IMG/VR virus record: IMGVR_UViG_3300045919_000302
Coordinates: 32,001-96,000 of that record
Source of the DNA: a virus
Length of the DNA: 64,000 nucleotides
Reading direction: 5' to 3' (one strand)
Under the pieces are notes generated by a model. It was not told the DNA's origin. It was given only the letters and a program-made list of their open reading frames with translations, and searched no databases. Made by a program: the position numbers and the translations under genes. This document shows, piece by piece, positions 1 to 64,000 of this stretch. The first letter of the stretch is position 1. Every line of letters begins with the position of its first letter.

Positions 1-172
1 CCTCTTCTCCATCGCCCAGCTCGAAGATGTACTCCTGCTCCTGCGTGATCGCGTGTAATTCGCGAATGATGGCAATCGTTCCATCGGGATTGCAGATCTG
101 GTCTCCCACCTTGAGATCGACGATCTGCCTGAAACCTGTTGGGGTCAGTACGTGGTCTTTGACGCGCTGCTT
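1..172 (-). mobile_element. Intein N-terminal splicing region within terminase (partial)
   Basis: KQRVKDHVLTPTGFRQIVDLKVGDQICNPDG directly after Walker A GK matches Hint blocks A/N2 (xQPLDAKVLTPTGW...DLKVGD). Confidence 0.75.
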
Positions 173-517
173 CTTGCCCCCGCCAAGTGAACCTCCCCAG
201 ATCGCGGTGTTGTACCCGCCCTCAAAGATCTCGATCAGGTCTTTCTTGATCTCCGGAAAGAGAGTCTTGGTGATCGATCCTAAATAGAAAGGGTTCTCCA
301 AGAACTCCTTCATCGATACCGGAGGAACCCGGTAGAGATCGCGCGAGGCGTACTCGATGATCGGGCTTGCCCCGTCACGCATGAAATCCTCCAGGACAGA
401 GAGCGCTGCTTCGCGCTCGGGTCCTGAAAGTCCTTCCATCTCTCGCTGAAAGATCTCAGCGTACTCGGCGTCAGTCCGAATGGACTGAAACCTTCCGCCT
501 TGATTTAGGATGCTCAC
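1..517 (-). CDS. terL: Terminase large subunit, N-terminal part (runs off the window), interrupted by an intein
   Basis: Manual translation from GTG at 517: MSILNQGG...PPVSMKEFLENPFYLG...TAIWGGSLGGGK (Walker A of large-phage terminases), followed by intein-like sequence. Confidence 0.75.
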   Translation of the reverse strand, partial: MSILNQGGRFQSIRTDAEYAEIFQREMEGLSGPEREAALSVLEDFMRDGASPIIEYASRDLYRVPPVSMKEFLENPFYLGSITKTLFPEIKKDLIEIFEGGYNTAIWGGSLGGGKKQRVKDHVLTPTGFRQIVDLKVGDQICNPDGTIAIIRELHAITQEQEYIFELGDGEE

Positions 518-538
518 AACAACATCAACGAGCGGGGA

Positions 539-838
539 TTAAACCTGATCCAGATCGCCGTTCATCTCAGCGCCCATTTCTGGCTCGGGAAGCTCTTCGG
601 CTTCCGCGCCTTCGTCGCCGTCCTTCTCTTCCGCTTCAGGGTTGAGAGCTTCCTTGACTTCGGCGAGTTTTGCGTCGAGAGCAGCTTCGCCCTCGCCTTC
701 TTCGCCTTCGTGCCGGCCTTCTACTGCCATGACGAGGTCACCGAGAAGCTTCTCGTGGTCGATCTTTTTCTTCTTCTTGCCTTCAGAAACTTCTTCCGGA
801 AGACCAAAACCATTCACCGATTCACTGATCTGTTTCAT
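539..838 (-). CDS. Acidic head-region protein with FGxP tag (scaffold/internal-protein-like)
   Basis: N-terminus MKQISESVNGFGLP; very Glu-rich; next to terminase. Confidence 0.55.
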   Translation of the reverse strand: MKQISESVNGFGLPEEVSEGKKKKKIDHEKLLGDLVMAVEGRHEGEEGEGEAALDAKLAEVKEALNPEAEEKDGDEGAEAEELPEPEMGAEMNGDLDQV

Positions 839-847
839 ACTGTCTCC

Positions 848-1957
848 TTACGTGGTTAACTCGGGCGCAACCTCTGCGACCATGTCACTTCCCAAGATCT
901 GAATAACCTTTTTTACGATCCCTTCATCATTGGTGTGCAGATTGACATGATCAGCTTCACCAGATGGTCCCACCTGGATAAACGCTTCCGGTTCAAGCTT
1001 TAAAACGGCGTCTCGCATCGCCTGCGTTATCTCACTATCTGGATTGAGGAAAATGGTATGCATCGGCTCGTCATCTACACGCTTCATCTTCAGTGCGTGG
1101 ATGTGCTCGGATGGGACGTCAGGAAGACTGAACGGGATGTCTCCAGTCTTTTTGTTCCCACGGCGGAAGCGATTCTCGTTCTCCCCATGTTCAGCATCGG
1201 TCGCGTCCCAGTAGGTGTAACTGTCGTCGTGACCATGTTGAAGCGCGATCTTGTAGAACGGGGAACTCGGCGAAAGACGCTTCGAAATGTAGAAGTAGAA
1301 GTCGTTGCTCTTCGAGTAATCCTCAAAGTAATCTTGCTCCGGCTCGGTGATGCACCACTTCGTCCCAGAGCCGTAGAGCATTGCGGCCTCTTTGGTAGTG
1401 ATGTGGTAAACCTTCCAGTACTTGTCCTCGGCGACGAGTTTGGCCCCCGATGCCTTCTTCTCTTTCTTCTCCTGGCTCTTCGACTTGCTGGCCTTCGTCT
1501 CATCGACGAAAGCCTTGAACTCGGCCCAGGTCTTCCACTTGTCGATGTCCTTCTTGGTGGCATCCTGGATCTTCGGCTTCAAAAGCTTGAAGTCGGTGAT
1601 GTAGTCGGTGATCTCGTCATCAGGAGCCCCTTGATCCTTGAAGCGCTTGATAGAGGTTTTGAAGTCCTCTTCGAGACTTTCATTCTTGGGCCATTGATGT
1701 GTTTTCTCGTATGCCCCAAAGATCGTGTTGCATCTGGTCTGAGCACGCTCTTCGGATTCAAGCGGGCCATCGCGATAAACCTGGCGCTCATCGTCGAATA
1801 TCTGGGCAATCCAGCCATTGGAATACAGACCGACCATGGCCGTGATGTAGTCCGTGAAATTCCGGTACGACCCACGGATGCACGAATCCCTCGCCTTCCA
1901 CCCATCGTCAGACTCGAATACCGGCAGGCCGAACCTATCTACGCCCTCGGTGAACAT
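848..1957 (-). CDS. FGxP-tagged putative internal head protein with PcfJ-like GTKWC domain
   Basis: N-terminus MFTEGVDRFGLPVFES; motif AAMLYGSGTKWCIT...FYFY. Confidence 0.6.
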   Translation of the reverse strand: MFTEGVDRFGLPVFESDDGWKARDSCIRGSYRNFTDYITAMVGLYSNGWIAQIFDDERQVYRDGPLESEERAQTRCNTIFGAYEKTHQWPKNESLEEDFKTSIKRFKDQGAPDDEITDYITDFKLLKPKIQDATKKDIDKWKTWAEFKAFVDETKASKSKSQEKKEKKASGAKLVAEDKYWKVYHITTKEAAMLYGSGTKWCITEPEQDYFEDYSKSNDFYFYISKRLSPSSPFYKIALQHGHDDSYTYWDATDAEHGENENRFRRGNKKTGDIPFSLPDVPSEHIHALKMKRVDDEPMHTIFLNPDSEITQAMRDAVLKLEPEAFIQVGPSGEADHVNLHTNDEGIVKKVIQILGSDMVAEVAPELTT

Positions 1958-2973
1958 TAGTCGCGGTCCCGATGGAGGCTGATCGAAGCGCCGCCCCAGC
2001 CGCCACTCACGCTGTAGTTGAAGTAATTCCCATCAGCCGCCTTCACGAGGTAGATCGGCGAGTAGATGTGGTGAGCCTTGTCTTCGTGGAAGCCGGCGAG
2101 CCTGAACTCTTTGAAGTTCTTGATCACCTCGGCGTCCTGCACGTTGAACTGGGCATCGCGGACCATGCCGGTGTCGCGCAGCTCGCCCTTCGCGTTGATG
2201 ACGTTCTTTTTGAGCCAGGCGATCCCTTGTTGGGATTGCTCGGGCGATATGTCGATGAGCTTGCCTTCTTCGAACATCGCGAGGATCTCGTGAAGGATGT
2301 ATTTCATCTCCTCGTCCATGTCCTGCTTCCAACCCCGGGCCAGATCCGACAGGCGGTGAGCGACCCCGAGGATCTCCTGCTTCGTCCACATCGGCTTGGT
2401 CTTCAGGGCCTCGTACTTCTTGAGCGTAGCGCGGGCGGTGCCTTCCTGGATCTGCACGGACTCGTCCACCTCCCCGACTTCGGCATCGTAATGATTCTGA
2501 GCAGACGTCAGGGCCTTTTCGAAGGTCACCTGAGGGTCCTTATCGCACCAATGCATAAGGTCCGCGAGAAGGTCCACTACGGCCTCTTCACCCTCGCTCC
2601 CTGTGTGCGCAGAGAATGCCTTGAGGGCGACATCAGCGGCGGCAACGCTGTCTTCCTTGGATTCGACCACCGACTCCACTGCCTTCTTCTGACCGGAATG
2701 AGGATCCTTCGGGTCGAGGTAGCGAGCGTCTCGCGAGCCCTTGTCCGGAATGATCTCGTATTCCTGACGATCATTCTCGTACTGGTCGCCGAGCTTCTCA
2801 GCGAGAAACGCCTCAGCATCTTCAGCTGAATCGAACTTCTGGCCATCAAACATGATCGTGTTGGTCCAGTCAACGATGTGCCACTTCTCCTTGGCTTCGA
2901 TCTGGGTGCTCTCTGTCAGCTCGCGCTCGATCGGGAACCCAAACTTGTCTTCGACCATCATCTTCTTCGCCAT
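1957..2973 (-). CDS. FGxP-tagged multidomain putative internal head protein
   Basis: MAKKMMVEDKFGFPIERELTES; internal VVES/VDES linkers; DLLADLMHWCD helical module. Confidence 0.6.
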   Translation of the reverse strand: MAKKMMVEDKFGFPIERELTESTQIEAKEKWHIVDWTNTIMFDGQKFDSAEDAEAFLAEKLGDQYENDRQEYEIIPDKGSRDARYLDPKDPHSGQKKAVESVVESKEDSVAAADVALKAFSAHTGSEGEEAVVDLLADLMHWCDKDPQVTFEKALTSAQNHYDAEVGEVDESVQIQEGTARATLKKYEALKTKPMWTKQEILGVAHRLSDLARGWKQDMDEEMKYILHEILAMFEEGKLIDISPEQSQQGIAWLKKNVINAKGELRDTGMVRDAQFNVQDAEVIKNFKEFRLAGFHEDKAHHIYSPIYLVKAADGNYFNYSVSGGWGGASISLHRDRD

Positions 2974-2983
2974 TTGATCTCCG

Positions 2984-4114
2984 TTATCCGATTGGGTACG
3001 CCGACCCTGATTTTGCTGCCATCTCTTGAAGCCGGGCCGTCGGTCGGCCCAGTCCGCTCAAGATCGTGAAGAGGTAGATTGTGCTTTGGGATCCAGCCTC
3101 ATAAACTCCGCGATGGAGCTTTGTCTCCGGGCCCTGGGCCATCAGTCGGTTAAGAGAGCCAAAAGCGCCCTCAAGAGCCTCCTGCGTAACCGAAGCAAGC
3201 CCCTCGCCGTTACTGACAAGAAGCCCTGCCCCCACTTTCGCTTTCGAGAGATCGAGTCCTTCAACGAGAAGCCCCTTCTTCACGTTCTCACGAACCGCGT
3301 CGGCGACATCCGTCGGCTTCTCGATTCGCTCAAGCTTTGTCCTTCCAAAGCTAAGAATGCCAGATTCGAGGACGGTCCGATAGTCTTTTGGATCGCAGAC
3401 CACGTGACACTCTTTGCTGTCGATCGCACACAATTCGTTGAAGCTGCTGAACAGGGCGGCGATGTTTTTATTTGCGGTCTTCCATACGTCCACCACGCTG
3501 GCGGTGCCGTAGAGCTGCATCACTCGGGCGTTGTCCACGATGACCAGGGGCGAGAGATGGCCCTTCTCGGCCATGCCCAGGAGGGGCAGAAGGGTCTCCA
3601 GGGCGTTCCGCTGCACAGCCGAGGATTCATCCTTGGTCGGGAGGGTGACGATCACGCCGACGCGCTTCTCGGGATTCTGGACGCCGATGGAAGCCATGTA
3701 CCCCTTGGCGATCTTCACGAGCGGAAGGGCCGCTCCGGATCCAGTGCCGCCGCCGGCACCGACACAGATCAAGATCTGCTCGACGTCTTTTTTGAAGGAG
3801 GACTGGATCAGACGATGAATCTCTTCGCTCTCGGCCTCGACCGCTGCACGGCCCACGGCCGGATCCTTGCCGGCCCCACCATCGCCCCTCAGGACATGAC
3901 GATTCGCCTCGGGTACGGAGAGCCGCTGCATGTCGCGGGTCGTGGTGTTCACGATGGCCACGCGCCGGTAGCCCAGACCGTAGAAGGTGTCCGCAAGATT
4001 ACCGCCGCCCTGGCCAGCGCCAAGGAAGGCCATCTTCACGGCAGTCTTCTTTTCTTCTGTGACGGATTCAACAGTGGCTAAAACTTCGTCATCAATCTGT
4101 GAAAGGTCAAGCAC
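2984..4114 (-). CDS. Tubulin/FtsZ-family GTPase (PhuZ/TubZ-like)
   Basis: GAGQGGGN, GAGKDP and GAGGGTGSG signature motifs; AAGGAG RBS before GTG at 4114. Confidence 0.9.
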   Translation of the reverse strand: MLDLSQIDDEVLATVESVTEEKKTAVKMAFLGAGQGGGNLADTFYGLGYRRVAIVNTTTRDMQRLSVPEANRHVLRGDGGAGKDPAVGRAAVEAESEEIHRLIQSSFKKDVEQILICVGAGGGTGSGAALPLVKIAKGYMASIGVQNPEKRVGVIVTLPTKDESSAVQRNALETLLPLLGMAEKGHLSPLVIVDNARVMQLYGTASVVDVWKTANKNIAALFSSFNELCAIDSKECHVVCDPKDYRTVLESGILSFGRTKLERIEKPTDVADAVRENVKKGLLVEGLDLSKAKVGAGLLVSNGEGLASVTQEALEGAFGSLNRLMAQGPETKLHRGVYEAGSQSTIYLFTILSGLGRPTARLQEMAAKSGSAYPIG

Positions 4115-4239
4115 AACGATCTCCTTTTTCCCTAACAAATTAAACTCATCTTCAGTCAGCAGAGTGTAAACCATAATTGCGGAAGCCACCATCCTGGCAT
4201 TCGCAAGCAACCCAAGCAACAACCCTTTGACTCTTTGTC

Positions 4240-5100
4240 ATGACAAAAGGTATAAGTCAGGCTATGCCAAAAGCATTGGATTTCACCGCAAAGCGATTCG
4301 GTCGCCTTACTGCCATACATTTCGTGGGCCGCAGTCCTTCTGGCCGAGTGTGGCTCCTCTTATGCGACTGCGGCGCAACGATAGAAAGGCCGGTATGGGC
4401 TTTCAAGAAACCAAGAGTCAAAAACGTTTCCTGTGGATGCAGGGGACTTCCATTCCCCACTAACGGTCAAAGATTTGGGAGGTTGATATCGACAGGCCCA
4501 GGATCGAATGGGAAATGGTCTTTTCGCTGCGATTGCGGAAAGGAAATCCAAAGGCCGCGCTATGCGGTTCAAAACGGCAAAACTAAAAGTTGCGGATGCT
4601 TGTGGACCGAGACAGCAAAGGAAAAACAAAAGAAATACTGCCATTCGCACGGCTACAGCAAGACCGCCATCTACAGCAGATGGAAAAACATGCTGTCCCG
4701 CTGTGAGGATCCAAACCACATCAATTTTAACGACTACGGCGGAAGAGGCATAAAAGTTTGCGAACGGTGGCATAACTTCGAGAATTTTCTGGCAGATATG
4801 GGAAACCCGTTCACCGACAACAAGAGTAAGGCTCTTCAAATCGATCGCATAAACAACAACGGAAACTACGAACCTGGAAATTGTCGATGGGTAACACCCA
4901 GAGAAAACTGCAACAATAGAAGAAACAACGTACTGATCACATGGAACAACAGAACCCTTACTCTTGTTCAGTGGTCCAGGGAGACCGGCATTCCCAGAGA
5001 CACACTAAGTCACAGAATAAAGAGCAGCCGTCTCAGCATCGAGGAGATTCTCACTGTTCCCGTAGGGGCGCACCCTTGGAGGAGGTCCCGTCACCCATAA
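4240..5100 (+). CDS. HNH homing endonuclease
   Basis: Repeated FGRL...CxCDCG...SCGC units; YGGRGIKVCERW...IDRINNNGNYEPGNCRW. Confidence 0.85.
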   Translation: MTKGISQAMPKALDFTAKRFGRLTAIHFVGRSPSGRVWLLLCDCGATIERPVWAFKKPRVKNVSCGCRGLPFPTNGQRFGRLISTGPGSNGKWSFRCDCGKEIQRPRYAVQNGKTKSCGCLWTETAKEKQKKYCHSHGYSKTAIYSRWKNMLSRCEDPNHINFNDYGGRGIKVCERWHNFENFLADMGNPFTDNKSKALQIDRINNNGNYEPGNCRWVTPRENCNNRRNNVLITWNNRTLTLVQWSRETGIPRDTLSHRIKSSRLSIEEILTVPVGAHPWRRSRHP

Positions 5101-5115
5101 CGTCCTGCTGTGCCC

Positions 5116-5149
5116 CTACGGGGGCCATAATCCTGGCGGGCGTAAGTTA
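5116..5149. repeat. Dispersed hairpin element, copy 1
   Basis: CTACGGGGGCCATAATCCTGGCGGGCGTAAGTTA; related to copies at 23836, 40870, 47584, 59853. Confidence 0.65.
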
Positions 5150-5156
5150 CGATAAC

Positions 5157-5196
5157 AAAAAAGCCCCACCCACCCGCTAAGGTGAGAGGGGCTTTT
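5157..5196. terminator. Bidirectional intrinsic terminator
   Basis: AAAAGCCCC...GGGGCTTTT inverted repeat between convergent genes. Confidence 0.7.
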
Positions 5197-5217
5197 ATAT
5201 CCTCCTGGCGGGGATCT

Positions 5218-5364
5218 TCACCAGAAAGAAGGTGGTGGATTGCTCGATTGAGGCACTGGATCCTCGTCAGCGCATGGCCGGCACGGGATTAGGTACAGGC
5301 CCGTTGAGTCGCGCTTCTTCTTTGTGCCATTGCAGTCAGGACATTTTTCATCATTATTTTCCAT
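5218..5364 (-). CDS. Small Zn-finger protein
   Basis: MENNDEKCPDC...CRPC; GAGGGG RBS upstream. Confidence 0.5.
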   Translation of the reverse strand: MENNDEKCPDCNGTKKKRDSTGLYLIPCRPCADEDPVPQSSNPPPSFW

Positions 5365-5549
5365 TTTATCCCCCTCGTATTTTTGAGATGGCCACCCAGT
5401 ACCACGGCATAACAAGTTGTCAAGCGACGCGGATGCGCCTCCGTTGCAGAGGAAAGATATGCGATTAATGGTGGGAAATTTGAGGCGGGAAGGCTGGCAG
5501 ATCTTCAGACTGGCACGACAAACGCGCACTTGCAAGTTATCATGACTCC

Positions 5550-6074
5550 ATGAAGCTCTCTGGATCTGTCGATTGCTTTGGACTCCCGGCTGTCGAGAAA
5601 GAGGCGCAGGAGATCTCCGAGGCTGAACTGAAGAAGGCCAACTGCCCCGAGTGTGGCCCTTCCTATTTCAAGAAGACATACGCCTTCGACCCAGATATGC
5701 GCCTCATCTGGCAATGCCAGAACTGCGGCCACCAGAAGGAAGTGGGGAAGCGGGCCCCTTCACCGAAGGCTCAGCAAGCCGCGCTCGACAAGATCCGGAA
5801 GGCCATCGAGACCTCCGGAACTCCTGACCATCCGACCCGGATCGTTGAGTGGACCGTCGAGAACGACGAAGGCGGATTCATCAACTTGAAAGTCTGGGCG
5901 ATGCAGGGCGAAGACAGCAACATGCTGGGCCTCGTGTCCAAGCGCCTGCTCGGGATCCGCATCAGCCCGGTCGGGGGCGTCACCGTCTATTCAGACTCAC
6001 AGGCAAAGACGAAGTCCCAGCTGAAGGATGTCGAGAGACGCCTTCGAGATGGAACCAGGACTCACTGGTGGTGA
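5550..6074 (+). CDS. FGxP-tagged Zn-ribbon protein
   Basis: MKLSGSVDCFGLPAVE; CPEC...CQNC. Confidence 0.65.
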   Translation: MKLSGSVDCFGLPAVEKEAQEISEAELKKANCPECGPSYFKKTYAFDPDMRLIWQCQNCGHQKEVGKRAPSPKAQQAALDKIRKAIETSGTPDHPTRIVEWTVENDEGGFINLKVWAMQGEDSNMLGLVSKRLLGIRISPVGGVTVYSDSQAKTKSQLKDVERRLRDGTRTHWW

Positions 6075-6458
6075 TCAGACCTTTTCGAGGGAAGTCTTCC
6101 AAGCGTCAGTCTCGTCTTGAAACCAAGTCCCGCCGTGATCCCAGAAATCCATCAAGCGAGCCTCGTTCTTGACGATCCACGATCTGATGTGAGCGAGATC
6201 TTTTGCGGATACCGACTTCGTGAATTGGCGATCCTTGTGGGCCTCCACGACCTCGGGACTCTTTGAGATCGTCATGGAGAAGAATTCACTCAACCCCGGG
6301 CGATCGGCGTAGACCTTGAGCGTGGGGATTTCTGAATGCGAAGTCCGGAGCGTCTCTTCCTTACTTCTGACGTGGAGCGAGTAGTGAAGGCCCGTTTCCT
6401 GACTGCGGAAATTAGCCATCTCAACAATCACTTCGGCGCTACGACTCAGATCGGTCAT
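6075..6458 (-). CDS. DUF4160-like protein (EMAN...TGL type)
   Basis: IVEMANFRSQETGL...H...LKV...WI pattern. Confidence 0.5.
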   Translation of the reverse strand: MTDLSRSAEVIVEMANFRSQETGLHYSLHVRSKEETLRTSHSEIPTLKVYADRPGLSEFFSMTISKSPEVVEAHKDRQFTKSVSAKDLAHIRSWIVKNEARLMDFWDHGGTWFQDETDAWKTSLEKV

Positions 6459-6493
6459 GACGTTACTCTACCTTAAATGACGCGAACTGTCAA
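6459..6493 (-). promoter_or_regulatory. Sigma70-type promoter, probably leaderless transcript
   Basis: TTGACA-17 nt-TAGAGT-6 nt-ATG; no SD. Confidence 0.65.
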
Positions 6494-6501
6494 ACCTGAA
6501 G

Positions 6502-9117
6502 TCAGGCTTCGTCGTCCAGGCTGCGCCACTTGACGCCCTCGGGATCCTTCTCAGACTTCACGATCTTCGCCCACTCAGGATTGCTTTCGACGTTCGACAG
6601 AATGGTATCGATGTCCGTCACCTGAGAAGGGAACCAATCCTTGTCCGTCTTGACGTAACTGATCGCGAGATCCGGGAAGCGCTCCAGCATGTCCTGGTAC
6701 ATTTCGGAGGCTGAGCTGCCTTCATAGAAGCCCTTTCTCGCCTTGGGTAGAACATCCCGCTCGAACATCTCCAGGGTCGGAGGGCAGACGATCCGCTGGA
6801 TGTTGCCGATCTTCTGGTTGCCACGGCCGTTCTTCTTCCAGGCGACGTAGATCTCGAAGCTCTTCTCTTTCTTTACCTCGGTGATCGGAGTTGCATAGCG
6901 CTCGCGAAGGACCGACTCGACCAAGCGACCACCCCTTGGGGCTGATTCAGCTTGGCGCTTGGGTGCGTACATGTCGAAGATCCGGACCCTGGTCGAATCA
7001 ATAGGACTACCTGGAGCGTTAACGAAGTCGAGGGCTTCATCATAAGTTGAAAAGGTCTTTGCGCGGTAGAGGTGCTCGCTCCAGCCGCTCTTCGTGTGCT
7101 CGGTGTAATACCTGGGCACCGCCCTGAATTTCGTCTTGATAGCCCAGCATTCCTTCGGGATCAAGGACTCGACCACTGCGTTTTCAAGCTTCTCCAGGAA
7201 GCGGTCCATGCCGTAGTGAAGCGGCGACGGGGCGTCGGAAAGTGTAGCCCAAGTGTAATCCTGGGTCTCGGAGTTCAACCTGGGCTTGAACTCATGATCC
7301 ACCGGAATCACGTAGAAGTGGAACTTGAATCCGCCCTCTTCGTACTCGTCCACGAGCCGTGGGTTCATGGGGCCTGTGTAGCCCGCCTCTTCCGCGACCT
7401 CGCGCTTCAGTGCTTCGAGCGGAGTCTCGCCTTCATCGATCTTTCCACCGAAGGTGCTCCAGGTATTCGGCTCCGGGCAGTCAGGCCCCCGGTGCGCAAA
7501 GAGATACCGACCGGTGTCCTTGGCGTAGAAGAGTCCGCCGGCCCCGGCGAGCCTCCAGGTGATTCCGTCCGGATCCGTGTAGGCGGCCTCCTTGAGGCCG
7601 ACCTTATTGAATTTGGAATCAAACTTCTCTTTTGAGATCCCGAACTCGCTGATCCAGTCCCCATCCACAAAGGCGCAGTCGGCGTTGACTCCGGATCGGA
7701 TCGCCCGGTTCAGGCGGTGCTGCCCATCCAGAACGTAGTTGGATCCGCCCACAACCAGAACGATGCTGGCCTCCAGATCTGCCTCAGGCTTGTCTTTGAG
7801 TTCCAGGCTCGACTCCTGCTGATGGATCTTTTGGAACGTCGCGGCCTCTTCGGGAGAGACCGACCGGAGCTTGGCATTCTTGACTGCGGCATCGAACTTT
7901 TTGGCAAAGTCTGGCCACTGATCGTCATCAATCATGGAGAAGAATTGGCCGATCGCTGACTCGTGGTCCTCGGGATGGATCTCAAGACGTTCGCCAAAGG
8001 GACGATTGGGTTGCGACCATAGGGCAGCTGCGTCGTCCGACTGTGCGTCACTTTTGCGGAGCTTCCTGTTCTTTAGTTTTTCCGCATATTGATACATCGC
8101 CGTAGCAAGACCTTTACGTCGATGTTCCGGATCCACAGAGATTCCCCTCGAATAGAATCCGTGGGCAGACTTTCTGTTTGCAATGTGGGCGTGGGCAACT
8201 TCTTCACCATCCTTGGTCACACTGATTCTCAGATCATCATCGCCAGTGTCGATAGCGCAATCCTTGCAACCAGCATCTGGCGCTTCCTGATGAGTTATCC
8301 TGTACCCTTTGTTTTCCAGATCCTCTAATCCCTCAGGGATCCACGCCTTCTGCTTCTTCAGCATGTCGAAAGCACCTTTTACACTGGTGTCGTATTTTTG
8401 ATCATCCGATTCGAAGAACTTACCCGCAGGGTAGCGTCCCGGCTTCTTGAAGACCTTGTCGATGATCTTCTTGAAGACCCCATTACATCGTCTGATGTCG
8501 AAGAGAAATTCTCCCTTTTCATCCCACACTCCGTACTTACCCCGAGCGGCGGTGATCGGAATCACTAAACTCACGTCATCAATATCAAATACGACCTGAT
8601 GTTTGTCACCATCGGAGATATGCTCAGCCTCTACAGCACGATCAACTTGGAGTAGGACGGCGTTTTTCCCGTAGTCGTCGTGCCCGCCAGGGCTGGCGTT
8701 ATCCAATGTAAAAGCGAACACCAGATTCCCTGGATTAGTTCGCTCATGAAACGTCAAACCAAGATTCTCTGGCGCTGCACCTTCAACGGTCCCACTCACA
8801 AACGCCTTTGCGAAAGCAATCGGATCCTTACTGGTATGACGAACAAGCCACGTGCCTCGCGGAAGCCATTTTGGCTTGCGAAAAAAAATAGTAGTGCTCG
8901 GCTCATTCCCTTCCGCTTCGCGGATAAAATCCGAAATCCAATCTTCGCGTTCATGTGGATCTCCGTCTTCAATCTCTTCAGGGACGGAGTCTTCGGCTTC
9001 TTTTCGGGTCTGCTCATACCACTGGTCATAAGATCCGGCCATGTCGTAGAACACATCCAGCTCATCCGACTCGACAAGTGGCATTCCAAAATGATCCAAG
9101 GACTCAGAGAGCATCAC
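6502..9117 (-). CDS. FGxP-tagged polyvalent protein with GNAT, ParB-like and NUDIX domains
   Basis: MMLSESLDHFGMPLVES; GNAT motif A VDPEHRRKGLATAMY; VLDGQHRL; NUDIX box GGKIDEGETPLEALKREVAEEAG. Confidence 0.85.
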   Translation of the reverse strand: MMLSESLDHFGMPLVESDELDVFYDMAGSYDQWYEQTRKEAEDSVPEEIEDGDPHEREDWISDFIREAEGNEPSTTIFFRKPKWLPRGTWLVRHTSKDPIAFAKAFVSGTVEGAAPENLGLTFHERTNPGNLVFAFTLDNASPGGHDDYGKNAVLLQVDRAVEAEHISDGDKHQVVFDIDDVSLVIPITAARGKYGVWDEKGEFLFDIRRCNGVFKKIIDKVFKKPGRYPAGKFFESDDQKYDTSVKGAFDMLKKQKAWIPEGLEDLENKGYRITHQEAPDAGCKDCAIDTGDDDLRISVTKDGEEVAHAHIANRKSAHGFYSRGISVDPEHRRKGLATAMYQYAEKLKNRKLRKSDAQSDDAAALWSQPNRPFGERLEIHPEDHESAIGQFFSMIDDDQWPDFAKKFDAAVKNAKLRSVSPEEAATFQKIHQQESSLELKDKPEADLEASIVLVVGGSNYVLDGQHRLNRAIRSGVNADCAFVDGDWISEFGISKEKFDSKFNKVGLKEAAYTDPDGITWRLAGAGGLFYAKDTGRYLFAHRGPDCPEPNTWSTFGGKIDEGETPLEALKREVAEEAGYTGPMNPRLVDEYEEGGFKFHFYVIPVDHEFKPRLNSETQDYTWATLSDAPSPLHYGMDRFLEKLENAVVESLIPKECWAIKTKFRAVPRYYTEHTKSGWSEHLYRAKTFSTYDEALDFVNAPGSPIDSTRVRIFDMYAPKRQAESAPRGGRLVESVLRERYATPITEVKKEKSFEIYVAWKKNGRGNQKIGNIQRIVCPPTLEMFERDVLPKARKGFYEGSSASEMYQDMLERFPDLAISYVKTDKDWFPSQVTDIDTILSNVESNPEWAKIVKSEKDPEGVKWRSLDDEA

Positions 9118-9668
9118 TGGGCCACTCCATCGACCGAAAATGCAGCGGGACTTCCTCCATGCTCCATGTGCTCGGCAAAGGCCATGACCATCTCGCCGTT
9201 CTCCTGGTGGAAGTTTCGGGCCTCCTGATCGGAATAGATCTCTTTCAGATGCGGGGTCGCATACTTCTTCCAGAGGGCCATCCGGTCGTCGAGATTTGAG
9301 AGCTGGGCATCGAGCTTCTCGTTACCAAGCTCGAACCAGAAGAGGCCCTTGTACTCGTGTTTCTTGATGTCCTTGTGGCCGACGATCTTTAGCTCGTGCT
9401 GCTTGAAGAGCATGTTGGAATGCTGGATGCGCTCGTACTCGTCGAAGTTTCCGTGCTCATCGCAACCGACGTAGTGGAACCCGCCGCCGTGGACGCCGGA
9501 ATCAGGGATGTAGAGAATGTGGCCCGAGGTCTTCCCGTCCGTCACGAGGAGGATGTCACCTGGCTTCCCGGTGGACTCGATTTCGTCCTTCCAGCTCCAG
9601 GAGGTCTTTCCGTCCTTCTTGGTTTCAGGGATGGGCATGCCAAAGCGGTCAAGGGATTCAGAAAGCAT
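9114..9668 (-). CDS. FGxP-tagged putative internal head protein
   Basis: MLSESLDRFGMPIPE, nearly identical to the leader of the adjacent 871-aa gene. Confidence 0.65.
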   Translation of the reverse strand: MLSESLDRFGMPIPETKKDGKTSWSWKDEIESTGKPGDILLVTDGKTSGHILYIPDSGVHGGGFHYVGCDEHGNFDEYERIQHSNMLFKQHELKIVGHKDIKKHEYKGLFWFELGNEKLDAQLSNLDDRMALWKKYATPHLKEIYSDQEARNFHQENGEMVMAFAEHMEHGGSPAAFSVDGVAQ

Positions 9669-9713
9669 AGGGCACATGATACCCCGAGATCCGTCCGACC
9701 TGAAGCTGTTTTG

Positions 9714-9929
9714 TCAGCTGGCTCGGTACATCTCTTCCAGGCGATCGGTCCGGCGCTGGCCCAAGCTCTTCCGGAGGAAGATGACAATGTCTCCGACGTA
9801 GCTTTGGTCTGAGTACAGACCGTCCCGGATCATCATCTGGGCCACCTCGCGCAGGTCTGTGGACTCCACCTGCTCCCGATGGGCCTGGATCCAGTTTAGC
9901 TTGGCCTGCGTGGTTGCCTTCCTCACCAT
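9714..9929 (-). CDS. Hypothetical protein
   Basis: C-terminal 71 aa of the track ORF (MVRKATTQ...). Confidence 0.5.
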   Translation of the reverse strand: MVRKATTQAKLNWIQAHREQVESTDLREVAQMMIRDGLYSDQSYVGDIVIFLRKSLGQRRTDRLEEMYRAS

Positions 9930-10045
9930 ACCTGACAAAGGTAGCACGCTTATTAGGGAGGGCAAATAAAATGGCGAAGGACCAGGCTCCCCAGCGCAGT
10001 CCTTCGCCACCTTCTTCGGCCGGTTACAGGCCGGCCTAGAACCAC

Positions 10046-10249
10046 TTACCCCCGAAGCCAATGAAGAACATGACCGCCAACCTGATGGGCGGTGAAGAGA
10101 GACCCAGCGACGACGAAAGCCCCTCCGGCCACCGTTCTGAACCCGTTCAGACGAAAGCACCAAAGCGCTCCGTAAATAACTCCAAGGATGGCGACACTCG
10201 CGGTCATCATCACGCACATTCCAAGGATAATTTGAAGAATAGAAATCAT
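10046..10249 (-). CDS. Small membrane protein
   Basis: Two hydrophobic segments; ATGA overlap with upstream gene. Confidence 0.5.
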   Translation of the reverse strand: MISILQIILGMCVMMTASVAILGVIYGALWCFRLNGFRTVAGGAFVVAGSLFTAHQVGGHVLHWLRG

Positions 10250-10577
10250 TGCCCACCTGTCTTTTCAGTCTGGATCGATTCGCCGATCCTCACGTCCCTG
10301 GGGCTCCTGTGTTCTGCACAGTACTTGTAACCCCAGGCATTTAAAAAATCAGCTCGCTGCGTGCAGCGTTCGTAACGTTTGCCTTGCGCCGTCTGGCATT
10401 CACACCGCATTTCGGATCTGCTTATTTCGGACGCTTCGGAAACAGTCTCGACAGAGTCCATTCGTATCGATGTTAGAACTCTTTCCATTGAGGATAGGCT
10501 TTCCACATTTGCACACGGTGGCGCGGTGGGCTTTGCAACGCCCCCATCGATTAACGGCACGTCTACAGTCTTGACAA

Positions 10578-11873
10578 TCATGGGGCTGAGATTCCATTGA
10601 CCGTCTCCTTGAAGAGATTCTTCCATACCTGGCTCTCTTCCTTCTTCTTGACCAAACAGTAATGCTTGATGGCCTCGTGCAATAACTCGTAGCGACACTG
10701 GAGCAAGTTGCAGTTCACGACGATGTTCCCTTTGTCTGATACTGAGCGCGTCGCGTCCAGGTTGAATTTGGCCACAGTCATCTTGAACTCGAACTTCGGA
10801 TCCACCTTCCACATGACTTCAAACATCCATGCCAGGTTGCCGTCGTCGATGGGGGTCAGGGCCTGAAAGAGAGCGTAGTCCAATTCCACCGTTCGCTTCA
10901 GATCCTCGATGGATCCAAGCTTCTCACGGATGATCCCGGTGTACGAAGAGCTGGAATAGACTGGCGCGTAGCCGTAGCCGCGAACCTGCTGGGCCTCGTG
11001 CTCAGATGTGACCGGGTAACTCTTGGCGGAATTCTCCCTGAAGAACTCCTCGACCACCTTCCCTTTGACGGTGTAGTCGGAAAACTTATCCATGTACTCA
11101 ACGTCTGCGATCCCGTCCTTGAGCATCTTGGTGGCGTCGTAGAGCTTGCCCTTCTCGTTGGCCGAGAGGTAGGCCCAGAGCTTGGACGTGTTCCACCTCA
11201 GGTCAAACGAGCTGACCATATCTCGATCCCGGTTCAAGGTGAGTACAGACGGCGGGAAGTCGTAGCCGTACTCCAGCTCCTTGTCTTCGCAAACGTAGAT
11301 CCCGCCGCAGTAGATCCGGCCCTTGTACTTCTTTTCCAGGAGGACGGTTCCATCAGGGGTCTTCCGGATCGATCCAGGCGGGGGCGTGTTGATCGTGAGG
11401 AACAAGTCCCCCATCTCGTGCCACTCCTCGGGAGAGATGTTACCCACCTCAAAGAGAAGTTTGTTGCCGGACTTGGGCGCGTTCTTCACTATTTTGAAAG
11501 TGAGAACCTCGGTCCCGAAGTCGGGGCTCTTCTTGATCAACGCTTCCCAGCGCTCGTGGGTATCCCCGTTGTAAACGGTCACGGACTTGTCAGCTCGAAC
11601 GAGGGCGAGCGATCCGATTTTTGCGCCCTCTCCATGCTTCCCTCTCTGACTAGGATCATCTGTCTTGGTTGTGGATCCGAGCAACAAGCTGGATCGCTCC
11701 AGATGTACACCCCGGTTGAAGATCAGCAACTGCCTCTTACTGCGGAGATAAGTGACTCCCATCGGAAAGCCCTTGTCCTGGGCGTCCATGGCATTTTGAA
11801 TCAACTCGCGAATACCCTGCTTCATGCCCCAGTTGTTAATGTAGTTTTTAGCAATAGTCGTATAGATCAACAT
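10578..11873 (-). CDS. GHKL (Hsp90/MORC/rIIA-like) ATPase domain protein
   Basis: RELIQNAMDA, GSTTK...GKHGEGAKIG motifs. Confidence 0.8.
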   Translation of the reverse strand: MLIYTTIAKNYINNWGMKQGIRELIQNAMDAQDKGFPMGVTYLRSKRQLLIFNRGVHLERSSLLLGSTTKTDDPSQRGKHGEGAKIGSLALVRADKSVTVYNGDTHERWEALIKKSPDFGTEVLTFKIVKNAPKSGNKLLFEVGNISPEEWHEMGDLFLTINTPPPGSIRKTPDGTVLLEKKYKGRIYCGGIYVCEDKELEYGYDFPPSVLTLNRDRDMVSSFDLRWNTSKLWAYLSANEKGKLYDATKMLKDGIADVEYMDKFSDYTVKGKVVEEFFRENSAKSYPVTSEHEAQQVRGYGYAPVYSSSSYTGIIREKLGSIEDLKRTVELDYALFQALTPIDDGNLAWMFEVMWKVDPKFEFKMTVAKFNLDATRSVSDKGNIVVNCNLLQCRYELLHEAIKHYCLVKKKEESQVWKNLFKETVNGISAP

Positions 11874-12352
11874 TCTTGTCTCTCGGGTCTCGGGATGTGC
11901 TTCCAGGATTTCCCATTGATGATGTTCATGACCGTCTGCTGGCACACGCCAAACACTTTCCCTATTTTTAAAGAGGAGTGGCCATTAGCGTATAGCCTTA
12001 ATATTTCTGGAATCTGATCCTGTTTGAGGACGTTAGTGTTTCCACTTTCCCCACAAAAATGATTCCCTCTACCCTTTCTGACCTTGTCCTGCATATTGTC
12101 CTTAGCGGTGCCGATGAACAGATGCTCTGGGTTGACGCACATCCTGTTATCGCATTGATGCAAGACCTGGAGGGTAGAGCGAAGATCAAAACCAAGATAT
12201 TTTGAGGCAGAGTATCGACTCGCAGTGACCATCTTTCCGTCTACCTTGAGTCTCCCGTAACCGTCATTCCGTGGCTTCTTTTTCCAAACCCAACAGCCAG
12301 TAGCCTGGTCTGTCTCGTAGGATGCCTGAAACCTTACCCAGTCGGTCATCAA
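11867..12352 (-). CDS. HNH endonuclease with C-terminal HTH
   Basis: CWVW...GYG...VLHQCDNRMCVNPEHL...DNMQD. Confidence 0.9.
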   Translation of the reverse strand: MMTDWVRFQASYETDQATGCWVWKKKPRNDGYGRLKVDGKMVTASRYSASKYLGFDLRSTLQVLHQCDNRMCVNPEHLFIGTAKDNMQDKVRKGRGNHFCGESGNTNVLKQDQIPEILRLYANGHSSLKIGKVFGVCQQTVMNIINGKSWKHIPRPERQEC

Positions 12353-13044
12353 TAGCTCCGGTGAGGGTAGTAGGCCAGATCTTCAGATTCGCGCTTATCC
12401 ACCTCGACCTTGGTTCCCCAGACCATAATCTGGAAGAGAAGTGAATCGAATGCACCCATGTGCTGCTTGTCGGCGCGGATCGCCTTCATCTTGTTGTAGA
12501 TGTCCTTCTCGTGGGCCGAAGTCAGGAGGCCGTCCTTATCGACTACCAACCGAAGAGCGCACTGATGCTCCATCTTGTCGCCTTCCGAATCGATATAGAT
12601 GAAGAAAAGGTAGGAGCTGCTGTCATCGATATGGACTGACATCTTCTCAATGTCGTTTTCACGAGCGCTCTCTTCGTGCTGCTCGCGGTACAGCTTGACG
12701 ATCTCAGAGAGTTTGTATTTCTCCTTCGGCTTCTGGAACATCTCGTCGAGCATCGACTCCAGATGCTTCTTTGCTCCCTTGAGGTAGACGTCGTCCAGGC
12801 GGGCCTTGATCTCCTGGAGAATGATGCTGTTGTATTGCTCAAGAGAAAGCCTATCCAGCTTCGAGCAAAGGTCATCGTTGATCTTCTTCTGAAGTGCCTT
12901 CGAGAAGTCCCCGTAAGACCGCAGAGCATCGCTCAGCGTTTCTTTGATGAACTTGTCCACGTTCTGTTCGACCAGAGTCTGGATGGCCCCACTTTCGACT
13001 CGCTGAGTAAACGTCTGAACAATTGCATCCTGTAACTCTTTCAT
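12349..13044 (-). CDS. Hypothetical phage protein
   Basis: 231-aa ORF in minus-strand operon with overlapping stop/start. Confidence 0.65.
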   Translation of the reverse strand: MKELQDAIVQTFTQRVESGAIQTLVEQNVDKFIKETLSDALRSYGDFSKALQKKINDDLCSKLDRLSLEQYNSIILQEIKARLDDVYLKGAKKHLESMLDEMFQKPKEKYKLSEIVKLYREQHEESARENDIEKMSVHIDDSSSYLFFIYIDSEGDKMEHQCALRLVVDKDGLLTSAHEKDIYNKMKAIRADKQHMGAFDSLLFQIMVWGTKVEVDKRESEDLAYYPHRSY

Positions 13045-13228
13045 CTTCTCACTCCTCTGCTACGAATGAGTCTTGTAGGGACTCCATTTCTAAACTTTTA
13101 CAAAACTCTTCCTTCAGGACTTCCAGGGCGACTGGCGCATGGTCGTCATCAGCCTGCATCATCTCAACGATCTCAATAAGTCGAGTAACGGTGCCCTGGA
13201 GGATCTCTATTCGTCGCTGGTGGTCCAC

Positions 13229-13813
13229 TCAGTAATCCTCCTCAAACATGTCGTCTTCATGGATGATCCCCATGTTTGGAACTTCCTGAAATGTACCAAT
13301 GAACGGAGAGTCTGATTCCATGTTGCCCATGAAGTCTACGTGAAACCCGTCCTCGCGAAGATCCCTCTCGCGCTGGGTCTCTGGCCGCTTCTTGGGTGAT
13401 GGCAAACGATTCGTGTCCTCGATCAGCCGGGGCGACTTCACGATCTGTTCCAGGATCTCTCGATAGGGCTGAAGGTACCGCTGTGGCAAGTCTCCGCGTC
13501 TCTCGATCTCGCGTACAAACATTCCCACCGTGCTGGCCAGGGGTTTCGGATCTACGCGGATGTCGGCGAAGTATCCTTCGGTGGTGGAGTACCTCTTCGT
13601 AAACCAGATGGGTCGCGCACCGTAGATCTCAGCCAGATGGTTGAAGATCATCTTCATCGAGTTGAAGACGTGAGAGGTTTCCATGTCCGCGAGCTTGTAG
13701 ACTCGTCCGTCCATCGCTCGCCATCTGAACTGCTTCTCGACCCGAGTGGTCACGGACTCCCCCATTGGATGAATCAGTGGTGGACCCGCGCACGCAGGCG
13801 AATCCACCACCAA
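13229..13813 (-). CDS. Hypothetical protein (start uncertain)
   Basis: W...DGRVYKLADMETSHVFN motif seen in phage proteins. Confidence 0.55.
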   Translation of the reverse strand: MVVDSPACAGPPLIHPMGESVTTRVEKQFRWRAMDGRVYKLADMETSHVFNSMKMIFNHLAEIYGARPIWFTKRYSTTEGYFADIRVDPKPLASTVGMFVREIERRGDLPQRYLQPYREILEQIVKSPRLIEDTNRLPSPKKRPETQRERDLREDGFHVDFMGNMESDSPFIGTFQEVPNMGIIHEDDMFEEDY

Positions 13814-13864
13814 CGGAGGAAGGGCGATTGGCGTGCCCTTCCAAGATTGTTCGATGGGTTTGTC

Positions 13865-14233
13865 CTACAATCTGTCCTGAACTTTGGGAAGAATGTTTTT
13901 CGTCGTCCAGCGGTTTTCTTGGACGCGCTTCCAATGAAGCAAGAGCGTAATGATATCCTTAACGTAGCGATCGATCCTTACGGGATCTGGATCCTTGGCC
14001 TTGCTGATTTCTCGACACGCCATGTCTAAGTCCACAAGTTTGCTCATGTCGCAGATCAGATAGCCGGGTCGATCCCAGGGTTGATTCAGCTCGTCGATCA
14101 ACTGGAAGATGTCGTGGCAGTGGAGGAAGAGTCTCATCGTCCCAACGCTCCGGCTCTGCTTGGCCAGCGCAAAAGACTGGGCTCGTAAATGAAAGACGAA
14201 CTTACGAACGTCAAAGAGTGAGTGGACACTCAT
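13865..14233 (-). CDS. Hypothetical protein
   Basis: ORF preceded by TGGACT-17-AACAAT-6-ATG. Confidence 0.5.
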   Translation of the reverse strand: MSVHSLFDVRKFVFHLRAQSFALAKQSRSVGTMRLFLHCHDIFQLIDELNQPWDRPGYLICDMSKLVDLDMACREISKAKDPDPVRIDRYVKDIITLLLHWKRVQENRWTTKNILPKVQDRL

Positions 14234-14333
14234 CGCTCAATTGTTACACTTAGACTATGGAGAGTCCAGATCCGTTCCTTTTCCTGGCTATCCTTATCGC
14301 AATCGCGGCTCTCTGTATCCCGGAGGGTGAAGA

Positions 14334-14603
14334 ATGATCGGGCCTCTGCTCGTTTTCATTCTTGTGCTTGCCGCGTGCAGTGGCGATCAACTCGACAACC
14401 ATCTAACTCCGCTGCCCGAGCCCGAAGAGTCCACAACAGCTTACGACCAGCCACAGGACATCTATCGCGACGTAGACATGGACGGAGCGCTTCACTTCGT
14501 CGGGCACTGGGAGAAAACAAGAAAGGGCTTTCACTTCGTCATGGATCGGAAGTGGCGTGAAGGTCAGGATCTACCGGAACAACCAGACACGGTCGCACAG
14601 TAG
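14334..14603 (+). CDS. Putative lipoprotein
   Basis: Hydrophobic signal and lipobox LAAC; GGAGG RBS. Confidence 0.6.
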   Translation: MIGPLLVFILVLAACSGDQLDNHLTPLPEPEESTTAYDQPQDIYRDVDMDGALHFVGHWEKTRKGFHFVMDRKWREGQDLPEQPDTVAQ

Positions 14604-14913
14604 ATAGTCCGGTCCGGCATCTCTACATGACTTCCTGCCAACGAGATACTGAGGCGTGGCGCACGAACCCAGAACGACGAGACCGGCAAAGACTGCTGTG
14701 GCAATCGCAGCTCGAACTAGCCATGGCATCTTCACGACTCATCCTTGAGGACGTCAATCAAGGTTCTAATTTTGATACTACATGAAACCAGGAGATAGGC
14801 CGGCCAGAGAAACAATAAGCCGAGGAGAGGGCTGGCGTCCTCGTCCGCAGAGAGGTCTTTCCAGTGATACCCGATGACGATCAGTCCAATAAGAAAGTAA
14901 ACGCCGCCTAACA

Positions 14914-15204
14914 TCACACCCTCCTCAATCCCATTTGCTGGAGATCTTGATCGCTCAAAATTGCCACGTCCACTCCCTTACCAAGAAAAACCGAACCAGA
15001 AGCGCCCAACTCCTTCAGTCTCTGGCCGTACATATAGAGCTGCTCAACGGACAGACTTCCCGGATCGACGTAGATGAAGAGGGTCTTTCCCCTGAGATCC
15101 ACGCCATGGAACAGGGGATAGAGCTTGTCGGCCACTCCGCTGTGATCCGCGTCTGCGAGCTGCACGGCCGAGATGAATGCCCTGTCAAAGTCTGCCCGGT
15201 TCAT
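14914..15204 (-). CDS. Hypothetical protein
   Basis: ORF translationally coupled to neighbours. Confidence 0.55.
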   Translation of the reverse strand: MNRADFDRAFISAVQLADADHSGVADKLYPLFHGVDLRGKTLFIYVDPGSLSVEQLYMYGQRLKELGASGSVFLGKGVDVAILSDQDLQQMGLRRV

Positions 15205-16070
15205 CCGGCACCCCTCACGACGTCTTGAGCATTCCTTACGGCTGCCGTGAGACTGGCACCCGTAGACAACGCCCAGGTGAGCGCGGCGCTAATGATGTCC
15301 CTGGCTCCGAGAGGACTGCCACCTTGAGTTGGGGACTCATAGATGACGGGTTCTCCGTCAACCCCATGTAACGTGAGTGTGCTGTCGCCGCACTCCAGAA
15401 TGTAACAGACACCATGCCTGGCTCTAAAACTCTCAACATCGTGGGCCCCGGTTCTGATACGCATGTCTTCCAGGTCCTCAGAGTTCAAACGTAAGATCCC
15501 CGCACCCCGGTAGAGGAGGGGATTCCTCCTGGAGCAGCCATCAACGACAACGGGGACGTTCTGATCCAGTCCGTACTGAATCAATGTCTGAGCCACGCGC
15601 TCACAGATGAGCCCCTTGTCGTAGTCAGAGACCAGGATCGCGTGAGGCTTCCATGACAGCTCGCGCATGAGCCCCTCAGTAAAGCTGATCGAGACCTGCG
15701 GCTCGTAGGGGGTCGTGTCTTCTTCGTCCACCCGGAACGCCAGCTTGCCGCGAACATAGTACCGGTTCTTGACCGTAGTTCTTTTGGATTGAGTCCCCAC
15801 CCAGCGATCCCCAACGCCGGCCGAATCGAGGGTGCTTCGAAGATCTATCCCGTCTTGGTCGTCCCCGATAATCGAGCAGAGCCTCGCCTCGGCCATAGAA
15901 AGCTTTCTGGCAGCGTTGGCGGCCATGCCTGGGCGGGTTTGCGTGGCCTGTGGAATGAATACTGGGACCGGGGCCTCTCCACAAAGACGTCGAGCTTCTC
16001 CATTGAAGTCACGATCCAGACATACATCTCCGACGACGAGAATTCTCTTAGGACTAGGTTGCCTAGCCAT
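15201..16070 (-). CDS. HldE/RfaE-like PfkB-family sugar kinase (heptose-7-phosphate kinase domain)
   Basis: ILVVGDVCLD...RLCGEAPVPV, GMAANAA, TTVKNR, LVSDYDKG; C-terminal motif is GARD. Confidence 0.8.
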   Translation of the reverse strand: MARQPSPKRILVVGDVCLDRDFNGEARRLCGEAPVPVFIPQATQTRPGMAANAARKLSMAEARLCSIIGDDQDGIDLRSTLDSAGVGDRWVGTQSKRTTVKNRYYVRGKLAFRVDEEDTTPYEPQVSISFTEGLMRELSWKPHAILVSDYDKGLICERVAQTLIQYGLDQNVPVVVDGCSRRNPLLYRGAGILRLNSEDLEDMRIRTGAHDVESFRARHGVCYILECGDSTLTLHGVDGEPVIYESPTQGGSPLGARDIISAALTWALSTGASLTAAVRNAQDVVRGAG

Positions 16071-16371
16071 TGAGCACCTTCTTGTCTTTCTTCAGTGCAA
16101 CCACAGCTTCGCGAAGCTCAATCAGGATTTTGTTCTGCACCTGGATGTAGCTCTCGACCACTTGAGTGTGAAGATGGTTGTGATCCCGAACCTTCTCGAA
16201 CTCTTTGCGGGTATTCTCGGCAAGCCTTGCCTGCTCCGCGATCCAGCGATCGATCTGCATCTGGATCTCCTGGACCTCTTTATTGAGGGAATCTTCCGCG
16301 ACCACCAGTCGCGCCCGAACTTCGGCCTCGACCATCTTCTTGATCATCTTTTCAATTCTGTTTTTAAACAT
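16063..16371 (-). CDS. Coiled-coil hypothetical protein
   Basis: Heptad-rich ORF with GGAGG RBS. Confidence 0.55.
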   Translation of the reverse strand: MFKNRIEKMIKKMVEAEVRARLVVAEDSLNKEVQEIQMQIDRWIAEQARLAENTRKEFEKVRDHNHLHTQVVESYIQVQNKILIELREAVVALKKDKKVLNG

Positions 16372-16590
16372 TGCCTTCCTCCACGTACCAGTAACTGGTG
16401 ATTTCTCTTTCTTCGGTCTCCATCAGCTCGTCATCGGTAAGCTGGAAGTCCTTCGCCGATCTGACCACCAGAGCCCCGTAGCGGATCCGGTCCACCTCGA
16501 ACAGGTGGCCTTTCAGCATCACCACGAGGCGGTGGCCGCTGGGCCTCTTCGCGAGAAGACCCTGGATGTAACTGATTGAAACCTCTTTGC

Positions 16591-16782
16591 TCATTTCTTA
16601 AGCCTGCGAATCTCAACTTCCTTTGGGGCCGAGATCCTGAGTCTTGCCGCACGCCCGATGCCGGGTCCGCCCACCTGAACAACAAGAACGACAGCGTCGC
16701 CCACTCGGAAGGACATCCCCTCCTTCAAGGTGATAACTACGTTTCCAATTTTTTCTTTAGACTCTTCTTGTTTCTCCATCAC
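16591..16782 (-). CDS. csrA: CsrA/RsmA-like RNA-binding translational regulator
   Basis: VVITLKEGMSFRVGDAVVLVV...RLRISAPKEVEIRR matches CsrA (LxxKxGExxxIGD...RIGIxAPKEVxIxR). Confidence 0.75.
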   Translation of the reverse strand: MMEKQEESKEKIGNVVITLKEGMSFRVGDAVVLVVQVGGPGIGRAARLRISAPKEVEIRRLKK

Positions 16783-16794
16783 TCTCTCCTTGAG

Positions 16795-17127
16795 CTACAG
16801 CTCATTCAAACCTAACTCTTCAACCACGAGCTTCATGAATTCTACCGGCGCAAGTCTCCGCTGATTGGTGATCGGATGCTCCGAAAGAATTCTGGCGACA
16901 GCCATCAGATCCGCTTCGGTTACTTCGATCTTCTTTGGCTGGGCCACCCAATCAGTGGCGATGATCTGCTCGGCGTAGAAGTGAATGTCGTCCGCAAGTT
17001 TGGTCCTAAGGTTGTTCACGATCTTGTGACCGCGCACCTGCTTGCCGCTGAGGAAGTAAATTAAGTGGGGCTCGCTCGTGCGCCAAAATTCTCGGCCCGT
17101 CCTTGCGACCTCGCTCAGTTGGCTCAC
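16795..17127 (-). CDS. Hypothetical protein
   Basis: ORF in operon. Confidence 0.5.
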   Translation of the reverse strand: MSQLSEVARTGREFWRTSEPHLIYFLSGKQVRGHKIVNNLRTKLADDIHFYAEQIIATDWVAQPKKIEVTEADLMAVARILSEHPITNQRRLAPVEFMKLVVEELGLNEL

Positions 17128-17363
17128 GCGAACGCTACCGCCGGCTCGGCCACCAGCTTGTACCCGTTCGAGCGCTCGCGGAATCGGAGCAACTTAATAC
17201 GAAGATCCTTCCCAGTCTGACTTCTTACGACGGCGTAACCGTGGTCTTCTCTTACGAGAAGAACAGTGACTTTGCGACCCCCCGCTCGTTTGTCGCAGTC
17301 CTCCCAGATCTGTCCGGGTTTAACGCTGAACGGATTCGGGCCTTCCGGCTTCTTTCGCGGCAT
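17124..17363 (-). CDS. Small SH3-like hypothetical protein
   Basis: VKPGQIWEDCDKR...GYKLV. Confidence 0.55.
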   Translation of the reverse strand: MPRKKPEGPNPFSVKPGQIWEDCDKRAGGRKVTVLLVREDHGYAVVRSQTGKDLRIKLLRFRERSNGYKLVAEPAVAFA

Positions 17364-17609
17364 CGATGACCTCCATAATGTCTACTTGGTTTTTCAGATC
17401 AGAGGCGTGCGTGAATTTGAACTTGGTCTGCTGCTCAGGACTGATGAGCTTGCGGAACTCTCGGTTTTCACGCCGAAGGAATTCCACTTCACCCGTCAGC
17501 TCTTGGATACGAGACTCAAGCCGTGCGATCTTACGACGAGACACATTCACCTCCATGGGATTGCATTTCGTACAGACTCTATCGAGACATTATGTTGGTC
17601 AAGGCAAAA

Positions 17610-17686
17610 TGGTGGGGAGCACCGATTTGAACGGCACATCTCCGGCGCAAAGCATCAGAGCGCTCTACCTGTTAAGCTAACTCCCC
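17610..17686 (-). tRNA. Atypical tRNA or tRNA-like RNA (enlarged anticodon arm, central TTT = Lys-like)
   Basis: GGGGAGT/GCTCCCC acceptor + A-CCA, D arm GCTTAACAGGTAGAGC, TTCAAAT T loop; anticodon arm CTCTG-ATGCTTTGCGC-CGGAG. Confidence 0.65.
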
Positions 17687-17853
17687 GGAGAAAAAGCTCC
17701 GCCCGAGTAGGTCCAGCCAATCTGTGGTTCCGGGTCCAGTGTATCAATTCGTACGAGATCGTCGTATCCGGCAAGAAAGAGAGGGGCGAGGGCCGGGTCG
17801 TCTAGGACGATTACATTTTCGACAACACCGCTGATGATCTGTGCGAATCTCAT
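17677..17853 (-). CDS. Small tail-fibre-associated protein (58 aa, not in ORF track)
   Basis: MRFAQIISGVVENVIV...PQIGWTYSGGAFSPGS; typical companion of Gly-rich fibre genes. Confidence 0.6.
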   Translation of the reverse strand: MRFAQIISGVVENVIVLDDPALAPLFLAGYDDLVRIDTLDPEPQIGWTYSGGAFSPGS

Positions 17854-17854
17854 A

Positions 17855-18793
17855 CTATTCCATCCACTCGATCACGAGAATACCGTTCGATCCGGCCGCG
17901 CCAGAAGAAGCTCCTCCAGCGGTATTTACTCCGGCCGCAGTACCACCCGCGCCACCACCGCCGCCGCCGCCACCGCCGCCGCCGCGCCCCATGGTACCAG
18001 CCGTACCGGAAAGGCTTCCGGAGGCGGCTCCACCCAAAGAGTTCGCCGCATTACCGCCGCGACCACCACTGCCGCCGCTCGGGGCAGCAAGACCAAGAAA
18101 CGGGTAATCAGACCCGAGGCCACCGATACCACCTCCGCCGCCGCCTCCGCCGCCGCCGCGACCTGTGGACGGTGTCCCACCATTACCCAGAACTCCTGCC
18201 GTAGGTGCAGTGACTGGGGGGTGAAAAAATCCAGACGTGAGACCTGAACCGTTACCGCCGATAAGTCCTACCTGAGCGGGGTTGCCGCCATTACCGCCGT
18301 TCCCACCGTTTGTGCCGCCGGTCGATCCGCTGCCGTAAGACTTCGTCGATCCCACGCCTCCGGTAGTCGATCCGTTACCGTGAGTTGCTCCGGCTGCGCT
18401 TGCTCCGGACCCGCCCGCCGAACCACCAAAACCAGAGGTCACCGCCGCACGGAAAGATACGAGAGTATCGAACGATGTTGTCCCACCATTTCCGCCTGCG
18501 GCATCATGAATGCCGCCAGACCCACCCGCACCAATTGTAATCGTATAGGTCTGGCCGGGGACAACTTTCACTTTGGCGTGCATCATAGACGCACCACCAC
18601 CTCCACCGCCACCATGGCCACCGCCACCGCCGGCAGCATTGGTGGTGCCGTTGACGCCATTTCCGGCCGAGCCTCCGCCGCCACCGCCGCCTGCGCCCGG
18701 TCTGCCATAGATGGTGACATCCGTTGCCCCGGCTGGAGCAACCCAACTCCCGCTCGTGGTGAAGACGTTTCTAACGACACGAGACCTTGACAT
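17855..18793 (-). CDS. Glycine-rich virion fibre protein (paralog A)
   Basis: FTTSGSWVAPAG...GAGGGGG...VVPGQTYTITIGAGG...GILVIEW. Confidence 0.75.
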   Translation of the reverse strand: MSRSRVVRNVFTTSGSWVAPAGATDVTIYGRPGAGGGGGGGSAGNGVNGTTNAAGGGGGHGGGGGGGASMMHAKVKVVPGQTYTITIGAGGSGGIHDAAGGNGGTTSFDTLVSFRAAVTSGFGGSAGGSGASAAGATHGNGSTTGGVGSTKSYGSGSTGGTNGGNGGNGGNPAQVGLIGGNGSGLTSGFFHPPVTAPTAGVLGNGGTPSTGRGGGGGGGGGGIGGLGSDYPFLGLAAPSGGSGGRGGNAANSLGGAASGSLSGTAGTMGRGGGGGGGGGGGAGGTAAGVNTAGGASSGAAGSNGILVIEWME

Positions 18794-18795
18794 AC

Positions 18796-19734
18796 TTACT
18801 CAGTCCATTCGACGACGACCAGCCCGTCAGACCCAGGGGCTCCGGAACCACCGACTCCGCCGGCTCCACCTGCGCTAAGTCCAGATCCGCCACCGCCACC
18901 ACCGCCGCCGCCACCACCGCCGCGACCGCTTGTGCCAGCCGTGCCGCTCCCGCCGTCCGATCCGGTGACGCCAGTCCCAGAAGCAGAGCCAGCGCCGCCA
19001 CCACCGCCCGCACCGCCAGCTCCGCCCGAAGCGGCGCTCTGACCCATCACAGGATAGGTCTCAGCACTCAGACCCGAAGCCCCGCCTCCGCCCGTTCCGC
19101 CGCCACCGCTGCTTCCGTCGGAGGCCCCCGCGCTAACGCCAGCGATTCCACCGGAGGCCGATACGCCGAAAAAATTGTCCGTCATGGTCGCGCCGGCAGT
19201 CCCGACAGATCCGGCAGCCGACCCGCCCGCACCACCCGCTCCGCCCGCGACTCCGCTTGTAGCAACGCTCGTAACCAGGCCGTAGGACGTGCCGTTGGCC
19301 CCGCCAGCACCAGCCCCGCCGCCACCAGCACCCGTTCCGTCAGAGCCGGCTGCGCCCGTCGCCCCTCCGGTAGCACCTTGGCTGGAAGTCCGACCGAACT
19401 TAACGAGGGTTCCAAAAGAAGAGATCCCGCCTACCCCGCCAGATCCGCCGGGTGTCCCGCCAGAGCCTCCAGCGCCGACCACGATTGCGTAAGTCGTTCC
19501 AGGTGTAACCGCCACGCGAGCGCTGGAAATAGAAGCAGAAGCCCCGCCACCTCCTCCCCCGCCTGCCCCGCCGCCCACGCCGGGCGAGCCCGTAAACCCC
19601 GCGCCACCGGTACCGCCGCCTCCGCCGCCGCCAGCGCCGGGACGACCATAGACCGTAACCTCAACGATCCCGGCTGGGGCGACCCAGTTGTCATTCGCGG
19701 TAAAGACCTTTCGAACGATACGAGGAATCGACAT
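18796..19734 (-). CDS. Glycine-rich virion fibre protein (paralog B)
   Basis: Same architecture: WVAPAG...VTPGTTYAIVVGAGG...GLVVVEW. Confidence 0.75.
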   Translation of the reverse strand: MSIPRIVRKVFTANDNWVAPAGIVEVTVYGRPGAGGGGGGGTGGAGFTGSPGVGGGAGGGGGGGASASISSARVAVTPGTTYAIVVGAGGSGGTPGGSGGVGGISSFGTLVKFGRTSSQGATGGATGAAGSDGTGAGGGGAGAGGANGTSYGLVTSVATSGVAGGAGGAGGSAAGSVGTAGATMTDNFFGVSASGGIAGVSAGASDGSSGGGGTGGGGASGLSAETYPVMGQSAASGGAGGAGGGGGAGSASGTGVTGSDGGSGTAGTSGRGGGGGGGGGGGGSGLSAGGAGGVGGSGAPGSDGLVVVEWTE

Positions 19735-20480
19735 CAGATTACCCACCAGTTGACGAGGTCAGAAACAACTTCCCAAGAACCAAAGTTCGATTGGAGAAGC
19801 TTATCTGCCGCAAGACCCTCAATGTTCTCGCTCGCGAACCGCTTGAGCGTGATGGGATTGGTTTGAGCAAGTCCGGAAATATCCTTGATCCGGAACATCC
19901 ACTTGCCGCTGGCTGGATTTGGAAGGTCCAATTCCTTGGATGTGGTTGTATTAACCAGAAGTAAAAAATGAGATCCGGTCACTGAAAACGGGGTGGAGGA
20001 AACAGTGTCAACGGCTTGGGCTGTGTTCCCAGTTGGGCCGGCAGGCCCGGTAGGACCCGTGGGGCCTTGTGCTCCAGTTGCGCCAGCCGCTCCAGCGGGT
20101 CCTTGCGCTCCAGTTGCGCCAGTCGCTCCGGAAGGCCCAGTGGAGCCTGTGGCTCCGGTCGCTCCGGTTGCCCCGGTAGGTCCACGCTCACCAACCGCAG
20201 AAGAGAACGTCTGCTTTCCGTGGGAATCCTCCCCTTCGATTCGAACGCTCGCAGCCTGAATGACCAGTTCATTTTCTTTGAACGGGTACAGTTCTCCCAC
20301 GATCGCGATCTTCCCGGAGAGAGCCATGCCATCGAGAAGCTTTCGTGTCCCGAGATACTCCTCATCAGCGATGTCTGCTGAAGCGAAACCAAGAATTTGA
20401 ATCGTCCGCACCGCAAGCGTAACGCTATGGGTGAGGCGAATGGTCAACGGATTAACCGTGATATTTCCAACCTTATGCAT
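19734..20480 (-). CDS. Collagen-like (Gly-X-Y) virion fibre protein
   Basis: About 18 GXY triplets; N-terminal domain shared with 20489..21283. Confidence 0.8.
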
Positions 20481-20488
20481 TCTCTACC

Positions 20489-21283
20489 TCAGACCAAAGC
20501 GGCGGTGAATACCTGATTCGTTCCCTGGACTTTCAGAGTGTACCCTTCGGCGACTCCGTTCGATGTCAGCGTAACCCACGAGCGACCACCAGCAATCGAA
20601 CTCAGAAGCGTCCCGCCCTGGCCCCCAGCGATGGTGATAATGTTTTGCGCATGGCTCAGGTTGGCCTGCGCCCAAGCATTGACCGCCGTGGCGAAGTCCG
20701 CGAGGGTCGCGGATCCGGAATAGCCGTAAGTCAGGCCATCGGTTTGATGATGAACACCTGCGGTTGCGTTGTCGGCAAATCCGACGGCATACCCGCTGAC
20801 CGCCGCAAAAGACAGAAGATCATTCGCGCTGAGCGTGATTGCGGAGACGGAGATCGCGCCAGCAGAACCGGTGAGCTGGGTCGCGGCTACCGCAGGGGTG
20901 CGAAGGATCCAAGCGTCATTAAGAGCCGGAGAGCCTGGATCCGAGGTCACAATGGGAAGCGCGGCAGGGCCGCCTTTCACTCCACCAGCATCGAGACTCA
21001 CTGGGGAGGTTTGCGCTCCGTGGGTGTCGGTCGAAAGAATGCGAATGCCGGCGGCCTCGATGATCTGCTGATTTTCCATCAGGGGATACAGAGTTCCAGT
21101 GACAGAGAGCTGGCCTGCTTGGGCCATGCCGTCGATCAGCCTGTGCGTGCCGATGTACTCCTCGTCAGCGATGTCCACGCTGGCATATTGGCCGATATGA
21201 ACCACGCGGGTCGAGAGCGTCACGCTGTGGCGAAGAGTGATGGAAACGACCGGACCCGCTACGATATTCTCCAAACGAATCAT
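20489..21283 (-). CDS. Putative virion decoration/fibre protein
   Basis: N-terminal HSVTL...DIADEEYxGT...DGMA domain paralogous to the collagen protein. Confidence 0.65.
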   Translation of the reverse strand: MIRLENIVAGPVVSITLRHSVTLSTRVVHIGQYASVDIADEEYIGTHRLIDGMAQAGQLSVTGTLYPLMENQQIIEAAGIRILSTDTHGAQTSPVSLDAGGVKGGPAALPIVTSDPGSPALNDAWILRTPAVAATQLTGSAGAISVSAITLSANDLLSFAAVSGYAVGFADNATAGVHHQTDGLTYGYSGSATLADFATAVNAWAQANLSHAQNIITIAGGQGGTLLSSIAGGRSWVTLTSNGVAEGYTLKVQGTNQVFTAALV

Positions 21284-21386
21284 GAATCCCCCAGAAAGAT
21301 TGCGCGACGACGCAAAGGTTCAAAGCCTGTTTCTTTGACAGTAAGGGGAGGTGTCGAGCGCCGCAATGAAATTGACATTTTGTAAT

Positions 21387-21463
21387 TGGAGGGGAGGAAG
21401 GGAGTTGAACCCTCCTGAAGGGGATTTAGAATCACCCCGCCTAAACCGCTCGGCCACCTCCCC
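21387..21463 (-). tRNA. tRNA with CUA anticodon (amber suppressor candidate)
   Basis: GGGGAGG/CCTCCCC acceptor, U73, encoded CCA, D arm GCC-GAGCGGTTTA-GGC, loop TT-CTA-AA (anticodon 21427-21429), T arm GAGGG-TTCAACT-CCCTT. Confidence 0.85.
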
Positions 21464-21470
21464 GCCAAAC

Positions 21471-21770
21471 TTACATCAGGGGAAGATCAGACAAAATCTG
21501 ATCGACCTTTTTGTTCGCAAGGACCGCAAAGGCTGTCAAGGATCCTCCGAGATCCGGTTCGCAAAACCGGGCCGATATCTCCCAGAGGACTTTCTTACTG
21601 TATTCCTCAAGGACTTGGATATTCGGGACCTTCAATAAAACGATCGTCTCGTTATACCAAAGCCGGTGCCAGTCCTCGTCCTTCGCCCACTCCGCTACCG
21701 CATGACATGCCTGCGCTGCCATTGACGACCTCTTCAAGTCCGACCTGACCACCACGTAAAGCTTGCTCAT
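21471..21770 (-). CDS. Pth2-type peptidyl-tRNA hydrolase
   Basis: KLYVVVRSDL...AAQACHA...TIVLLKV...FCEPDLGGSLTA...LPL. Confidence 0.8.
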   Translation of the reverse strand: MSKLYVVVRSDLKRSSMAAQACHAVAEWAKDEDWHRLWYNETIVLLKVPNIQVLEEYSKKVLWEISARFCEPDLGGSLTAFAVLANKKVDQILSDLPLM

Positions 21771-22050
21771 GTTTTTCCTTCAAGAGATCAATCGTTGCCT
21801 GGACCGCGCTCGCGTCGTGTTCGTTGCCGGGTCGAGGTCTCTCGATCTGATCAATCGTCCGGCCGCGCAACGTGCTTCGGGCGATGTGCTTGTGACGGAA
21901 CTCCCAGCAGTCCCTGGAGAGCTTCGCAACGAGCTTCCATGTGTCTCCGCCCTTACCGCGCTGGGCGTCTTTGAATTGTTTTCTGGTTTCTCGGATCTCG
22001 TGTGCCAGACGTTTGAGATCCTGCTTGAGTTCGTAGATGACTGATTTCAT
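21652..22050 (-). CDS. Conserved phage protein upstream of Pth2
   Basis: LKRLAHEIRETR...FRHKHIARSTLRGRTIDQIE; AGGAG RBS; overlaps Pth2 gene by 119 nt. Confidence 0.7.
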   Translation of the reverse strand: MKSVIYELKQDLKRLAHEIRETRKQFKDAQRGKGGDTWKLVAKLSRDCWEFRHKHIARSTLRGRTIDQIERPRPGNEHDASAVQATIDLLKEKHEQALRGGQVGLEEVVNGSAGMSCGSGVGEGRGLAPALV

Positions 22051-22173
22051 TAATTGCTCCTAAGCGATTCGCAGTTTGCGAATTGAAATGTGTTTCATGT
22101 TTACGCCGTTCACTTTTCAGTGAACGTTTACCGGATCTGAAACACACGCTTAGGGCGGCTTAAAAACCTACAT
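22051..22173 (-). promoter_or_regulatory. Leader with two amber-containing micro-ORFs and a hairpin
   Basis: ATG TAG GTT TTT AAG CCG CCC TAA (22173-22150); hairpin CGTTCAC/GTGAACG; MKHISIRKLRIA-TAG (22098-22060) in frame with the ATG at 22050. Confidence 0.6.
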
Positions 22174-22182
22174 AACTTTACC

Positions 22183-22494
22183 CTACCCGTTCGTATCAGC
22201 GGGGCCAACCGGAATCGAAGTCGTGTCAACCGCATTGGCCAACTGACTATCCAGGTCGAACATTGCCAGGAAGGCGATGGCACGACCATTGGCGGCCTCA
22301 GCCGGAGCCACGCCGGTCAGCGCTCCCCGTCCGCCCTGGTTGTCGTCGAGGCTACAGAGGGCGTGCGTAAGCGCCATCAGTATTTTCGATTCCAGGAATG
22401 CGAGCCACTGGTCGTCATCTTTGAAGTGACCCCTGGCTTCATACAGGATCCCGATTGCCGACTTCCCTTTAAAATTCAAACTCGCATTGGTCAT
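22183..22494 (-). CDS. Hypothetical protein (paralog of 22537..22767)
   Basis: FKGKSAIGILYEA...DQWLAFLE. Confidence 0.6.
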   Translation of the reverse strand: MTNASLNFKGKSAIGILYEARGHFKDDDQWLAFLESKILMALTHALCSLDDNQGGRGALTGVAPAEAANGRAIAFLAMFDLDSQLANAVDTTSIPVGPADTNG

Positions 22495-22536
22495 GGTAAT
22501 CCCCTTACCTCAAAGATGACGACAGATCAGGCCATG

Positions 22537-22767
22537 TCAATCTGGAAGCGGGGCGAGCGAGTCCGGATCCATACTGAGCAGCTCGAATCCAGCCAGAAAA
22601 GCGAAGGAGGTATGATTTTCGCGATCAAACCAAGCCGTAGTCAGGGCAACCACCATCATTTCCTCCAGAAAAAGCAACCACTGATCACCATTAAGCCTGG
22701 CCTTGGCTTCTTTAAATATCTGAACCGGGGTTTTGCCTTCAAAGCTTACTACATGATTAGTTTCCAT
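22537..22767 (-). CDS. Hypothetical protein (paralog of 22183..22494)
   Basis: FEGKTPVQIFKEA...DQWLLFLE; AAGGAG RBS. Confidence 0.6.
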   Translation of the reverse strand: METNHVVSFEGKTPVQIFKEAKARLNGDQWLLFLEEMMVVALTTAWFDRENHTSFAFLAGFELLSMDPDSLAPLPD

Positions 22768-22784
22768 ATTATCTCCTTTTACTG

Positions 22785-23105
22785 TCAACCAAAGCGATAC
22801 AGCTTTCTTTTCCGCCAAAGAGTGGAGAGATTAATCCCCAAAATTTCGGCAGCCTCTTCCATGGTTCCTGTTTGATTCAAGATGCTCTTGATGTGGTCGC
22901 GCTCGATCTCAGCTAGGGTTCGCAAGTCGCCCTTAGACAGAATGGACGATCCGGCCTCAGCCTGATTGACGATAGTCATGGCCACACGCTCACATGCGTA
23001 TGCAACTATAAGATCATCAGTGTTACTCAGCTTCTTGGTGCGCCTGGACCAATCCACCAGCCAACGAGCGTCATTAACCAATAGTTCTTCCGCAAAGTCT
23101 TTCAT
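22785..23105 (-). CDS. Fis-type HTH DNA-binding protein
   Basis: TLAEIERDHI...AAEILGINLSTLWRK. Confidence 0.8.
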   Translation of the reverse strand: MKDFAEELLVNDARWLVDWSRRTKKLSNTDDLIVAYACERVAMTIVNQAEAGSSILSKGDLRTLAEIERDHIKSILNQTGTMEEAAEILGINLSTLWRKRKLYRFG

Positions 23106-23425
23106 TCCGGCACTGCATCAATCCGACGGTCAGTCCGAAGCACCTTTCGCTCGATGGCCTCGTCTACGGCCTTCGCTCCGTAATAGAGGCGCATCTGCCG
23201 GAGCATGATCGTGGCGTCTGCAATCTCCTCGACCGTGACGTCGAAGCTCCCGCTGTTCTTAGGATTGTAATTCTCAACGGCATCCTTGGCGAGTCGGGCT
23301 GTGCATTCGCTCAACTCCTCGATAGCTTTGATCCGCTGAGTTATCGCACCGAAGTGCTGCATGAACTTGCCTGCGTAGGCATCCAGAGCAAACGTGCTCG
23401 ACGCCATTCCGCATGAAGTTTCCAT
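23102..23425 (-). CDS. MazG-like NTP pyrophosphohydrolase
   Basis: KAIEELSE...EEIADATIMLRQ. Confidence 0.7.
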   Translation of the reverse strand: METSCGMASSTFALDAYAGKFMQHFGAITQRIKAIEELSECTARLAKDAVENYNPKNSGSFDVTVEEIADATIMLRQMRLYYGAKAVDEAIERKVLRTDRRIDAVPE

Positions 23426-23835
23426 TACCGCCTCCTTCTGAAGAAGAACTCAATCTCAGAACAGATCCAGAGACCAATGATAACCAGGGCAATTAAAAAC
23501 ACCAGTTCTGCGAAGAACGTCAGCTTATCCAGGTTGCTCACTTCCATCTGGCTCTTCGTCAGCCATCCAAACCATTGCATGACGTCACCCCTGGTTCATA
23601 GATTCGTCGAGGAAGCGCGGCTTGTCCTGGCGGTGAGTCGGGACGTGTACGCGCATCTGTTCAAGGAATATTTTTACAATCTGGTCCTTGGCCATGAATG
23701 GGCTCGGGATCTCCTCTCCGTCCTCATCGTACTTCGGGTTCGACTTCGGGCTGAAGTAGAGGGCCTTTAGCTCTTCGTACCGCTTCACGAACGCATCATA
23801 GTCAACTTGCTGGGCCATGGGGTCTCCTTACGTTG

Positions 23836-23868
23836 TACGGCTGCCGCGATCCTGGCGGCCGTAGGTTA
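23836..23868. repeat. Dispersed hairpin element, copy 2
   Basis: TACGGCTGCCGCGATCCTGGCGGCCGTAGGTTA, abutting a minus-strand TAA stop. Confidence 0.6.
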
Positions 23869-24178
23869 TCCAACTTTCTGCTCATCCATCAGGTGAACGA
23901 TTGCCTGGATCGGTTCAGCCAGCTCAGGAATGTTATGTGATGTCACTGCCAGAAACTCTGCAACCTCATCGGCCAGCTCGAATTTTCCATGAACTCGACC
24001 CATGCAAAATGAAACGATCATCCCCAGAACAAAAATAAATACGCTCATAGAATCCTCAAGGTGCAGCTCGTGATGAGCAGACAGACACAGATCGTAATCG
24101 TCGCATCGATCGGATCTCTGATGAACCACTTCCAAGTGGAGTCCATGATCTCTGCAATCACTTCGAAAAAAGTTTCCA

Positions 24179-24658
24179 CTACTTTCCCATCCTAAACCCC
24201 CAGGGAAATCCGCCGGCCAAAATATTCTCCAAGTGTTGCTTGTGACCGTCATCCATGAAGGATCCCTTTTCGAGCATCTCCCTCGCCTGGGCGGTCAGCC
24301 AGTCGGCCACGTCTTTTGGAATCTCCATCACCATCGGTTCGTTCGCCGGGTGCAGAAGGCCGGCCCAGGACCAGAGCTTGGCTGGGCCCTCCATCTTTGC
24401 CCACTTCCGGATGAAGAGCGTTAAGACTTTCTGGGCCTGCGCTGAGGTCAGGCCGCCTTCAGGATATCGATTCATCACCGAGATCGTAGCGAGCGCCCCG
24501 GCCGTCACCGCATGGGCCACCGTGTTCATATCGTGGGAGTAGTCGAGCATCAGGTGGTGGATCAGGCCCATCAGCCCTTCTGGCGTCTGCATCTTCTGCG
24601 CGGCCAGGTACCACTCATCCTGCACGTTCATCTCTTCTGAGATGTATTTCTTTTCCAT
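24179..24658 (-). CDS. Hypothetical phage protein
   Basis: YSHDMNTVAHA motif; GAGGA RBS. Confidence 0.6.
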   Translation of the reverse strand: MEKKYISEEMNVQDEWYLAAQKMQTPEGLMGLIHHLMLDYSHDMNTVAHAVTAGALATISVMNRYPEGGLTSAQAQKVLTLFIRKWAKMEGPAKLWSWAGLLHPANEPMVMEIPKDVADWLTAQAREMLEKGSFMDDGHKQHLENILAGGFPWGFRMGK

Positions 24659-24710
24659 GCAATCCTCAGTTGTTTTTTGCAACGCTACTTCTCGTAAGAC
24701 GTTTTGTAAA

Positions 24711-24917
24711 CTACTTCTTGAAACTTCCGGATCCACGGGGCCGGGTCGAGGCTCCATTGCCGCCGCTGATGAAGTAGCCCGCGTGCGCAGAGATCGACTT
24801 CTTCACTTCCGCTCCGCACTCGGGGCAGGACTCAAGGGGCTTGTCCAGATCCGCGAGCTTCACGTCCCGCTCGAACTGGTGGTTGTTGCTGCATTCATAA
24901 TCGTATCGGGGGCACAT
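24711..24917 (-). CDS. FmdB-family zinc-ribbon protein
   Basis: PRYDYEC...HQFE...CPECG. Confidence 0.75.
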   Translation of the reverse strand: MCPRYDYECSNNHQFERDVKLADLDKPLESCPECGAEVKKSISAHAGYFISGGNGASTRPRGSGSFKK

Positions 24918-24993
24918 TCAGTTCTCTCCTAGAAACAAAACCAATATCCACAATTCTCGTCAGGACACCTCTCCCCGCCGCCGGGCGGGTAGA

Positions 24994-25398
24994 TTAATTT
25001 TTTTCCGCACTTTGGACATCCATCCATGCTCGTACCTTTCTTTTCGTATCGTTGATCGAAAGCGGGGAGATGTCCTTGTGATCTAACTCGTGAATCCCCC
25101 CAGCGAAGATCTGATAAACTTTCCCACCATTCTCGATCATGGTGTCGATCTCTTTCCAGACGCCCATACCCCAGGTTCCGTCCGGGAACGGAGCGGCCAC
25201 CAGGGCTTCGCACTCGCAGACCAGTTCCTCGAAGTACGACATCCCCTGGAGCGCATAGGCTTCCTTGTGGTCCTCACCGTTGGGGTTGACGACATGCGAA
25301 CCAGGGAATGCCTTGTGGATCAGACTTACGAACTCACCTTCACGTTCGGTGTCGTAATCGCTGACGGGGTGGGCAAAGTAGATCCTGTTGATCTTCAT
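24994..25398 (-). CDS. Nucleoside 2-deoxyribosyltransferase-like protein
   Basis: IYFAHP...VVNPN...GMGVWKE. Confidence 0.55.
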   Translation of the reverse strand: MKINRIYFAHPVSDYDTEREGEFVSLIHKAFPGSHVVNPNGEDHKEAYALQGMSYFEELVCECEALVAAPFPDGTWGMGVWKEIDTMIENGGKVYQIFAGGIHELDHKDISPLSINDTKRKVRAWMDVQSAEKN

Positions 25399-25770
25399 GG
25401 TGACCTCATAAGGTGGAGAAGGGGCGAGCTATGGGAGTCAGCCACCGCAGCCATCTCGGCAACGCCTTATGGTAAAGGCAATCGTTATCCTTATTCAGCT
25501 CCGACGGATGACCGAAGACTTTCCGGGGACTAGCGCTGAGGATGAACCTCAGATGCGACAACAGAAATTGACACCCGGCCTCATCCCGTTCCATCTGTGG
25601 GAACACGGCAGTATTGAACCGCGCGACACTATCTCGGACCGGATAGTTGTTTGCTTTTTGAAAGTCGGTCAACTCGTCTGGAGCTAGACCCGGATTCGGG
25701 ACGTTGCATTGATCAGCTCCCGTGATGTACCAGCGGAGACAGTCGCGACAGTGTTTCTTTTCTTGGCAGC

Positions 25771-26421
25771 TCATTCTCCACCTCCGCCGCCAGAATCACC
25801 GCCAGAGTCTCCGCCGCTCGACCCGGAGTCGCTCGAAGACGAACTCGTATCCATGGAGCCGCCTGTATCCACGCTCGCTGCCTCAGCGGCCGGCGCTTCG
25901 GGCTCAGGGCCTTCATTGCGAGCGTCGGCCGGCACATCCCCGGGGTTCCGCTCGGCCTCTGACGCCGCACCCTCCTGGGCTTCGGCCATCCGGGCTTCCT
26001 CTTCGATCTGCTCTTGGGTGAGGGGGATGCCATTGTCCATGCTCTCGGGGATATCCACACGAGCTTCATCCTGAACTCGGTCCTGTGACGGGGCCAAGCT
26101 GCTCTTGGTCCAGCTTCCTCCGGGCGGGAGAGAGGATCCATAGCTGGTGTAATAATTCGTGGTGGCCGGGTTCATTTGTCCAGGACTGAAAAGCCAATAG
26201 TAATACCACCAGTCTCCTGTCGTATCGCGATAGGCGTAGCCCCCCTTGCATTGATCTCCGCCACACTCGGGGCGAAGCTTCTTCACCTGAAGCGACTGGG
26301 TGACTACCTGATGCTTGCGGCTCGGTTTATGGATGACTCCAAGTCCAAAGAGGACGACGATACCCAGAAGCACCAGCATGAACCCAACCAGGAACTCTGC
26401 CTGACCCTTATTATTACGCAT
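25771..26421 (-). CDS. Membrane-anchored protein with acidic Ser/Gly tail
   Basis: N-terminal TM helix, WWYYYW, C-terminal SSSSDSGSSGGDSGG. Confidence 0.65.
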   Translation of the reverse strand: MRNNKGQAEFLVGFMLVLLGIVVLFGLGVIHKPSRKHQVVTQSLQVKKLRPECGGDQCKGGYAYRDTTGDWWYYYWLFSPGQMNPATTNYYTSYGSSLPPGGSWTKSSLAPSQDRVQDEARVDIPESMDNGIPLTQEQIEEEARMAEAQEGAASEAERNPGDVPADARNEGPEPEAPAAEAASVDTGGSMDTSSSSSDSGSSGGDSGGDSGGGGGE

Positions 26422-26660
26422 GTGTTTTCTCCTTGTGCGTATGCGACGGATGAGTGATCCGCCAAATGAGCGCCATGGCCAGGGTCGATCCCAGGCACAT
26501 CGCGTGAATCGCCACCCGTCTGTGCGTACCTCATGACTTCTTCTCCCTCTTGCGCTTGGCGTGCTCGATCAGCTCTTTCGTCCACTCCTTGCCGACCTTC
26601 TTCAGTTCGCGCTCGGAGTACTTCGAAACGCAGAAGCCCTCGCGCTCGTTGAACAGAAAG

Positions 26661-29432
26661 TTAGGAAGGCTCGGCAACCGGACTGAGCTGCGCTCGTCCA
26701 GTCTGATCATTTTGTGATGCATGTTCTTGAACCGTATTCGCGTCAGTACGAACCGTCAAGGACTTATCGAGGTAACGCTGCGCGAGAAGTTTGATTCGAG
26801 ACTCGTCTGAATGCTGAGCTTGAAGCGGGGAGTTGGGATCCACAATCCCCTGCGCCTGGGACGCCTTGAGCCCGAGCAAATCAATCATGGGCGGATCCGA
26901 TCCGCTGTCGCTCACGCAGTAGATCGCGGTGACTTGATTCTTCTGGCCGTCGCGTCGGAGTCTCCCGATCAGCTGCTCATGCACGGCCGGACTCCAATCC
27001 AGTTCGCCGATCACAACCAGAGATCCCCGCTCCTGAAGGCCGTCAAGCCCCACTCCGGATCTGAGTGAGATAATAAACAGGTTCGTCTTGCCACTGACAA
27101 ACGCTTCCTTCGCTTCGTTCTTCTGGGTCGGAGACTCGGTGCCCGTGTACATGACGGGCCTGTAGGCGGCCAATTCCTTGAGCCAGATCTCGTAGCAATT
27201 GTGAACGATGGTGAAGTCATCCAAAAGAAACAGGTGGTCGCCATCAGTCTCGAACCCGTAAAAGTGATCAACCCCTACCGATTCAATTTCGAAGCCGACC
27301 CGCAAGACGTTCTTGTTGATCCTCCTGGCGTCAGGACGCTTCCTGGAGATGACAGGGATCTTGGATAGATCACCGGAGATGCTCACGCGGTAAGCAAGAC
27401 TGACTGACCCATCCTTCTTTCCATACCCGCTGTGAACTTCAAACGGCCCACTCAGATATGCGGCCAAGCCTAGAGATCTGCACAACCATTCCACATCCTC
27501 GGCAAGCCTCTTGTTTGTATTTGAAAATTCGGCACCGCATCCATTTCTGTACACGTGCCCATCCGAATCTAGCAGTCCCGCCAGTAATTCGCGCCTCTCT
27601 TGAATGGATGCAGTCTTGTATTTCACGGGGATGTGCTTGTTTCTCTTGAGACCCAGATCCCTGAACTCAGAGAGCACCCTGTTGAAGCCATTCCCTTTGC
27701 CGCACGAGAGCCTCAGGTGGAAAGCCTCACTGGCTCCAGTCCTACCCGGTGCTAGGTACTTTCTGACAAGTAAGTCATGCCGGTCTGCGATGGTCTGGAA
27801 TTTATCTTCCACCTCAGCGTCCATGGTGGCGATGCCGAGCATGGCAAGCCTTGAGTCGCCGTTTCCGAGCCAGTACCCTAGAAGCCATGGCTCGAACACC
27901 GTCCCTGAGCTTGGGAAAGTAATCTGATCCGACCGCATTAAAGTATAATTGCGCCGCGCCCTGTCGCTCTTCTTTGCAAACTCAGAGGCCGTGATATCAA
28001 CGATCTTGAACTTCCTCTTGTTGTTGTATGACAAGGTGAGAATGTGACCCTCGCTGCAAACGAAAGGCTTGCCCTTCTTTGGGGTAACCTTCAGCATTTT
28101 ACCGCTGCCGCGAACAAGGGAGAGAACCCTGCGAGGACCAGAGTCCGGACCCATCACTAGGTCGCCGACCGCCACTTCCTCCACTGGAACTGAAGTGCCG
28201 TCGTACCTCATCACTCTCGTGCCCCGCGCAAAGCAGTCCCGGTGCCACCCGGCCAGCACCACGGGCTCTCCGGCCTCCAGGAGGACCTTCACGTACTCGG
28301 CGACGTACTTAGCCTTGGAGACCCCGGTAACCTGCCTGACCATGATGTCCAGCTCGCGGGCAGCCTGGCCTCGCTCGACGAAAGATCCGGTCGTGGCCTT
28401 GAGAGCCAGCTTCTTGGCCAGCTCCTCGATGTTCTTCACGGCTTCTTCGTCGTGGCCTACGGGCTCGATGATCACGTTCGTGGGCGGAAGCTCGCGGCCG
28501 ACCTCCTCGCGGGTCCGGCGGATGAACAGGAACTGCTCGCGGAGGTGGGTGCCCAGGGCCTTCGGATCCTTGACCGTGTCACCCCAGCCTGCCCACTCCC
28601 GCATGAAGTCGTCGGACCTGCCCAGGCATCCCTCCTTCATCAGGTTCAGGATGTTGTAGATCTCGGCCCCCTTGTTGTAGATCGGGGTGGCCGACAGGCC
28701 GAGCACATGGCTCACCGTCTTGCTTAGGTTCTTCGCGGCCAGGTACTTCTGGGAGTCAGATTTACGAAGCTCCTGGATCTCGTCGAACACCACCGACTTG
28801 AACGGGCGCATCCCGTAGATGTCGGACCACCCGGCAAGGCACGAATACTTCATGATATAGACGTCGGCCGGCGGGAGCGAGTAGGGCTTCGTGCCTTTCA
28901 CGAGATGGACCGAGCAGTCGGTGAACTTCGCAATCTGGTCTCGCCACTGGGTGGGCAGGTGGGTCTGGACGACGACCACTGCCGGCAGCAACTCGGGCTG
29001 AGTGAACGACCCGACTGCCAGGGGAGTTTTGCCCACTCCAACTGGGTCTCCGACCAGCAGTGCTCCGTTCTTGAGGTAGATCTCCAAGCCCTGGGCCTGG
29101 TAGTCACGGAGAGGGAGCTTCAGCTTGAACTCCTTGGGCTTGTAGTCCGGCCTGGCAATTCGCTCCAGATCATCCAGGCGGGTGATATGGGCATCCCTCT
29201 GGGCGTGGAGATGGGCCAGATCCAGAGACGAGATCGCGAGCGGGAAGCGATCGATGAACCAGGAGATCTCTCGGCAGAACTCGGGCGTATCCTGAAAGGT
29301 GAACGGGGCCACCTGGGTCTTCCGGATCCCTTGGTAGATCGACTTCAGCTTGATGACGACGTGGGGCTCGATCTCCGGGATGACCCACAGGCCCACATCC
29401 CGATGGAGAACGAGCTTGCCGTAGGACCTCAC
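26661..29432 (-). CDS. SNF2-family helicase containing an intein
   Basis: GDPVGVGKT, FDEIQ, LSATP, GVGLDGLQ, QLIGRLRRDGQ; GTG start overlaps upstream TGA. Confidence 0.9.
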   Translation of the reverse strand: MRSYGKLVLHRDVGLWVIPEIEPHVVIKLKSIYQGIRKTQVAPFTFQDTPEFCREISWFIDRFPLAISSLDLAHLHAQRDAHITRLDDLERIARPDYKPKEFKLKLPLRDYQAQGLEIYLKNGALLVGDPVGVGKTPLAVGSFTQPELLPAVVVVQTHLPTQWRDQIAKFTDCSVHLVKGTKPYSLPPADVYIMKYSCLAGWSDIYGMRPFKSVVFDEIQELRKSDSQKYLAAKNLSKTVSHVLGLSATPIYNKGAEIYNILNLMKEGCLGRSDDFMREWAGWGDTVKDPKALGTHLREQFLFIRRTREEVGRELPPTNVIIEPVGHDEEAVKNIEELAKKLALKATTGSFVERGQAARELDIMVRQVTGVSKAKYVAEYVKVLLEAGEPVVLAGWHRDCFARGTRVMRYDGTSVPVEEVAVGDLVMGPDSGPRRVLSLVRGSGKMLKVTPKKGKPFVCSEGHILTLSYNNKRKFKIVDITASEFAKKSDRARRNYTLMRSDQITFPSSGTVFEPWLLGYWLGNGDSRLAMLGIATMDAEVEDKFQTIADRHDLLVRKYLAPGRTGASEAFHLRLSCGKGNGFNRVLSEFRDLGLKRNKHIPVKYKTASIQERRELLAGLLDSDGHVYRNGCGAEFSNTNKRLAEDVEWLCRSLGLAAYLSGPFEVHSGYGKKDGSVSLAYRVSISGDLSKIPVISRKRPDARRINKNVLRVGFEIESVGVDHFYGFETDGDHLFLLDDFTIVHNCYEIWLKELAAYRPVMYTGTESPTQKNEAKEAFVSGKTNLFIISLRSGVGLDGLQERGSLVVIGELDWSPAVHEQLIGRLRRDGQKNQVTAIYCVSDSGSDPPMIDLLGLKASQAQGIVDPNSPLQAQHSDESRIKLLAQRYLDKSLTVRTDANTVQEHASQNDQTGRAQLSPVAEPS
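27198..28235 (-). mobile_element. LAGLIDADG intein (346 aa)
   Basis: Starts CFARGT, ends IVHN followed by Cys+1; LLAGLLDSDG. Confidence 0.92.
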
Positions 29433-29767
29433 AGCCAGCCCCTGCCAATATTGACAACGTAGCAAGGTTTGCCCAGGATCTGATCGGGGAAGCCCATCGA
29501 GCGATTGGTGATTAAGATAAAAGTTTTTACCTTATCTGACTCGCAGTACCTAAGGCACTGTTTGTAGATCGCTTTCGGCGAGCCTTTAATCTTCACTTCG
29601 ATGGCGATCCCGTCTTCACGGAAGAAGTCGGGTCGGCTCTTCTCGTCGAGCCGGTACTCCGGGATGAAGCCCGGGAGCAGTGGGGCCATCTCAGTCTTGA
29701 GTACGGCCTCAGTGGACAATGAGAAACGGTGGCGCTTCAGTTGCGCCAGGATCTGTTCGAGTTCCAT
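29429..29767 (-). CDS. PD-(D/E)xK nuclease
   Basis: EYRL...RPDFF...IAIEVK; coupled to the SNF2 helicase gene. Confidence 0.7.
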   Translation of the reverse strand: MELEQILAQLKRHRFSLSTEAVLKTEMAPLLPGFIPEYRLDEKSRPDFFREDGIAIEVKIKGSPKAIYKQCLRYCESDKVKTFILITNRSMGFPDQILGKPCYVVNIGRGWL

Positions 29768-30308
29768 CGGTGAGCGAGAGGCTATTCGAACACGATAAGG
29801 CCGTCAAGAGGAGTGTGGCTCCACAACTTCATGATCTTCCCCTCTTCAGTCCGTGGACAGGGCAATACGGATCTGTGTGGAATCCGCGACAGGAGCAGGA
29901 AAAGACTTCGCGGAGAATACCCTTGGCAGCCTTCTCATACGCTTCGATCCGCTCTTCGTAAGCCCGGAAGGCGGCAGTCAGACGGCGCTTCAGATCCTGC
30001 ATCTCGACCGCGCTGAACTTGGGTTGCATGCTGTCCACCCAGTCGTTCAGGGTTCGCATGGCCTCACGCTCCGCCCTGGATGAGGCGTCACTGTTTTCCA
30101 TTGATCATCTCCTTGAACGGACCCAGGGCGTGATGCATCATGGCGTCTGCTGTATCCATGTTTCCGGCCTCTGCCCTCGCGGTCATGCGTCGGTCACACC
30201 CCGGTCTGGCGCAGGCCCCATGGTAGTCAGAGACCCCGTAGATGATGAACTCAGTCCGCCACTGCCAGTCGTGCAGACCGATGGCGCAGAGGATCTTCCC
30301 CAGGATCT

Positions 30309-30710
30309 TCATCCGGGCCCAGGGCCTCTCGACATCTCCATCGCCATCTTCCCAGCGTCATGCATGGCCATCATCCCGTTTTTACAGCCGCACAAGTAGG
30401 GCTTCGCGCCTAAGATCACTGCCAACTTCTTCTGAGCATCGGTCATCGGGACCGCATCAAACAGTCTGGCCATGACCTCCCGTGACTGCTTGATCTCAAC
30501 GGACTCGTCCATATTTTCTTCCTTCTTTTCTTCGATCGATATTTTGAATCTTCGGTCGCCAACGTAGAACGATCCGACCATGTCAAACGTCCCCAGGGAG
30601 ACTAATTGGTTCAGAAACTTCTGGGTCAGATCCATCGGCTCGGCCAGCAAGTCATCCAGCTTCGGCATCCGCTCCAGGCGCTTTTCTTCTAGGTTGATAA
30701 TGTCAGACAT
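30309..30710 (-). CDS. Hypothetical protein
   Basis: ORF in dense minus-strand small-gene cluster. Confidence 0.5.
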   Translation of the reverse strand: MSDIINLEEKRLERMPKLDDLLAEPMDLTQKFLNQLVSLGTFDMVGSFYVGDRRFKISIEEKKEENMDESVEIKQSREVMARLFDAVPMTDAQKKLAVILGAKPYLCGCKNGMMAMHDAGKMAMEMSRGPGPG

Positions 30711-31259
30711 CAGTCCGTAATCCTCCCTGCTTGGATCTCCTCAAGCTTGTACCCGTCATGAACGAGCACGATGCGCTTGGGCTTCCCGTTGGGGTGGGCC
30801 TCGCCGACCAGCTCCTGAGTGCATGCCCCGACCACCACGTCGTCGGCCAATGGTGTCCACTGGCATGGGTTACTTTTCTTGCAGATCCTGGCCTCATGCT
30901 GATTCTGACGCCGGTCAACGCATTCGATCATCGACACCATCGACGCGGTGTTGATGCCGCTGACCGCATAAATCAACTGAAGCGTTGCTAGGGTGATCAT
31001 TGGTTTTCCCTTCGAGGTAACTCTGAACATGCCTTCAAAGGAGTGCCGTACTCATTGGTTCCGCGAGCATCGGCATACTGCTTGCGAGCGTACTCAATTC
31101 CTCCAAAGTAGGTTTCACTAAGTAGGTAGGACCAGATGACATCTAAATCTTTCCAGCCAGAAAACCATCGATGACACCGAATAACAGCCCCACGGACAGC
31201 GTGGGAACTTTTATACTCGGCTAACTCGGACTTTCTAATTAGTGTCCACCCAAACAGCG

Positions 31260-31679
31260 TCATGACTCTTTCCTCTCGCCGCGAGTCGGCTCAAGCAGTT
31301 TGGATGCTGGCACCGGACAACGGCTGCTGTAGCCGTGGTACTTGAGCATTTCCTCGCCCTTCGGCATGGCCTCGCCGCATATCTGGCACCTTCCAGCGGG
31401 AACCGGGGGTTTCTCTTCCACTCGGTCATAGGTCGCCGCAAAGATATCGGGCTTGCACGGATACAGCTCGCCCTTGACCCCTTTGATGATCCAGTCGCCC
31501 TTCTCGACCTTCATCATGCCTTCAAGGGTCTTGACCCAAAGGGTTTCGGTAGTTGGAGTGAAGCTGAGAACCGTGAACGGGTTCACGTCGGATAGCGTCG
31601 CTTCCCACGCGAAGGCGGCCTCCTGAAAACCGTCGTATTGCCACGCCTCAATCTCTACTGGACGTTTACGGAACTTCAT
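31260..31679 (-). CDS. Conserved phage protein (PGDYG-like)
   Basis: MKFRKRPVEIEAWQ...KTLEG...GDWIIKGVKGELYPCKPDIF. Confidence 0.75.
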   Translation of the reverse strand: MKFRKRPVEIEAWQYDGFQEAAFAWEATLSDVNPFTVLSFTPTTETLWVKTLEGMMKVEKGDWIIKGVKGELYPCKPDIFAATYDRVEEKPPVPAGRCQICGEAMPKGEEMLKYHGYSSRCPVPASKLLEPTRGERKES

Positions 31680-31718
31680 TCTGTTTCCCTTTCTTTGCCG
31701 TGCTGCCTCATCGGCATG

Positions 31719-32102
31719 TCATTTCGAGCAGCCGCCATGGGCCAGTTTCGCCGCGTACTCCAGCAACCAGACCTTCGGGGCAATGCTCGCCTTGAGCGCC
31801 GTCTGCGCAGAGCAAACCCCGCCGCCCAGGGCTATGGCCGCGAGAGCGACCACCCAAATGTAATGCATTTCTTGCATGTCATACGCACCGGCGTTCTTAA
31901 CGCGCTCAAGCGCCCACTTGTGGCCCCGCCAAGCGACGTACCCGATAACCGCGAAAACAAGCGTGTCGAAAATGTTCTCGGCCACGGCATATTTAACCGC
32001 CTGAGAAGCAAGGTCCGGGAGTTGCGCCGAAGCAAAATCCGCCGCCGTATGGATGCCATTCACGATCTCGTTAAGAAACCTATCAATCGCCTGTTCTTTC
32101 AT
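31719..32102 (-). CDS. Membrane protein
   Basis: Two TM segments; APKVWLLEY. Confidence 0.6.
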   Translation of the reverse strand: MKEQAIDRFLNEIVNGIHTAADFASAQLPDLASQAVKYAVAENIFDTLVFAVIGYVAWRGHKWALERVKNAGAYDMQEMHYIWVVALAAIALGGGVCSAQTALKASIAPKVWLLEYAAKLAHGGCSK

Positions 32103-32684
32103 GTGTCTTTCCTTTCGCTGTGCTGCCGCATTGGAGATGCGTCGAGTTTTCGGACGAGTGCTGGGCAAACATCGGCGTAGCTGTTGTAGCCTTCGCTATC
32201 CTGGCTCCCGGTGCCTTCCATCTCAATTCGGAGAAAGCCGTCCTGTAAGCGGCGCTTGATGGCACCAATGAAATTCGATCGACCGTAGTAGTTAATTTCA
32301 TCCTGGTCGGTGATGGTAAATGCGACACGCTCGCCAACCTTAAAGTTATCCATCTTTCCTCCGCGTCTCCCGACAGGCAGCGCCGCACCACGGGCATTTG
32401 TCTTCGATCCAAGAAGGGACGCCGCGATAGGTGAAGACGTTGAGCCGCATAGTCGCGCAGCACGCTTTGGTTTCAGCCCATCTATCAGCGGCTCTTACAA
32501 GCCAATGCACTTTCATTTGAATCATCTCCTACGAGGCATGCACGAAAGCGTTGATGAAAAGCAGCACGATGGCGACACACCAAAGCACTTGCGTCTTCCA
32601 AAGGAACTTCTGCCCCAGTAGCAACGTTTCCAGTTTTTGATCCGTGGTCATTTCTATCCCCCTCGTTTAATGATGTTTGTCGTG

Positions 32685-32885
32685 TCAGGTCAAAACCAGC
32701 TCACTACGGAGCTGTTTATCGTTCTCGAAATAAATGCGTGCACCTTCGCTCAACCGCTTGTCGAGCATCTGATAAGTCCGAAGGGCTTGCTTCATGAGCG
32801 CCGTCTTGTTCATGCCTTTGGCTTTAGCGAGCTGCTCCAAGACGGCCATCTCTTTTTCGGTGAGATTCAGCGTAAGCGGTTTCAT
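32685..32885 (-). CDS. CopG/ribbon-helix-helix regulator
   Basis: LTLNLTEKE...LEQLAKAKGMNKTALMKQAL. Confidence 0.75.
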   Translation of the reverse strand: MKPLTLNLTEKEMAVLEQLAKAKGMNKTALMKQALRTYQMLDKRLSEGARIYFENDKQLRSELVLT

Positions 32886-33247
32886 TTAGTATCTGCCTTT
32901 TCGGACTCGCGCAGGTTGACGCCATTCTTTCCCTCGATTCGGTCTTCCACGGCGCGCTGAAGATCGATAACGCCGCCGGGGAAGGTGTTCGCGAGTCTCA
33001 GCGCGCAGACCACCAAATCGGCGACATACTTGGCGTAGTCGGTACGAAGCGCCGCCGTGTCCGCCACGGCGCAGTCATGGTCCATGTCGTCGGCCAGAGC
33101 GTGCAGTTTTCCAGCCGCCTTAGAGACGTGGTGGAGCGTGTGCGCAAAGTCCTTATGGGTCATCGGAGACGCGCGGAAATCACCGCTGTAGCGGATTGTC
33201 CATGGAAGGTTTGTTTGCAACTCTCGAATCGTAAAGTCCTTAGCCAT
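32882..33247 (-). CDS. MazG-like protein
   Basis: HVSKAAGKL...YVADLVVCALRLAN...IDLQRAVEDR. Confidence 0.5.
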   Translation of the reverse strand: MAKDFTIRELQTNLPWTIRYSGDFRASPMTHKDFAHTLHHVSKAAGKLHALADDMDHDCAVADTAALRTDYAKYVADLVVCALRLANTFPGGVIDLQRAVEDRIEGKNGVNLRESEKADTK

Positions 33248-34158
33248 TATGTTTGTCCCCCTCGGACAATCTCTGACCGAGCGCGGAAGCTTCCGCTTTC
33301 AGCGCAGTCAAGTAGGTCTTGACCTCCAGGACCGCTTCCTGCTTCGCCTTCTCAAGCGTTTTCGCCTCAAGCGGTCTGTTTTCAAGACCAATCAGATAAA
33401 CGCTCACATGCCATTTTCCTGGATTGTCATACCGGCGATGGACAATAATTCTGATACGGCCAAAAGTTCCTTCGGACTCCTCGCCGCGATAGTGGTCACG
33501 CCACTCCGGTTTTTCATCCCTAGCCACGAGCCGTCTCCTCGTCGGATCTCGATTGAAACGGAAGATACACTTTCGGGTATCCGGATTTCCCTAGCTTCCC
33601 GGTTGTCTCCAGTTGGTTCGACGCGAACCCCTTTTTGAAGTGCGCTTCAAGCGCCCCGGATCCTCGACATAGATGACAATCTTTTGTCGGCTCACGGCCA
33701 GCGCACATCAGACAATTAATCACGTCACCGGACTTGAACCGCCTGTCGCCCTGTTGAATTGCTGCGGATGCGATATCCGCCCCGGCTTCGCCCATCGTGG
33801 TCTGAATGTAGTGCGCAAGACAGCGGACCAACTCTCTCAGACCGAATGGCTGGTCAGACGTCACGGTGATCGTGACTTTCTTTTTGTCCTTACTTGGAGC
33901 GCAATCGAGATCGAACTTTGCATTGGTCATAAGTTACTCTTCTCTCTATCTCTCAGGTAAGCGGCGGGCCGGCTTACCATGTCGCCGACCTGCATACGTT
34001 CAGGCGTCCCGGTTGATTCCGATCCGCCCGCCGCCCAAATGCCCAGGATCGCCGGAGCGTCGTGCCACCGCTTCTGTATGTCCCTCGGGTCATGACTCCT
34101 CCGGGTGGGTAGTGGCGTCCCAATCCTCAACTTGCAACTTGCAAGTTGTCGTTACGCA

Positions 34159-34548
34159 TCAAGTCAACTTCCAAGCGCCGCCGCGAACATCCGCCGCCAC
34201 GCCTTCGTACCAGTAGCGCCGCTCGGCTTGGCAGGCCGGGTGCCGGCTGAGTCCCTCCATCCAGGCCGCAATCTTCTCGGCGGTGTCGTTCTGGTTGAAC
34301 TCTTTCACCCTGGCGTTGAGCCAATTGACGACCATCTGGCGATCCAGGTTACAGACCTCAGGCCACCTAAGGCCCCGCATCACCGCATAGGCTTCGAGTG
34401 GATCCAGGCCGCCGCGCTCGTTGAGGCGCTCCAGGGATTGGCCGTGATTCCTTTCCGCCGCTGCCTCGAAAGGAGCGATTAGATCCCAAGGGATCTGCCC
34501 GGGGCTATCAACCACTCCCTTGAGTGACATGATCTTAAACATTCTCAT
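34159..34548 (-). CDS. Hypothetical phage protein
   Basis: IPWDLIAP...NHGQSLERLNERGGL motif. Confidence 0.6.
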   Translation of the reverse strand: MRMFKIMSLKGVVDSPGQIPWDLIAPFEAAAERNHGQSLERLNERGGLDPLEAYAVMRGLRWPEVCNLDRQMVVNWLNARVKEFNQNDTAEKIAAWMEGLSRHPACQAERRYWYEGVAADVRGGAWKLT

Positions 34549-35302
34549 CTGTGGGCCCCCTGCCTACGAGCGCTGATAGATCCATCTGACGAAGGCTCTC
34601 GGCTGCGGATCTTGCCGCTGACTCCTGGTCTTCGTTCAGTCTGATCTGGAGCATCAACCCCTCAATCACACCGATCGCATATCCCAGCTGACTTGCATAT
34701 TTCGCCAAGAGGACATGGGCCCCCGGCTCTCTACCACCCACATTCTTTTGCATCTCTCTTGGGTAACTTGCCCGTTACGTTTTGTCAACGTAGTGAGGCT
34801 TGGGTTCGATCCAGATCGGATCCACCACGCGCTCTTGCAGGCCCTCGGGTCTTTTGACTGCAATGCGGACTTTGATCTTACCGGTCTTCGATGGGCCGAG
34901 ATAAATCGCGTCCCTCTTTCTTCGGTTGGAAGAGGAACCCTTTACGGATTCAAAGTAAATCACTTCTTGGTTTTCTTGATAGGCCATTTCACTCCCCCGC
35001 GCTTCAGCGCCTTTCCACACTTGATGCAGTCAACTCTCCAGATCTCACCGATGAAGCTCGCGTCCGTATAGAGAGTGATGAAGAAGTCACCGGCTGCCAT
35101 CGGTCGCCTCGAAGCGCTTCTTAATCCATTCGTAGATTGCCAGCATCTCGGTGCGGTTGATGGTGTTGCCCCAGCCAGCGCCGCCGGCATACCCGATCAT
35201 CTTGAAAACCCGCCGCTTCATCTCTCCCATTGAAAGAGGATGCTCTGATCGGCCGCAATGCTTGCACGGATCTTCAGCGCTCGTTTCCGGCTCGCCCACG
35301 GG

Positions 35303-35782
35303 CTACCCCAAAGCCCTGCTCGCGGTCCGAGCCATGGGGCCGCCCGTCGATCTCTTCCCGACCGGCTGCTTTTTGGCCTTGATCACTTCGAGCCGGGGGC
35401 CGTCAATCCAGACGCCGTTCTGCCACTCGCCGTCCTTGTTGAGCCCGAGCTGAAGCAGGAACCGAACGCACCCGTTAAAGTGGGTGGCCCTGCCGGCGAC
35501 CACACCCTTGGCCCCGGAGATCGGATCCCTGGCCTCGTCCCCGAGATCGACGCTGATCTCCTCGGGCTCGCTCAGGGCCGGCACGACCTTCCCCTTCTTG
35601 GTGATCTTAAGAGCGGGCTCATCGATATCGTAGGACTCAGGCACCTTTCCGTCCGACCCCACTGGGGGCTGGACACTGACGCGCCGGCAGCCGTGCAGGT
35701 ACTCGGAAATCGCAATCGCGACTCCCCGGAACCCGGTCACGACACATTGAACTTCATCCCCCAACTGAACTTGCTTTTCCAT
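35303..35782 (-). CDS. Protein made of two tandem SH3-like domains
   Basis: LGDEVQCVVTGFRGV...LHGCRR and LGDEARDPISGAKGV...FNGCVR. Confidence 0.7.
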   Translation of the reverse strand: MEKQVQLGDEVQCVVTGFRGVAIAISEYLHGCRRVSVQPPVGSDGKVPESYDIDEPALKITKKGKVVPALSEPEEISVDLGDEARDPISGAKGVVAGRATHFNGCVRFLLQLGLNKDGEWQNGVWIDGPRLEVIKAKKQPVGKRSTGGPMARTASRALG

Positions 35783-38612
35783 AATTCCCCCTGCTGGCCC
35801 GCCTGGGCTCAGTTGTTATAACGGAGGTTCCGGAATAAAAACGGAACCCCTGTAATAGGCCGCGATCTGTATGATCCGGCCGATATACATTTCGTCAGAC
35901 CTTTTGTCCACGGAGAGTATCGATCTCCGCCTGGAGATGGTCCGCCTTGCATCTGAGATCCTCGGAGATCGCAAGCTGCTCTGTGAGCGCCTTCTCCAGA
36001 TCGTCGCACTTCTTCTCCCAGTTCTGCCTGATCGTCCTGGCCAGAATATTCTCTGGGGCCTCGGGCAGCTCGATGTGGCCCGGGACTGGGTAACCCAAGT
36101 TGCCTACCAGCGACAGAACCTCAGGCTCGCGGGGCGTATATGAATATTCAGCCAGACCTTCTTCCAATATTGCTGACAAAATATTGCACTGACTTCTTGA
36201 GCTTCTCCAGCTCTTCGGGATAGGTCGCGTAGTACTCGTCTATCTCGGCCTTAGTCTTTTTGCCGCGACACTCGCCGCACTTCTTGGGCTCCCAGTCCCA
36301 GCTGCCGGCGCGAAAGACCTGATGATCCTTGCCGCACTCGGGGCACTTCTCGGCACCAGACCACGGGCCACCAATGGGCTGGCAACAATCGCAATGACGA
36401 TCACACCCCACTCGGCTCGCCCTTCCGCTTGAACGGGAGGACCTGCGCGGTTCGCTCGGCGGGCCTCGGGGCCAGGACGGGGCTCTCAGTCACGTAACCC
36501 TCTTCGTTCCGCCGCTGGAACTCCCTGGAGTAGTTCATCTCGTTGCAGTTGTTCGGGCAGCGCTTCAGGATCGGCGTGTACCTTCCGCCCGTGGCGATGT
36601 AGCACTCGATGAACCCACAGCCGTCCTCGCACCCGTCACACATCTTGAACACGGCCACCCCTCCGCGATTATGTAATTTTGCATAAAAAAATTACGTAAC
36701 TTTATGTAAAACTACATCAACAGCCCAAACTCCTCAAGCATCCCCTGAGCAAACGCCAGAGACTTCTTCAGGTGCTCGATCTCGCGCAGAGCGGCGTCCA
36801 GGCGGGCCTTCGGGACGACCTCAATGATCTCGTTGATCTCCGGCACTGGGCCGTCGCAGGTGGCGATCGTAATCCGGGTCTGATCGCCAACGCCTTGGTC
36901 CCAGCCTTTGATGCTCCATTCGCGGGAGTCGGTGACCCGTGGGGGCGTGAGCTTAGGCCCTGTCATGACTTCTTCCTCAGCCTGCGGCACTGGGTGCTTC
37001 CCACTAAGACGTTGCCTCGATTCTTATCCAAGGCGACACGCACGGCCGGTCCGTCGATCCCTCGGACCTCGCCGCGAAACCCATTGCAGAAGATCCCACT
37101 GGCGTCGTAACCATGCACCGCCACGCGGTCGCCTACAGCGAAGGGCTTAGGTCTCATCACGCGAACCTCCGGGTGGCCATGGCCAGGCGGTGCCGCTCGT
37201 CGTGCTTGCCAGCGTAATGCTCCCGGGCCCAGCGGATCTCGGACTGGAGATCGTCGATATGTTCGAGCAGGGCCTTGACCTCATAAGCGGCGTAGAGGTT
37301 CGCGTCCGTCAGCCCGCCTATCCCGGCAATCCTTTCTCGAACAACTTTGACTGTCTTCTGTCTCTCATTGATCATATCCGCTTCCTCACTTCATCCCCCT
37401 CAACACCCAGAGCATTCCCTCGAACGACCCGTAGGCCACGGCCGCGCAGAAGCTCAGGATCAGAAACTTAAGGGCCTTCTCTCTCATGGGGTCCTCTTGA
37501 AGTCTTCGATAATCTCTCGATCGATCTGACGCGCACGATCTCTCATCAATTTCGCCACAGACCTATCAAGACGCTCCTCAAACAAATCAATATTGATCGC
37601 CGTGCAATAGTAACAACTCTTATCATAGTGGCACTCCATGTCATGGAAGGTGACGTGCTGACGATCGCTAGACGCAGGCGATCCTTCCCAGAAGATGTGC
37701 TCGATTTCAAGGTCGCTCATCTGGAGGTAGCGCTCCAATCCCACCCGTGGAATTACCACGGAGTGGATCCCGTCCTTCCATCCCACAGGGACGGGTGTGA
37801 ATCTGATCAGCCAGTCTCGTTTGCGAAGCATTGTCTCATCCTCCATCCTTCTGCATAGACTTACTCAGTTCTCGCCACTGGCTGCTCCTCATGCTGAGCC
37901 CACACTTTATGCAGGTCTTGGTCTCATCCAGAAAGCTATCCATATGTAATCGGAAAAATCCGTCATGGGGGCACGCGACTACCGCCGGAGTCCCGACTGG
38001 GCCACAACAGCAGGGGTCCTTATCTGAACTCTCTTTCACAGACTCTTCCTCACCGAGACTGAAATCTCCGCTCCGCAGCTCTGGCAAACAACTTCGACCA
38101 CCGTCTTGGCCGGCGTAACGGTGGAGCCAAGAACAAGGCCATCGACCTCGACCGCTGGCTCCTCTCTCCATTCGACGGCAGTCAGCCACGGGCTCCCGCA
38201 AACGTAGCAGATCAAGGTGTGGATCAACTTAAGCTTGCTCACTTGGGTCCTTTCCTCCTGAGGGCTTCTTCCTTCGGCTTGAATCTTCCCTTCGCGTTCC
38301 CCTTCCATCGATACTGGGTGCAGAGGGTACAGCGAACGGTGCGCTTGCTATTCTTTTTTCTCTTCGCCATAGAACTCCACCGCCTGACAATAATTGGTTA
38401 CGGCCTGGATCCGAAGGCCGCCGCGTTCATCGATGCAATAGAGCATCGGTGCGGACGACACGGACAGGGCGATCTTCGCCTGGGCCAGAGAAAAAACGAT
38501 ACCCTTCCGGCTCGTTGGCATCCCACAGAAGTGTGACCAAACGATCGCAGGCTCGGTATAGGTGGCTTTAGCCTCCACTCCCTTGTCTCGAACTTTCACC
38601 TCAATCGTGATC

Positions 38613-39386
38613 TCAGGTTCCGATCGATGCAGACTCATTCGGCACATCCTTCACTTCTCTCTTGGCAGCGGCCTCCATAACCTTCTGCTGCTGCTCGGGA
38701 CTCATTCGGCCGTACATCGTCGCTAAATTTTCTGCGAACCTTACGAGCCGGGCTCTCGACTGAGGGTCGGCCATGACTTCGTTCATCTGGGGCTTTGAAT
38801 AGAGCTGGCTCCAGTTCACGTCTTTGCTCTTGGCCATTTGCTCCATGGCTTCGCCCGCCTGAGCATTTGTCACGCCCATCATCTTCATGAGGTCGGCCAT
38901 CTGCCGGAGCAGCTCGCGGGCTTCGGAGAAGTTCTTCTCCCCGCCGGTCAGGAGAAATCCGATCCCCTCCTCGCGCTTCATCAAGATCTCGATACGCTTC
39001 TTCTGGAGATCGAAGAGGTATTTGCACTCGGCCACCAGATCAACCTGAGCCTCGACCTTCTTTTTGGTCTCGACATAATGGTTCGGGTTCATCCGGGCCA
39101 TCATCAAGCCCTTGGGGAGTGTGGCCTTGAAGTGCTCGACCATCTGCCGGACGCTCTCCAGCTTCAGATCTGTCAGCTCGTTCAGTGACTGGATGTGGCG
39201 GGCGACCTCAACCCCGGGCATTCCACCGATCAGCATGGCCCGGACCGTCTCAAAGCAGTTCAGCGCTCGGATCCGGGCAACAAAGCTCTTGCTGACCCAA
39301 GACGGAAAGCCAACGTAGGGCGAGCAAGGAAGGTCCGCCTTGGTCTCAATGCTGGCTGACACGCCTACCGTGACGCTGAATTCCAT
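38613..39386 (-). CDS. Hypothetical helical protein (start uncertain)
   Basis: Long ORF, phage-like codon usage. Confidence 0.6.
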   Translation of the reverse strand: MEFSVTVGVSASIETKADLPCSPYVGFPSWVSKSFVARIRALNCFETVRAMLIGGMPGVEVARHIQSLNELTDLKLESVRQMVEHFKATLPKGLMMARMNPNHYVETKKKVEAQVDLVAECKYLFDLQKKRIEILMKREEGIGFLLTGGEKNFSEARELLRQMADLMKMMGVTNAQAGEAMEQMAKSKDVNWSQLYSKPQMNEVMADPQSRARLVRFAENLATMYGRMSPEQQQKVMEAAAKREVKDVPNESASIGT

Positions 39387-39715
39387 TCTCTAAAACCCCA
39401 TAACAGCTCGTTACAACCTAGACCTACAAAATGATACACGCTTTGTAAAGCGTCACAAAATCCTTTGAGATTGAGTGATTAAATCGGGCGGCCTCGCTCA
39501 TGACAAATAGTGTTGACCAAGTAGTACCTGACTTGATAGGTATAGCTACAGATGGATCGGGGAATCCCCTTTTGAACTCTCCGGTCCATCTACTCTGACC
39601 AAGGTCCTCGGGGCTTCCTCCTGGGCCCGGTCGAGACAACAAACACCGGTCCATCCGCTTACTCCAAGGCCAGCGGGTGGGATCAAAACCGTAAGGGCCT
39701 TTCAAGGAGTCCGAC

Positions 39716-40219
39716 ATGTCCTCGTCCATTAGCAATCTCTTGTCTCGTTGTAAGACCATCCCCACCCTGCAAGCTGCCCTAGTCGAACAGGCTAAAGACC
39801 CAAGCTGGTCTTTGGATCTGGAGGGGGAGCTTTGGATCCGGTGGGGCCGGGGGCGCATTGGCGCACGGCTCCTGGAAATCACCGTGCTCGTGGTGGGCAA
39901 TGCCACCTACGGGGAAACCTCGGCGTTCCAGGCGGTGCAGGATGCCGCACGTGGGGCCTCTCACAACTGGATGTTCCATCTCCTGAACCGGTTCTCGGAT
40001 CTCTGCTTGGAGAACGGCTGGCCTTTCTACGGTGCGTGTATCGTGGACCAGGCTGGCAACATCCCGGCGGGCTTCAGTAAGTGGTACGTGAAGAACGTGC
40101 CCGTATTGCAGCACAGACCCCTGAAGGATCTCCAGGCCGAATGCCTCACCAGTGCCCCGCCGACCGCTCACGAAATGGGACTCGCGATATCGAAGTACAT
40201 CTATAAAAATAAGCTGTAA
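39716..40219 (+). CDS. Hypothetical protein
   Basis: AAGGAG RBS; 167 aa. Confidence 0.6.
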   Translation: MSSSISNLLSRCKTIPTLQAALVEQAKDPSWSLDLEGELWIRWGRGRIGARLLEITVLVVGNATYGETSAFQAVQDAARGASHNWMFHLLNRFSDLCLENGWPFYGACIVDQAGNIPAGFSKWYVKNVPVLQHRPLKDLQAECLTSAPPTAHEMGLAISKYIYKNKL

Positions 40220-40458
40220 GCACAGGGGCTTGTTTGTTGAGATATAACGCTATCCCACTAGCGTGCCCTGTCTTGACAATTTGTTTGACAACTTGTCTTT
40301 TGAGGACGATATGTGCCTCACGTAGTGACCTGAGACCCCACCCATCCTCTCGACTCTCTCAACTTAGAGATACGCAATACTCTGAGCTGAGGGGGTGGGG
40401 AGGGGCCTCTAACGCAGTGCATAACTAAGGACAACACCTTTGGTTATTGGGGGAACGC

Positions 40459-40872
40459 ATGAGAGAGATCTTAGTCATCGACGACGACTCGTCCATCTTA
40501 GAGGTCCTTATGGTCGCGCTCCAGACGGAAGGCTTCACAGTTATCGGAGCCTCATCTGGACAAGAAGCGCTCGATCTTGTTGCTCGGGGGCTCAGTCCGG
40601 CCCTGGTCTTCTGCGATCTCATCATGTCCGAAATGAGTGGGGGCCAATTCCTCTCCGAGTTTTTCAAACTCCGAGGTCACAATGTCCCAGTCGTGCTGAT
40701 GTCAGCCGTATCGTTTAAGCCACAGATCCCGGGCGTCACTCATCTCATCCAAAAGCCGTTCGATCTTGAAACTGTCTGCCAGATCGCCGCCACCTACTGC
40801 CCCAAGATCCCGACCGCGCTTATGGGTCTCAGTAAAAAGACCACCCAAGCCTGGATCGAAGAGGTGTCATAA
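40459..40872 (+). CDS. Stand-alone CheY-like response regulator receiver
   Basis: ILVIDDD, FCDLIM (phospho-Asp), MSA, QKPF. Confidence 0.9.
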   Translation: MREILVIDDDSSILEVLMVALQTEGFTVIGASSGQEALDLVARGLSPALVFCDLIMSEMSGGQFLSEFFKLRGHNVPVVLMSAVSFKPQIPGVTHLIQKPFDLETVCQIAATYCPKIPTALMGLSKKTTQAWIEEVS

Positions 40873-40907
40873 CTTACGGGCGACCAGATCCTGGCGGGCG
40901 TAAGTTA
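40870..40907. repeat. Dispersed hairpin element, copy 3
   Basis: TAACTTACG-GGCGACCAGATCCTGGCGGG-CGTAAGTTA; begins at the regulator's TAA. Confidence 0.7.
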
Positions 40908-40918
40908 CTGGACTACTT

Positions 40919-41163
40919 TCACTTGACGTGCGTATCGGTCATGTCTTCGATGGCACTTCTCACCGACAGGGCCCCAGGTTGTGGAACCTTGTCGATGAAC
41001 CCCCGCAATTCGATGTCATGGCAGATTTGAATGTCCCGCTCCCGCTGCCACGCGGCCCCGGCGAGGAATGCGCCCTTTATCGATGCCCACCCCCCCCCCC
41101 CTCCCATTCCGCGAAGTCGGTATTGTCCGCGTGCTCCTTCGCCGCTTTCTCAACTTCCTTCAT
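40919..41163 (-). pseudogene. Small gene frameshifted at a G12 tract
   Basis: MKEVEKAAKEH...EWE-G12-then WASIKGAFLAGAAWQRE in another frame. Confidence 0.55.
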
Positions 41164-41916
41164 TTCCATCTCCTGTGTGAGTCCGTTGGGGCGACGCCGC
41201 CCGAACGACTTCGCGCGCGGCTTCCAGCAGGTAGGGCTCCCGGTCGCCGGGCTTCCAATCGAGTCCGTTGCACGCGCTGATGGCGTGACTCAGATTTTCA
41301 ATGGCCTTCTCAACTTCCGTCATTGTTACCTCCATTTAGTTCCGACCCATCAGCGGCCTCGACTTCTTCCATTGCGTCGCAATACCAGCAGAGTTTGGAG
41401 CCCGGATCAGGCTTGTAAGGACAATCACAGTCCTTGCATTCGCACTTAGGGCATATGGTCGCCGTTCCTGTCCACTGCGTCCCGCAATGGGTGCATTGGC
41501 GGTAACCCTTTCTGATTTTGGTTTTCTTCTTTTTCATCTTCTTGTCCTACGAGTAGTTAAAGCGGCTGGCTCTCGCTTAATCGCCATTTACCTGGCCTGT
41601 GTTCCTTTCCGGGGCTCCGTACTCAGTATCCCTTCCAGGCACCGCTGTTTTGCGTGTCAGGTCTATTTGTTCCGCCAGTAAACCACCATCAAGACAGCGA
41701 CGATTACTGGCAGAAATATTCCGACTAGGGTCAGCACTTCATCTCCTTTCACGCACGTCTGAGTGCGTACCAATGTTTCCAAAACCAGCCGAGTTTCCCA
41801 TTCAACCGATTAAATTTCTTCCAGTCCACTTTCGGGTTGTGGACGCAATGAACGGTCCAGCAATCGCACGCTCTGAGCAGCATCATCGAGGCGGTTCCTT
41901 TTCGGACTTCCATCGC

Positions 41917-42282
41917 TCACCCATCAAAACACCCACACGGCATTTCCGGGACCGGCTCCTCTTCCACCTTGCGCGCATCAATCGGCACGCTCGCCCAGGA
42001 GAACCGGCGACCAAGCCCGGCGATGCTGATGTTGGGAATCGCTTTCGCTTCCATGGCAATGGCCCGGGCGTAAAGCTCTGGGTGTTCCTTCTGAAGCGCC
42101 GAGACTTCCCATTTCTTCGATGAGGGGCAATGAAAACATGAGGACTTACCGGGCTGGCGGAGCCCCGCGCGCCGGATCGCGGCCATGCAATCGTCCCTGT
42201 CGCAGTCCCACTCGATCAAGGGGTAGCGAACGAAATACTTATCGTCGTTGAAGTTCTTGGCCCGCTGAGGCTCGCCAGCGTC
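41917..42282 (-). pseudogene. C-terminal fragment of a PAPS-reductase-like protein
   Basis: DAGEPQRA...YPLIEW...KSSCFHCP...MEAKA; no PP-loop N-terminus upstream. Confidence 0.65.
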
Positions 42283-43309
42283 GCGTCTCCTCTCCGGAAT
42301 CGCCGCGCTCTTCTGGAAAAAGACACAGCTTGCATTTCGGACACTGCTCCTGCCTGTTGCCAATGCGGGCCTGCTCGGCCATCCAGTCGTGGTGGGCGAG
42401 GTACCCCAGGATCATATTCTTGAGTGGATGCCCGCAAGGATTCGGGTCGAATCGCGGATTTACGCGGATTTTCCTGGACATATCAAAGTCCGAACACAGA
42501 TCTCATGGCGGGAGGTAAAAGTTCACGAAGCTCAGCTTTATCTTGCTCGTCCGGCTCTTCATCGAAATCGCCGTTTCGGATCCGGGCTGCAAGCTCAGGG
42601 AGTCCGGCCTCAGTCAAGAGTTCGTTCGCCGCGATCTTCCCGCAAGCATACTTATTATTTTTATAGTCGTGGAATTCGCCGGCCTTGGCCTCGGCGATAA
42701 TTTTCTCAAGCAAGGGGGTTCTTGGTTGAACCTTCTCCAGCTCCGCCACTAATTCCACCCGCGTGTCCAGTCGCTTCTTCTTCATGGATCTCCTCAAATT
42801 CTTTTTCGGCCGTCGGACCAACTCCAAACCAGCCACCCTACCTGGCAGAGAAAGCCGATCTTCACTCGTCCGGTCCTTTGTCGATCTCGCTCAGCTTGCA
42901 CTCCAGGAGCGTGTCGCTCTCTGGGATCTCCCACCAGGGCACCACTCGTACGCGCTTCTTCGTCACCTTGTGTTGCCAGATCTTGACCTTGTTAGGCATC
43001 GAGCTTCTCGTGGAGTTTCGTGATGATCCCCTTCTGTTTGACGCTCATGGATTCGTACTTGCTGTTCCGAAGGCTTTTAATAAAGTCCTCTTCCCAATCA
43101 GTCCACTCCCGCTCATCGATGCCTTTGAGTAACGCCTGGATCTGCTTGTTGCCTGTCTCGTTTGTCTCGATCATCCGCTCTCCATTCTTCCCAGCAAGTA
43201 TCGCAAAATCTTCCCACCGTCTTGCCGTTGCTAGCTCTCATCGACCAATCTTTACTGGGGCATCTTTGGCAAGTCCGGTTCAAGATCTCTCGGGCTTCTT
43301 CCGGGAGGC

Positions 43310-44212
43310 TCATGCTGAGATCTTCCTGTTCGGTTTGTAGCGCCCATCCTGCACTGGCTTCGCTCGAACCTTAAAGGTGCCATCGGCCTCAAGATGTTCA
43401 CCGAGAACGGTGGTCACGCTCTTGCCATGCTTCTTCTCAATCCGGTTGATCTCGTCGCGGCTCATGTAGATCCGAACTTCGACCAACTGGAACTTCTCTA
43501 CTGCAACCAGGGCCTTCTCGACTGTCAGGCCGCTCCGAACCAGTGGGGCCATCATCCGCATGTGCGCTGCGCTCGACTCGTCCTTCTTGGCATACTCCAA
43601 AAGGGTCGTCGTCTGCTTTCGATTTAGGTGAAAATTCCGACGCAGATTAAGAACTTCGTGTGCTGTTGCCGCCGTAATTTTACCAGAAGGCTTCTTCCCG
43701 CCCTTGGCGTTGATGATGTCTTTACGGAACTGCTCCGGCACATCGCGATACACCTCAACCGCTGTTTCGACCCGTTGCTTGGAGATGTCGAGACGAGCTG
43801 CGATCTCTCCCTCGGAGAGGCCGCGATCCATCAGCGACAGGAACATCCGTCCGTCCTCGGCCACGCTCGTATTGCGACGCTTGATATTCTCCATCAGGTT
43901 GATGAAGTCACGATCAACATCGTTTTTTACGTCCATCACGTGGGCCGGAATGTCGAGCCAGCCCAGTTTGTTCGCGGCCTGGAGTCGGCGGTTCCCGAAG
44001 ACGGCCTCGTACTTAGAGACCTTCTTCTTGCCCTTCCCGGGAACAGTGACCTTCATCACCCCGATCGGATGAAAGAGGCCGTTCTTTTTCATCGAAGCCA
44101 TCAACTCCTGGAGGTCCTCCTTCTTATAGATGACCCGAGAGTTCTCGGTTTGCAAAATCTTCCCCAACTGAATATTTTCAACTTTCATGACCCGGGACGT
44201 TATATTGGTCAT
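43310..44212 (-). CDS. ParB/Spo0J-like protein
   Basis: ELMASMKKNGLFHPI...FGNRRLQAA...ENIKR plus HTH. Confidence 0.85.
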   Translation of the reverse strand: MTNITSRVMKVENIQLGKILQTENSRVIYKKEDLQELMASMKKNGLFHPIGVMKVTVPGKGKKKVSKYEAVFGNRRLQAANKLGWLDIPAHVMDVKNDVDRDFINLMENIKRRNTSVAEDGRMFLSLMDRGLSEGEIAARLDISKQRVETAVEVYRDVPEQFRKDIINAKGGKKPSGKITAATAHEVLNLRRNFHLNRKQTTTLLEYAKKDESSAAHMRMMAPLVRSGLTVEKALVAVEKFQLVEVRIYMSRDEINRIEKKHGKSVTTVLGEHLEADGTFKVRAKPVQDGRYKPNRKISA

Positions 44213-44757
44213 TACGAATTGTCAAGAAGGTGCCAGGCCGTATGTCCGTCGATCTCCGATGTAATCTTGGGGTTTCCATTCCATCATGTCGGCATGCTGT
44301 TCAATCAGGGACTTTAGGGCCTCATTGGATCCGAACTGATCCCCTCCCAGAACGCCCAGGATCGTCCCCAGGAGGAAGATCGCAGCGGCCTCGTCCGAGT
44401 AGGGGGTCTCGGTCTGGGTGCTCTGAAGCAAGATCTCCAGGGCTTTGACGGGCTCTTTCTGGGCTAGATTAAGGAGGGCCCCAAAGCTTAATAGGGTCTT
44501 CCGTTTCGTAAAATCCTCAACGACACATTGGCCCCCTTGCTGGGCCAAGATAGCTTGCTTCATGCGCTACTATTCCTCTCACACACTGTTGTTTTGTTTG
44601 GAATCCTTGACCTACCGATGACCAAACAAAAGGTCAAGCCGGACGACTATAAGTTTTTTGGACAGACAAAACATGAATGGTTTCAGCAAGAGTTCACGTG
44701 CCACGTCGTGACATTTTGTTCTGAATCTGTTACTATGGGCGCTCGTTGAGGTAGAGC

Positions 44758-45450
44758 ATGATTGACATAAGGCCACGGAATCGCGAGTTCTATATGACCA
44801 GCGCCATGGGGAATCTCCTGCATTCCTGGCGACAAAAGATGCAGCCGGTCGATTTCGACAAGGCCGCCGCCGAGATCCTACGGCAAGTCGAAAATTACCA
44901 GGCCCAGATCGCGAAGCTCCCCGCCGGCCGCGAGCGGGCGAAGGTCGCGATCAAGGCTCTCCAAGAACTCATCGAGCGCGAGAAGAAACAACACCTGAAA
45001 GCCTTCGAGGCGAAGGTCCAGTGTAAGGCCGGATGCGCGGGCTGCTGCCATCAACAGGTCGAAGTCAGCGGCGACGAGGGGGCTCTTCTCGCAAGCCTCG
45101 TGGACAACGGCCTCAAGATCGACATGGAACGCTTGGAGCGCCAGGCGAATACAGACTTCACCGATCTCGAATGGTGGAGGCAGTCACAGAGAGACAAGGC
45201 ATGTCTCTTCCTTGATGAAAAGAATCAGTGCCGGATCTACAGTATGCGGCCGATGGCTTGTCGAAAGTACTTCGTATTCACACCGCCAGAACAGTGCGCT
45301 GAGGTCAGCCCGACTGGATCCATTACTGTCGGCGTCTATACAATCCCGGACGCTGAGATCTTCGCCACAGCAATCATGGACTACGTCCGGGGAGAAGCAC
45401 CGATGGCCAAGGCAATATGGAAAAACTTGAAGGCAAGAAAACATGAGTGA
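44758..45450 (+). CDS. YkgJ-family (CxxCxxCC) Fe-S/Zn cluster protein
   Basis: CKAGCAGCC...CLFL...CRIYSMRPMACR. Confidence 0.85.
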   Translation: MIDIRPRNREFYMTSAMGNLLHSWRQKMQPVDFDKAAAEILRQVENYQAQIAKLPAGRERAKVAIKALQELIEREKKQHLKAFEAKVQCKAGCAGCCHQQVEVSGDEGALLASLVDNGLKIDMERLERQANTDFTDLEWWRQSQRDKACLFLDEKNQCRIYSMRPMACRKYFVFTPPEQCAEVSPTGSITVGVYTIPDAEIFATAIMDYVRGEAPMAKAIWKNLKARKHE

Positions 45451-46204
45451 GAGATATGGGGACTGCCCAAGCTGTCTCGGGCATGGATCTGTCAAGACTG
45501 AAACCGGGGTGATCGACGAGACAACTGGCGTCAGGGAGATTGTGCAGGAGGAGTGCTTCCGCTGCGGTGGAACCGGAATGAATGGAGAAGTGCAGTGAAG
45601 CCAGAAAGTCTATCCACATCGATCGGACCGGTCTTTCTCAATCAGGATACTGGCCAGTACGATACCTGTTTGGGGTCAATGCCATACGAAGTGCTGCTAG
45701 AGAAATTCGAGGCCAAGCCACGCCCTACGGTTTACGGTGAAGAAGCGATGAAGCTTTTCGGAGAAGAGGCAGTGCAAATGGAGAGCGCCCAACTGAGGGC
45801 CGCTCGATCCATCCTCGATGATCCAGAACTGCGACAAACGATCGCCAATGCCTGCGGAGTTCCGGAAAGATACATCAGGAATCCACCACCCGATAAACTC
45901 AACGAATTCTTAAAGAGTATTTTTAAATGCGACTCAGAATGAAATCAAAACCAGAAGCGACAGGATGCTCACTCGGATTCAACACTGCCGGACTGGGCGA
46001 GGTCATCATGGGGTTCGATGATGACCCGGACGGCACTCACAACGGGGCTGACTCAATGTACATCAAAGATCTCGAAGTGCTGATCGACGACAAATGGATC
46101 TGCATGTCCGAAGCGTTCCGGACGAAGCAGCTCATCCCAAACAACTACAATACGGATTTCAGAAGGCCGGAAAATGAAGAAGAGCGCAAGCTGGGCTACT
46201 GCCC

Positions 46205-46603
46205 ATGAGGTGCTACTTTCGAGTCCTCTTTAGGCGTCAGGGGAATTATATCTATATTCTAGAACTCAAAGTATTCCCTCTGGTTTTCATCTGGACTGCG
46301 AATAAATTCCCGGAGGGGTGGGCCGAAGAGGAGATCCGCTGCTGGGACTGGGGTTCGGTCGAAGACCTACTCAAGGACGCCAAACCTGAAGACCCGAGTG
46401 ATGACGATCCGACTTACGAGATTTACGGACTCATGAAGCTAGAGTCCACCAAGTCATGGACCGACTGTGGTTATGAATACGACACCGAGTGCGATATCAT
46501 CGAGTCAGAAGCCCGTTGCCTATCTAAAGAAGACGTAGAGGCTTTCGACCCGCCGCCAGAAGACTTGGCTATCAACCCTGACCGGAGTAGTACTCCGTCT
46601 TGA
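46205..46603 (+). CDS. Hypothetical acidic protein
   Basis: ORF coupled to upstream plus-strand genes. Confidence 0.5.
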   Translation: MRCYFRVLFRRQGNYIYILELKVFPLVFIWTANKFPEGWAEEEIRCWDWGSVEDLLKDAKPEDPSDDDPTYEIYGLMKLESTKSWTDCGYEYDTECDIIESEARCLSKEDVEAFDPPPEDLAINPDRSSTPS

Positions 46604-46943
46604 CGCTCATGTCTTTCGTGTCGAGGAGAACCTCACCTGAGATTTCGGTGTCGTGGGTCTCCGGATCCATCGGCAGGAATTGAAGGCAAACCTTATCCCC
46701 TCGGTGGATCTGAGACCCCAGTCCGCCGTCGTCGAAGTCGGCGTAGTCTCCGCCCCAGGAGATCCCTCGGCCTTCGCTGGAGTCACCCAAGATATCTCTT
46801 TCTCGGGTGATATGGAACTCTGGCTTCTCGTAACCCTTCTTCACTGCGGCAGCGCAAGCCTTCTTGATGGCCTTTTGAATCTCTTTGGCTGGGACGATGT
46901 CCTCAGACTCGACCATGGGAATTCCGAACCGTGAAACTTTCAT
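46572..46943 (-). CDS. FGxP-tagged protein
   Basis: MKVSRFGIPMVES; ATGA overlap with 46940..47557. Confidence 0.6.
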   Translation of the reverse strand: MKVSRFGIPMVESEDIVPAKEIQKAIKKACAAAVKKGYEKPEFHITRERDILGDSSEGRGISWGGDYADFDDGGLGSQIHRGDKVCLQFLPMDPETHDTEISGEVLLDTKDMSVKTEYYSGQG

Positions 46944-47557
46944 TTGGGAACCCCCACCAGTATTTTGAGCATCTTCTCGCCGCCGATCTCGCGATAGTAC
47001 CATCCGTCGTACCCAGGGTACTTACCCTCGGGATGCGGGCCGACCCACTCGATCTGGCCCACCACGCGCTCGACGAACTCTTTCGCGTGAACGTAGGGCA
47101 CATGGTAGTGCGTGATCATGATGTGGGCCATGGCCTTTGAAACCTCGGCGTAGTGACCGATGGTCTTAAGCTGGGAGGCTCGGAACTTGAGGGCCGCCTC
47201 TTTGCCTTCAGGGCTTCCGTCAGTGCCCGTGGCCACGCCTTTGAGGCCATGGGGCTCCTCCTTGTTCACATTCACCGCGTTCACGTGGTCATCAGAGGCC
47301 GACAAATCCACCGCGAAGATTTCCAGATTTTTACCCAGGAGATCGTCGGGCGTCTTGATCTTGAGGTGGCCACCGATCTTGGCGTAGCTCTTTTGGATCA
47401 GGTCAAACAACTCCTGGCGAACCGCTGGATCGTTCTCGATGTCGGCTCGCTTGAGTTTTACCCACTGTCCGATCGGATAATGATCTGAGAACTTCTCCAC
47501 GAGCGGGAGTCCGAAGCCGTCTACGCAAACGTCAAAAGCATTTCCAGTGATGCCCAT
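46940..47557 (-). CDS. FGxP-tagged protein
   Basis: CVDGFGLPLVEK; FDLIQKSYAKIGG...YYREIGG domain (possibly GNAT-like). Confidence 0.65.
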   Translation of the reverse strand: MGITGNAFDVCVDGFGLPLVEKFSDHYPIGQWVKLKRADIENDPAVRQELFDLIQKSYAKIGGHLKIKTPDDLLGKNLEIFAVDLSASDDHVNAVNVNKEEPHGLKGVATGTDGSPEGKEAALKFRASQLKTIGHYAEVSKAMAHIMITHYHVPYVHAKEFVERVVGQIEWVGPHPEGKYPGYDGWYYREIGGEKMLKILVGVPK

Positions 47558-47583
47558 ACTTCTTCTAATCTATCCCAGAAAGC

Positions 47584-47616
47584 TACGGATGCCAACGATG
47601 CGGCACCCGTAAGTTA
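47584..47616. repeat. Dispersed hairpin element, copy 4
   Basis: TACGGATGCCAACGATGCGGCACCCGTAAGTTA, abutting the TAA of 47614..48000. Confidence 0.65.
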
Positions 47617-48000
47617 CGCATACTGGAAATAGAGCGATATGATCATTCTGGTCTCGGTATCTCCACGTACGCTTGCCTGAAGGATTATCGTACGCTGGGT
47701 CGCTGTCGGAGCGAGTCCTCTCTCTAGGCGCTTCAGCACTGGTCTGAGCGACTCGTATTCCCACTCATTACTACATCTGAACATGATCGTTCGGACGGCA
47801 TCGGCCAACCTATGGATAGGGATCAGCTCGCCCGCCTCTAGCTCGGGCTTTTGCTCTTGTGACTCCTCTACAGGAAAGGCGGTCTCCCAGGTCTTGCCGG
47901 CCTCCTTGAGTATCCGGTTAGCCAGCCTGATTGCGTTGAGCGCCTCGCCATCGCGGTCGCTCGTAGTCATCATCATGACCTTGATGAACTTAGAGTTCAC
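47614..48000 (-). CDS. Hypothetical protein
   Basis: TTSDRDGEALNAIRLANRIL motif. Confidence 0.55.
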   Translation of the reverse strand: MNSKFIKVMMMTTSDRDGEALNAIRLANRILKEAGKTWETAFPVEESQEQKPELEAGELIPIHRLADAVRTIMFRCSNEWEYESLRPVLKRLERGLAPTATQRTIILQASVRGDTETRMIISLYFQYA

Positions 48001-48330
48001 CGGGTCTCTTGCTCAGCGTTTCGATGATCGGGTCAAGCAGATCACGAACCGTCCTGAGGGCATGAAGCGCCGCTCTCTCGCGAGCTTCCACGTGCGCGGG
48101 ATGGTTGAGTGCGGCTGTTGGCTTTACATGATCGAGCTGTTCCGCAAGCTGTGCTCTCTGAAGCTTGAGCTGTACAATCTGCACCCGTAGTTCGTCGTTC
48201 TCCTTACGGAGTTGGTCTATGCTGTCGGGCTTCGCAATCTCCGTCGGCTCCGGCGTCCGGCAATGAACACACAGACGCGGATAGGGTTGATCGATCGCCC
48301 TCGAATAGACACAGCCATCAGCGCACTTAA

Positions 48331-48819
48331 TCAAGTTTCACCACTCTCAACCGTCTTATCGACTTCTTCGTCCAGCATCTTGCCGTTCAGAGCATTCTCG
48401 AAGAAGCGCATCAACCGCCGACCTTCGAGCGAAGGAACAACGGCCGCACGGCCACCCAGCTTTGTAAGGTGAACTACCTGCTGTTCGACCAGCCCAAAGT
48501 CTTCCAGATCCTTTACGAGCCGCTTCGTGACGCCGATCCGCTCAAGCTCCTCCCGAAGGACCGGGATCTGACGCTTCTGCTCCAGCAACTGTTCCACCGC
48601 CCAGAAGATCTGGTTGAAGGCTTGGCGATGTTTTTCTTTGAATCCCCTATGGGGCAGAGGAAGGTCATCGTCATTCAGAGCCTCTAGAGGGTCAACGCGA
48701 ACCTCTTGACCGCCTCGCCAGCGATATTCAAAGCGCCCTTCGGGCGTCAGGCGATGGCCGAGGTATTCGTTCTCTTTGTGGCCAGGGGACGGCGGGGGAC
48801 GCTCGATAGGTTGTTCCAT
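48331..48819 (-). CDS. Hypothetical protein (possible winged helix)
   Basis: Preceded by TTGACA-16-TATGGT-6-ATG. Confidence 0.55.
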   Translation of the reverse strand: MEQPIERPPPSPGHKENEYLGHRLTPEGRFEYRWRGGQEVRVDPLEALNDDDLPLPHRGFKEKHRQAFNQIFWAVEQLLEQKRQIPVLREELERIGVTKRLVKDLEDFGLVEQQVVHLTKLGGRAAVVPSLEGRRLMRFFENALNGKMLDEEVDKTVESGET

Positions 48820-48849
48820 GTCAGGACCATAACAAATGGTCCTGGGCTG

Positions 48850-49758
48850 TCAATGCTCGTCCGCTTTACGAAACGTCTTTGTGTAGCTTTCCTTCCATCG
48901 GAGCTTTAGATCTGTCCGGCCTTTGCCGGTCCAGTAGCCCTGGAAGTGGGCGGGAACCTCTGCACCCTCCGCGTTGAAGATCCGTTCTTTCTTGAAGTCG
49001 AAGCCCACGAGAGTCACTGGAACGCCGTGCTGACTCTCCATCATCTTGTCGTAACGGCGCTGTTCCTTGGGTTTTCGAGTCAGCGGTCTCTTGGGTGGGC
49101 GGTGCTGACGGAGGTCCGGATCTCCCGAATGAACGTAGAGGAAGCAGTTGAGAGCGAATTTAAGGGTCTCGACAGGGATGTGAAAATCCGGGTTCACTTC
49201 CTTGAGACGATCTACCGCGCCCTCGATCTCCTCGTCCTCGGAGTAGAAGTGGAGAACGTAGCGATCCCAGTTGTCCGCGTGGACTCCGTCGGGTCGCTTC
49301 ATGAACTGGAACTCCAGGCGCTTATATACTTGGCCGCGCGAGTCTTTGCCGGGATTGCCTACACACCCAATATAAACAGCGGTGTAGTTCGGGAAGTCAT
49401 CCTCGAACTCGATGCAGACGATCTTGTTGTCGGCCGGGATCACCCGAGCCGGGACGGTAATCTTGAGTTTAGAAAGCTCCTCAGAAAACTGACGGGCCAT
49501 CTTGTAAATCAGCGCCCCGTCCTGTTTGAAGATCTGGTAGAAGAGTAACGTCCTAACTGGAGCCAGCATCTGGTTCACGCGAGAGAGCATCTCGGGAAAC
49601 ACGTGCGGCTTGACGTGATTATAGACGCAATCGATGTGACGGAAGTCCGCTGCATGGTCGTGGGTCTTGTTCGTGATCTCGACCAGCTTGGAAACGTAGT
49701 CCATCCTCCGGACCATGTCCGGCATCCGATTGAAAAGCTCCCAGTGTGTCTTTCTCAT
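48850..49758 (-). CDS. Hypothetical phage protein
   Basis: C-terminal VPAHFQGYWTGKGR...W motif. Confidence 0.65.
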   Translation of the reverse strand: MRKTHWELFNRMPDMVRRMDYVSKLVEITNKTHDHAADFRHIDCVYNHVKPHVFPEMLSRVNQMLAPVRTLLFYQIFKQDGALIYKMARQFSEELSKLKITVPARVIPADNKIVCIEFEDDFPNYTAVYIGCVGNPGKDSRGQVYKRLEFQFMKRPDGVHADNWDRYVLHFYSEDEEIEGAVDRLKEVNPDFHIPVETLKFALNCFLYVHSGDPDLRQHRPPKRPLTRKPKEQRRYDKMMESQHGVPVTLVGFDFKKERIFNAEGAEVPAHFQGYWTGKGRTDLKLRWKESYTKTFRKADEH

Positions 49759-49759
49759 C

Positions 49760-50728
49760 TCAGTATCCCCCAGATCCGCAGCCGTGGTTCATCTTGTGAT
49801 GTTCCAAGAGTGCGGTCAGCTTTGCTGCCGGCATGTCCTTGTACTTAGCTTGGACCGCCACGAGCCGATCGCGGATGGTCTTCTTGGTGTTGAACACGCC
49901 GTGGTTCTTCTCCGCGCCCTGGTGACGATCGAGCTTGGCCTGCTCCATCTGGCACCACTCCTCGAACTTCACCGGGTGATTAATGGAGAGCCAGAGCAGC
50001 TCCTCCGCGCTCATGTAGGGGCAGCGCATGCAATTGCTCGGGAACGGAACCGCGTGGCCGACCGACTTGATGTACTCCTGGCACGCGGCGCGATCAAGAC
50101 CCTCTTCGACCAGCGGGAACACCCGGTGAATCGTCTTCCAGAAGGAGTCTTCCTTGCTGGCCCGCTGCTTCTCTTCAAGACGCTTGGACTTCTCGGCACG
50201 ACTCTCCTCGCCGGCAGCGTACCCGATCAGCACATCGATGTGACCGTTCTCCTGGAAGAACCGTTTGAAGGCCGCCTTTCCGCATCCCTGAGTCTTCGGG
50301 TTGACCTTAAGGCCGTAGCCGTACTTAGTGTTGATCCAGGCGTCGAGGTACTTGTAGATCGGATCCACTTTGACCTTGAGTGTGCAGGTCTTGGTGCCGA
50401 GCTGGATCAGGGTCGGTGTGAACTCGCTGTCGGCCCCGCGCATCTGGGGCTCGATGATGTTCGGCCACGCCGGACTGTGGTAACCCATGTCCGAAGTCAG
50501 ATGGACAAACTCGATCTTGTGGATCAGGCAGAAGTGCTTGACCTCTTGGACATGCTCCCACGTGTGATCGTGCTCATCGCCGGTATCAGATTGAACCACC
50601 ACGAAATCCCCGGGCGCGTATTTCGCTCTCCAGGCCGGATCGTAGACGTACTTGTAGAGCATGGTGGTCGAGTCTTGGCCGCCACCGAAGCTGAGGACTG
50701 TCAGGTGAACTTTGCGTTTAACGCTCAT
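49760..50728 (-). CDS. PAPS-reductase-like PP-loop protein
   Basis: SFGGGQDS, SDTGDEH, CTLKVK, IGYAAGEESR, SNCMRCP. Confidence 0.8.
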   Translation of the reverse strand: MSVKRKVHLTVLSFGGGQDSTTMLYKYVYDPAWRAKYAPGDFVVVQSDTGDEHDHTWEHVQEVKHFCLIHKIEFVHLTSDMGYHSPAWPNIIEPQMRGADSEFTPTLIQLGTKTCTLKVKVDPIYKYLDAWINTKYGYGLKVNPKTQGCGKAAFKRFFQENGHIDVLIGYAAGEESRAEKSKRLEEKQRASKEDSFWKTIHRVFPLVEEGLDRAACQEYIKSVGHAVPFPSNCMRCPYMSAEELLWLSINHPVKFEEWCQMEQAKLDRHQGAEKNHGVFNTKKTIRDRLVAVQAKYKDMPAAKLTALLEHHKMNHGCGSGGY

Positions 50729-51148
50729 ACAAACATTCTCTCACAACGTAAGCATATGTAAACTGTGTCAGCGCAGACACTACGCCCTGACGAACCCCAG
50801 GTCTTTCAGCATCTTTTGACTGAGCACCTTCGGTAAATTTTGATAGCACTCCAGCGCCGGCAGGCGTGTTTCGAAGTCCCTCTCCATTCCGAGGTCGTCC
50901 GCACCCCAGACGCATACTCTCCATTTGCCGCCGGTAAGAAGGGGCATGAAGGAAACCCTGACGAGATCGCCAGAGAAGTTCGGATACCAGTCATCGGCGG
51001 CCTTGAGCCACTTCACCCGGCTCATTGCCCCGGTCAAAGGCGATCAGCACGCCCTCGACGCCTTCGTTCTTGAGGTAATGCGCCAAGGTCGTGGCCTCTT
51101 CCTGAGTTAGGCCATCCATCACTCCCACGTCGGGGATCTTCCTCTTGC

Positions 51149-52096
51149 TCACGCGACCGCCTTTTCTTTGCGGGCCTTGCGGTGAAGGTCGCGAGCCACC
51201 AGGGACTTGCGGAGCGCGGCGAGCTGGGCGACCTCCTTTTCAACGAGAGCCGGATCCGCCTTCACGCCAGTCACGGCCTGGAGCGAGACATCTTCGCCGA
51301 GCTTCTTGCTCTTCTTCGGGGCCTTGATCGTCTTGCCCAGGAACTTCTCCAGGGCGACGTACCGGGCGTACAACTGAGTCCGGCGCTTGGCGGCGATAGC
51401 GAGGTCGCCATTGTTACCGAACACACAGAAGGAGCAGGAGAGGCGGCTCATGCCGGCAGCGTATGCCCAATGCACTTCTTCGCCGGCCTGACCGATCATC
51501 TGGATCACGCTGTCGGTCGGGACGTCGAAGATCGGGAGCCAGTCGTACCACTCGCGACCCGCGATCGAGTTCTTCTCGTCGAGCAGGAAGGTAAGGGCTT
51601 CGCCGGTCTTCTCGAAGTGATCCTTGTCGAGACCCATCTCACGGTCGTCGCTCTCGCCGCCGCGAAGGCCCATGCAGTTGACGATCAGCTTGTGGCCAGT
51701 GCCCTTGATGAACTTCTGGATCGGGCCGCGCTTTCCGTCGCTGGTGCAGAACCGCTGGCCCTTGGACGGGAAGTTCATGTTCGCGACGAACATCGAGATG
51801 AGATCCTTGTCGTCGCCGTTCTTGAAGATCGAGTGGACCACGTTCAGCTCGTGGCCGCCGAGGTACTCCCGGATATGATCCTGGGTGCCGGGCCACTCGA
51901 CGTCGCCGAGATCCGCATGCACGTAGACGATCTGACCGGTCGGGACCAGGGAGCGGACCAGGATCGCCATGAGCTGGGAGTCCTTGCCGCCGCTGTGGTT
52001 CACGAAGAACATCGCCTTGCGCTCGATCAGCGACTTTATCCGGGCGAGGACTTCGGGCTTCAGCATCTTGATCAGTTTGTTGATGACGTTGTTCAT
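51149..52096 (-). CDS. PAPS-reductase-like PP-loop protein
   Basis: NHSGGKDS, HADLG, RFCTSDGKRGP, GLRGGES, RLSCSFC. Confidence 0.85.
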   Translation of the reverse strand: MNNVINKLIKMLKPEVLARIKSLIERKAMFFVNHSGGKDSQLMAILVRSLVPTGQIVYVHADLGDVEWPGTQDHIREYLGGHELNVVHSIFKNGDDKDLISMFVANMNFPSKGQRFCTSDGKRGPIQKFIKGTGHKLIVNCMGLRGGESDDREMGLDKDHFEKTGEALTFLLDEKNSIAGREWYDWLPIFDVPTDSVIQMIGQAGEEVHWAYAAGMSRLSCSFCVFGNNGDLAIAAKRRTQLYARYVALEKFLGKTIKAPKKSKKLGEDVSLQAVTGVKADPALVEKEVAQLAALRKSLVARDLHRKARKEKAVA

Positions 52097-52643
52097 ACTT
52101 AAATAGTACAAAACGTACTACAAAAAGTACAACACTATTTGCTACATCGCGTCAGAATTATTTCTGTTTACAATCATCGAGATAGACTCATTCGCCCTGC
52201 GTCTGCCCGGACATACGGGAGCCATGGCGGATGCCGTAAGTCAGTCCATCCCGGAAGCCTGACTGGTACGAGTCCCGGATCTTCCGCATGACCACGATGT
52301 AACCGACCGCGAGCGGGACGACAAGCCAACCCAAATTCATACATCGACCTCAACTGGTTCAACCGGGGGTAGATCTTCGACCCGCTCACCCGCTGCCTCA
52401 ACGATACTAACCAGCCTCGAAATCTCTTTCGCTACGTAGAGCCAGACCAGCTCGCCTTCGCGAAATTTCATCGTCGAAAACTCTCGGCGATCCTCTGCGT
52501 CCAGCAGATAAATCAGCCCAGACGATGCGAGAAAACAGTTTCTCTTATCCTTCGAGAACCAGACCGTTGCACCAAAAACATCGACCGCGAACGTCTTCTT
52601 GGCCATCTCCCAAAGTGTAACGTGAGAAGACGGAACCCCCAAG

Positions 52644-53186
52644 CTATGTGTGCAACGGAATGCCGAATCGGTCGAGAGATTCTTCGACGACACCGATAAT
52701 CATTTCGACAATCTTGTCGAGCGATCTCGTCTCAAGTTGAGCCAACTTCTCAAGCTGACTACGGATATCGCCGCCCAAATCCACGCTCATTTCGTCCGCG
52801 TCTTGAAGTGCAATCTCAGCCTTTGCAGACAATACGTGCAGAGCTGCTCTCACTTCACGAGCGACAGCGTCGAGAGAGGATCTCAATGCATCACGGACCT
52901 CGACTGGATTAGGAGCCCCTAGTTGGTCAAGCTTCTTGAGATACTCAGACCGCGACTGGGAGATGACCTCGTCGAAACCGGCGCATATCCCCCTGCACCG
53001 ACTCACTAATCGCCTCCCAGAGAGGGAGGCCGTGGCCTCCACGTGGACCTCGTCTACCTGGGCGAGGCGTTGCAATCCCTTCAGTAAAATCTTTGCGACC
53101 AAACTGAAGTCAATCTTTGCCGGCCTGCCGCCTTTGGCTCCGTTCGCTTTGCTCGTCTCTGACCGTTTGTCTTTTAGGTTTTTCAT
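52644..53186 (-). CDS. Putative DNA-binding protein with C-terminal FGxP tag
   Basis: SKANGAKGGRP at N-terminus; ends EESLDRFGIPLHT. Confidence 0.6.
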   Translation of the reverse strand: MKNLKDKRSETSKANGAKGGRPAKIDFSLVAKILLKGLQRLAQVDEVHVEATASLSGRRLVSRCRGICAGFDEVISQSRSEYLKKLDQLGAPNPVEVRDALRSSLDAVAREVRAALHVLSAKAEIALQDADEMSVDLGGDIRSQLEKLAQLETRSLDKIVEMIIGVVEESLDRFGIPLHT

Positions 53187-53221
53187 TTTTTTAATATATC
53201 CTAAAACAACTGTAAAGTCAA
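53187..53221 (-). promoter_or_regulatory. Sigma70-type promoter, probably leaderless transcript
   Basis: TTGACT-17-TATATT-6-ATG. Confidence 0.65.
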
Positions 53222-53235
53222 AACCATATACCGGA

Positions 53236-54111
53236 CTATGCCTCACTCACCAACTCTTCGTAGAGGTCATCGCCCAGGAACTTGCGAAGCTCTGTGCCGT
53301 TCTCCCGCATCTGGTCGTACATCCGCCGGGTCTCGGTGCTGTCCGAATCGAGCCCCAAGTTATCGCAAAAGTCGTAGAAGCTTTCCTCGGCGAGCCGGGC
53401 GTCTGTGCCCAGACCTCCGAGCACCCCGATGGCCGTGGGATTGCGCGGCTTGCCGGACTTATCGACATGAGCCTTACCCATGCTGAAGAACGCGCTCAGG
53501 GTCTTGCCCTTCATCGCCAGCCTTACGGACCAGTTGTTGGCCCAAGAGCTGTCTTCCATGTTCGGGTTCGAGTGGACCGGCAGACACTCAATCGAGATCC
53601 CGTTGCGCTCAGCGAGATTTTTCACTTGAGGAGCAGTGCTTTCCAGGGCCGAAACGATCGATCGAAGCTCCGCTAGAACCTCTCCTGGGATCTCCTCCAT
53701 GAGCCACGCCTTGCCATATTTATAGGGCTGGCCTTCATGGATATACTCCTGGTCTGGGTTCAGGCCGGCATCGGCCAAAGCCTTAGATGCCAAAGTGTAA
53801 TAATCGGTGACACGTTTGGGCGTCTTGTCTGGATCGATACTCTTGAGGAAAGCCATCTGCCGAGGAGATCCAGCCCGCATGTCATTCAGGTGGTAGAGAT
53901 CCCAGATCTGGCAGAGCCGCACGATGTTCGGACTGTCCTTGAATCGGTCGCGGATCTCGTCCACAACCTGGCCACAGCTGATTGCGTCGGTGCCTGACTT
54001 GTTCCAGACGGTACCCGAGATGCTCAACCGCGCATGGGTGAGTCGAATCTCGACAGACACGTCAGAGGAAAGATAGATCGGCTTAGCGGACAGAGGGGAT
54101 GACTTATTCAT
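53236..54111 (-). CDS. Two-domain hypothetical phage protein
   Basis: WDLYHLNDMRAG...YKYGKAWL and FYDFCDNLGLDSDS modules. Confidence 0.65.
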   Translation of the reverse strand: MNKSSPLSAKPIYLSSDVSVEIRLTHARLSISGTVWNKSGTDAISCGQVVDEIRDRFKDSPNIVRLCQIWDLYHLNDMRAGSPRQMAFLKSIDPDKTPKRVTDYYTLASKALADAGLNPDQEYIHEGQPYKYGKAWLMEEIPGEVLAELRSIVSALESTAPQVKNLAERNGISIECLPVHSNPNMEDSSWANNWSVRLAMKGKTLSAFFSMGKAHVDKSGKPRNPTAIGVLGGLGTDARLAEESFYDFCDNLGLDSDSTETRRMYDQMRENGTELRKFLGDDLYEELVSEA

Positions 54112-54322
54112 GAGCGCTCCTTGATCAATTTGACGGTAGGCTTCTTCTGCTTCAGCTTTGTCCAAACTGAACGAGGAAGCCTGTACTGTTGGGAGTCCAT
54201 GAAAGTCTCCCTTGACGCAGAGCATCTCACATAGCGTAATCAAAAGTCAACAATGACCAACGAACGATAAATATCTGTGTTTACAGCAGGATAATCAAGC
54301 TGACGTAAAGCTATTTGTAAAG

Positions 54323-54778
54323 TCAGGCCGCCTGATCAAAGGCGTGATCATATACGCCATCCCAGCAATTCGGATCCGTTGGGCGATTGGCATTCGGGAC
54401 GGAAATTCGCTTGCCGCTCGCGGGAGGCGCGATGGCGAAATGAACCCATCCCTTGGTGTACCGGAAGTCCTCGAAGTAGAGGCCGAGCTTCTGCATCAGC
54501 GGGAGATTCGCGAGCACCCAGGCGCGGAGTTTTCCGTCCGGATCCGAGATGTCGCAGGCCAGGCCCTTCATGTGATTCGAGTGAGTAGCAGCCCCAGGAG
54601 TTGAGGAATTGATCGCGGCCGGACGCCAGCCTGAGTCCACGATCATGGGAAGACCGTAGGCCGCCCTTACGAGGTTCATTTGGATCAGGAGACGATCCAG
54701 ATTGGTGCTGATCTCAGCCGTATATTCCTGGGGGTATTGCTTATCCCGACCCTTGAGTAGCTCGTCTTTTAAAATCAC
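54323..54778 (-). CDS. Peptidase M15-family endolysin
   Basis: SGWR...HSNHMKGLACDI...WVH Zn-peptidase motifs; AAGGAGG RBS before GTG. Confidence 0.8.
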   Translation of the reverse strand: MILKDELLKGRDKQYPQEYTAEISTNLDRLLIQMNLVRAAYGLPMIVDSGWRPAAINSSTPGAATHSNHMKGLACDISDPDGKLRAWVLANLPLMQKLGLYFEDFRYTKGWVHFAIAPPASGKRISVPNANRPTDPNCWDGVYDHAFDQAA

Positions 54779-54888
54779 CGTGGCCTCCTTGCATTTGCAC
54801 CCAATTGAACTACGATCTAGGTATCGGCGTAAACGGATTTGCTTCGATAGCGGAGGCCGGTCACGGAAGATCTGGCCCCGCTCACTCG

Positions 54889-55758
54889 CTAGAACTTTCG
54901 CTCTCTTTCCATTCTCCTTAGGCATTCGAACCCGGTCTCTCCTGGGAGCATCTCATAGCCACAGCCGGTTGCGCCGCCTTTCCAGGATCCAGTTTCTTCT
55001 CCCACCTCTTGGTCGAATTCCACAGAGATCGAACGCTCAACCTTTTTCGGTCCAAATCGAAAGGGAAGCTTATGGAATATTTTCCACCGCCACTCACGCT
55101 CCTCGATGTGGAACTTCACCTTCCTGTACTGGATCTCTCCGCTCTTCAGCGTATACGTGTAGTTCCCAAGAAAGATGGCCCGGTGGTCCGGAAAGTCTTC
55201 GTCTTTGAAGTCGAAGTACCCTACCTTGGGATTTTTCTTTCTCTCCTTACGAATGGCCTGGCACCGCTGCTCATAGGTGGACATGTTCCATTTGCCGTCA
55301 GCGGTCAGTACGACGTGCCTGACGCTCGCGCCCCAGTCCCACGGGAAATGGAAGTGCTTGCTGTAGCCGTACTTCTTTTTGTCGCTTCCACTTGCGGCGC
55401 AGGTGTGGCCCCAGTGCCAAACGAAGGTGTCCTTGTATGAGTAAAACCCCCAATCTCTGCCATGCGAGTCCTCAAACCATCTCGGGTTCTGGACCTCTCC
55501 GCGCTTGAACCATCCAATGGCCCACCTCTTCGGAAGGAGTCTGTGAAAGGTCAGGTAGAGAGAGCAGCCAAGAATGGCGACAGCCAACTGGACCGCACGA
55601 TCGTCCTGGCCACCCAGAGTGACCATGCACCTGACGAGCGGGTCCGCCCTCTTCCGGCTGATGTGATACTCCCATCGCCAACTGTTCGCCCAGCCGCGCC
55701 AGTGGCTGATGCTACTCTTGCGACTGTTTGGATGATCCAGCAGGTTCTGTGATCTCAT
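54889..55758 (-). CDS. Hypothetical Trp-rich phage protein
   Basis: EEREWRWK...EVGEETGSWKGG. Confidence 0.65.
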   Translation of the reverse strand: MRSQNLLDHPNSRKSSISHWRGWANSWRWEYHISRKRADPLVRCMVTLGGQDDRAVQLAVAILGCSLYLTFHRLLPKRWAIGWFKRGEVQNPRWFEDSHGRDWGFYSYKDTFVWHWGHTCAASGSDKKKYGYSKHFHFPWDWGASVRHVVLTADGKWNMSTYEQRCQAIRKERKKNPKVGYFDFKDEDFPDHRAIFLGNYTYTLKSGEIQYRKVKFHIEEREWRWKIFHKLPFRFGPKKVERSISVEFDQEVGEETGSWKGGATGCGYEMLPGETGFECLRRMERERKF

Positions 55759-56513
55759 TTGGTCATCTCCGCCAGAGTTTTGATCAGAGCGGGCTCCAGG
55801 TACTCGTTGATGTTTCTGTTCTGCTCTGAAGCGAGCCTCGACAGAGTTTTGATCGCTTCGAACACGTTGTCGTTCGCGTTGAGCAGGACGGTTTCACTCT
55901 TGCCGTTCATGAAGATCACGCAGCCGTGGGTCACCATCTCGGCATGGTTTTTCATGATGCGCTGAACGCTTTTGGCAAACTTATCGAAGCTGCCACCAGC
56001 TCTCTCCTCGGCTTTCTCGATCTGGCTTTCCACGTCGTGACCGAGACCCTTCATCTCCTTCTTGACGCTCTTGGTGAGCTTCTTCCATAGACTCTTGTCC
56101 GTCACGGCGAAGATGTCCTGGAGCTTTTCGGTTCCGAACTTCTGCGAAAGACGCTCATAGTCCTTCATGAACTTCTCTGGGTTCTGAGATCCCCGGAGAA
56201 CGTTCAGGCGGAAGGCCACGAGCCCAAAGAGATCCTGATCGGACCACTTCTCGTCGGTGTGAACGACGGCCGGCACGTAGGTCATCCCCGCGATCTTGGC
56301 GGCCTTATACCGGTGCTCACCCCCAAGGATGATGTACTTCCCGTCCTGGGTGGGAACCACGTTGATCGGATCCAAGAAGCCGACATCCCGGATCTCCTCC
56401 ACCAGGCGCTGAAGCGTGGTCTCGGACATTTCGTTGATGTTGTGCGGATTCAGCACCAGGGCATCGACGTGGATGTCCACCGTCTTGAGAGAGCTTTCCT
56501 TGGTCATCTCCAT
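55755..56513 (-). CDS. ParB N-terminal domain protein
   Basis: NPHNINEM...GFLDPINV...ILGGEHRYKAA. Confidence 0.85.
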   Translation of the reverse strand: MEMTKESSLKTVDIHVDALVLNPHNINEMSETTLQRLVEEIRDVGFLDPINVVPTQDGKYIILGGEHRYKAAKIAGMTYVPAVVHTDEKWSDQDLFGLVAFRLNVLRGSQNPEKFMKDYERLSQKFGTEKLQDIFAVTDKSLWKKLTKSVKKEMKGLGHDVESQIEKAEERAGGSFDKFAKSVQRIMKNHAEMVTHGCVIFMNGKSETVLLNANDNVFEAIKTLSRLASEQNRNINEYLEPALIKTLAEMTK

Positions 56514-57316
56514 CAGAGCACCTGATTGCCGTCGGCATCGTGGGCCGTGAGCTTCAGACTGAACACGCTCGCGTACCGACGGAGAGCCTGAAGGGCGAAG
56601 TCGATCCCCTCTGCCTCGAAGTCATTGGACCCGAGGAACTCCGCGCAGGCCAGGGCAATACACTCGGCGTTGCTCTGGATCTGGGGATTGACCGATTTGA
56701 TCTTGTCGATCGTCTGGCAGACCACCATGTAGGACTCGTGCTGAAACTGGTAGGTGATCGACTTGAGTTGATGTTCGACCGGCGTGCCTTTCACCGCGTC
56801 CTCGTTCGCCAGGGCCTGGTCCGGCTCGTTCGGCACCATCGAGGTCAGGTAACCCTTCACTTCTTTCTTGAGATCATCGGCCGTCAGGAGCTTGGCCTTC
56901 TCGACCCAGGTATCCACGTTCTCTTCGGTGACGACGCGGGTAAGGTCCTTGAGTTTGTCCCAGCCCACTTCCTTCACCTTACCGAGAAGCTGCTCGTTCT
57001 TCCCGAAGTGGAGCCAGATGTCGGCCAGGTACTTGGCCTTCGTATATTTGATGCCGAGTTCCCGGTTCGCGTACTCCTTGAAGGTCGCGTAACCCCAACT
57101 CTCGTACCGATTCTGAACCCGTGCTGCGTGAAGGAGCATAGCCAACTCAAGGTAGTTCTCCTTGATATTGTTACAGAGAGACAGGATCCGACGACGATGA
57201 TCATCGCTGGAGATGTCCAGCTGCTTCTCCTTTTCCATTAGCACCACGGGCTGGGTGTCGGGAATAAAGTCTTCAACCAGTTCAACATCAACCACTTCAT
57301 TTTTTCTTTTCGTCAT
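56513..57316 (-). CDS. Hypothetical protein (possible DNA-binding)
   Basis: WGYATFKEYANRELG motif. Confidence 0.6.
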   Translation of the reverse strand: MTKRKNEVVDVELVEDFIPDTQPVVLMEKEKQLDISSDDHRRRILSLCNNIKENYLELAMLLHAARVQNRYESWGYATFKEYANRELGIKYTKAKYLADIWLHFGKNEQLLGKVKEVGWDKLKDLTRVVTEENVDTWVEKAKLLTADDLKKEVKGYLTSMVPNEPDQALANEDAVKGTPVEHQLKSITYQFQHESYMVVCQTIDKIKSVNPQIQSNAECIALACAEFLGSNDFEAEGIDFALQALRRYASVFSLKLTAHDADGNQVL

Positions 57317-58149
57317 ACCTTCCCCTTTTGGAAACACAGATTTCTTACCGGACAAGCCTTTGCTCGTGAGCAAGAGGCGGAATCGCAAACCTCTCTTGGC
57401 GGAACAATTTTGGTCCTCATTCCCTCGCGGGCCAGAGCCAGGGCTTCGAGCGCCTTTTCTATAACCGCAGGATCGTATTTCACCTCGAACATCGCAAGCA
57501 GAGACTCATCCTTATCCATGTAAAGAATGATTCCCTCCTTAAGCCCGGTGAGCCACATGTAGAGCTGGGTTTGAAGGACGTGGGCTGGCTGCGGCCGACG
57601 CTTCATGTCCGCCACGAGCTTGAACTGCATGGCGTTGCAGGTCTTCAGCTCAAGGACTTTCTTTTTCTTCCCAATCCGGAGAATGCCGTCCACGTGGGCA
57701 GTCACCCCGTGAAGTAGATCAGCGGGCTCGATCTCAATGTAAAAGAAGTCGGTTCCCTGGCACTGTCCAGTCGGGCACTCCAGCCCGCAAGTCTTTGGCC
57801 TGAGAGAATCCTTGTGAACTCGGTGACATCTCCGGCAGAGCCAGTGGCCCTCAAGCCAGCCCCACTGACCGAACCATTCGTTCTGAGCCAGGGTATGAAA
57901 GGCTTTGCCGATGTCGAAGATCCTGCGGAGTCGGGGCTCGATCTTCTCGACCTTACTGATCTGATGGATATGCCTGAGTACCTCCTCCCGTGGGCAAAGC
58001 TTGACGAGCCTTGAGACCCGGTAGGTCTGATCCGCCGTCGGGGGTGGTATGACCTCCTCCGAAGCAAGCTTCAGGTTCATCTCCTGGATGAGATCAAAAA
58101 ATGGTTCGGGCTCTTCGAACGCCGCCCGTAGTGCATCTGCAAGAGCCAT
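57313..58149 (-). CDS. Cas4-like PD-(D/E)xK exonuclease
   Basis: CPRE...HVDG...LELKT...QTQLYM plus C-terminal Cys cluster. Confidence 0.8.
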   Translation of the reverse strand: MALADALRAAFEEPEPFFDLIQEMNLKLASEEVIPPPTADQTYRVSRLVKLCPREEVLRHIHQISKVEKIEPRLRRIFDIGKAFHTLAQNEWFGQWGWLEGHWLCRRCHRVHKDSLRPKTCGLECPTGQCQGTDFFYIEIEPADLLHGVTAHVDGILRIGKKKKVLELKTCNAMQFKLVADMKRRPQPAHVLQTQLYMWLTGLKEGIILYMDKDESLLAMFEVKYDPAVIEKALEALALAREGMRTKIVPPREVCDSASCSRAKACPVRNLCFQKGKV

Positions 58150-58151
58150 AG

Positions 58152-58739
58152 TTATAGCAGCCGCAAGCGCTGCATCTCCTTACGCCATTTGTCTTTGTTT
58201 TCCATGAACAGCCCGGCCACCGTCACGTAGTAGTTGATCCGTTTGATGAGCCTGTCGGTTGGTGGCGCGGAATTGCCGCCAAGCTCCGTCCAAATTTTGA
58301 TGAAGGCTTGCTTCACCTTCTTGGTCTTCAGTTCCTTGGCCGTCTCGACGATCTCCTCGTCCATCTTCTGGCAGTACTTCTTCATCTCGTCCAGACCTGG
58401 AACCGTAAGGCCGACGGCCTGGATCCTGCCGAACTCTCGATACGTCTTCAAGATCGCATCAATATGTGCCGGATCCGCGTGAATAAGGTCCAACAACTGG
58501 TCAATCCGGAGTGTAAGCTTTTCGTCATGTTTCCACTCCAGGCTGCCAGTCACGGCAATATCCAAACCATCCGGCCTCTTTATAATGAAGTATTTGTCCA
58601 TCAACTGAATTCGGATATCGTCACAGTCCCAATAGGTGAACCTCACCTCTGAGCACCGCTTCGAAAGAGCCCGATCACGCTGCCGCAACTTCTGGGCGGC
58701 ATTGCGAATCAGCTGAGGAACATCTACCTCAACGGTCAC
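58152..58739 (-). CDS. Hypothetical protein
   Basis: ORF in replication operon. Confidence 0.55.
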   Translation of the reverse strand: MTVEVDVPQLIRNAAQKLRQRDRALSKRCSEVRFTYWDCDDIRIQLMDKYFIIKRPDGLDIAVTGSLEWKHDEKLTLRIDQLLDLIHADPAHIDAILKTYREFGRIQAVGLTVPGLDEMKKYCQKMDEEIVETAKELKTKKVKQAFIKIWTELGGNSAPPTDRLIKRINYYVTVAGLFMENKDKWRKEMQRLRLL

Positions 58740-59143
58740 AGCGTTCCCTTCATCTTGAGGAGTTCGACAACCTCAATCTTCATCTTCGATTCGCAATAGC
58801 CCCGGGCAAATTCGTAAGACTCGTCAATCTCCTTCTGAACCTCGGGAGTGACCTTCTTGCCGACGGGGAGGTGAATGCTGACGCCAACCTTCCCCATGTT
58901 GTAGTTCCCGAGCGATATCGTCGCCCCCATGTCCATCGAGATGTGGATCAAACCCTCATCCTCGATGGCCACTCTGGCGACCTCAGTCTGCTCGGACTTT
59001 AAGACCTTCTGGGTCGGGACCTTCTCGCCATCTATGTACTCGGTCTTGTCAATGGTCACTTCGGTGGTTGCCTTAGCTCCGGCCGACTTGATCTCCTTGG
59101 GCTTGTTCGCGAGCAAGACTGTCAGATCGGTACTCTTCGTCAT
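58736..59143 (-). CDS. Hypothetical protein
   Basis: GATISLGNYN motif seen in phage replication regions. Confidence 0.6.
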   Translation of the reverse strand: MTKSTDLTVLLANKPKEIKSAGAKATTEVTIDKTEYIDGEKVPTQKVLKSEQTEVARVAIEDEGLIHISMDMGATISLGNYNMGKVGVSIHLPVGKKVTPEVQKEIDESYEFARGYCESKMKIEVVELLKMKGTL

Positions 59144-59838
59144 TGGGCCTCCACGAGCTTGGGCTTCGCCTTGCCGGGGGTAACGCGAAGATGGGTGCCC
59201 TTCTCCAGACGGGCTCCGGGGACCGCCTTCGGATCTACCTTCAGGGCGGTCTCGATTGCCGACTTGCTGTGCTCAAGGGAGAACAACTTCTCAGCAACGC
59301 CACGCTCTTCCTTCGTCAGCTCCAGGCGATAGAAGACGTTCGCGCCCTTCTCAGCCTCGGTCAGATCCTTCCGGAACTCGACGACGCGACCGAGCTTCGC
59401 ACCAATCCAGAACTGGATCATCTCTTCGTCGTAGGCGAAGGACTCGGTGAAGCTGACCTTCATGAAGCCGGTCGGGACCAGAGCTGCGTCGTCGATGATC
59501 GTGCTCGCCCTGGAGTTGTTTTGAACGCGGATGTCCCAGGAGTCTCCGTGGAGCTTCCCGCCGGCAGCCACTGCGGCCTCCTTCATGAGATCCTCGGTGC
59601 GCTCATACATCTCCTGAAGGTAAGCGGCCTGGGCCTTGGCGGCGACGATGCCGGCTTCTAGTCCCGCCCGGAACCGGGCCGCCTGGTCCACCTTACCGCG
59701 CAGGAGGAGGTCCGCGACCTCGCCCAGCTCCTGGACTTCATCGGGGAGGGTGCTGCCGTCTTCGGCCGATTTCTTTTCGAGGTCCGCTTTGTACTGGACC
59801 AGATCCTTCAACGTGATTCCTTTTTTCAACTCAAGCAT
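59140..59838 (-). CDS. Siphovirus Gp157-like protein
   Basis: KVD...coiled coil...VPGARLEKGTHLRV. Confidence 0.65.
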   Translation of the reverse strand: MLELKKGITLKDLVQYKADLEKKSAEDGSTLPDEVQELGEVADLLLRGKVDQAARFRAGLEAGIVAAKAQAAYLQEMYERTEDLMKEAAVAAGGKLHGDSWDIRVQNNSRASTIIDDAALVPTGFMKVSFTESFAYDEEMIQFWIGAKLGRVVEFRKDLTEAEKGANVFYRLELTKEERGVAEKLFSLEHSKSAIETALKVDPKAVPGARLEKGTHLRVTPGKAKPKLVEAQ

Positions 59839-59852
59839 CTTCTTCCCTTTCG

Positions 59853-59885
59853 TTCGGGGGCCAAGAACCTGGCACCCGTAAGTTT
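59853..59885. repeat. Dispersed hairpin element, copy 5
   Basis: TTCGGGGGCCAAGAACCTGGCACCCGTAAGTTT, abutting the helicase TGA. Confidence 0.6.
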
Positions 59886-62287
59886 CACCACCTGAACCCA
59901 GGAGGGCTCACAGTCTTCCAGTTTTTGGCCCCGTATTTTTTCTTACGCGACCGGGCATACACCATCGCCATGCGACACCCGCTGTCCACGAGATCCACGA
60001 CCAGCGGTGGCTTTTTGTCCGGCCTGACGCGCAGGATCCGGCCTACCGCCTGGTAGAGCGTCCCTTGGATCGGCGAGGCCATAACCATGGTGTCCAAGCG
60101 ATCGTTGTTGAATCCGACCGCCAAGAGCTGGGTCGTGGCTACGAGCACCTGGGCCTTCTCGGCGATTGCCCGTTCCTTCTTACCGATTTTCCCGTGCATC
60201 ATCCCCACCACAATCCCATGGGGCTTGAGCTGCTTTGTCAGCTCCTTGAACAAGATCTCGACATGCATCACCCGCTCAGACATCACGAGGACATGCCGGC
60301 CACTCAACGCGGCCTTCACCGCGTTGTTGATGATCACCACATTCCGGACCGGGTTGTTCGTCACCGACTTCAAGAACGGGTTCTTCTGACGATCCAAATC
60401 TCCTTCGCCGGCCCAAATATACTTCGTATCCACGAAGTAGACGGTGGGCTCTAGGACCTTGATGTCACCCATGGCTTTCACGATCGTGCCGATCCCATAC
60501 TTGAAGACGTTTTCAGCTCTGTCCTTGCGCTCCAGCGTGCCGGAGAGGCCGAGAAAGTATTTCGGCCGGAACTTGAAGAGCACCTTCTGGAACTCAGTCG
60601 CGCCGACGTAGTGGACCTCGTCGCAAGCGATCAGGCCGAACTCATCGTAAATGCTCTCAGGATAGTCATCCTTCATCGAGAGTGAGTGGAGCATACCGAT
60701 GCAAATGTCGTTACCCTTCACATCGACCGTCGATCCCTGAATAATTCCCAGCGACCAGTTGGGGAAGAAGCGTTTGATCTCCTTGATCCATTGCTCCATC
60801 AGCACCGTCGTGTGGACGACGATCAGGGTCTTCATCCCCATCCTGCGGGCGGTCTCAAGCGCGAGGACGGTTTTACCGCTGTTGTGGGTGACCGTAAAAT
60901 CGCCCATTACATACAGATGATCCCCATCAAGAGAGAAGCCGTAAAAATCGTCCTCAGGAAGACGCTCAACATCAAAAGCCGTCCTGAGCACGCTCTTCTT
61001 CTGGACTCTCTTTCTCGCCCTTTTCCTGGCGAGCCTCACTGGAACGTCAGCTAATTCACCGGAGATGCACACCCGATAGTAGGTGCCTCCGTTCCCATGT
61101 TGATCTCTCTTCTGGCAAGCCTTCATGTAAGCAGCAAAGCCAAGCGATCTGGCCAAGAAAACCACGCCGGATGCAAGCCTTCTGTCTTTCGAGATGTAAT
61201 CGAATGTGCCGTTTGACAAGCTGCCACCAGTGTCGACGATGCCAGCAAGAAGCCCCAGCCTGTCCTCTCGTGAGGAAGTCAGGTAAACACTGGGAATATG
61301 CTTGAATCTGGTGACATTCAAGCGCCGCAGCTTCGACAAGAAAGCGTTGCTCCCTTTCTTACACCCGACAGCCTTCACTGTGACGGCTCGATTGTTCGGC
61401 AACTCCATCTCAACGGAACTCATACCAATCGAATAGATGTACCGATTCCAATCGAAGATCAGCTCCCTATCCATGGAAGTCAACTCTGCCCGAGCAGCGG
61501 TGCCATCGCCAAGCCAGAGGCCCAGAATGTATGGCGGGATCGGCAGCTCTTTCTTCTGAAACTCAACCGGGACACGGTAAAGTTTGTGAACGCTTTTGAA
61601 CGACTTCGAGCGCGACAAGTAGTCAGCGACTGAGATGTTCACGATCGGGTTGTCGCCCAGGTAGTCCTTTCTTGGAGATTTCGATCCGCGAGGGTAACTC
61701 CTCTTCTTCGTCCTCATGAGAGACAGAATGTGACTCTCGTTAACGACGAACGGATCCCCCTTGGTCGGGGCAATCCTGACCATGCGCTGCCTTCCGCGTT
61801 TGAGTTCGAGAACCGTCCTCGGCTTACTATCTGGACCCATGAGCTGGTCACCGACACGCACATCTTCAACACGCCTCACGGAGCCGTCGAACATCAGGAT
61901 TTCGGTTCCTTTGGCGTGACAGCCCATAGTTGCCTCGATGATCGCACCTCCGAACTCGTTCTCCTTCATGGCTGCGATGGCTCTGGAGATCACATCCTCT
62001 TGGCCTTCGCGTGGAGCGATGGGATCCGCCGGCCTCGGCTGATTGGACCCGACGCTGTACTGGAGGACTGCTTTGGCGTCCGGAAATCTCTTCCTAACTA
62101 TCTTGTTGTAGTATCCTCGCGGGACGCAGAGGTGCTGCTCATCTTCAGCCCAGAGCCGAATCGGATCCGGCATCGGATTGAAAGAGGACGTCGAGACGGG
62201 CACGACCGTCAGCTTCTCTTTAATCATCTCACGGGCGGCGTGCGGCAAATCACTTTTTGAGACACTGACAAGACCACGGTATTTCAT
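59885..62287 (-). CDS. SF2 DEAD/DEAH (UvsW/XPB-like) helicase containing an intein
   Basis: Walker A ATMG/SGKT split by the intein; DEVH; LSGT; QAVGRILR. Confidence 0.9.
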   Translation of the reverse strand: MKYRGLVSVSKSDLPHAAREMIKEKLTVVPVSTSSFNPMPDPIRLWAEDEQHLCVPRGYYNKIVRKRFPDAKAVLQYSVGSNQPRPADPIAPREGQEDVISRAIAAMKENEFGGAIIEATMGCHAKGTEILMFDGSVRRVEDVRVGDQLMGPDSKPRTVLELKRGRQRMVRIAPTKGDPFVVNESHILSLMRTKKRSYPRGSKSPRKDYLGDNPIVNISVADYLSRSKSFKSVHKLYRVPVEFQKKELPIPPYILGLWLGDGTAARAELTSMDRELIFDWNRYIYSIGMSSVEMELPNNRAVTVKAVGCKKGSNAFLSKLRRLNVTRFKHIPSVYLTSSREDRLGLLAGIVDTGGSLSNGTFDYISKDRRLASGVVFLARSLGFAAYMKACQKRDQHGNGGTYYRVCISGELADVPVRLARKRARKRVQKKSVLRTAFDVERLPEDDFYGFSLDGDHLYVMGDFTVTHNSGKTVLALETARRMGMKTLIVVHTTVLMEQWIKEIKRFFPNWSLGIIQGSTVDVKGNDICIGMLHSLSMKDDYPESIYDEFGLIACDEVHYVGATEFQKVLFKFRPKYFLGLSGTLERKDRAENVFKYGIGTIVKAMGDIKVLEPTVYFVDTKYIWAGEGDLDRQKNPFLKSVTNNPVRNVVIINNAVKAALSGRHVLVMSERVMHVEILFKELTKQLKPHGIVVGMMHGKIGKKERAIAEKAQVLVATTQLLAVGFNNDRLDTMVMASPIQGTLYQAVGRILRVRPDKKPPLVVDLVDSGCRMAMVYARSRKKKYGAKNWKTVSPPGFRW
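60881..61921 (-). mobile_element. LAGLIDADG intein (347 aa)
   Basis: Starts CHAKGT, ends VTHN followed by Ser+1; LGLWLGDG. Confidence 0.92.
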
Positions 62288-62362
62288 TTCTGCCTCTCAA
62301 GACAATAGAGAGCCCGACCCCCAGAGAGTGTGTGTGGTGGGGATATCTAGGAGCCGGGCGCT

Positions 62363-62788
62363 CTAACTTGTTACGCCAGTTTGGCCATGCTCATCTTCGC
62401 GGTGACATTTGAAACACAGCCACGTAACTTCCAGAGGCTTCGAGTAATCGTGGTGGTGAGCTTGAACCTTTTTCTCACCACACTTGCACGGCAACCGAAT
62501 CAACCTGCCACCCCTGACTGCGTTATTCACTGCGGCTCTGGCTTTGTGCCTGTCTTCATGCAAGGACCTATGCTTACGCTGATATTCGAGCTTTCTTTGC
62601 TTCCTGTCTGGATCTCGCTCACGCTTGATTTCGTAAGCTTTATATTGATCTTTTCGTTCAGCGTAGTTCCCGCTTGCGTCAGCTTTTGCGCAGGTCTTGC
62701 ACTTATTTAAGTGGCCATCCGCCATCCCTGAGTGACGATAAAAATCACTCAAGGATTTAGACGTCTGACACTTAAAACAAGTCTTCAT
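62363..62788 (-). CDS. HNH-type endonuclease
   Basis: CFKC...CKTC...PCKCG...AHHHDYSKPLEVTWLCFKCH. Confidence 0.8.
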   Translation of the reverse strand: MKTCFKCQTSKSLSDFYRHSGMADGHLNKCKTCAKADASGNYAERKDQYKAYEIKRERDPDRKQRKLEYQRKHRSLHEDRHKARAAVNNAVRGGRLIRLPCKCGEKKVQAHHHDYSKPLEVTWLCFKCHREDEHGQTGVTS

Positions 62789-62799
62789 GGCTCAGCGCA

Positions 62800-63468
62800 T
62801 CAAAAGGGGATGTCCGAGTCTTCTGTTTCGGTGGAAGCGCCGGCATCAGCCGGGGTCTTCGTCAGATCCGTCCGCTTCTGCGTATCCACCGGGGCTCCCG
62901 CGAAGCGCAGGCGGGCCTGAATTATCGAGGCCGGCTGAGGGGCTAGGATCTTCTCCCAGTCGAGCGGCTTGGCAATGTCTGCCGCAAGTTTGGTGAGATC
63001 CACCTTTTCCTTGAGAGTGATGTCGTTACCACAGCGAGGTGACTTCTCTCCGTCGCGGAAGACTTCAACCTTCCATCCGGTGAGATCGCCACCCTTCTCG
63101 GCGCGGCGGCGAGCAAGGAGATCGATCGAGTTGCCGGTGGCAACGAAGCCTTTCTTACTGTACTTGTATTCTTTTCCGTCGCTCCCCTTGTAGGGGGTGA
63201 GATCGAGGAAGCTGCTCCAGATCGTGTCCGTGCCGCGAACACCAGTTCCGCAGCCGAAGCAGTTTTCGTCCTTCGAGCAAATGAAGGTGAGCCACTTACT
63301 CCCCATGGGGACGGTGTGCTCGGTGACTTGGATCTGTTCATCCGCGAGAAAGACGCCAATGCGCTTCTCCCCGTCTTTCAAGCCGAACTTATACATCCAC
63401 AGCTCACGGCCCCCAGTGCTCTGGGCTACTCCGTGGTTCGCGTCTCCGGGCTTCTTGTACCAAGACAT
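62800..63468 (-). CDS. Single-stranded DNA-binding protein
   Basis: Acidic C-terminal tail EDSDIPF; His/Cys Zn motif; next to helicase; AAGGAG RBS. Confidence 0.7.
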   Translation of the reverse strand: MSWYKKPGDANHGVAQSTGGRELWMYKFGLKDGEKRIGVFLADEQIQVTEHTVPMGSKWLTFICSKDENCFGCGTGVRGTDTIWSSFLDLTPYKGSDGKEYKYSKKGFVATGNSIDLLARRRAEKGGDLTGWKVEVFRDGEKSPRCGNDITLKEKVDLTKLAADIAKPLDWEKILAPQPASIIQARLRFAGAPVDTQKRTDLTKTPADAGASTETEDSDIPF

Positions 63469-63578
63469 GGATTGCTCCTTGTGGTCACGTTTGTGACTAT
63501 TTTTGGTCATCTTCGATGACACTGTTTTTCGTATGAGCCATCGTAATCACGACTCAGTACGAATTGTAAATCGATATT

Positions 63579-63827
63579 TTATTTTTTCTCGTACAACGAT
63601 CTCGCCTCGTCGGAAGAACCGGTAGGATCTTTAGTGACGCTGGTCACGATGCGTCGAAGAATCTCGGGAGTGACCGCCGCAAGAACCAGTCCTGCGTCCG
63701 GACGCTTGATGATCTGTTGGTCCTTCTCCAGCTTTACGAGATCCGGGTCTCGGGCGATCACATAGGTGGCAATGCCGTACCCGAGGATGATGCCGAAAAA
63801 TAAAACCACCACCATTGCGAGGATCAT
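63579..63827 (-). CDS. Small membrane protein
   Basis: N-terminal TM helix. Confidence 0.5.
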   Translation of the reverse strand: MILAMVVVLFFGIILGYGIATYVIARDPDLVKLEKDQQIIKRPDAGLVLAAVTPEILRRIVTSVTKDPTGSSDEARSLYEKK

Positions 63828-64000
63828 TTTGAATCTCCCTTGGAAGCGATAACGGTTGAAACCGACTCAACGACATCTCCGACCGAGATTCCGCTCAAGC
63901 AGTGATTCGTCCCGTACTCGCAGGACACGAACGTTACGGGGGGCCTTTGGTTGTGCAAACAGAATCGGCACTCTGTCTTGGGCACGAGCGCCAATGTTTT

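What the first reader, a model, noticed from the sequence alone, without database searches (positions are those of the whole stretch)
539..9677. Shared D-x-F-G-[LMFI]-P leader on unrelated proteins: candidate capsid-targeting/ejection tag
Seen at N-termini: ISESVNGFGLPEEVSE (838), FTEGVDRFGLPVFES (1957), MVEDKFGFPIERELTES (2973), LSGSVDCFGLPAVE (5550), LSESLDHFGMPLVES (9117), LSESLDRFGMPIPE (9668), and far away VSRFGIPMVES (46943) and CVDGFGLPLVE (47557). The bodies of these proteins are unrelated. The tag is usually followed by hydrophobic-x-E. Established: T4 internal proteins use a short N-terminal capsid-targeting sequence removed by a prohead protease that cuts after (L/I)-x-E. Inference: a modular address label that loads diverse effectors into the head for injection with the DNA, and potentially an engineerable protein-delivery tag.
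Basis: partly seen in the sequence, partly recalled or inferred. Interest (0 to 1): 0.85.

Follow-up and report, generated by a model that had tools for sequence, protein, structure and literature searches.

The report
Shared head-loading tag on phage proteins
An uncultured 149-kb phage with a T4-type head puts the same 14-residue peptide on about a dozen unrelated proteins, most likely to load them into the capsid and clip them free there as phage T4 does, but with a new tag sequence and no experimental proof.

Summary
All eight listed N-termini carry the motif. I found three more copies in the same genome: one C-terminal, one internal and one N-terminal W-G-S-P variant. The full motif is phi-x-E-[SD]-[VL]-D-x-[FW]-G-[ILM]-P-phi-x-E. 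A strict pattern hits 9 times against 0.06 expected. Codons differ between copies and the protein bodies are unrelated.

The tag recurs in five or six related uncultured phages. There it also sits at module junctions inside multi-enzyme proteins.

The phage has a T4-type head: a gp20-like portal, a gp23-family capsid protein, and a gp21-family (S77) protease fused to its scaffold. That protease family cuts after L/I-x-E in T4, and such sites flank the tag. Eight of the 11 tagged genes lie in or next to the head gene block. One tagged gene's module is embedded in the giant post-portal protein of two relatives.

Best reading (about 0.6): a lineage-specific equivalent of the T4 capsid-targeting sequence, loading enzymes (GNAT, NUDIX, DEDDh exonuclease) for injection. 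No receptor was identified and no virion data exist. A docking role for another partner, such as the conserved phage tubulin, is not excluded.

This scan has already reported comparable leader arrays in several other T4-like phages, so this is a new variant of a known kind.

The parts
782..829 (-). Tag on T1, a 99-aa acidic protein (ORF 539-838) immediately upstream of the large terminase gene
   Evidence: 21.0 bits. Homologues with the tag in contig 3300015360_000055 and fused to another module in 3300032285_004742.
1913..1954 (-). Tag on T2, 369 aa (ORF 848-1957), weak PcfJ-like match
   Evidence: 22.9 bits. The orthologue in L013 keeps the tag but lacks the first ~90-aa module.
2911..2961 (-). 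Degenerate tag (D-K-F-G-F-P) on T3, 338 aa (ORF 1957-2973)
   Evidence: 8.4 bits. Its residues 29-96 recur inside the giant post-portal protein of two relatives.
2984..4177 (-). Tubulin/FtsZ-family gene lying among the tagged genes; context, and a possible rival receptor
   Evidence: Pfam PF00091 at 4.5e-12. Conserved next to TerL in G001, G006 and the L012 contig.
5556..5597 (+). Tag on T4, a 174-aa zinc-ribbon protein (ORF 5550-6074)
   Evidence: 23.0 bits
9070..9111 (-). Tag on T5, an 871-aa multi-enzyme protein (ORF 6502-9117) with GNAT and NUDIX domains
   Evidence: 24.2 bits. Relatives P0012, P0006 and P0009 carry further tags at module junctions.
9624..9665 (-). Tag on T6, 187 aa (ORF 9114-9677), no family match
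   Evidence: 25.6 bits
46908..46940 (-). Short tag on T7, 123 aa (ORF 46572-46943), start overlapping the T8 stop
   Evidence: 18.9 bits
47492..47536 (-). Tag on T8, 205 aa (ORF 46940-47557)
   Evidence: 21.2 bits
52647..52691 (-). C-terminal tag on T9 (ORF 52644-53189), preceded by V-V-E
   Evidence: 17.9 bits. C-terminal tags also occur in G004, G006 and P0009.
2..517 (-). N-terminal part of the large terminase gene, which continues beyond the window start; first gene of the head block that follows the tagged genes on the same strand

Best explanation
The 14-residue peptide phi-x-E-[SD]-[VL]-D-x-[FW]-G-[ILM]-P-phi-x-E is a lineage-specific counterpart of the phage T4 capsid-targeting sequence. 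It binds an unidentified component of the assembling prohead core, which here is built around a protease-scaffold fusion protein, so tagged proteins are enclosed when the gp23-type shell forms. The gp21-family (S77) head protease then cuts at the phi-x-E sites on either side of the core. This removes the tag from N-terminal, internal or C-terminal positions and splits multi-module proteins into separate enzymes. The freed cargo stays in the head and enters the host with the DNA. That cargo includes GNAT and NUDIX domains, a DEDDh exonuclease in a relative, zinc-ribbon and unknown proteins, and a small acidic protein. Shown here: the motif, its enrichment and conservation, the T4-type head genes, the gene clustering and the module exchange. 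Inferred: binding, cleavage, packaging and ejection.
For: (1) The motif is real, protein-level and about 150-fold over chance.

(2) It recurs in relatives. MCP is 66-81% identical (G001, G005, L012 contig) and portal 49-62% identical (G001, G006, L012 and L013 contigs). The tag sits on both homologous and non-homologous proteins there. It stays terminal even when the modules behind it are swapped, added or lost.

(3) Head machinery: Peptidase_S77 at 8.9e-15, Gp23 at 2.3e-66 and portal phrog_213 at 6e-62. T4 gp21 cuts after L/I-x-E (PMC9026906). Glu is present at -5 in 29 of 36 tags and at +6 in 24 of 36, each preceded two residues earlier by a mostly hydrophobic residue. The aligned MCP has a conserved L/M-G-E near the position of the T4 gp23 cut.

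(4) Eight of 11 tagged genes lie in one co-directional, tightly packed array: T6-T5 ... tubulin-T3-T2-T1-TerL-portal-giant proteins-protease/scaffold-MCP ... T10-T11-sheath. G001 and G005 show the same neighbourhood.

(5) The T3 module is embedded in the giant protein encoded between portal and protease in two relatives, bounded by x-x-E in all three settings. A P0006 module maps between the giant protein and the protease in G001.

(6) In library proteins P0003, P0006, P0009 and P0012 the tag stands at the N-terminus and again at module junctions.

(7) All four C-terminal tags have an x-x-E upstream, directly before the core in three of them, that could detach them. T4 Alt is likewise trimmed at both ends (PMC5694885).

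(8) Precedent: T-even internal proteins are diverse defence proteins sharing only a CTS (PMC3012670).
Against: There is no virion proteome, no cultured relative (best MCP match to a cultured phage is 35%) and no identified receptor.

Three tagged genes (T7, T8, T9) lie 37-44 kb from the nearest tagged head-adjacent gene.

One targeting signal per protein should suffice, so repeated internal tags fit a processing role better than a targeting role.

The tag has no sequence similarity to the T4 CTS.

Glu after the Pro could be a binding determinant rather than a cut site.

The phage tubulin gene is conserved beside the tagged genes and is confined to the same subclade as the tag in the material examined.
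Confidence: 0.6

Rival explanations
1. The motif is a docking peptide for some other shared partner unrelated to the capsid. Candidates are the phage tubulin encoded among the tagged genes, a modifying enzyme that recognises the tag, or a host hub protein.
For: The tag works at N-terminal, internal and C-terminal positions, like a short linear docking motif. The tubulin gene is conserved next to the tagged genes in G000, G001, G006 and the L012 contig. More distant portal relatives (44-49% identity) showed neither tags nor a tubulin in the flanks examined. An earlier scan case (e1-127136) showed that a shared leader in a T4-like phage can belong to a modifying enzyme rather than to capsid sorting.
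Against: The tubulin co-occurrence is a single clade-level event, so it is not independent evidence. No conserved candidate enzyme flanks the tagged genes; the ATP-grasp-like gene in L013 has no homologue in G000. This reading does not explain the flanking phi-x-E sites, the junction position in multi-module proteins, or the exchange of a module with the post-portal giant protein. The motif does not fit the bacterial clamp-binding consensus, and the phage encodes no clamp.
Confidence: 0.2
2. The motif is only an extended recognition and cleavage signal that marks where a protease separates modules, with no role in targeting. N-terminal and C-terminal copies are leftovers of gene fission at junctions.
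For: Multiple tags sit at module junctions in P0003, P0006 and P0012. The T9-type C-terminal tag and the G003 protein, in which a tag joins a T9-like N-terminal part to a homologue of window ORF 6075-6458, look like two sides of a fission or fusion event. Phi-x-E lies on both sides of the core.
Against: Standalone genes keep the tag within 2-5 residues of the start codon across divergent relatives, and it is preserved when the module behind it changes. Removing a dozen residues from an N-terminus has no obvious purpose unless the peptide acts before removal. Purifying selection on the F-G-x-P core goes well beyond what the minimal gp21 site needs.
Confidence: 0.12
3. Chance, or a nucleotide-level element (a recombination or translation signal) that happens to be translated.
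For: None beyond the shortness of the motif.
Against: Nine observed hits against 0.06 expected. There are no matches on control reversed patterns. Codons at conserved residues are synonymously diverse. The motif occurs in a single frame, at ORF termini only.
Confidence: 0.01

Closest known systems
Phage T4 capsid-targeting sequence (CTS) of internal proteins IPI-III and Alt, removed by prohead protease gp21 (Mullaney and Black 1996, as reviewed in PMC9026906, PMC3012670, PMC5694885)
   Same: The head gene set is the same type (gp20-, gp21- and gp23-type). A short shared terminal peptide sits on otherwise unrelated, fast-changing proteins. The peptide ends in hydrophobic-x-Glu. The cargo looks like host-takeover or anti-defence proteins. 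Processing at both protein ends is known for Alt.
   Different: The sequence is unrelated and longer (14 against 10 residues), with an invariant [FW]-G-x-P core and a second phi-x-E upstream. It also occurs internally at module junctions and at C-termini. The cargo includes large multi-enzyme proteins. The protease is fused to the scaffold. Nothing has been shown experimentally.
Polyvalent proteins of phages and conjugative elements (Iyer et al. 2017, PMC5512222)
   Same: Both involve multi-domain effector proteins encoded among late or structural genes and predicted to be packaged and delivered with the DNA. Domain types overlap (ArdA-like in the giant protein; GNAT/NUDIX associations).
   Different: That work proposes processing by an embedded zincin-like metallopeptidase. 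Pfam and PHROGs scans of T5 listed only GNAT and NUDIX families, no peptidase family, and the junctions carry a conserved tag flanked by head-protease-type sites.
Phage P1 DarB N-terminal capsid-targeting signal (PMC9024508)
   Same: An N-terminal signal of fewer than 30 residues directs a large anti-restriction enzyme, or a reporter, into the capsid.
   Different: P1 Dar proteins share no consensus leader, and the head type is different.
CTS-like leader arrays already reported by this scan in other uncultured T4-like phages (e1-3862018, e1-1066390, e1-5826867, e1-5778770, e1-5961333, e1-5376900, e1-5651009)
   Same: The layout and the inference are the same. Two of those reports also describe the leader motif joining modules of giant proteins.
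   Different: The tag sequences and phage lineages are different. Those are unchecked AI notes, not evidence.

Membership tests
T4-type CTS / gp21-processed head cargo system | Head built with gp20-type portal, gp21-family (S77) protease and gp23-family capsid protein | tested here: met
   phrog_213 at 6.3e-62; PF03420 at 8.9e-15 and PF07068 at 2.3e-66, both above the curated cut-offs
T4-type CTS / gp21-processed head cargo system | One short shared leader on otherwise unrelated proteins | tested here: met
   11 tagged proteins in G000 with no body similarity; 36 instances aligned
T4-type CTS / gp21-processed head cargo system | Leader bounded by the protease motif (L/I-x-E in T4) | tested here: inconclusive
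   Glu at +6 in 24/36 and at -5 in 29/36, with a mostly hydrophobic residue two positions before each. The specificity of this clade's protease is unknown and no cleavage was observed.
T4-type CTS / gp21-processed head cargo system | Sequence similarity to the T4 CTS (MKTYQEFIAE) | tested here: not met
   The consensus shares only the general phi-x-E ... aromatic ... phi-x-E layout. It is an analogue, not a sequence homologue.
T4-type CTS / gp21-processed head cargo system | Leader sufficient for encapsidation; cargo present in virions and ejected | not testable with these tools
   The clade is uncultured. The complex prediction gave no answer.
Polyvalent proteins (PMC5512222) | Several unrelated effector domains in one polypeptide, in late or structural gene context | tested here: met
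   T5 has GNAT plus NUDIX. The G001 462-aa protein has a GNAT domain. The giant protein has an ArdA-like module. Context.
Polyvalent proteins (PMC5512222) | Embedded zincin-like metallopeptidase for self-processing | tested here: not met
   No peptidase family among the Pfam or PHROGs hits of T5 or the other tagged proteins. This is limited to those libraries.
Bacterial sliding-clamp-binding motif (Q-L-[SD]-L-F type; consensus from my own knowledge) | Consensus residues, and a clamp to bind | tested here: not met
   The tag has a variable polar residue where the motif needs Leu, and lacks the Gln. No beta-clamp domain, family A polymerase or family B polymerase was found in the phage. The host clamp could not be tested.

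The most novel reading that the evidence does not exclude
The tag is a position-independent pseudo-substrate docking peptide for the S77 protease-scaffold fusion, related to or mimicking the N-terminus of the protease itself. Seven diverse Straboviridae gp21 proteins all begin with L-L-I-E-x-W-G-[QLV]-[PAS]. That matches the tag core [VLI]-[DE]-x-[FW]-G-x-P, and the proposed gp21 autocleavage Glu falls where the tag has Asp. Asp at that position blocked cleavage but not targeting in the T4 CTS (PMC9026906). If true, cargo and protease would enter the prohead core through one ancient docking site. The tag would then be a portable handle usable at either end of a protein, or between modules, for loading proteins into T4-type heads.
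Probability: 0.1. Interest if true: 0.7.

Novelty: new variant of a known kind. Interest (0 to 1): 0.45.

Why it matters
If correct, it defines an unusually explicit 14-residue loading-and-release signal for a T4-type capsid. It is carried by real enzymes and used at N-termini, C-termini and module junctions. That would give a clean sequence rule for predicting the injected protein arsenal of an uncultured phage clade. It would show how standalone cargo genes and giant polyproteins interconvert by fusion and fission at the tag. It would also offer a candidate handle for protein packaging experiments. The concept is already established for T4, and similar arrays have been seen repeatedly in this scan. 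The value therefore lies in the detail (motif anatomy, junction use, protease-scaffold fusion), not in a new principle.

Tried and rejected
- **Complex prediction.** Tag (first 35 residues of T5, 15-row alignment) with the 543-aa protease-scaffold fusion gave no answer, score 0.00. This counts neither for nor against binding.
- **The look-up of encoding contigs.** A viral-contig scan with P0003 found no relative.
- **Near-identical DNA in cultured phages.** None. The best cultured MCP match is 35%.
- **T4 late promoter TATAAATA.** One match in the window, not near tagged genes and not above chance. Expression timing stays unknown.
- **Tag profile against gp21 N-termini.** Scores of -0.7 to -4.1 bits, so the resemblance exists only at pattern level.
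- **The clade's own protease N-termini.** They keep only phi-phi-[IV]-D-x-x-G, so 'the tag copies this phage's protease N-terminus' is not supported.
- **The D-G-Q-H-R stretch of T5.** It looked ParB/Srx-like by eye, but Pfam gave no match even at E<=1.
- **Clamp-binding idea.** Dropped.
- **Library hits P0002, P0004, P0005, P0014, P0015.** These are unrelated repeat proteins scoring through repetition.
- **G002.** It has no related MCP, so its single N-terminal match may be chance.

Full report
**What is there.** The window is bases 32001-96000 of a 149,291-bp IMG/VR virus record with direct terminal repeats.

A six-frame scan of the whole genome adds three copies:
- a C-terminal one, 7 residues before the stop of window ORF 52644-53189(-);
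- an internal one in a 763-aa Lys/Glu-rich protein (genome 11278-13569, minus strand; T10);
- an N-terminal W-G-S-P variant on the gene after next downstream (genome 10151-10747; T11).

I aligned these with copies from relatives and from a protein library, 36 instances in all. The consensus is phi-x-E-[SD]-[VL]-D-x-[FW]-G-[ILM]-P-phi-x-E. Gly and Pro are invariant. Asp is present in 33 of 36, Phe/Trp in 35 of 36, the upstream Glu in 29 of 36 and the downstream Glu in 24 of 36.

**Is it more than chance?** Yes.
- A strict pattern gives 9 hits (8 terminal). The mean over 1000 residue shuffles of the proteome was 0.057 (0.016 terminal), with a maximum of 2.
- A profile of the tag cleanly separates 15 hits (8.4-25.6 bits) in two complete genomes from noise at 5.3 bits or less.
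- DNA patterns hit only the coding strand, with zero hits for reversed controls.
- Codons for the conserved Phe, Gly and Pro vary freely, so selection acts on the peptide and not on the DNA.
- Without the tags, the 11 proteins of this genome share no BLASTP similarity.

**What kind of phage is this?**
- The portal matches phrog_213. The capsid protein is Pfam Gp23 (2.3e-66).
- The head protease is Pfam Peptidase_S77, the T4 gp21 family (8.9e-15). It forms the N-terminal ~170 residues of a 543-aa protein whose remainder is a scaffold-like region.
- The sheath is also recognisable.
- Replication is not T4-like. There is a DnaB-type helicase, a primase, an initiator and an SSB, but no family A or B polymerase and no clamp.
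- No cultured phage is close.

**Where do the tagged genes lie?** Eight of the 11 lie in one tightly packed minus-strand array. In order it reads T6-T5, then (on the plus strand) T4, then tubulin-T3-T2-T1-TerL-portal-two giant proteins-protease/scaffold-MCP ... T10 ... T11 ... sheath. Stop and start codons overlap or nearly abut at T6/T5, T3/T2, T2/T1 and T1/TerL. T7/T8 and T9 lie 37-44 kb away.

**Relatives.** Portal- and pattern-based scans recovered a clade: G001 (160 kb, complete; MCP 66%), G006 (135 kb; portal 51%), and the fragments G003, G004, G005 and contig 3300015360_000055.
- G001 has three tandem N-terminal tags just upstream of its tubulin-TerL-portal block. They sit on a GNAT protein, a small protein and a DEDDh exonuclease. 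Its T10 orthologue carries an internal tag.
- G005 has four N-terminal tags upstream of TerL.
- G006 has two N-terminal tags and one C-terminal tag.
- Four more distant portal relatives (44-49% identity) have none.

The tag stays terminal while the modules behind it are shuffled:
- The T2 orthologue in G005 has lost the first ~90 residues of body but kept the tag.
- The T1 acidic module and the T3 C-terminal module are fused behind one tag in G005.

**Links to the head polyproteins.** Residues 29-96 of T3 recur at 54-58% identity inside the giant protein encoded between portal and protease in two relatives. In all three settings the module is bounded by x-x-E.

A profile search of 1.84 billion representative proteins found four further true members:
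- P0003: 1216 aa with four tags, one at the N-terminus and three before later modules.
- P0006: 644 aa with three tags, one directly before its NUDIX module.
- P0012: one N-terminal tag and one after its GNAT module.
- P0009: a single GNAT module with a tag at each end.

One P0006 module maps between the giant protein and the protease in G001. G001's giant protein also holds a near-tag with Asn in place of Gly. So the tag also marks module junctions.

**Interpretation.** In T4, internal proteins reach the prohead core through a 10-residue capsid-targeting sequence. Protease gp21 then removes it by cutting after L/I-x-E. T-even internal proteins are described as a diverse set of defence proteins sharing only that sequence. 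Alt is trimmed at both ends (PMC9026906, PMC3012670, PMC5694885).

The present phage has the same protease family and head type. Its tag is flanked on both sides by matching sites. Its tagged genes sit with the head genes. Its cargo is interchangeable with post-portal polyprotein modules. The cargo domain types fit the 'polyvalent protein' theme of packaged effectors (PMC5512222). I therefore read the tag as a lineage-specific capsid-targeting and release signal (confidence about 0.6).

Internal tags would let the head protease cut multi-enzyme proteins into units. The upstream phi-x-E would let C-terminal tags be removed too. Binding, cleavage, packaging and ejection are all inferred.

**Rivals.**
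- *A docking motif for another partner (0.2).* The tubulin gene is conserved among the tagged genes and, in the material examined, is confined to the same subclade. That is one shared-ancestry event, and it does not explain the flanking Glu sites or the junction use.
- *A pure processing signal without targeting (0.12).* This fits the junction copies, but not the strict preservation of the tag at the very start of standalone genes.
- *Chance or a DNA-level element.* Excluded.

**A lead, not a result.** The N-termini of gp21 proteases from seven diverse Straboviridae all carry L-L-I-E-x-W-G-[QLV]-[PAS]. This resembles the tag core. The proposed gp21 autocleavage Glu falls where the tag has Asp.

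However, the tag profile does not score these sequences. The clade's own protease N-termini retain only part of the pattern.

**What failed.** No late-promoter signal was found.

**Verdict.** This is a new variant of a known kind. This scan has already reported comparable leader arrays in several other uncultured T4-like phages.

Noticed in passing
window 2984-4177 (-): A tubulin/FtsZ-family gene sits inside the head-gene neighbourhood, directly upstream of TerL or of the last tagged genes. It is conserved there in G001 (54%), G006 (58%) and contig 3300015360_000055 (74%). A tubulin beside packaging genes in a T4-type-head phage is unusual and unexplained.
   Followed up: partly
genome 19653-21284 (-) = L179:2154-3785: The prohead protease (S77) and a scaffold-like region form one 543-aa ORF, also in three relatives. 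The G005 copy is 870 aa, with a ~300-residue insert in the scaffold part.
   Followed up: partly
L160:3449 and L261-L266 (gp21 of T4 and six other Straboviridae): A conserved N-terminal L-L-I-E-x-W-G-[QLV]-[PAS] motif in gp21 proteases resembles the tag core at pattern level, but is not detected by the tag profile.
   Followed up: partly
window 2-517 (-) continuing to genome ~29398; L013:6826-9993 and L013:10001-12226: TerL is about 1040-1055 aa in G000 and G005 against about 700 aa in contig 3300015360_000055, apparently because of an intein. The G005 portal also carries an insert that looks like an intein.
   Followed up: no
genome 24317-27544 (-), first ~90 residues; L010:9510: The giant post-portal protein starts with a conserved S-I-L-N-L-L-x-E-x-W segment followed by an extremely Arg/Lys-rich stretch. 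This may be a different head-incorporation or DNA-binding signal. In the relative, a degenerate tag-like segment (A-D-R-F-G-N-L-M-E) follows it.
   Followed up: no
window 6075-6458 (-) and L156:245: This 127-aa protein is untagged in G000. Its homologue in G003 is preceded by a tag that joins it to a T9-like N-terminal part, which suggests gene fission or fusion at tags.
   Followed up: partly
whole genome G000: No family A or B DNA polymerase and no beta-clamp domain were found, although a DnaB-like helicase, a primase, an initiator, SNF2 helicases and an SSB with a D-S-D-I-P-F tail (window 62800-63522) are present.
   Followed up: partly
genome 18111-19610 and 5276-7141: The capsid protein and the tail sheath share a ~120-residue segment (36% identity, E 1e-12), probably a common inserted surface domain. 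The same holds in G001.
   Followed up: no
genome 13559-15145 (-): The long ORF upstream of T10 is homologous to the second module of the four-tag library protein P0003. Its true start in G000 is unclear, because it overlaps the preceding gene.
   Followed up: no
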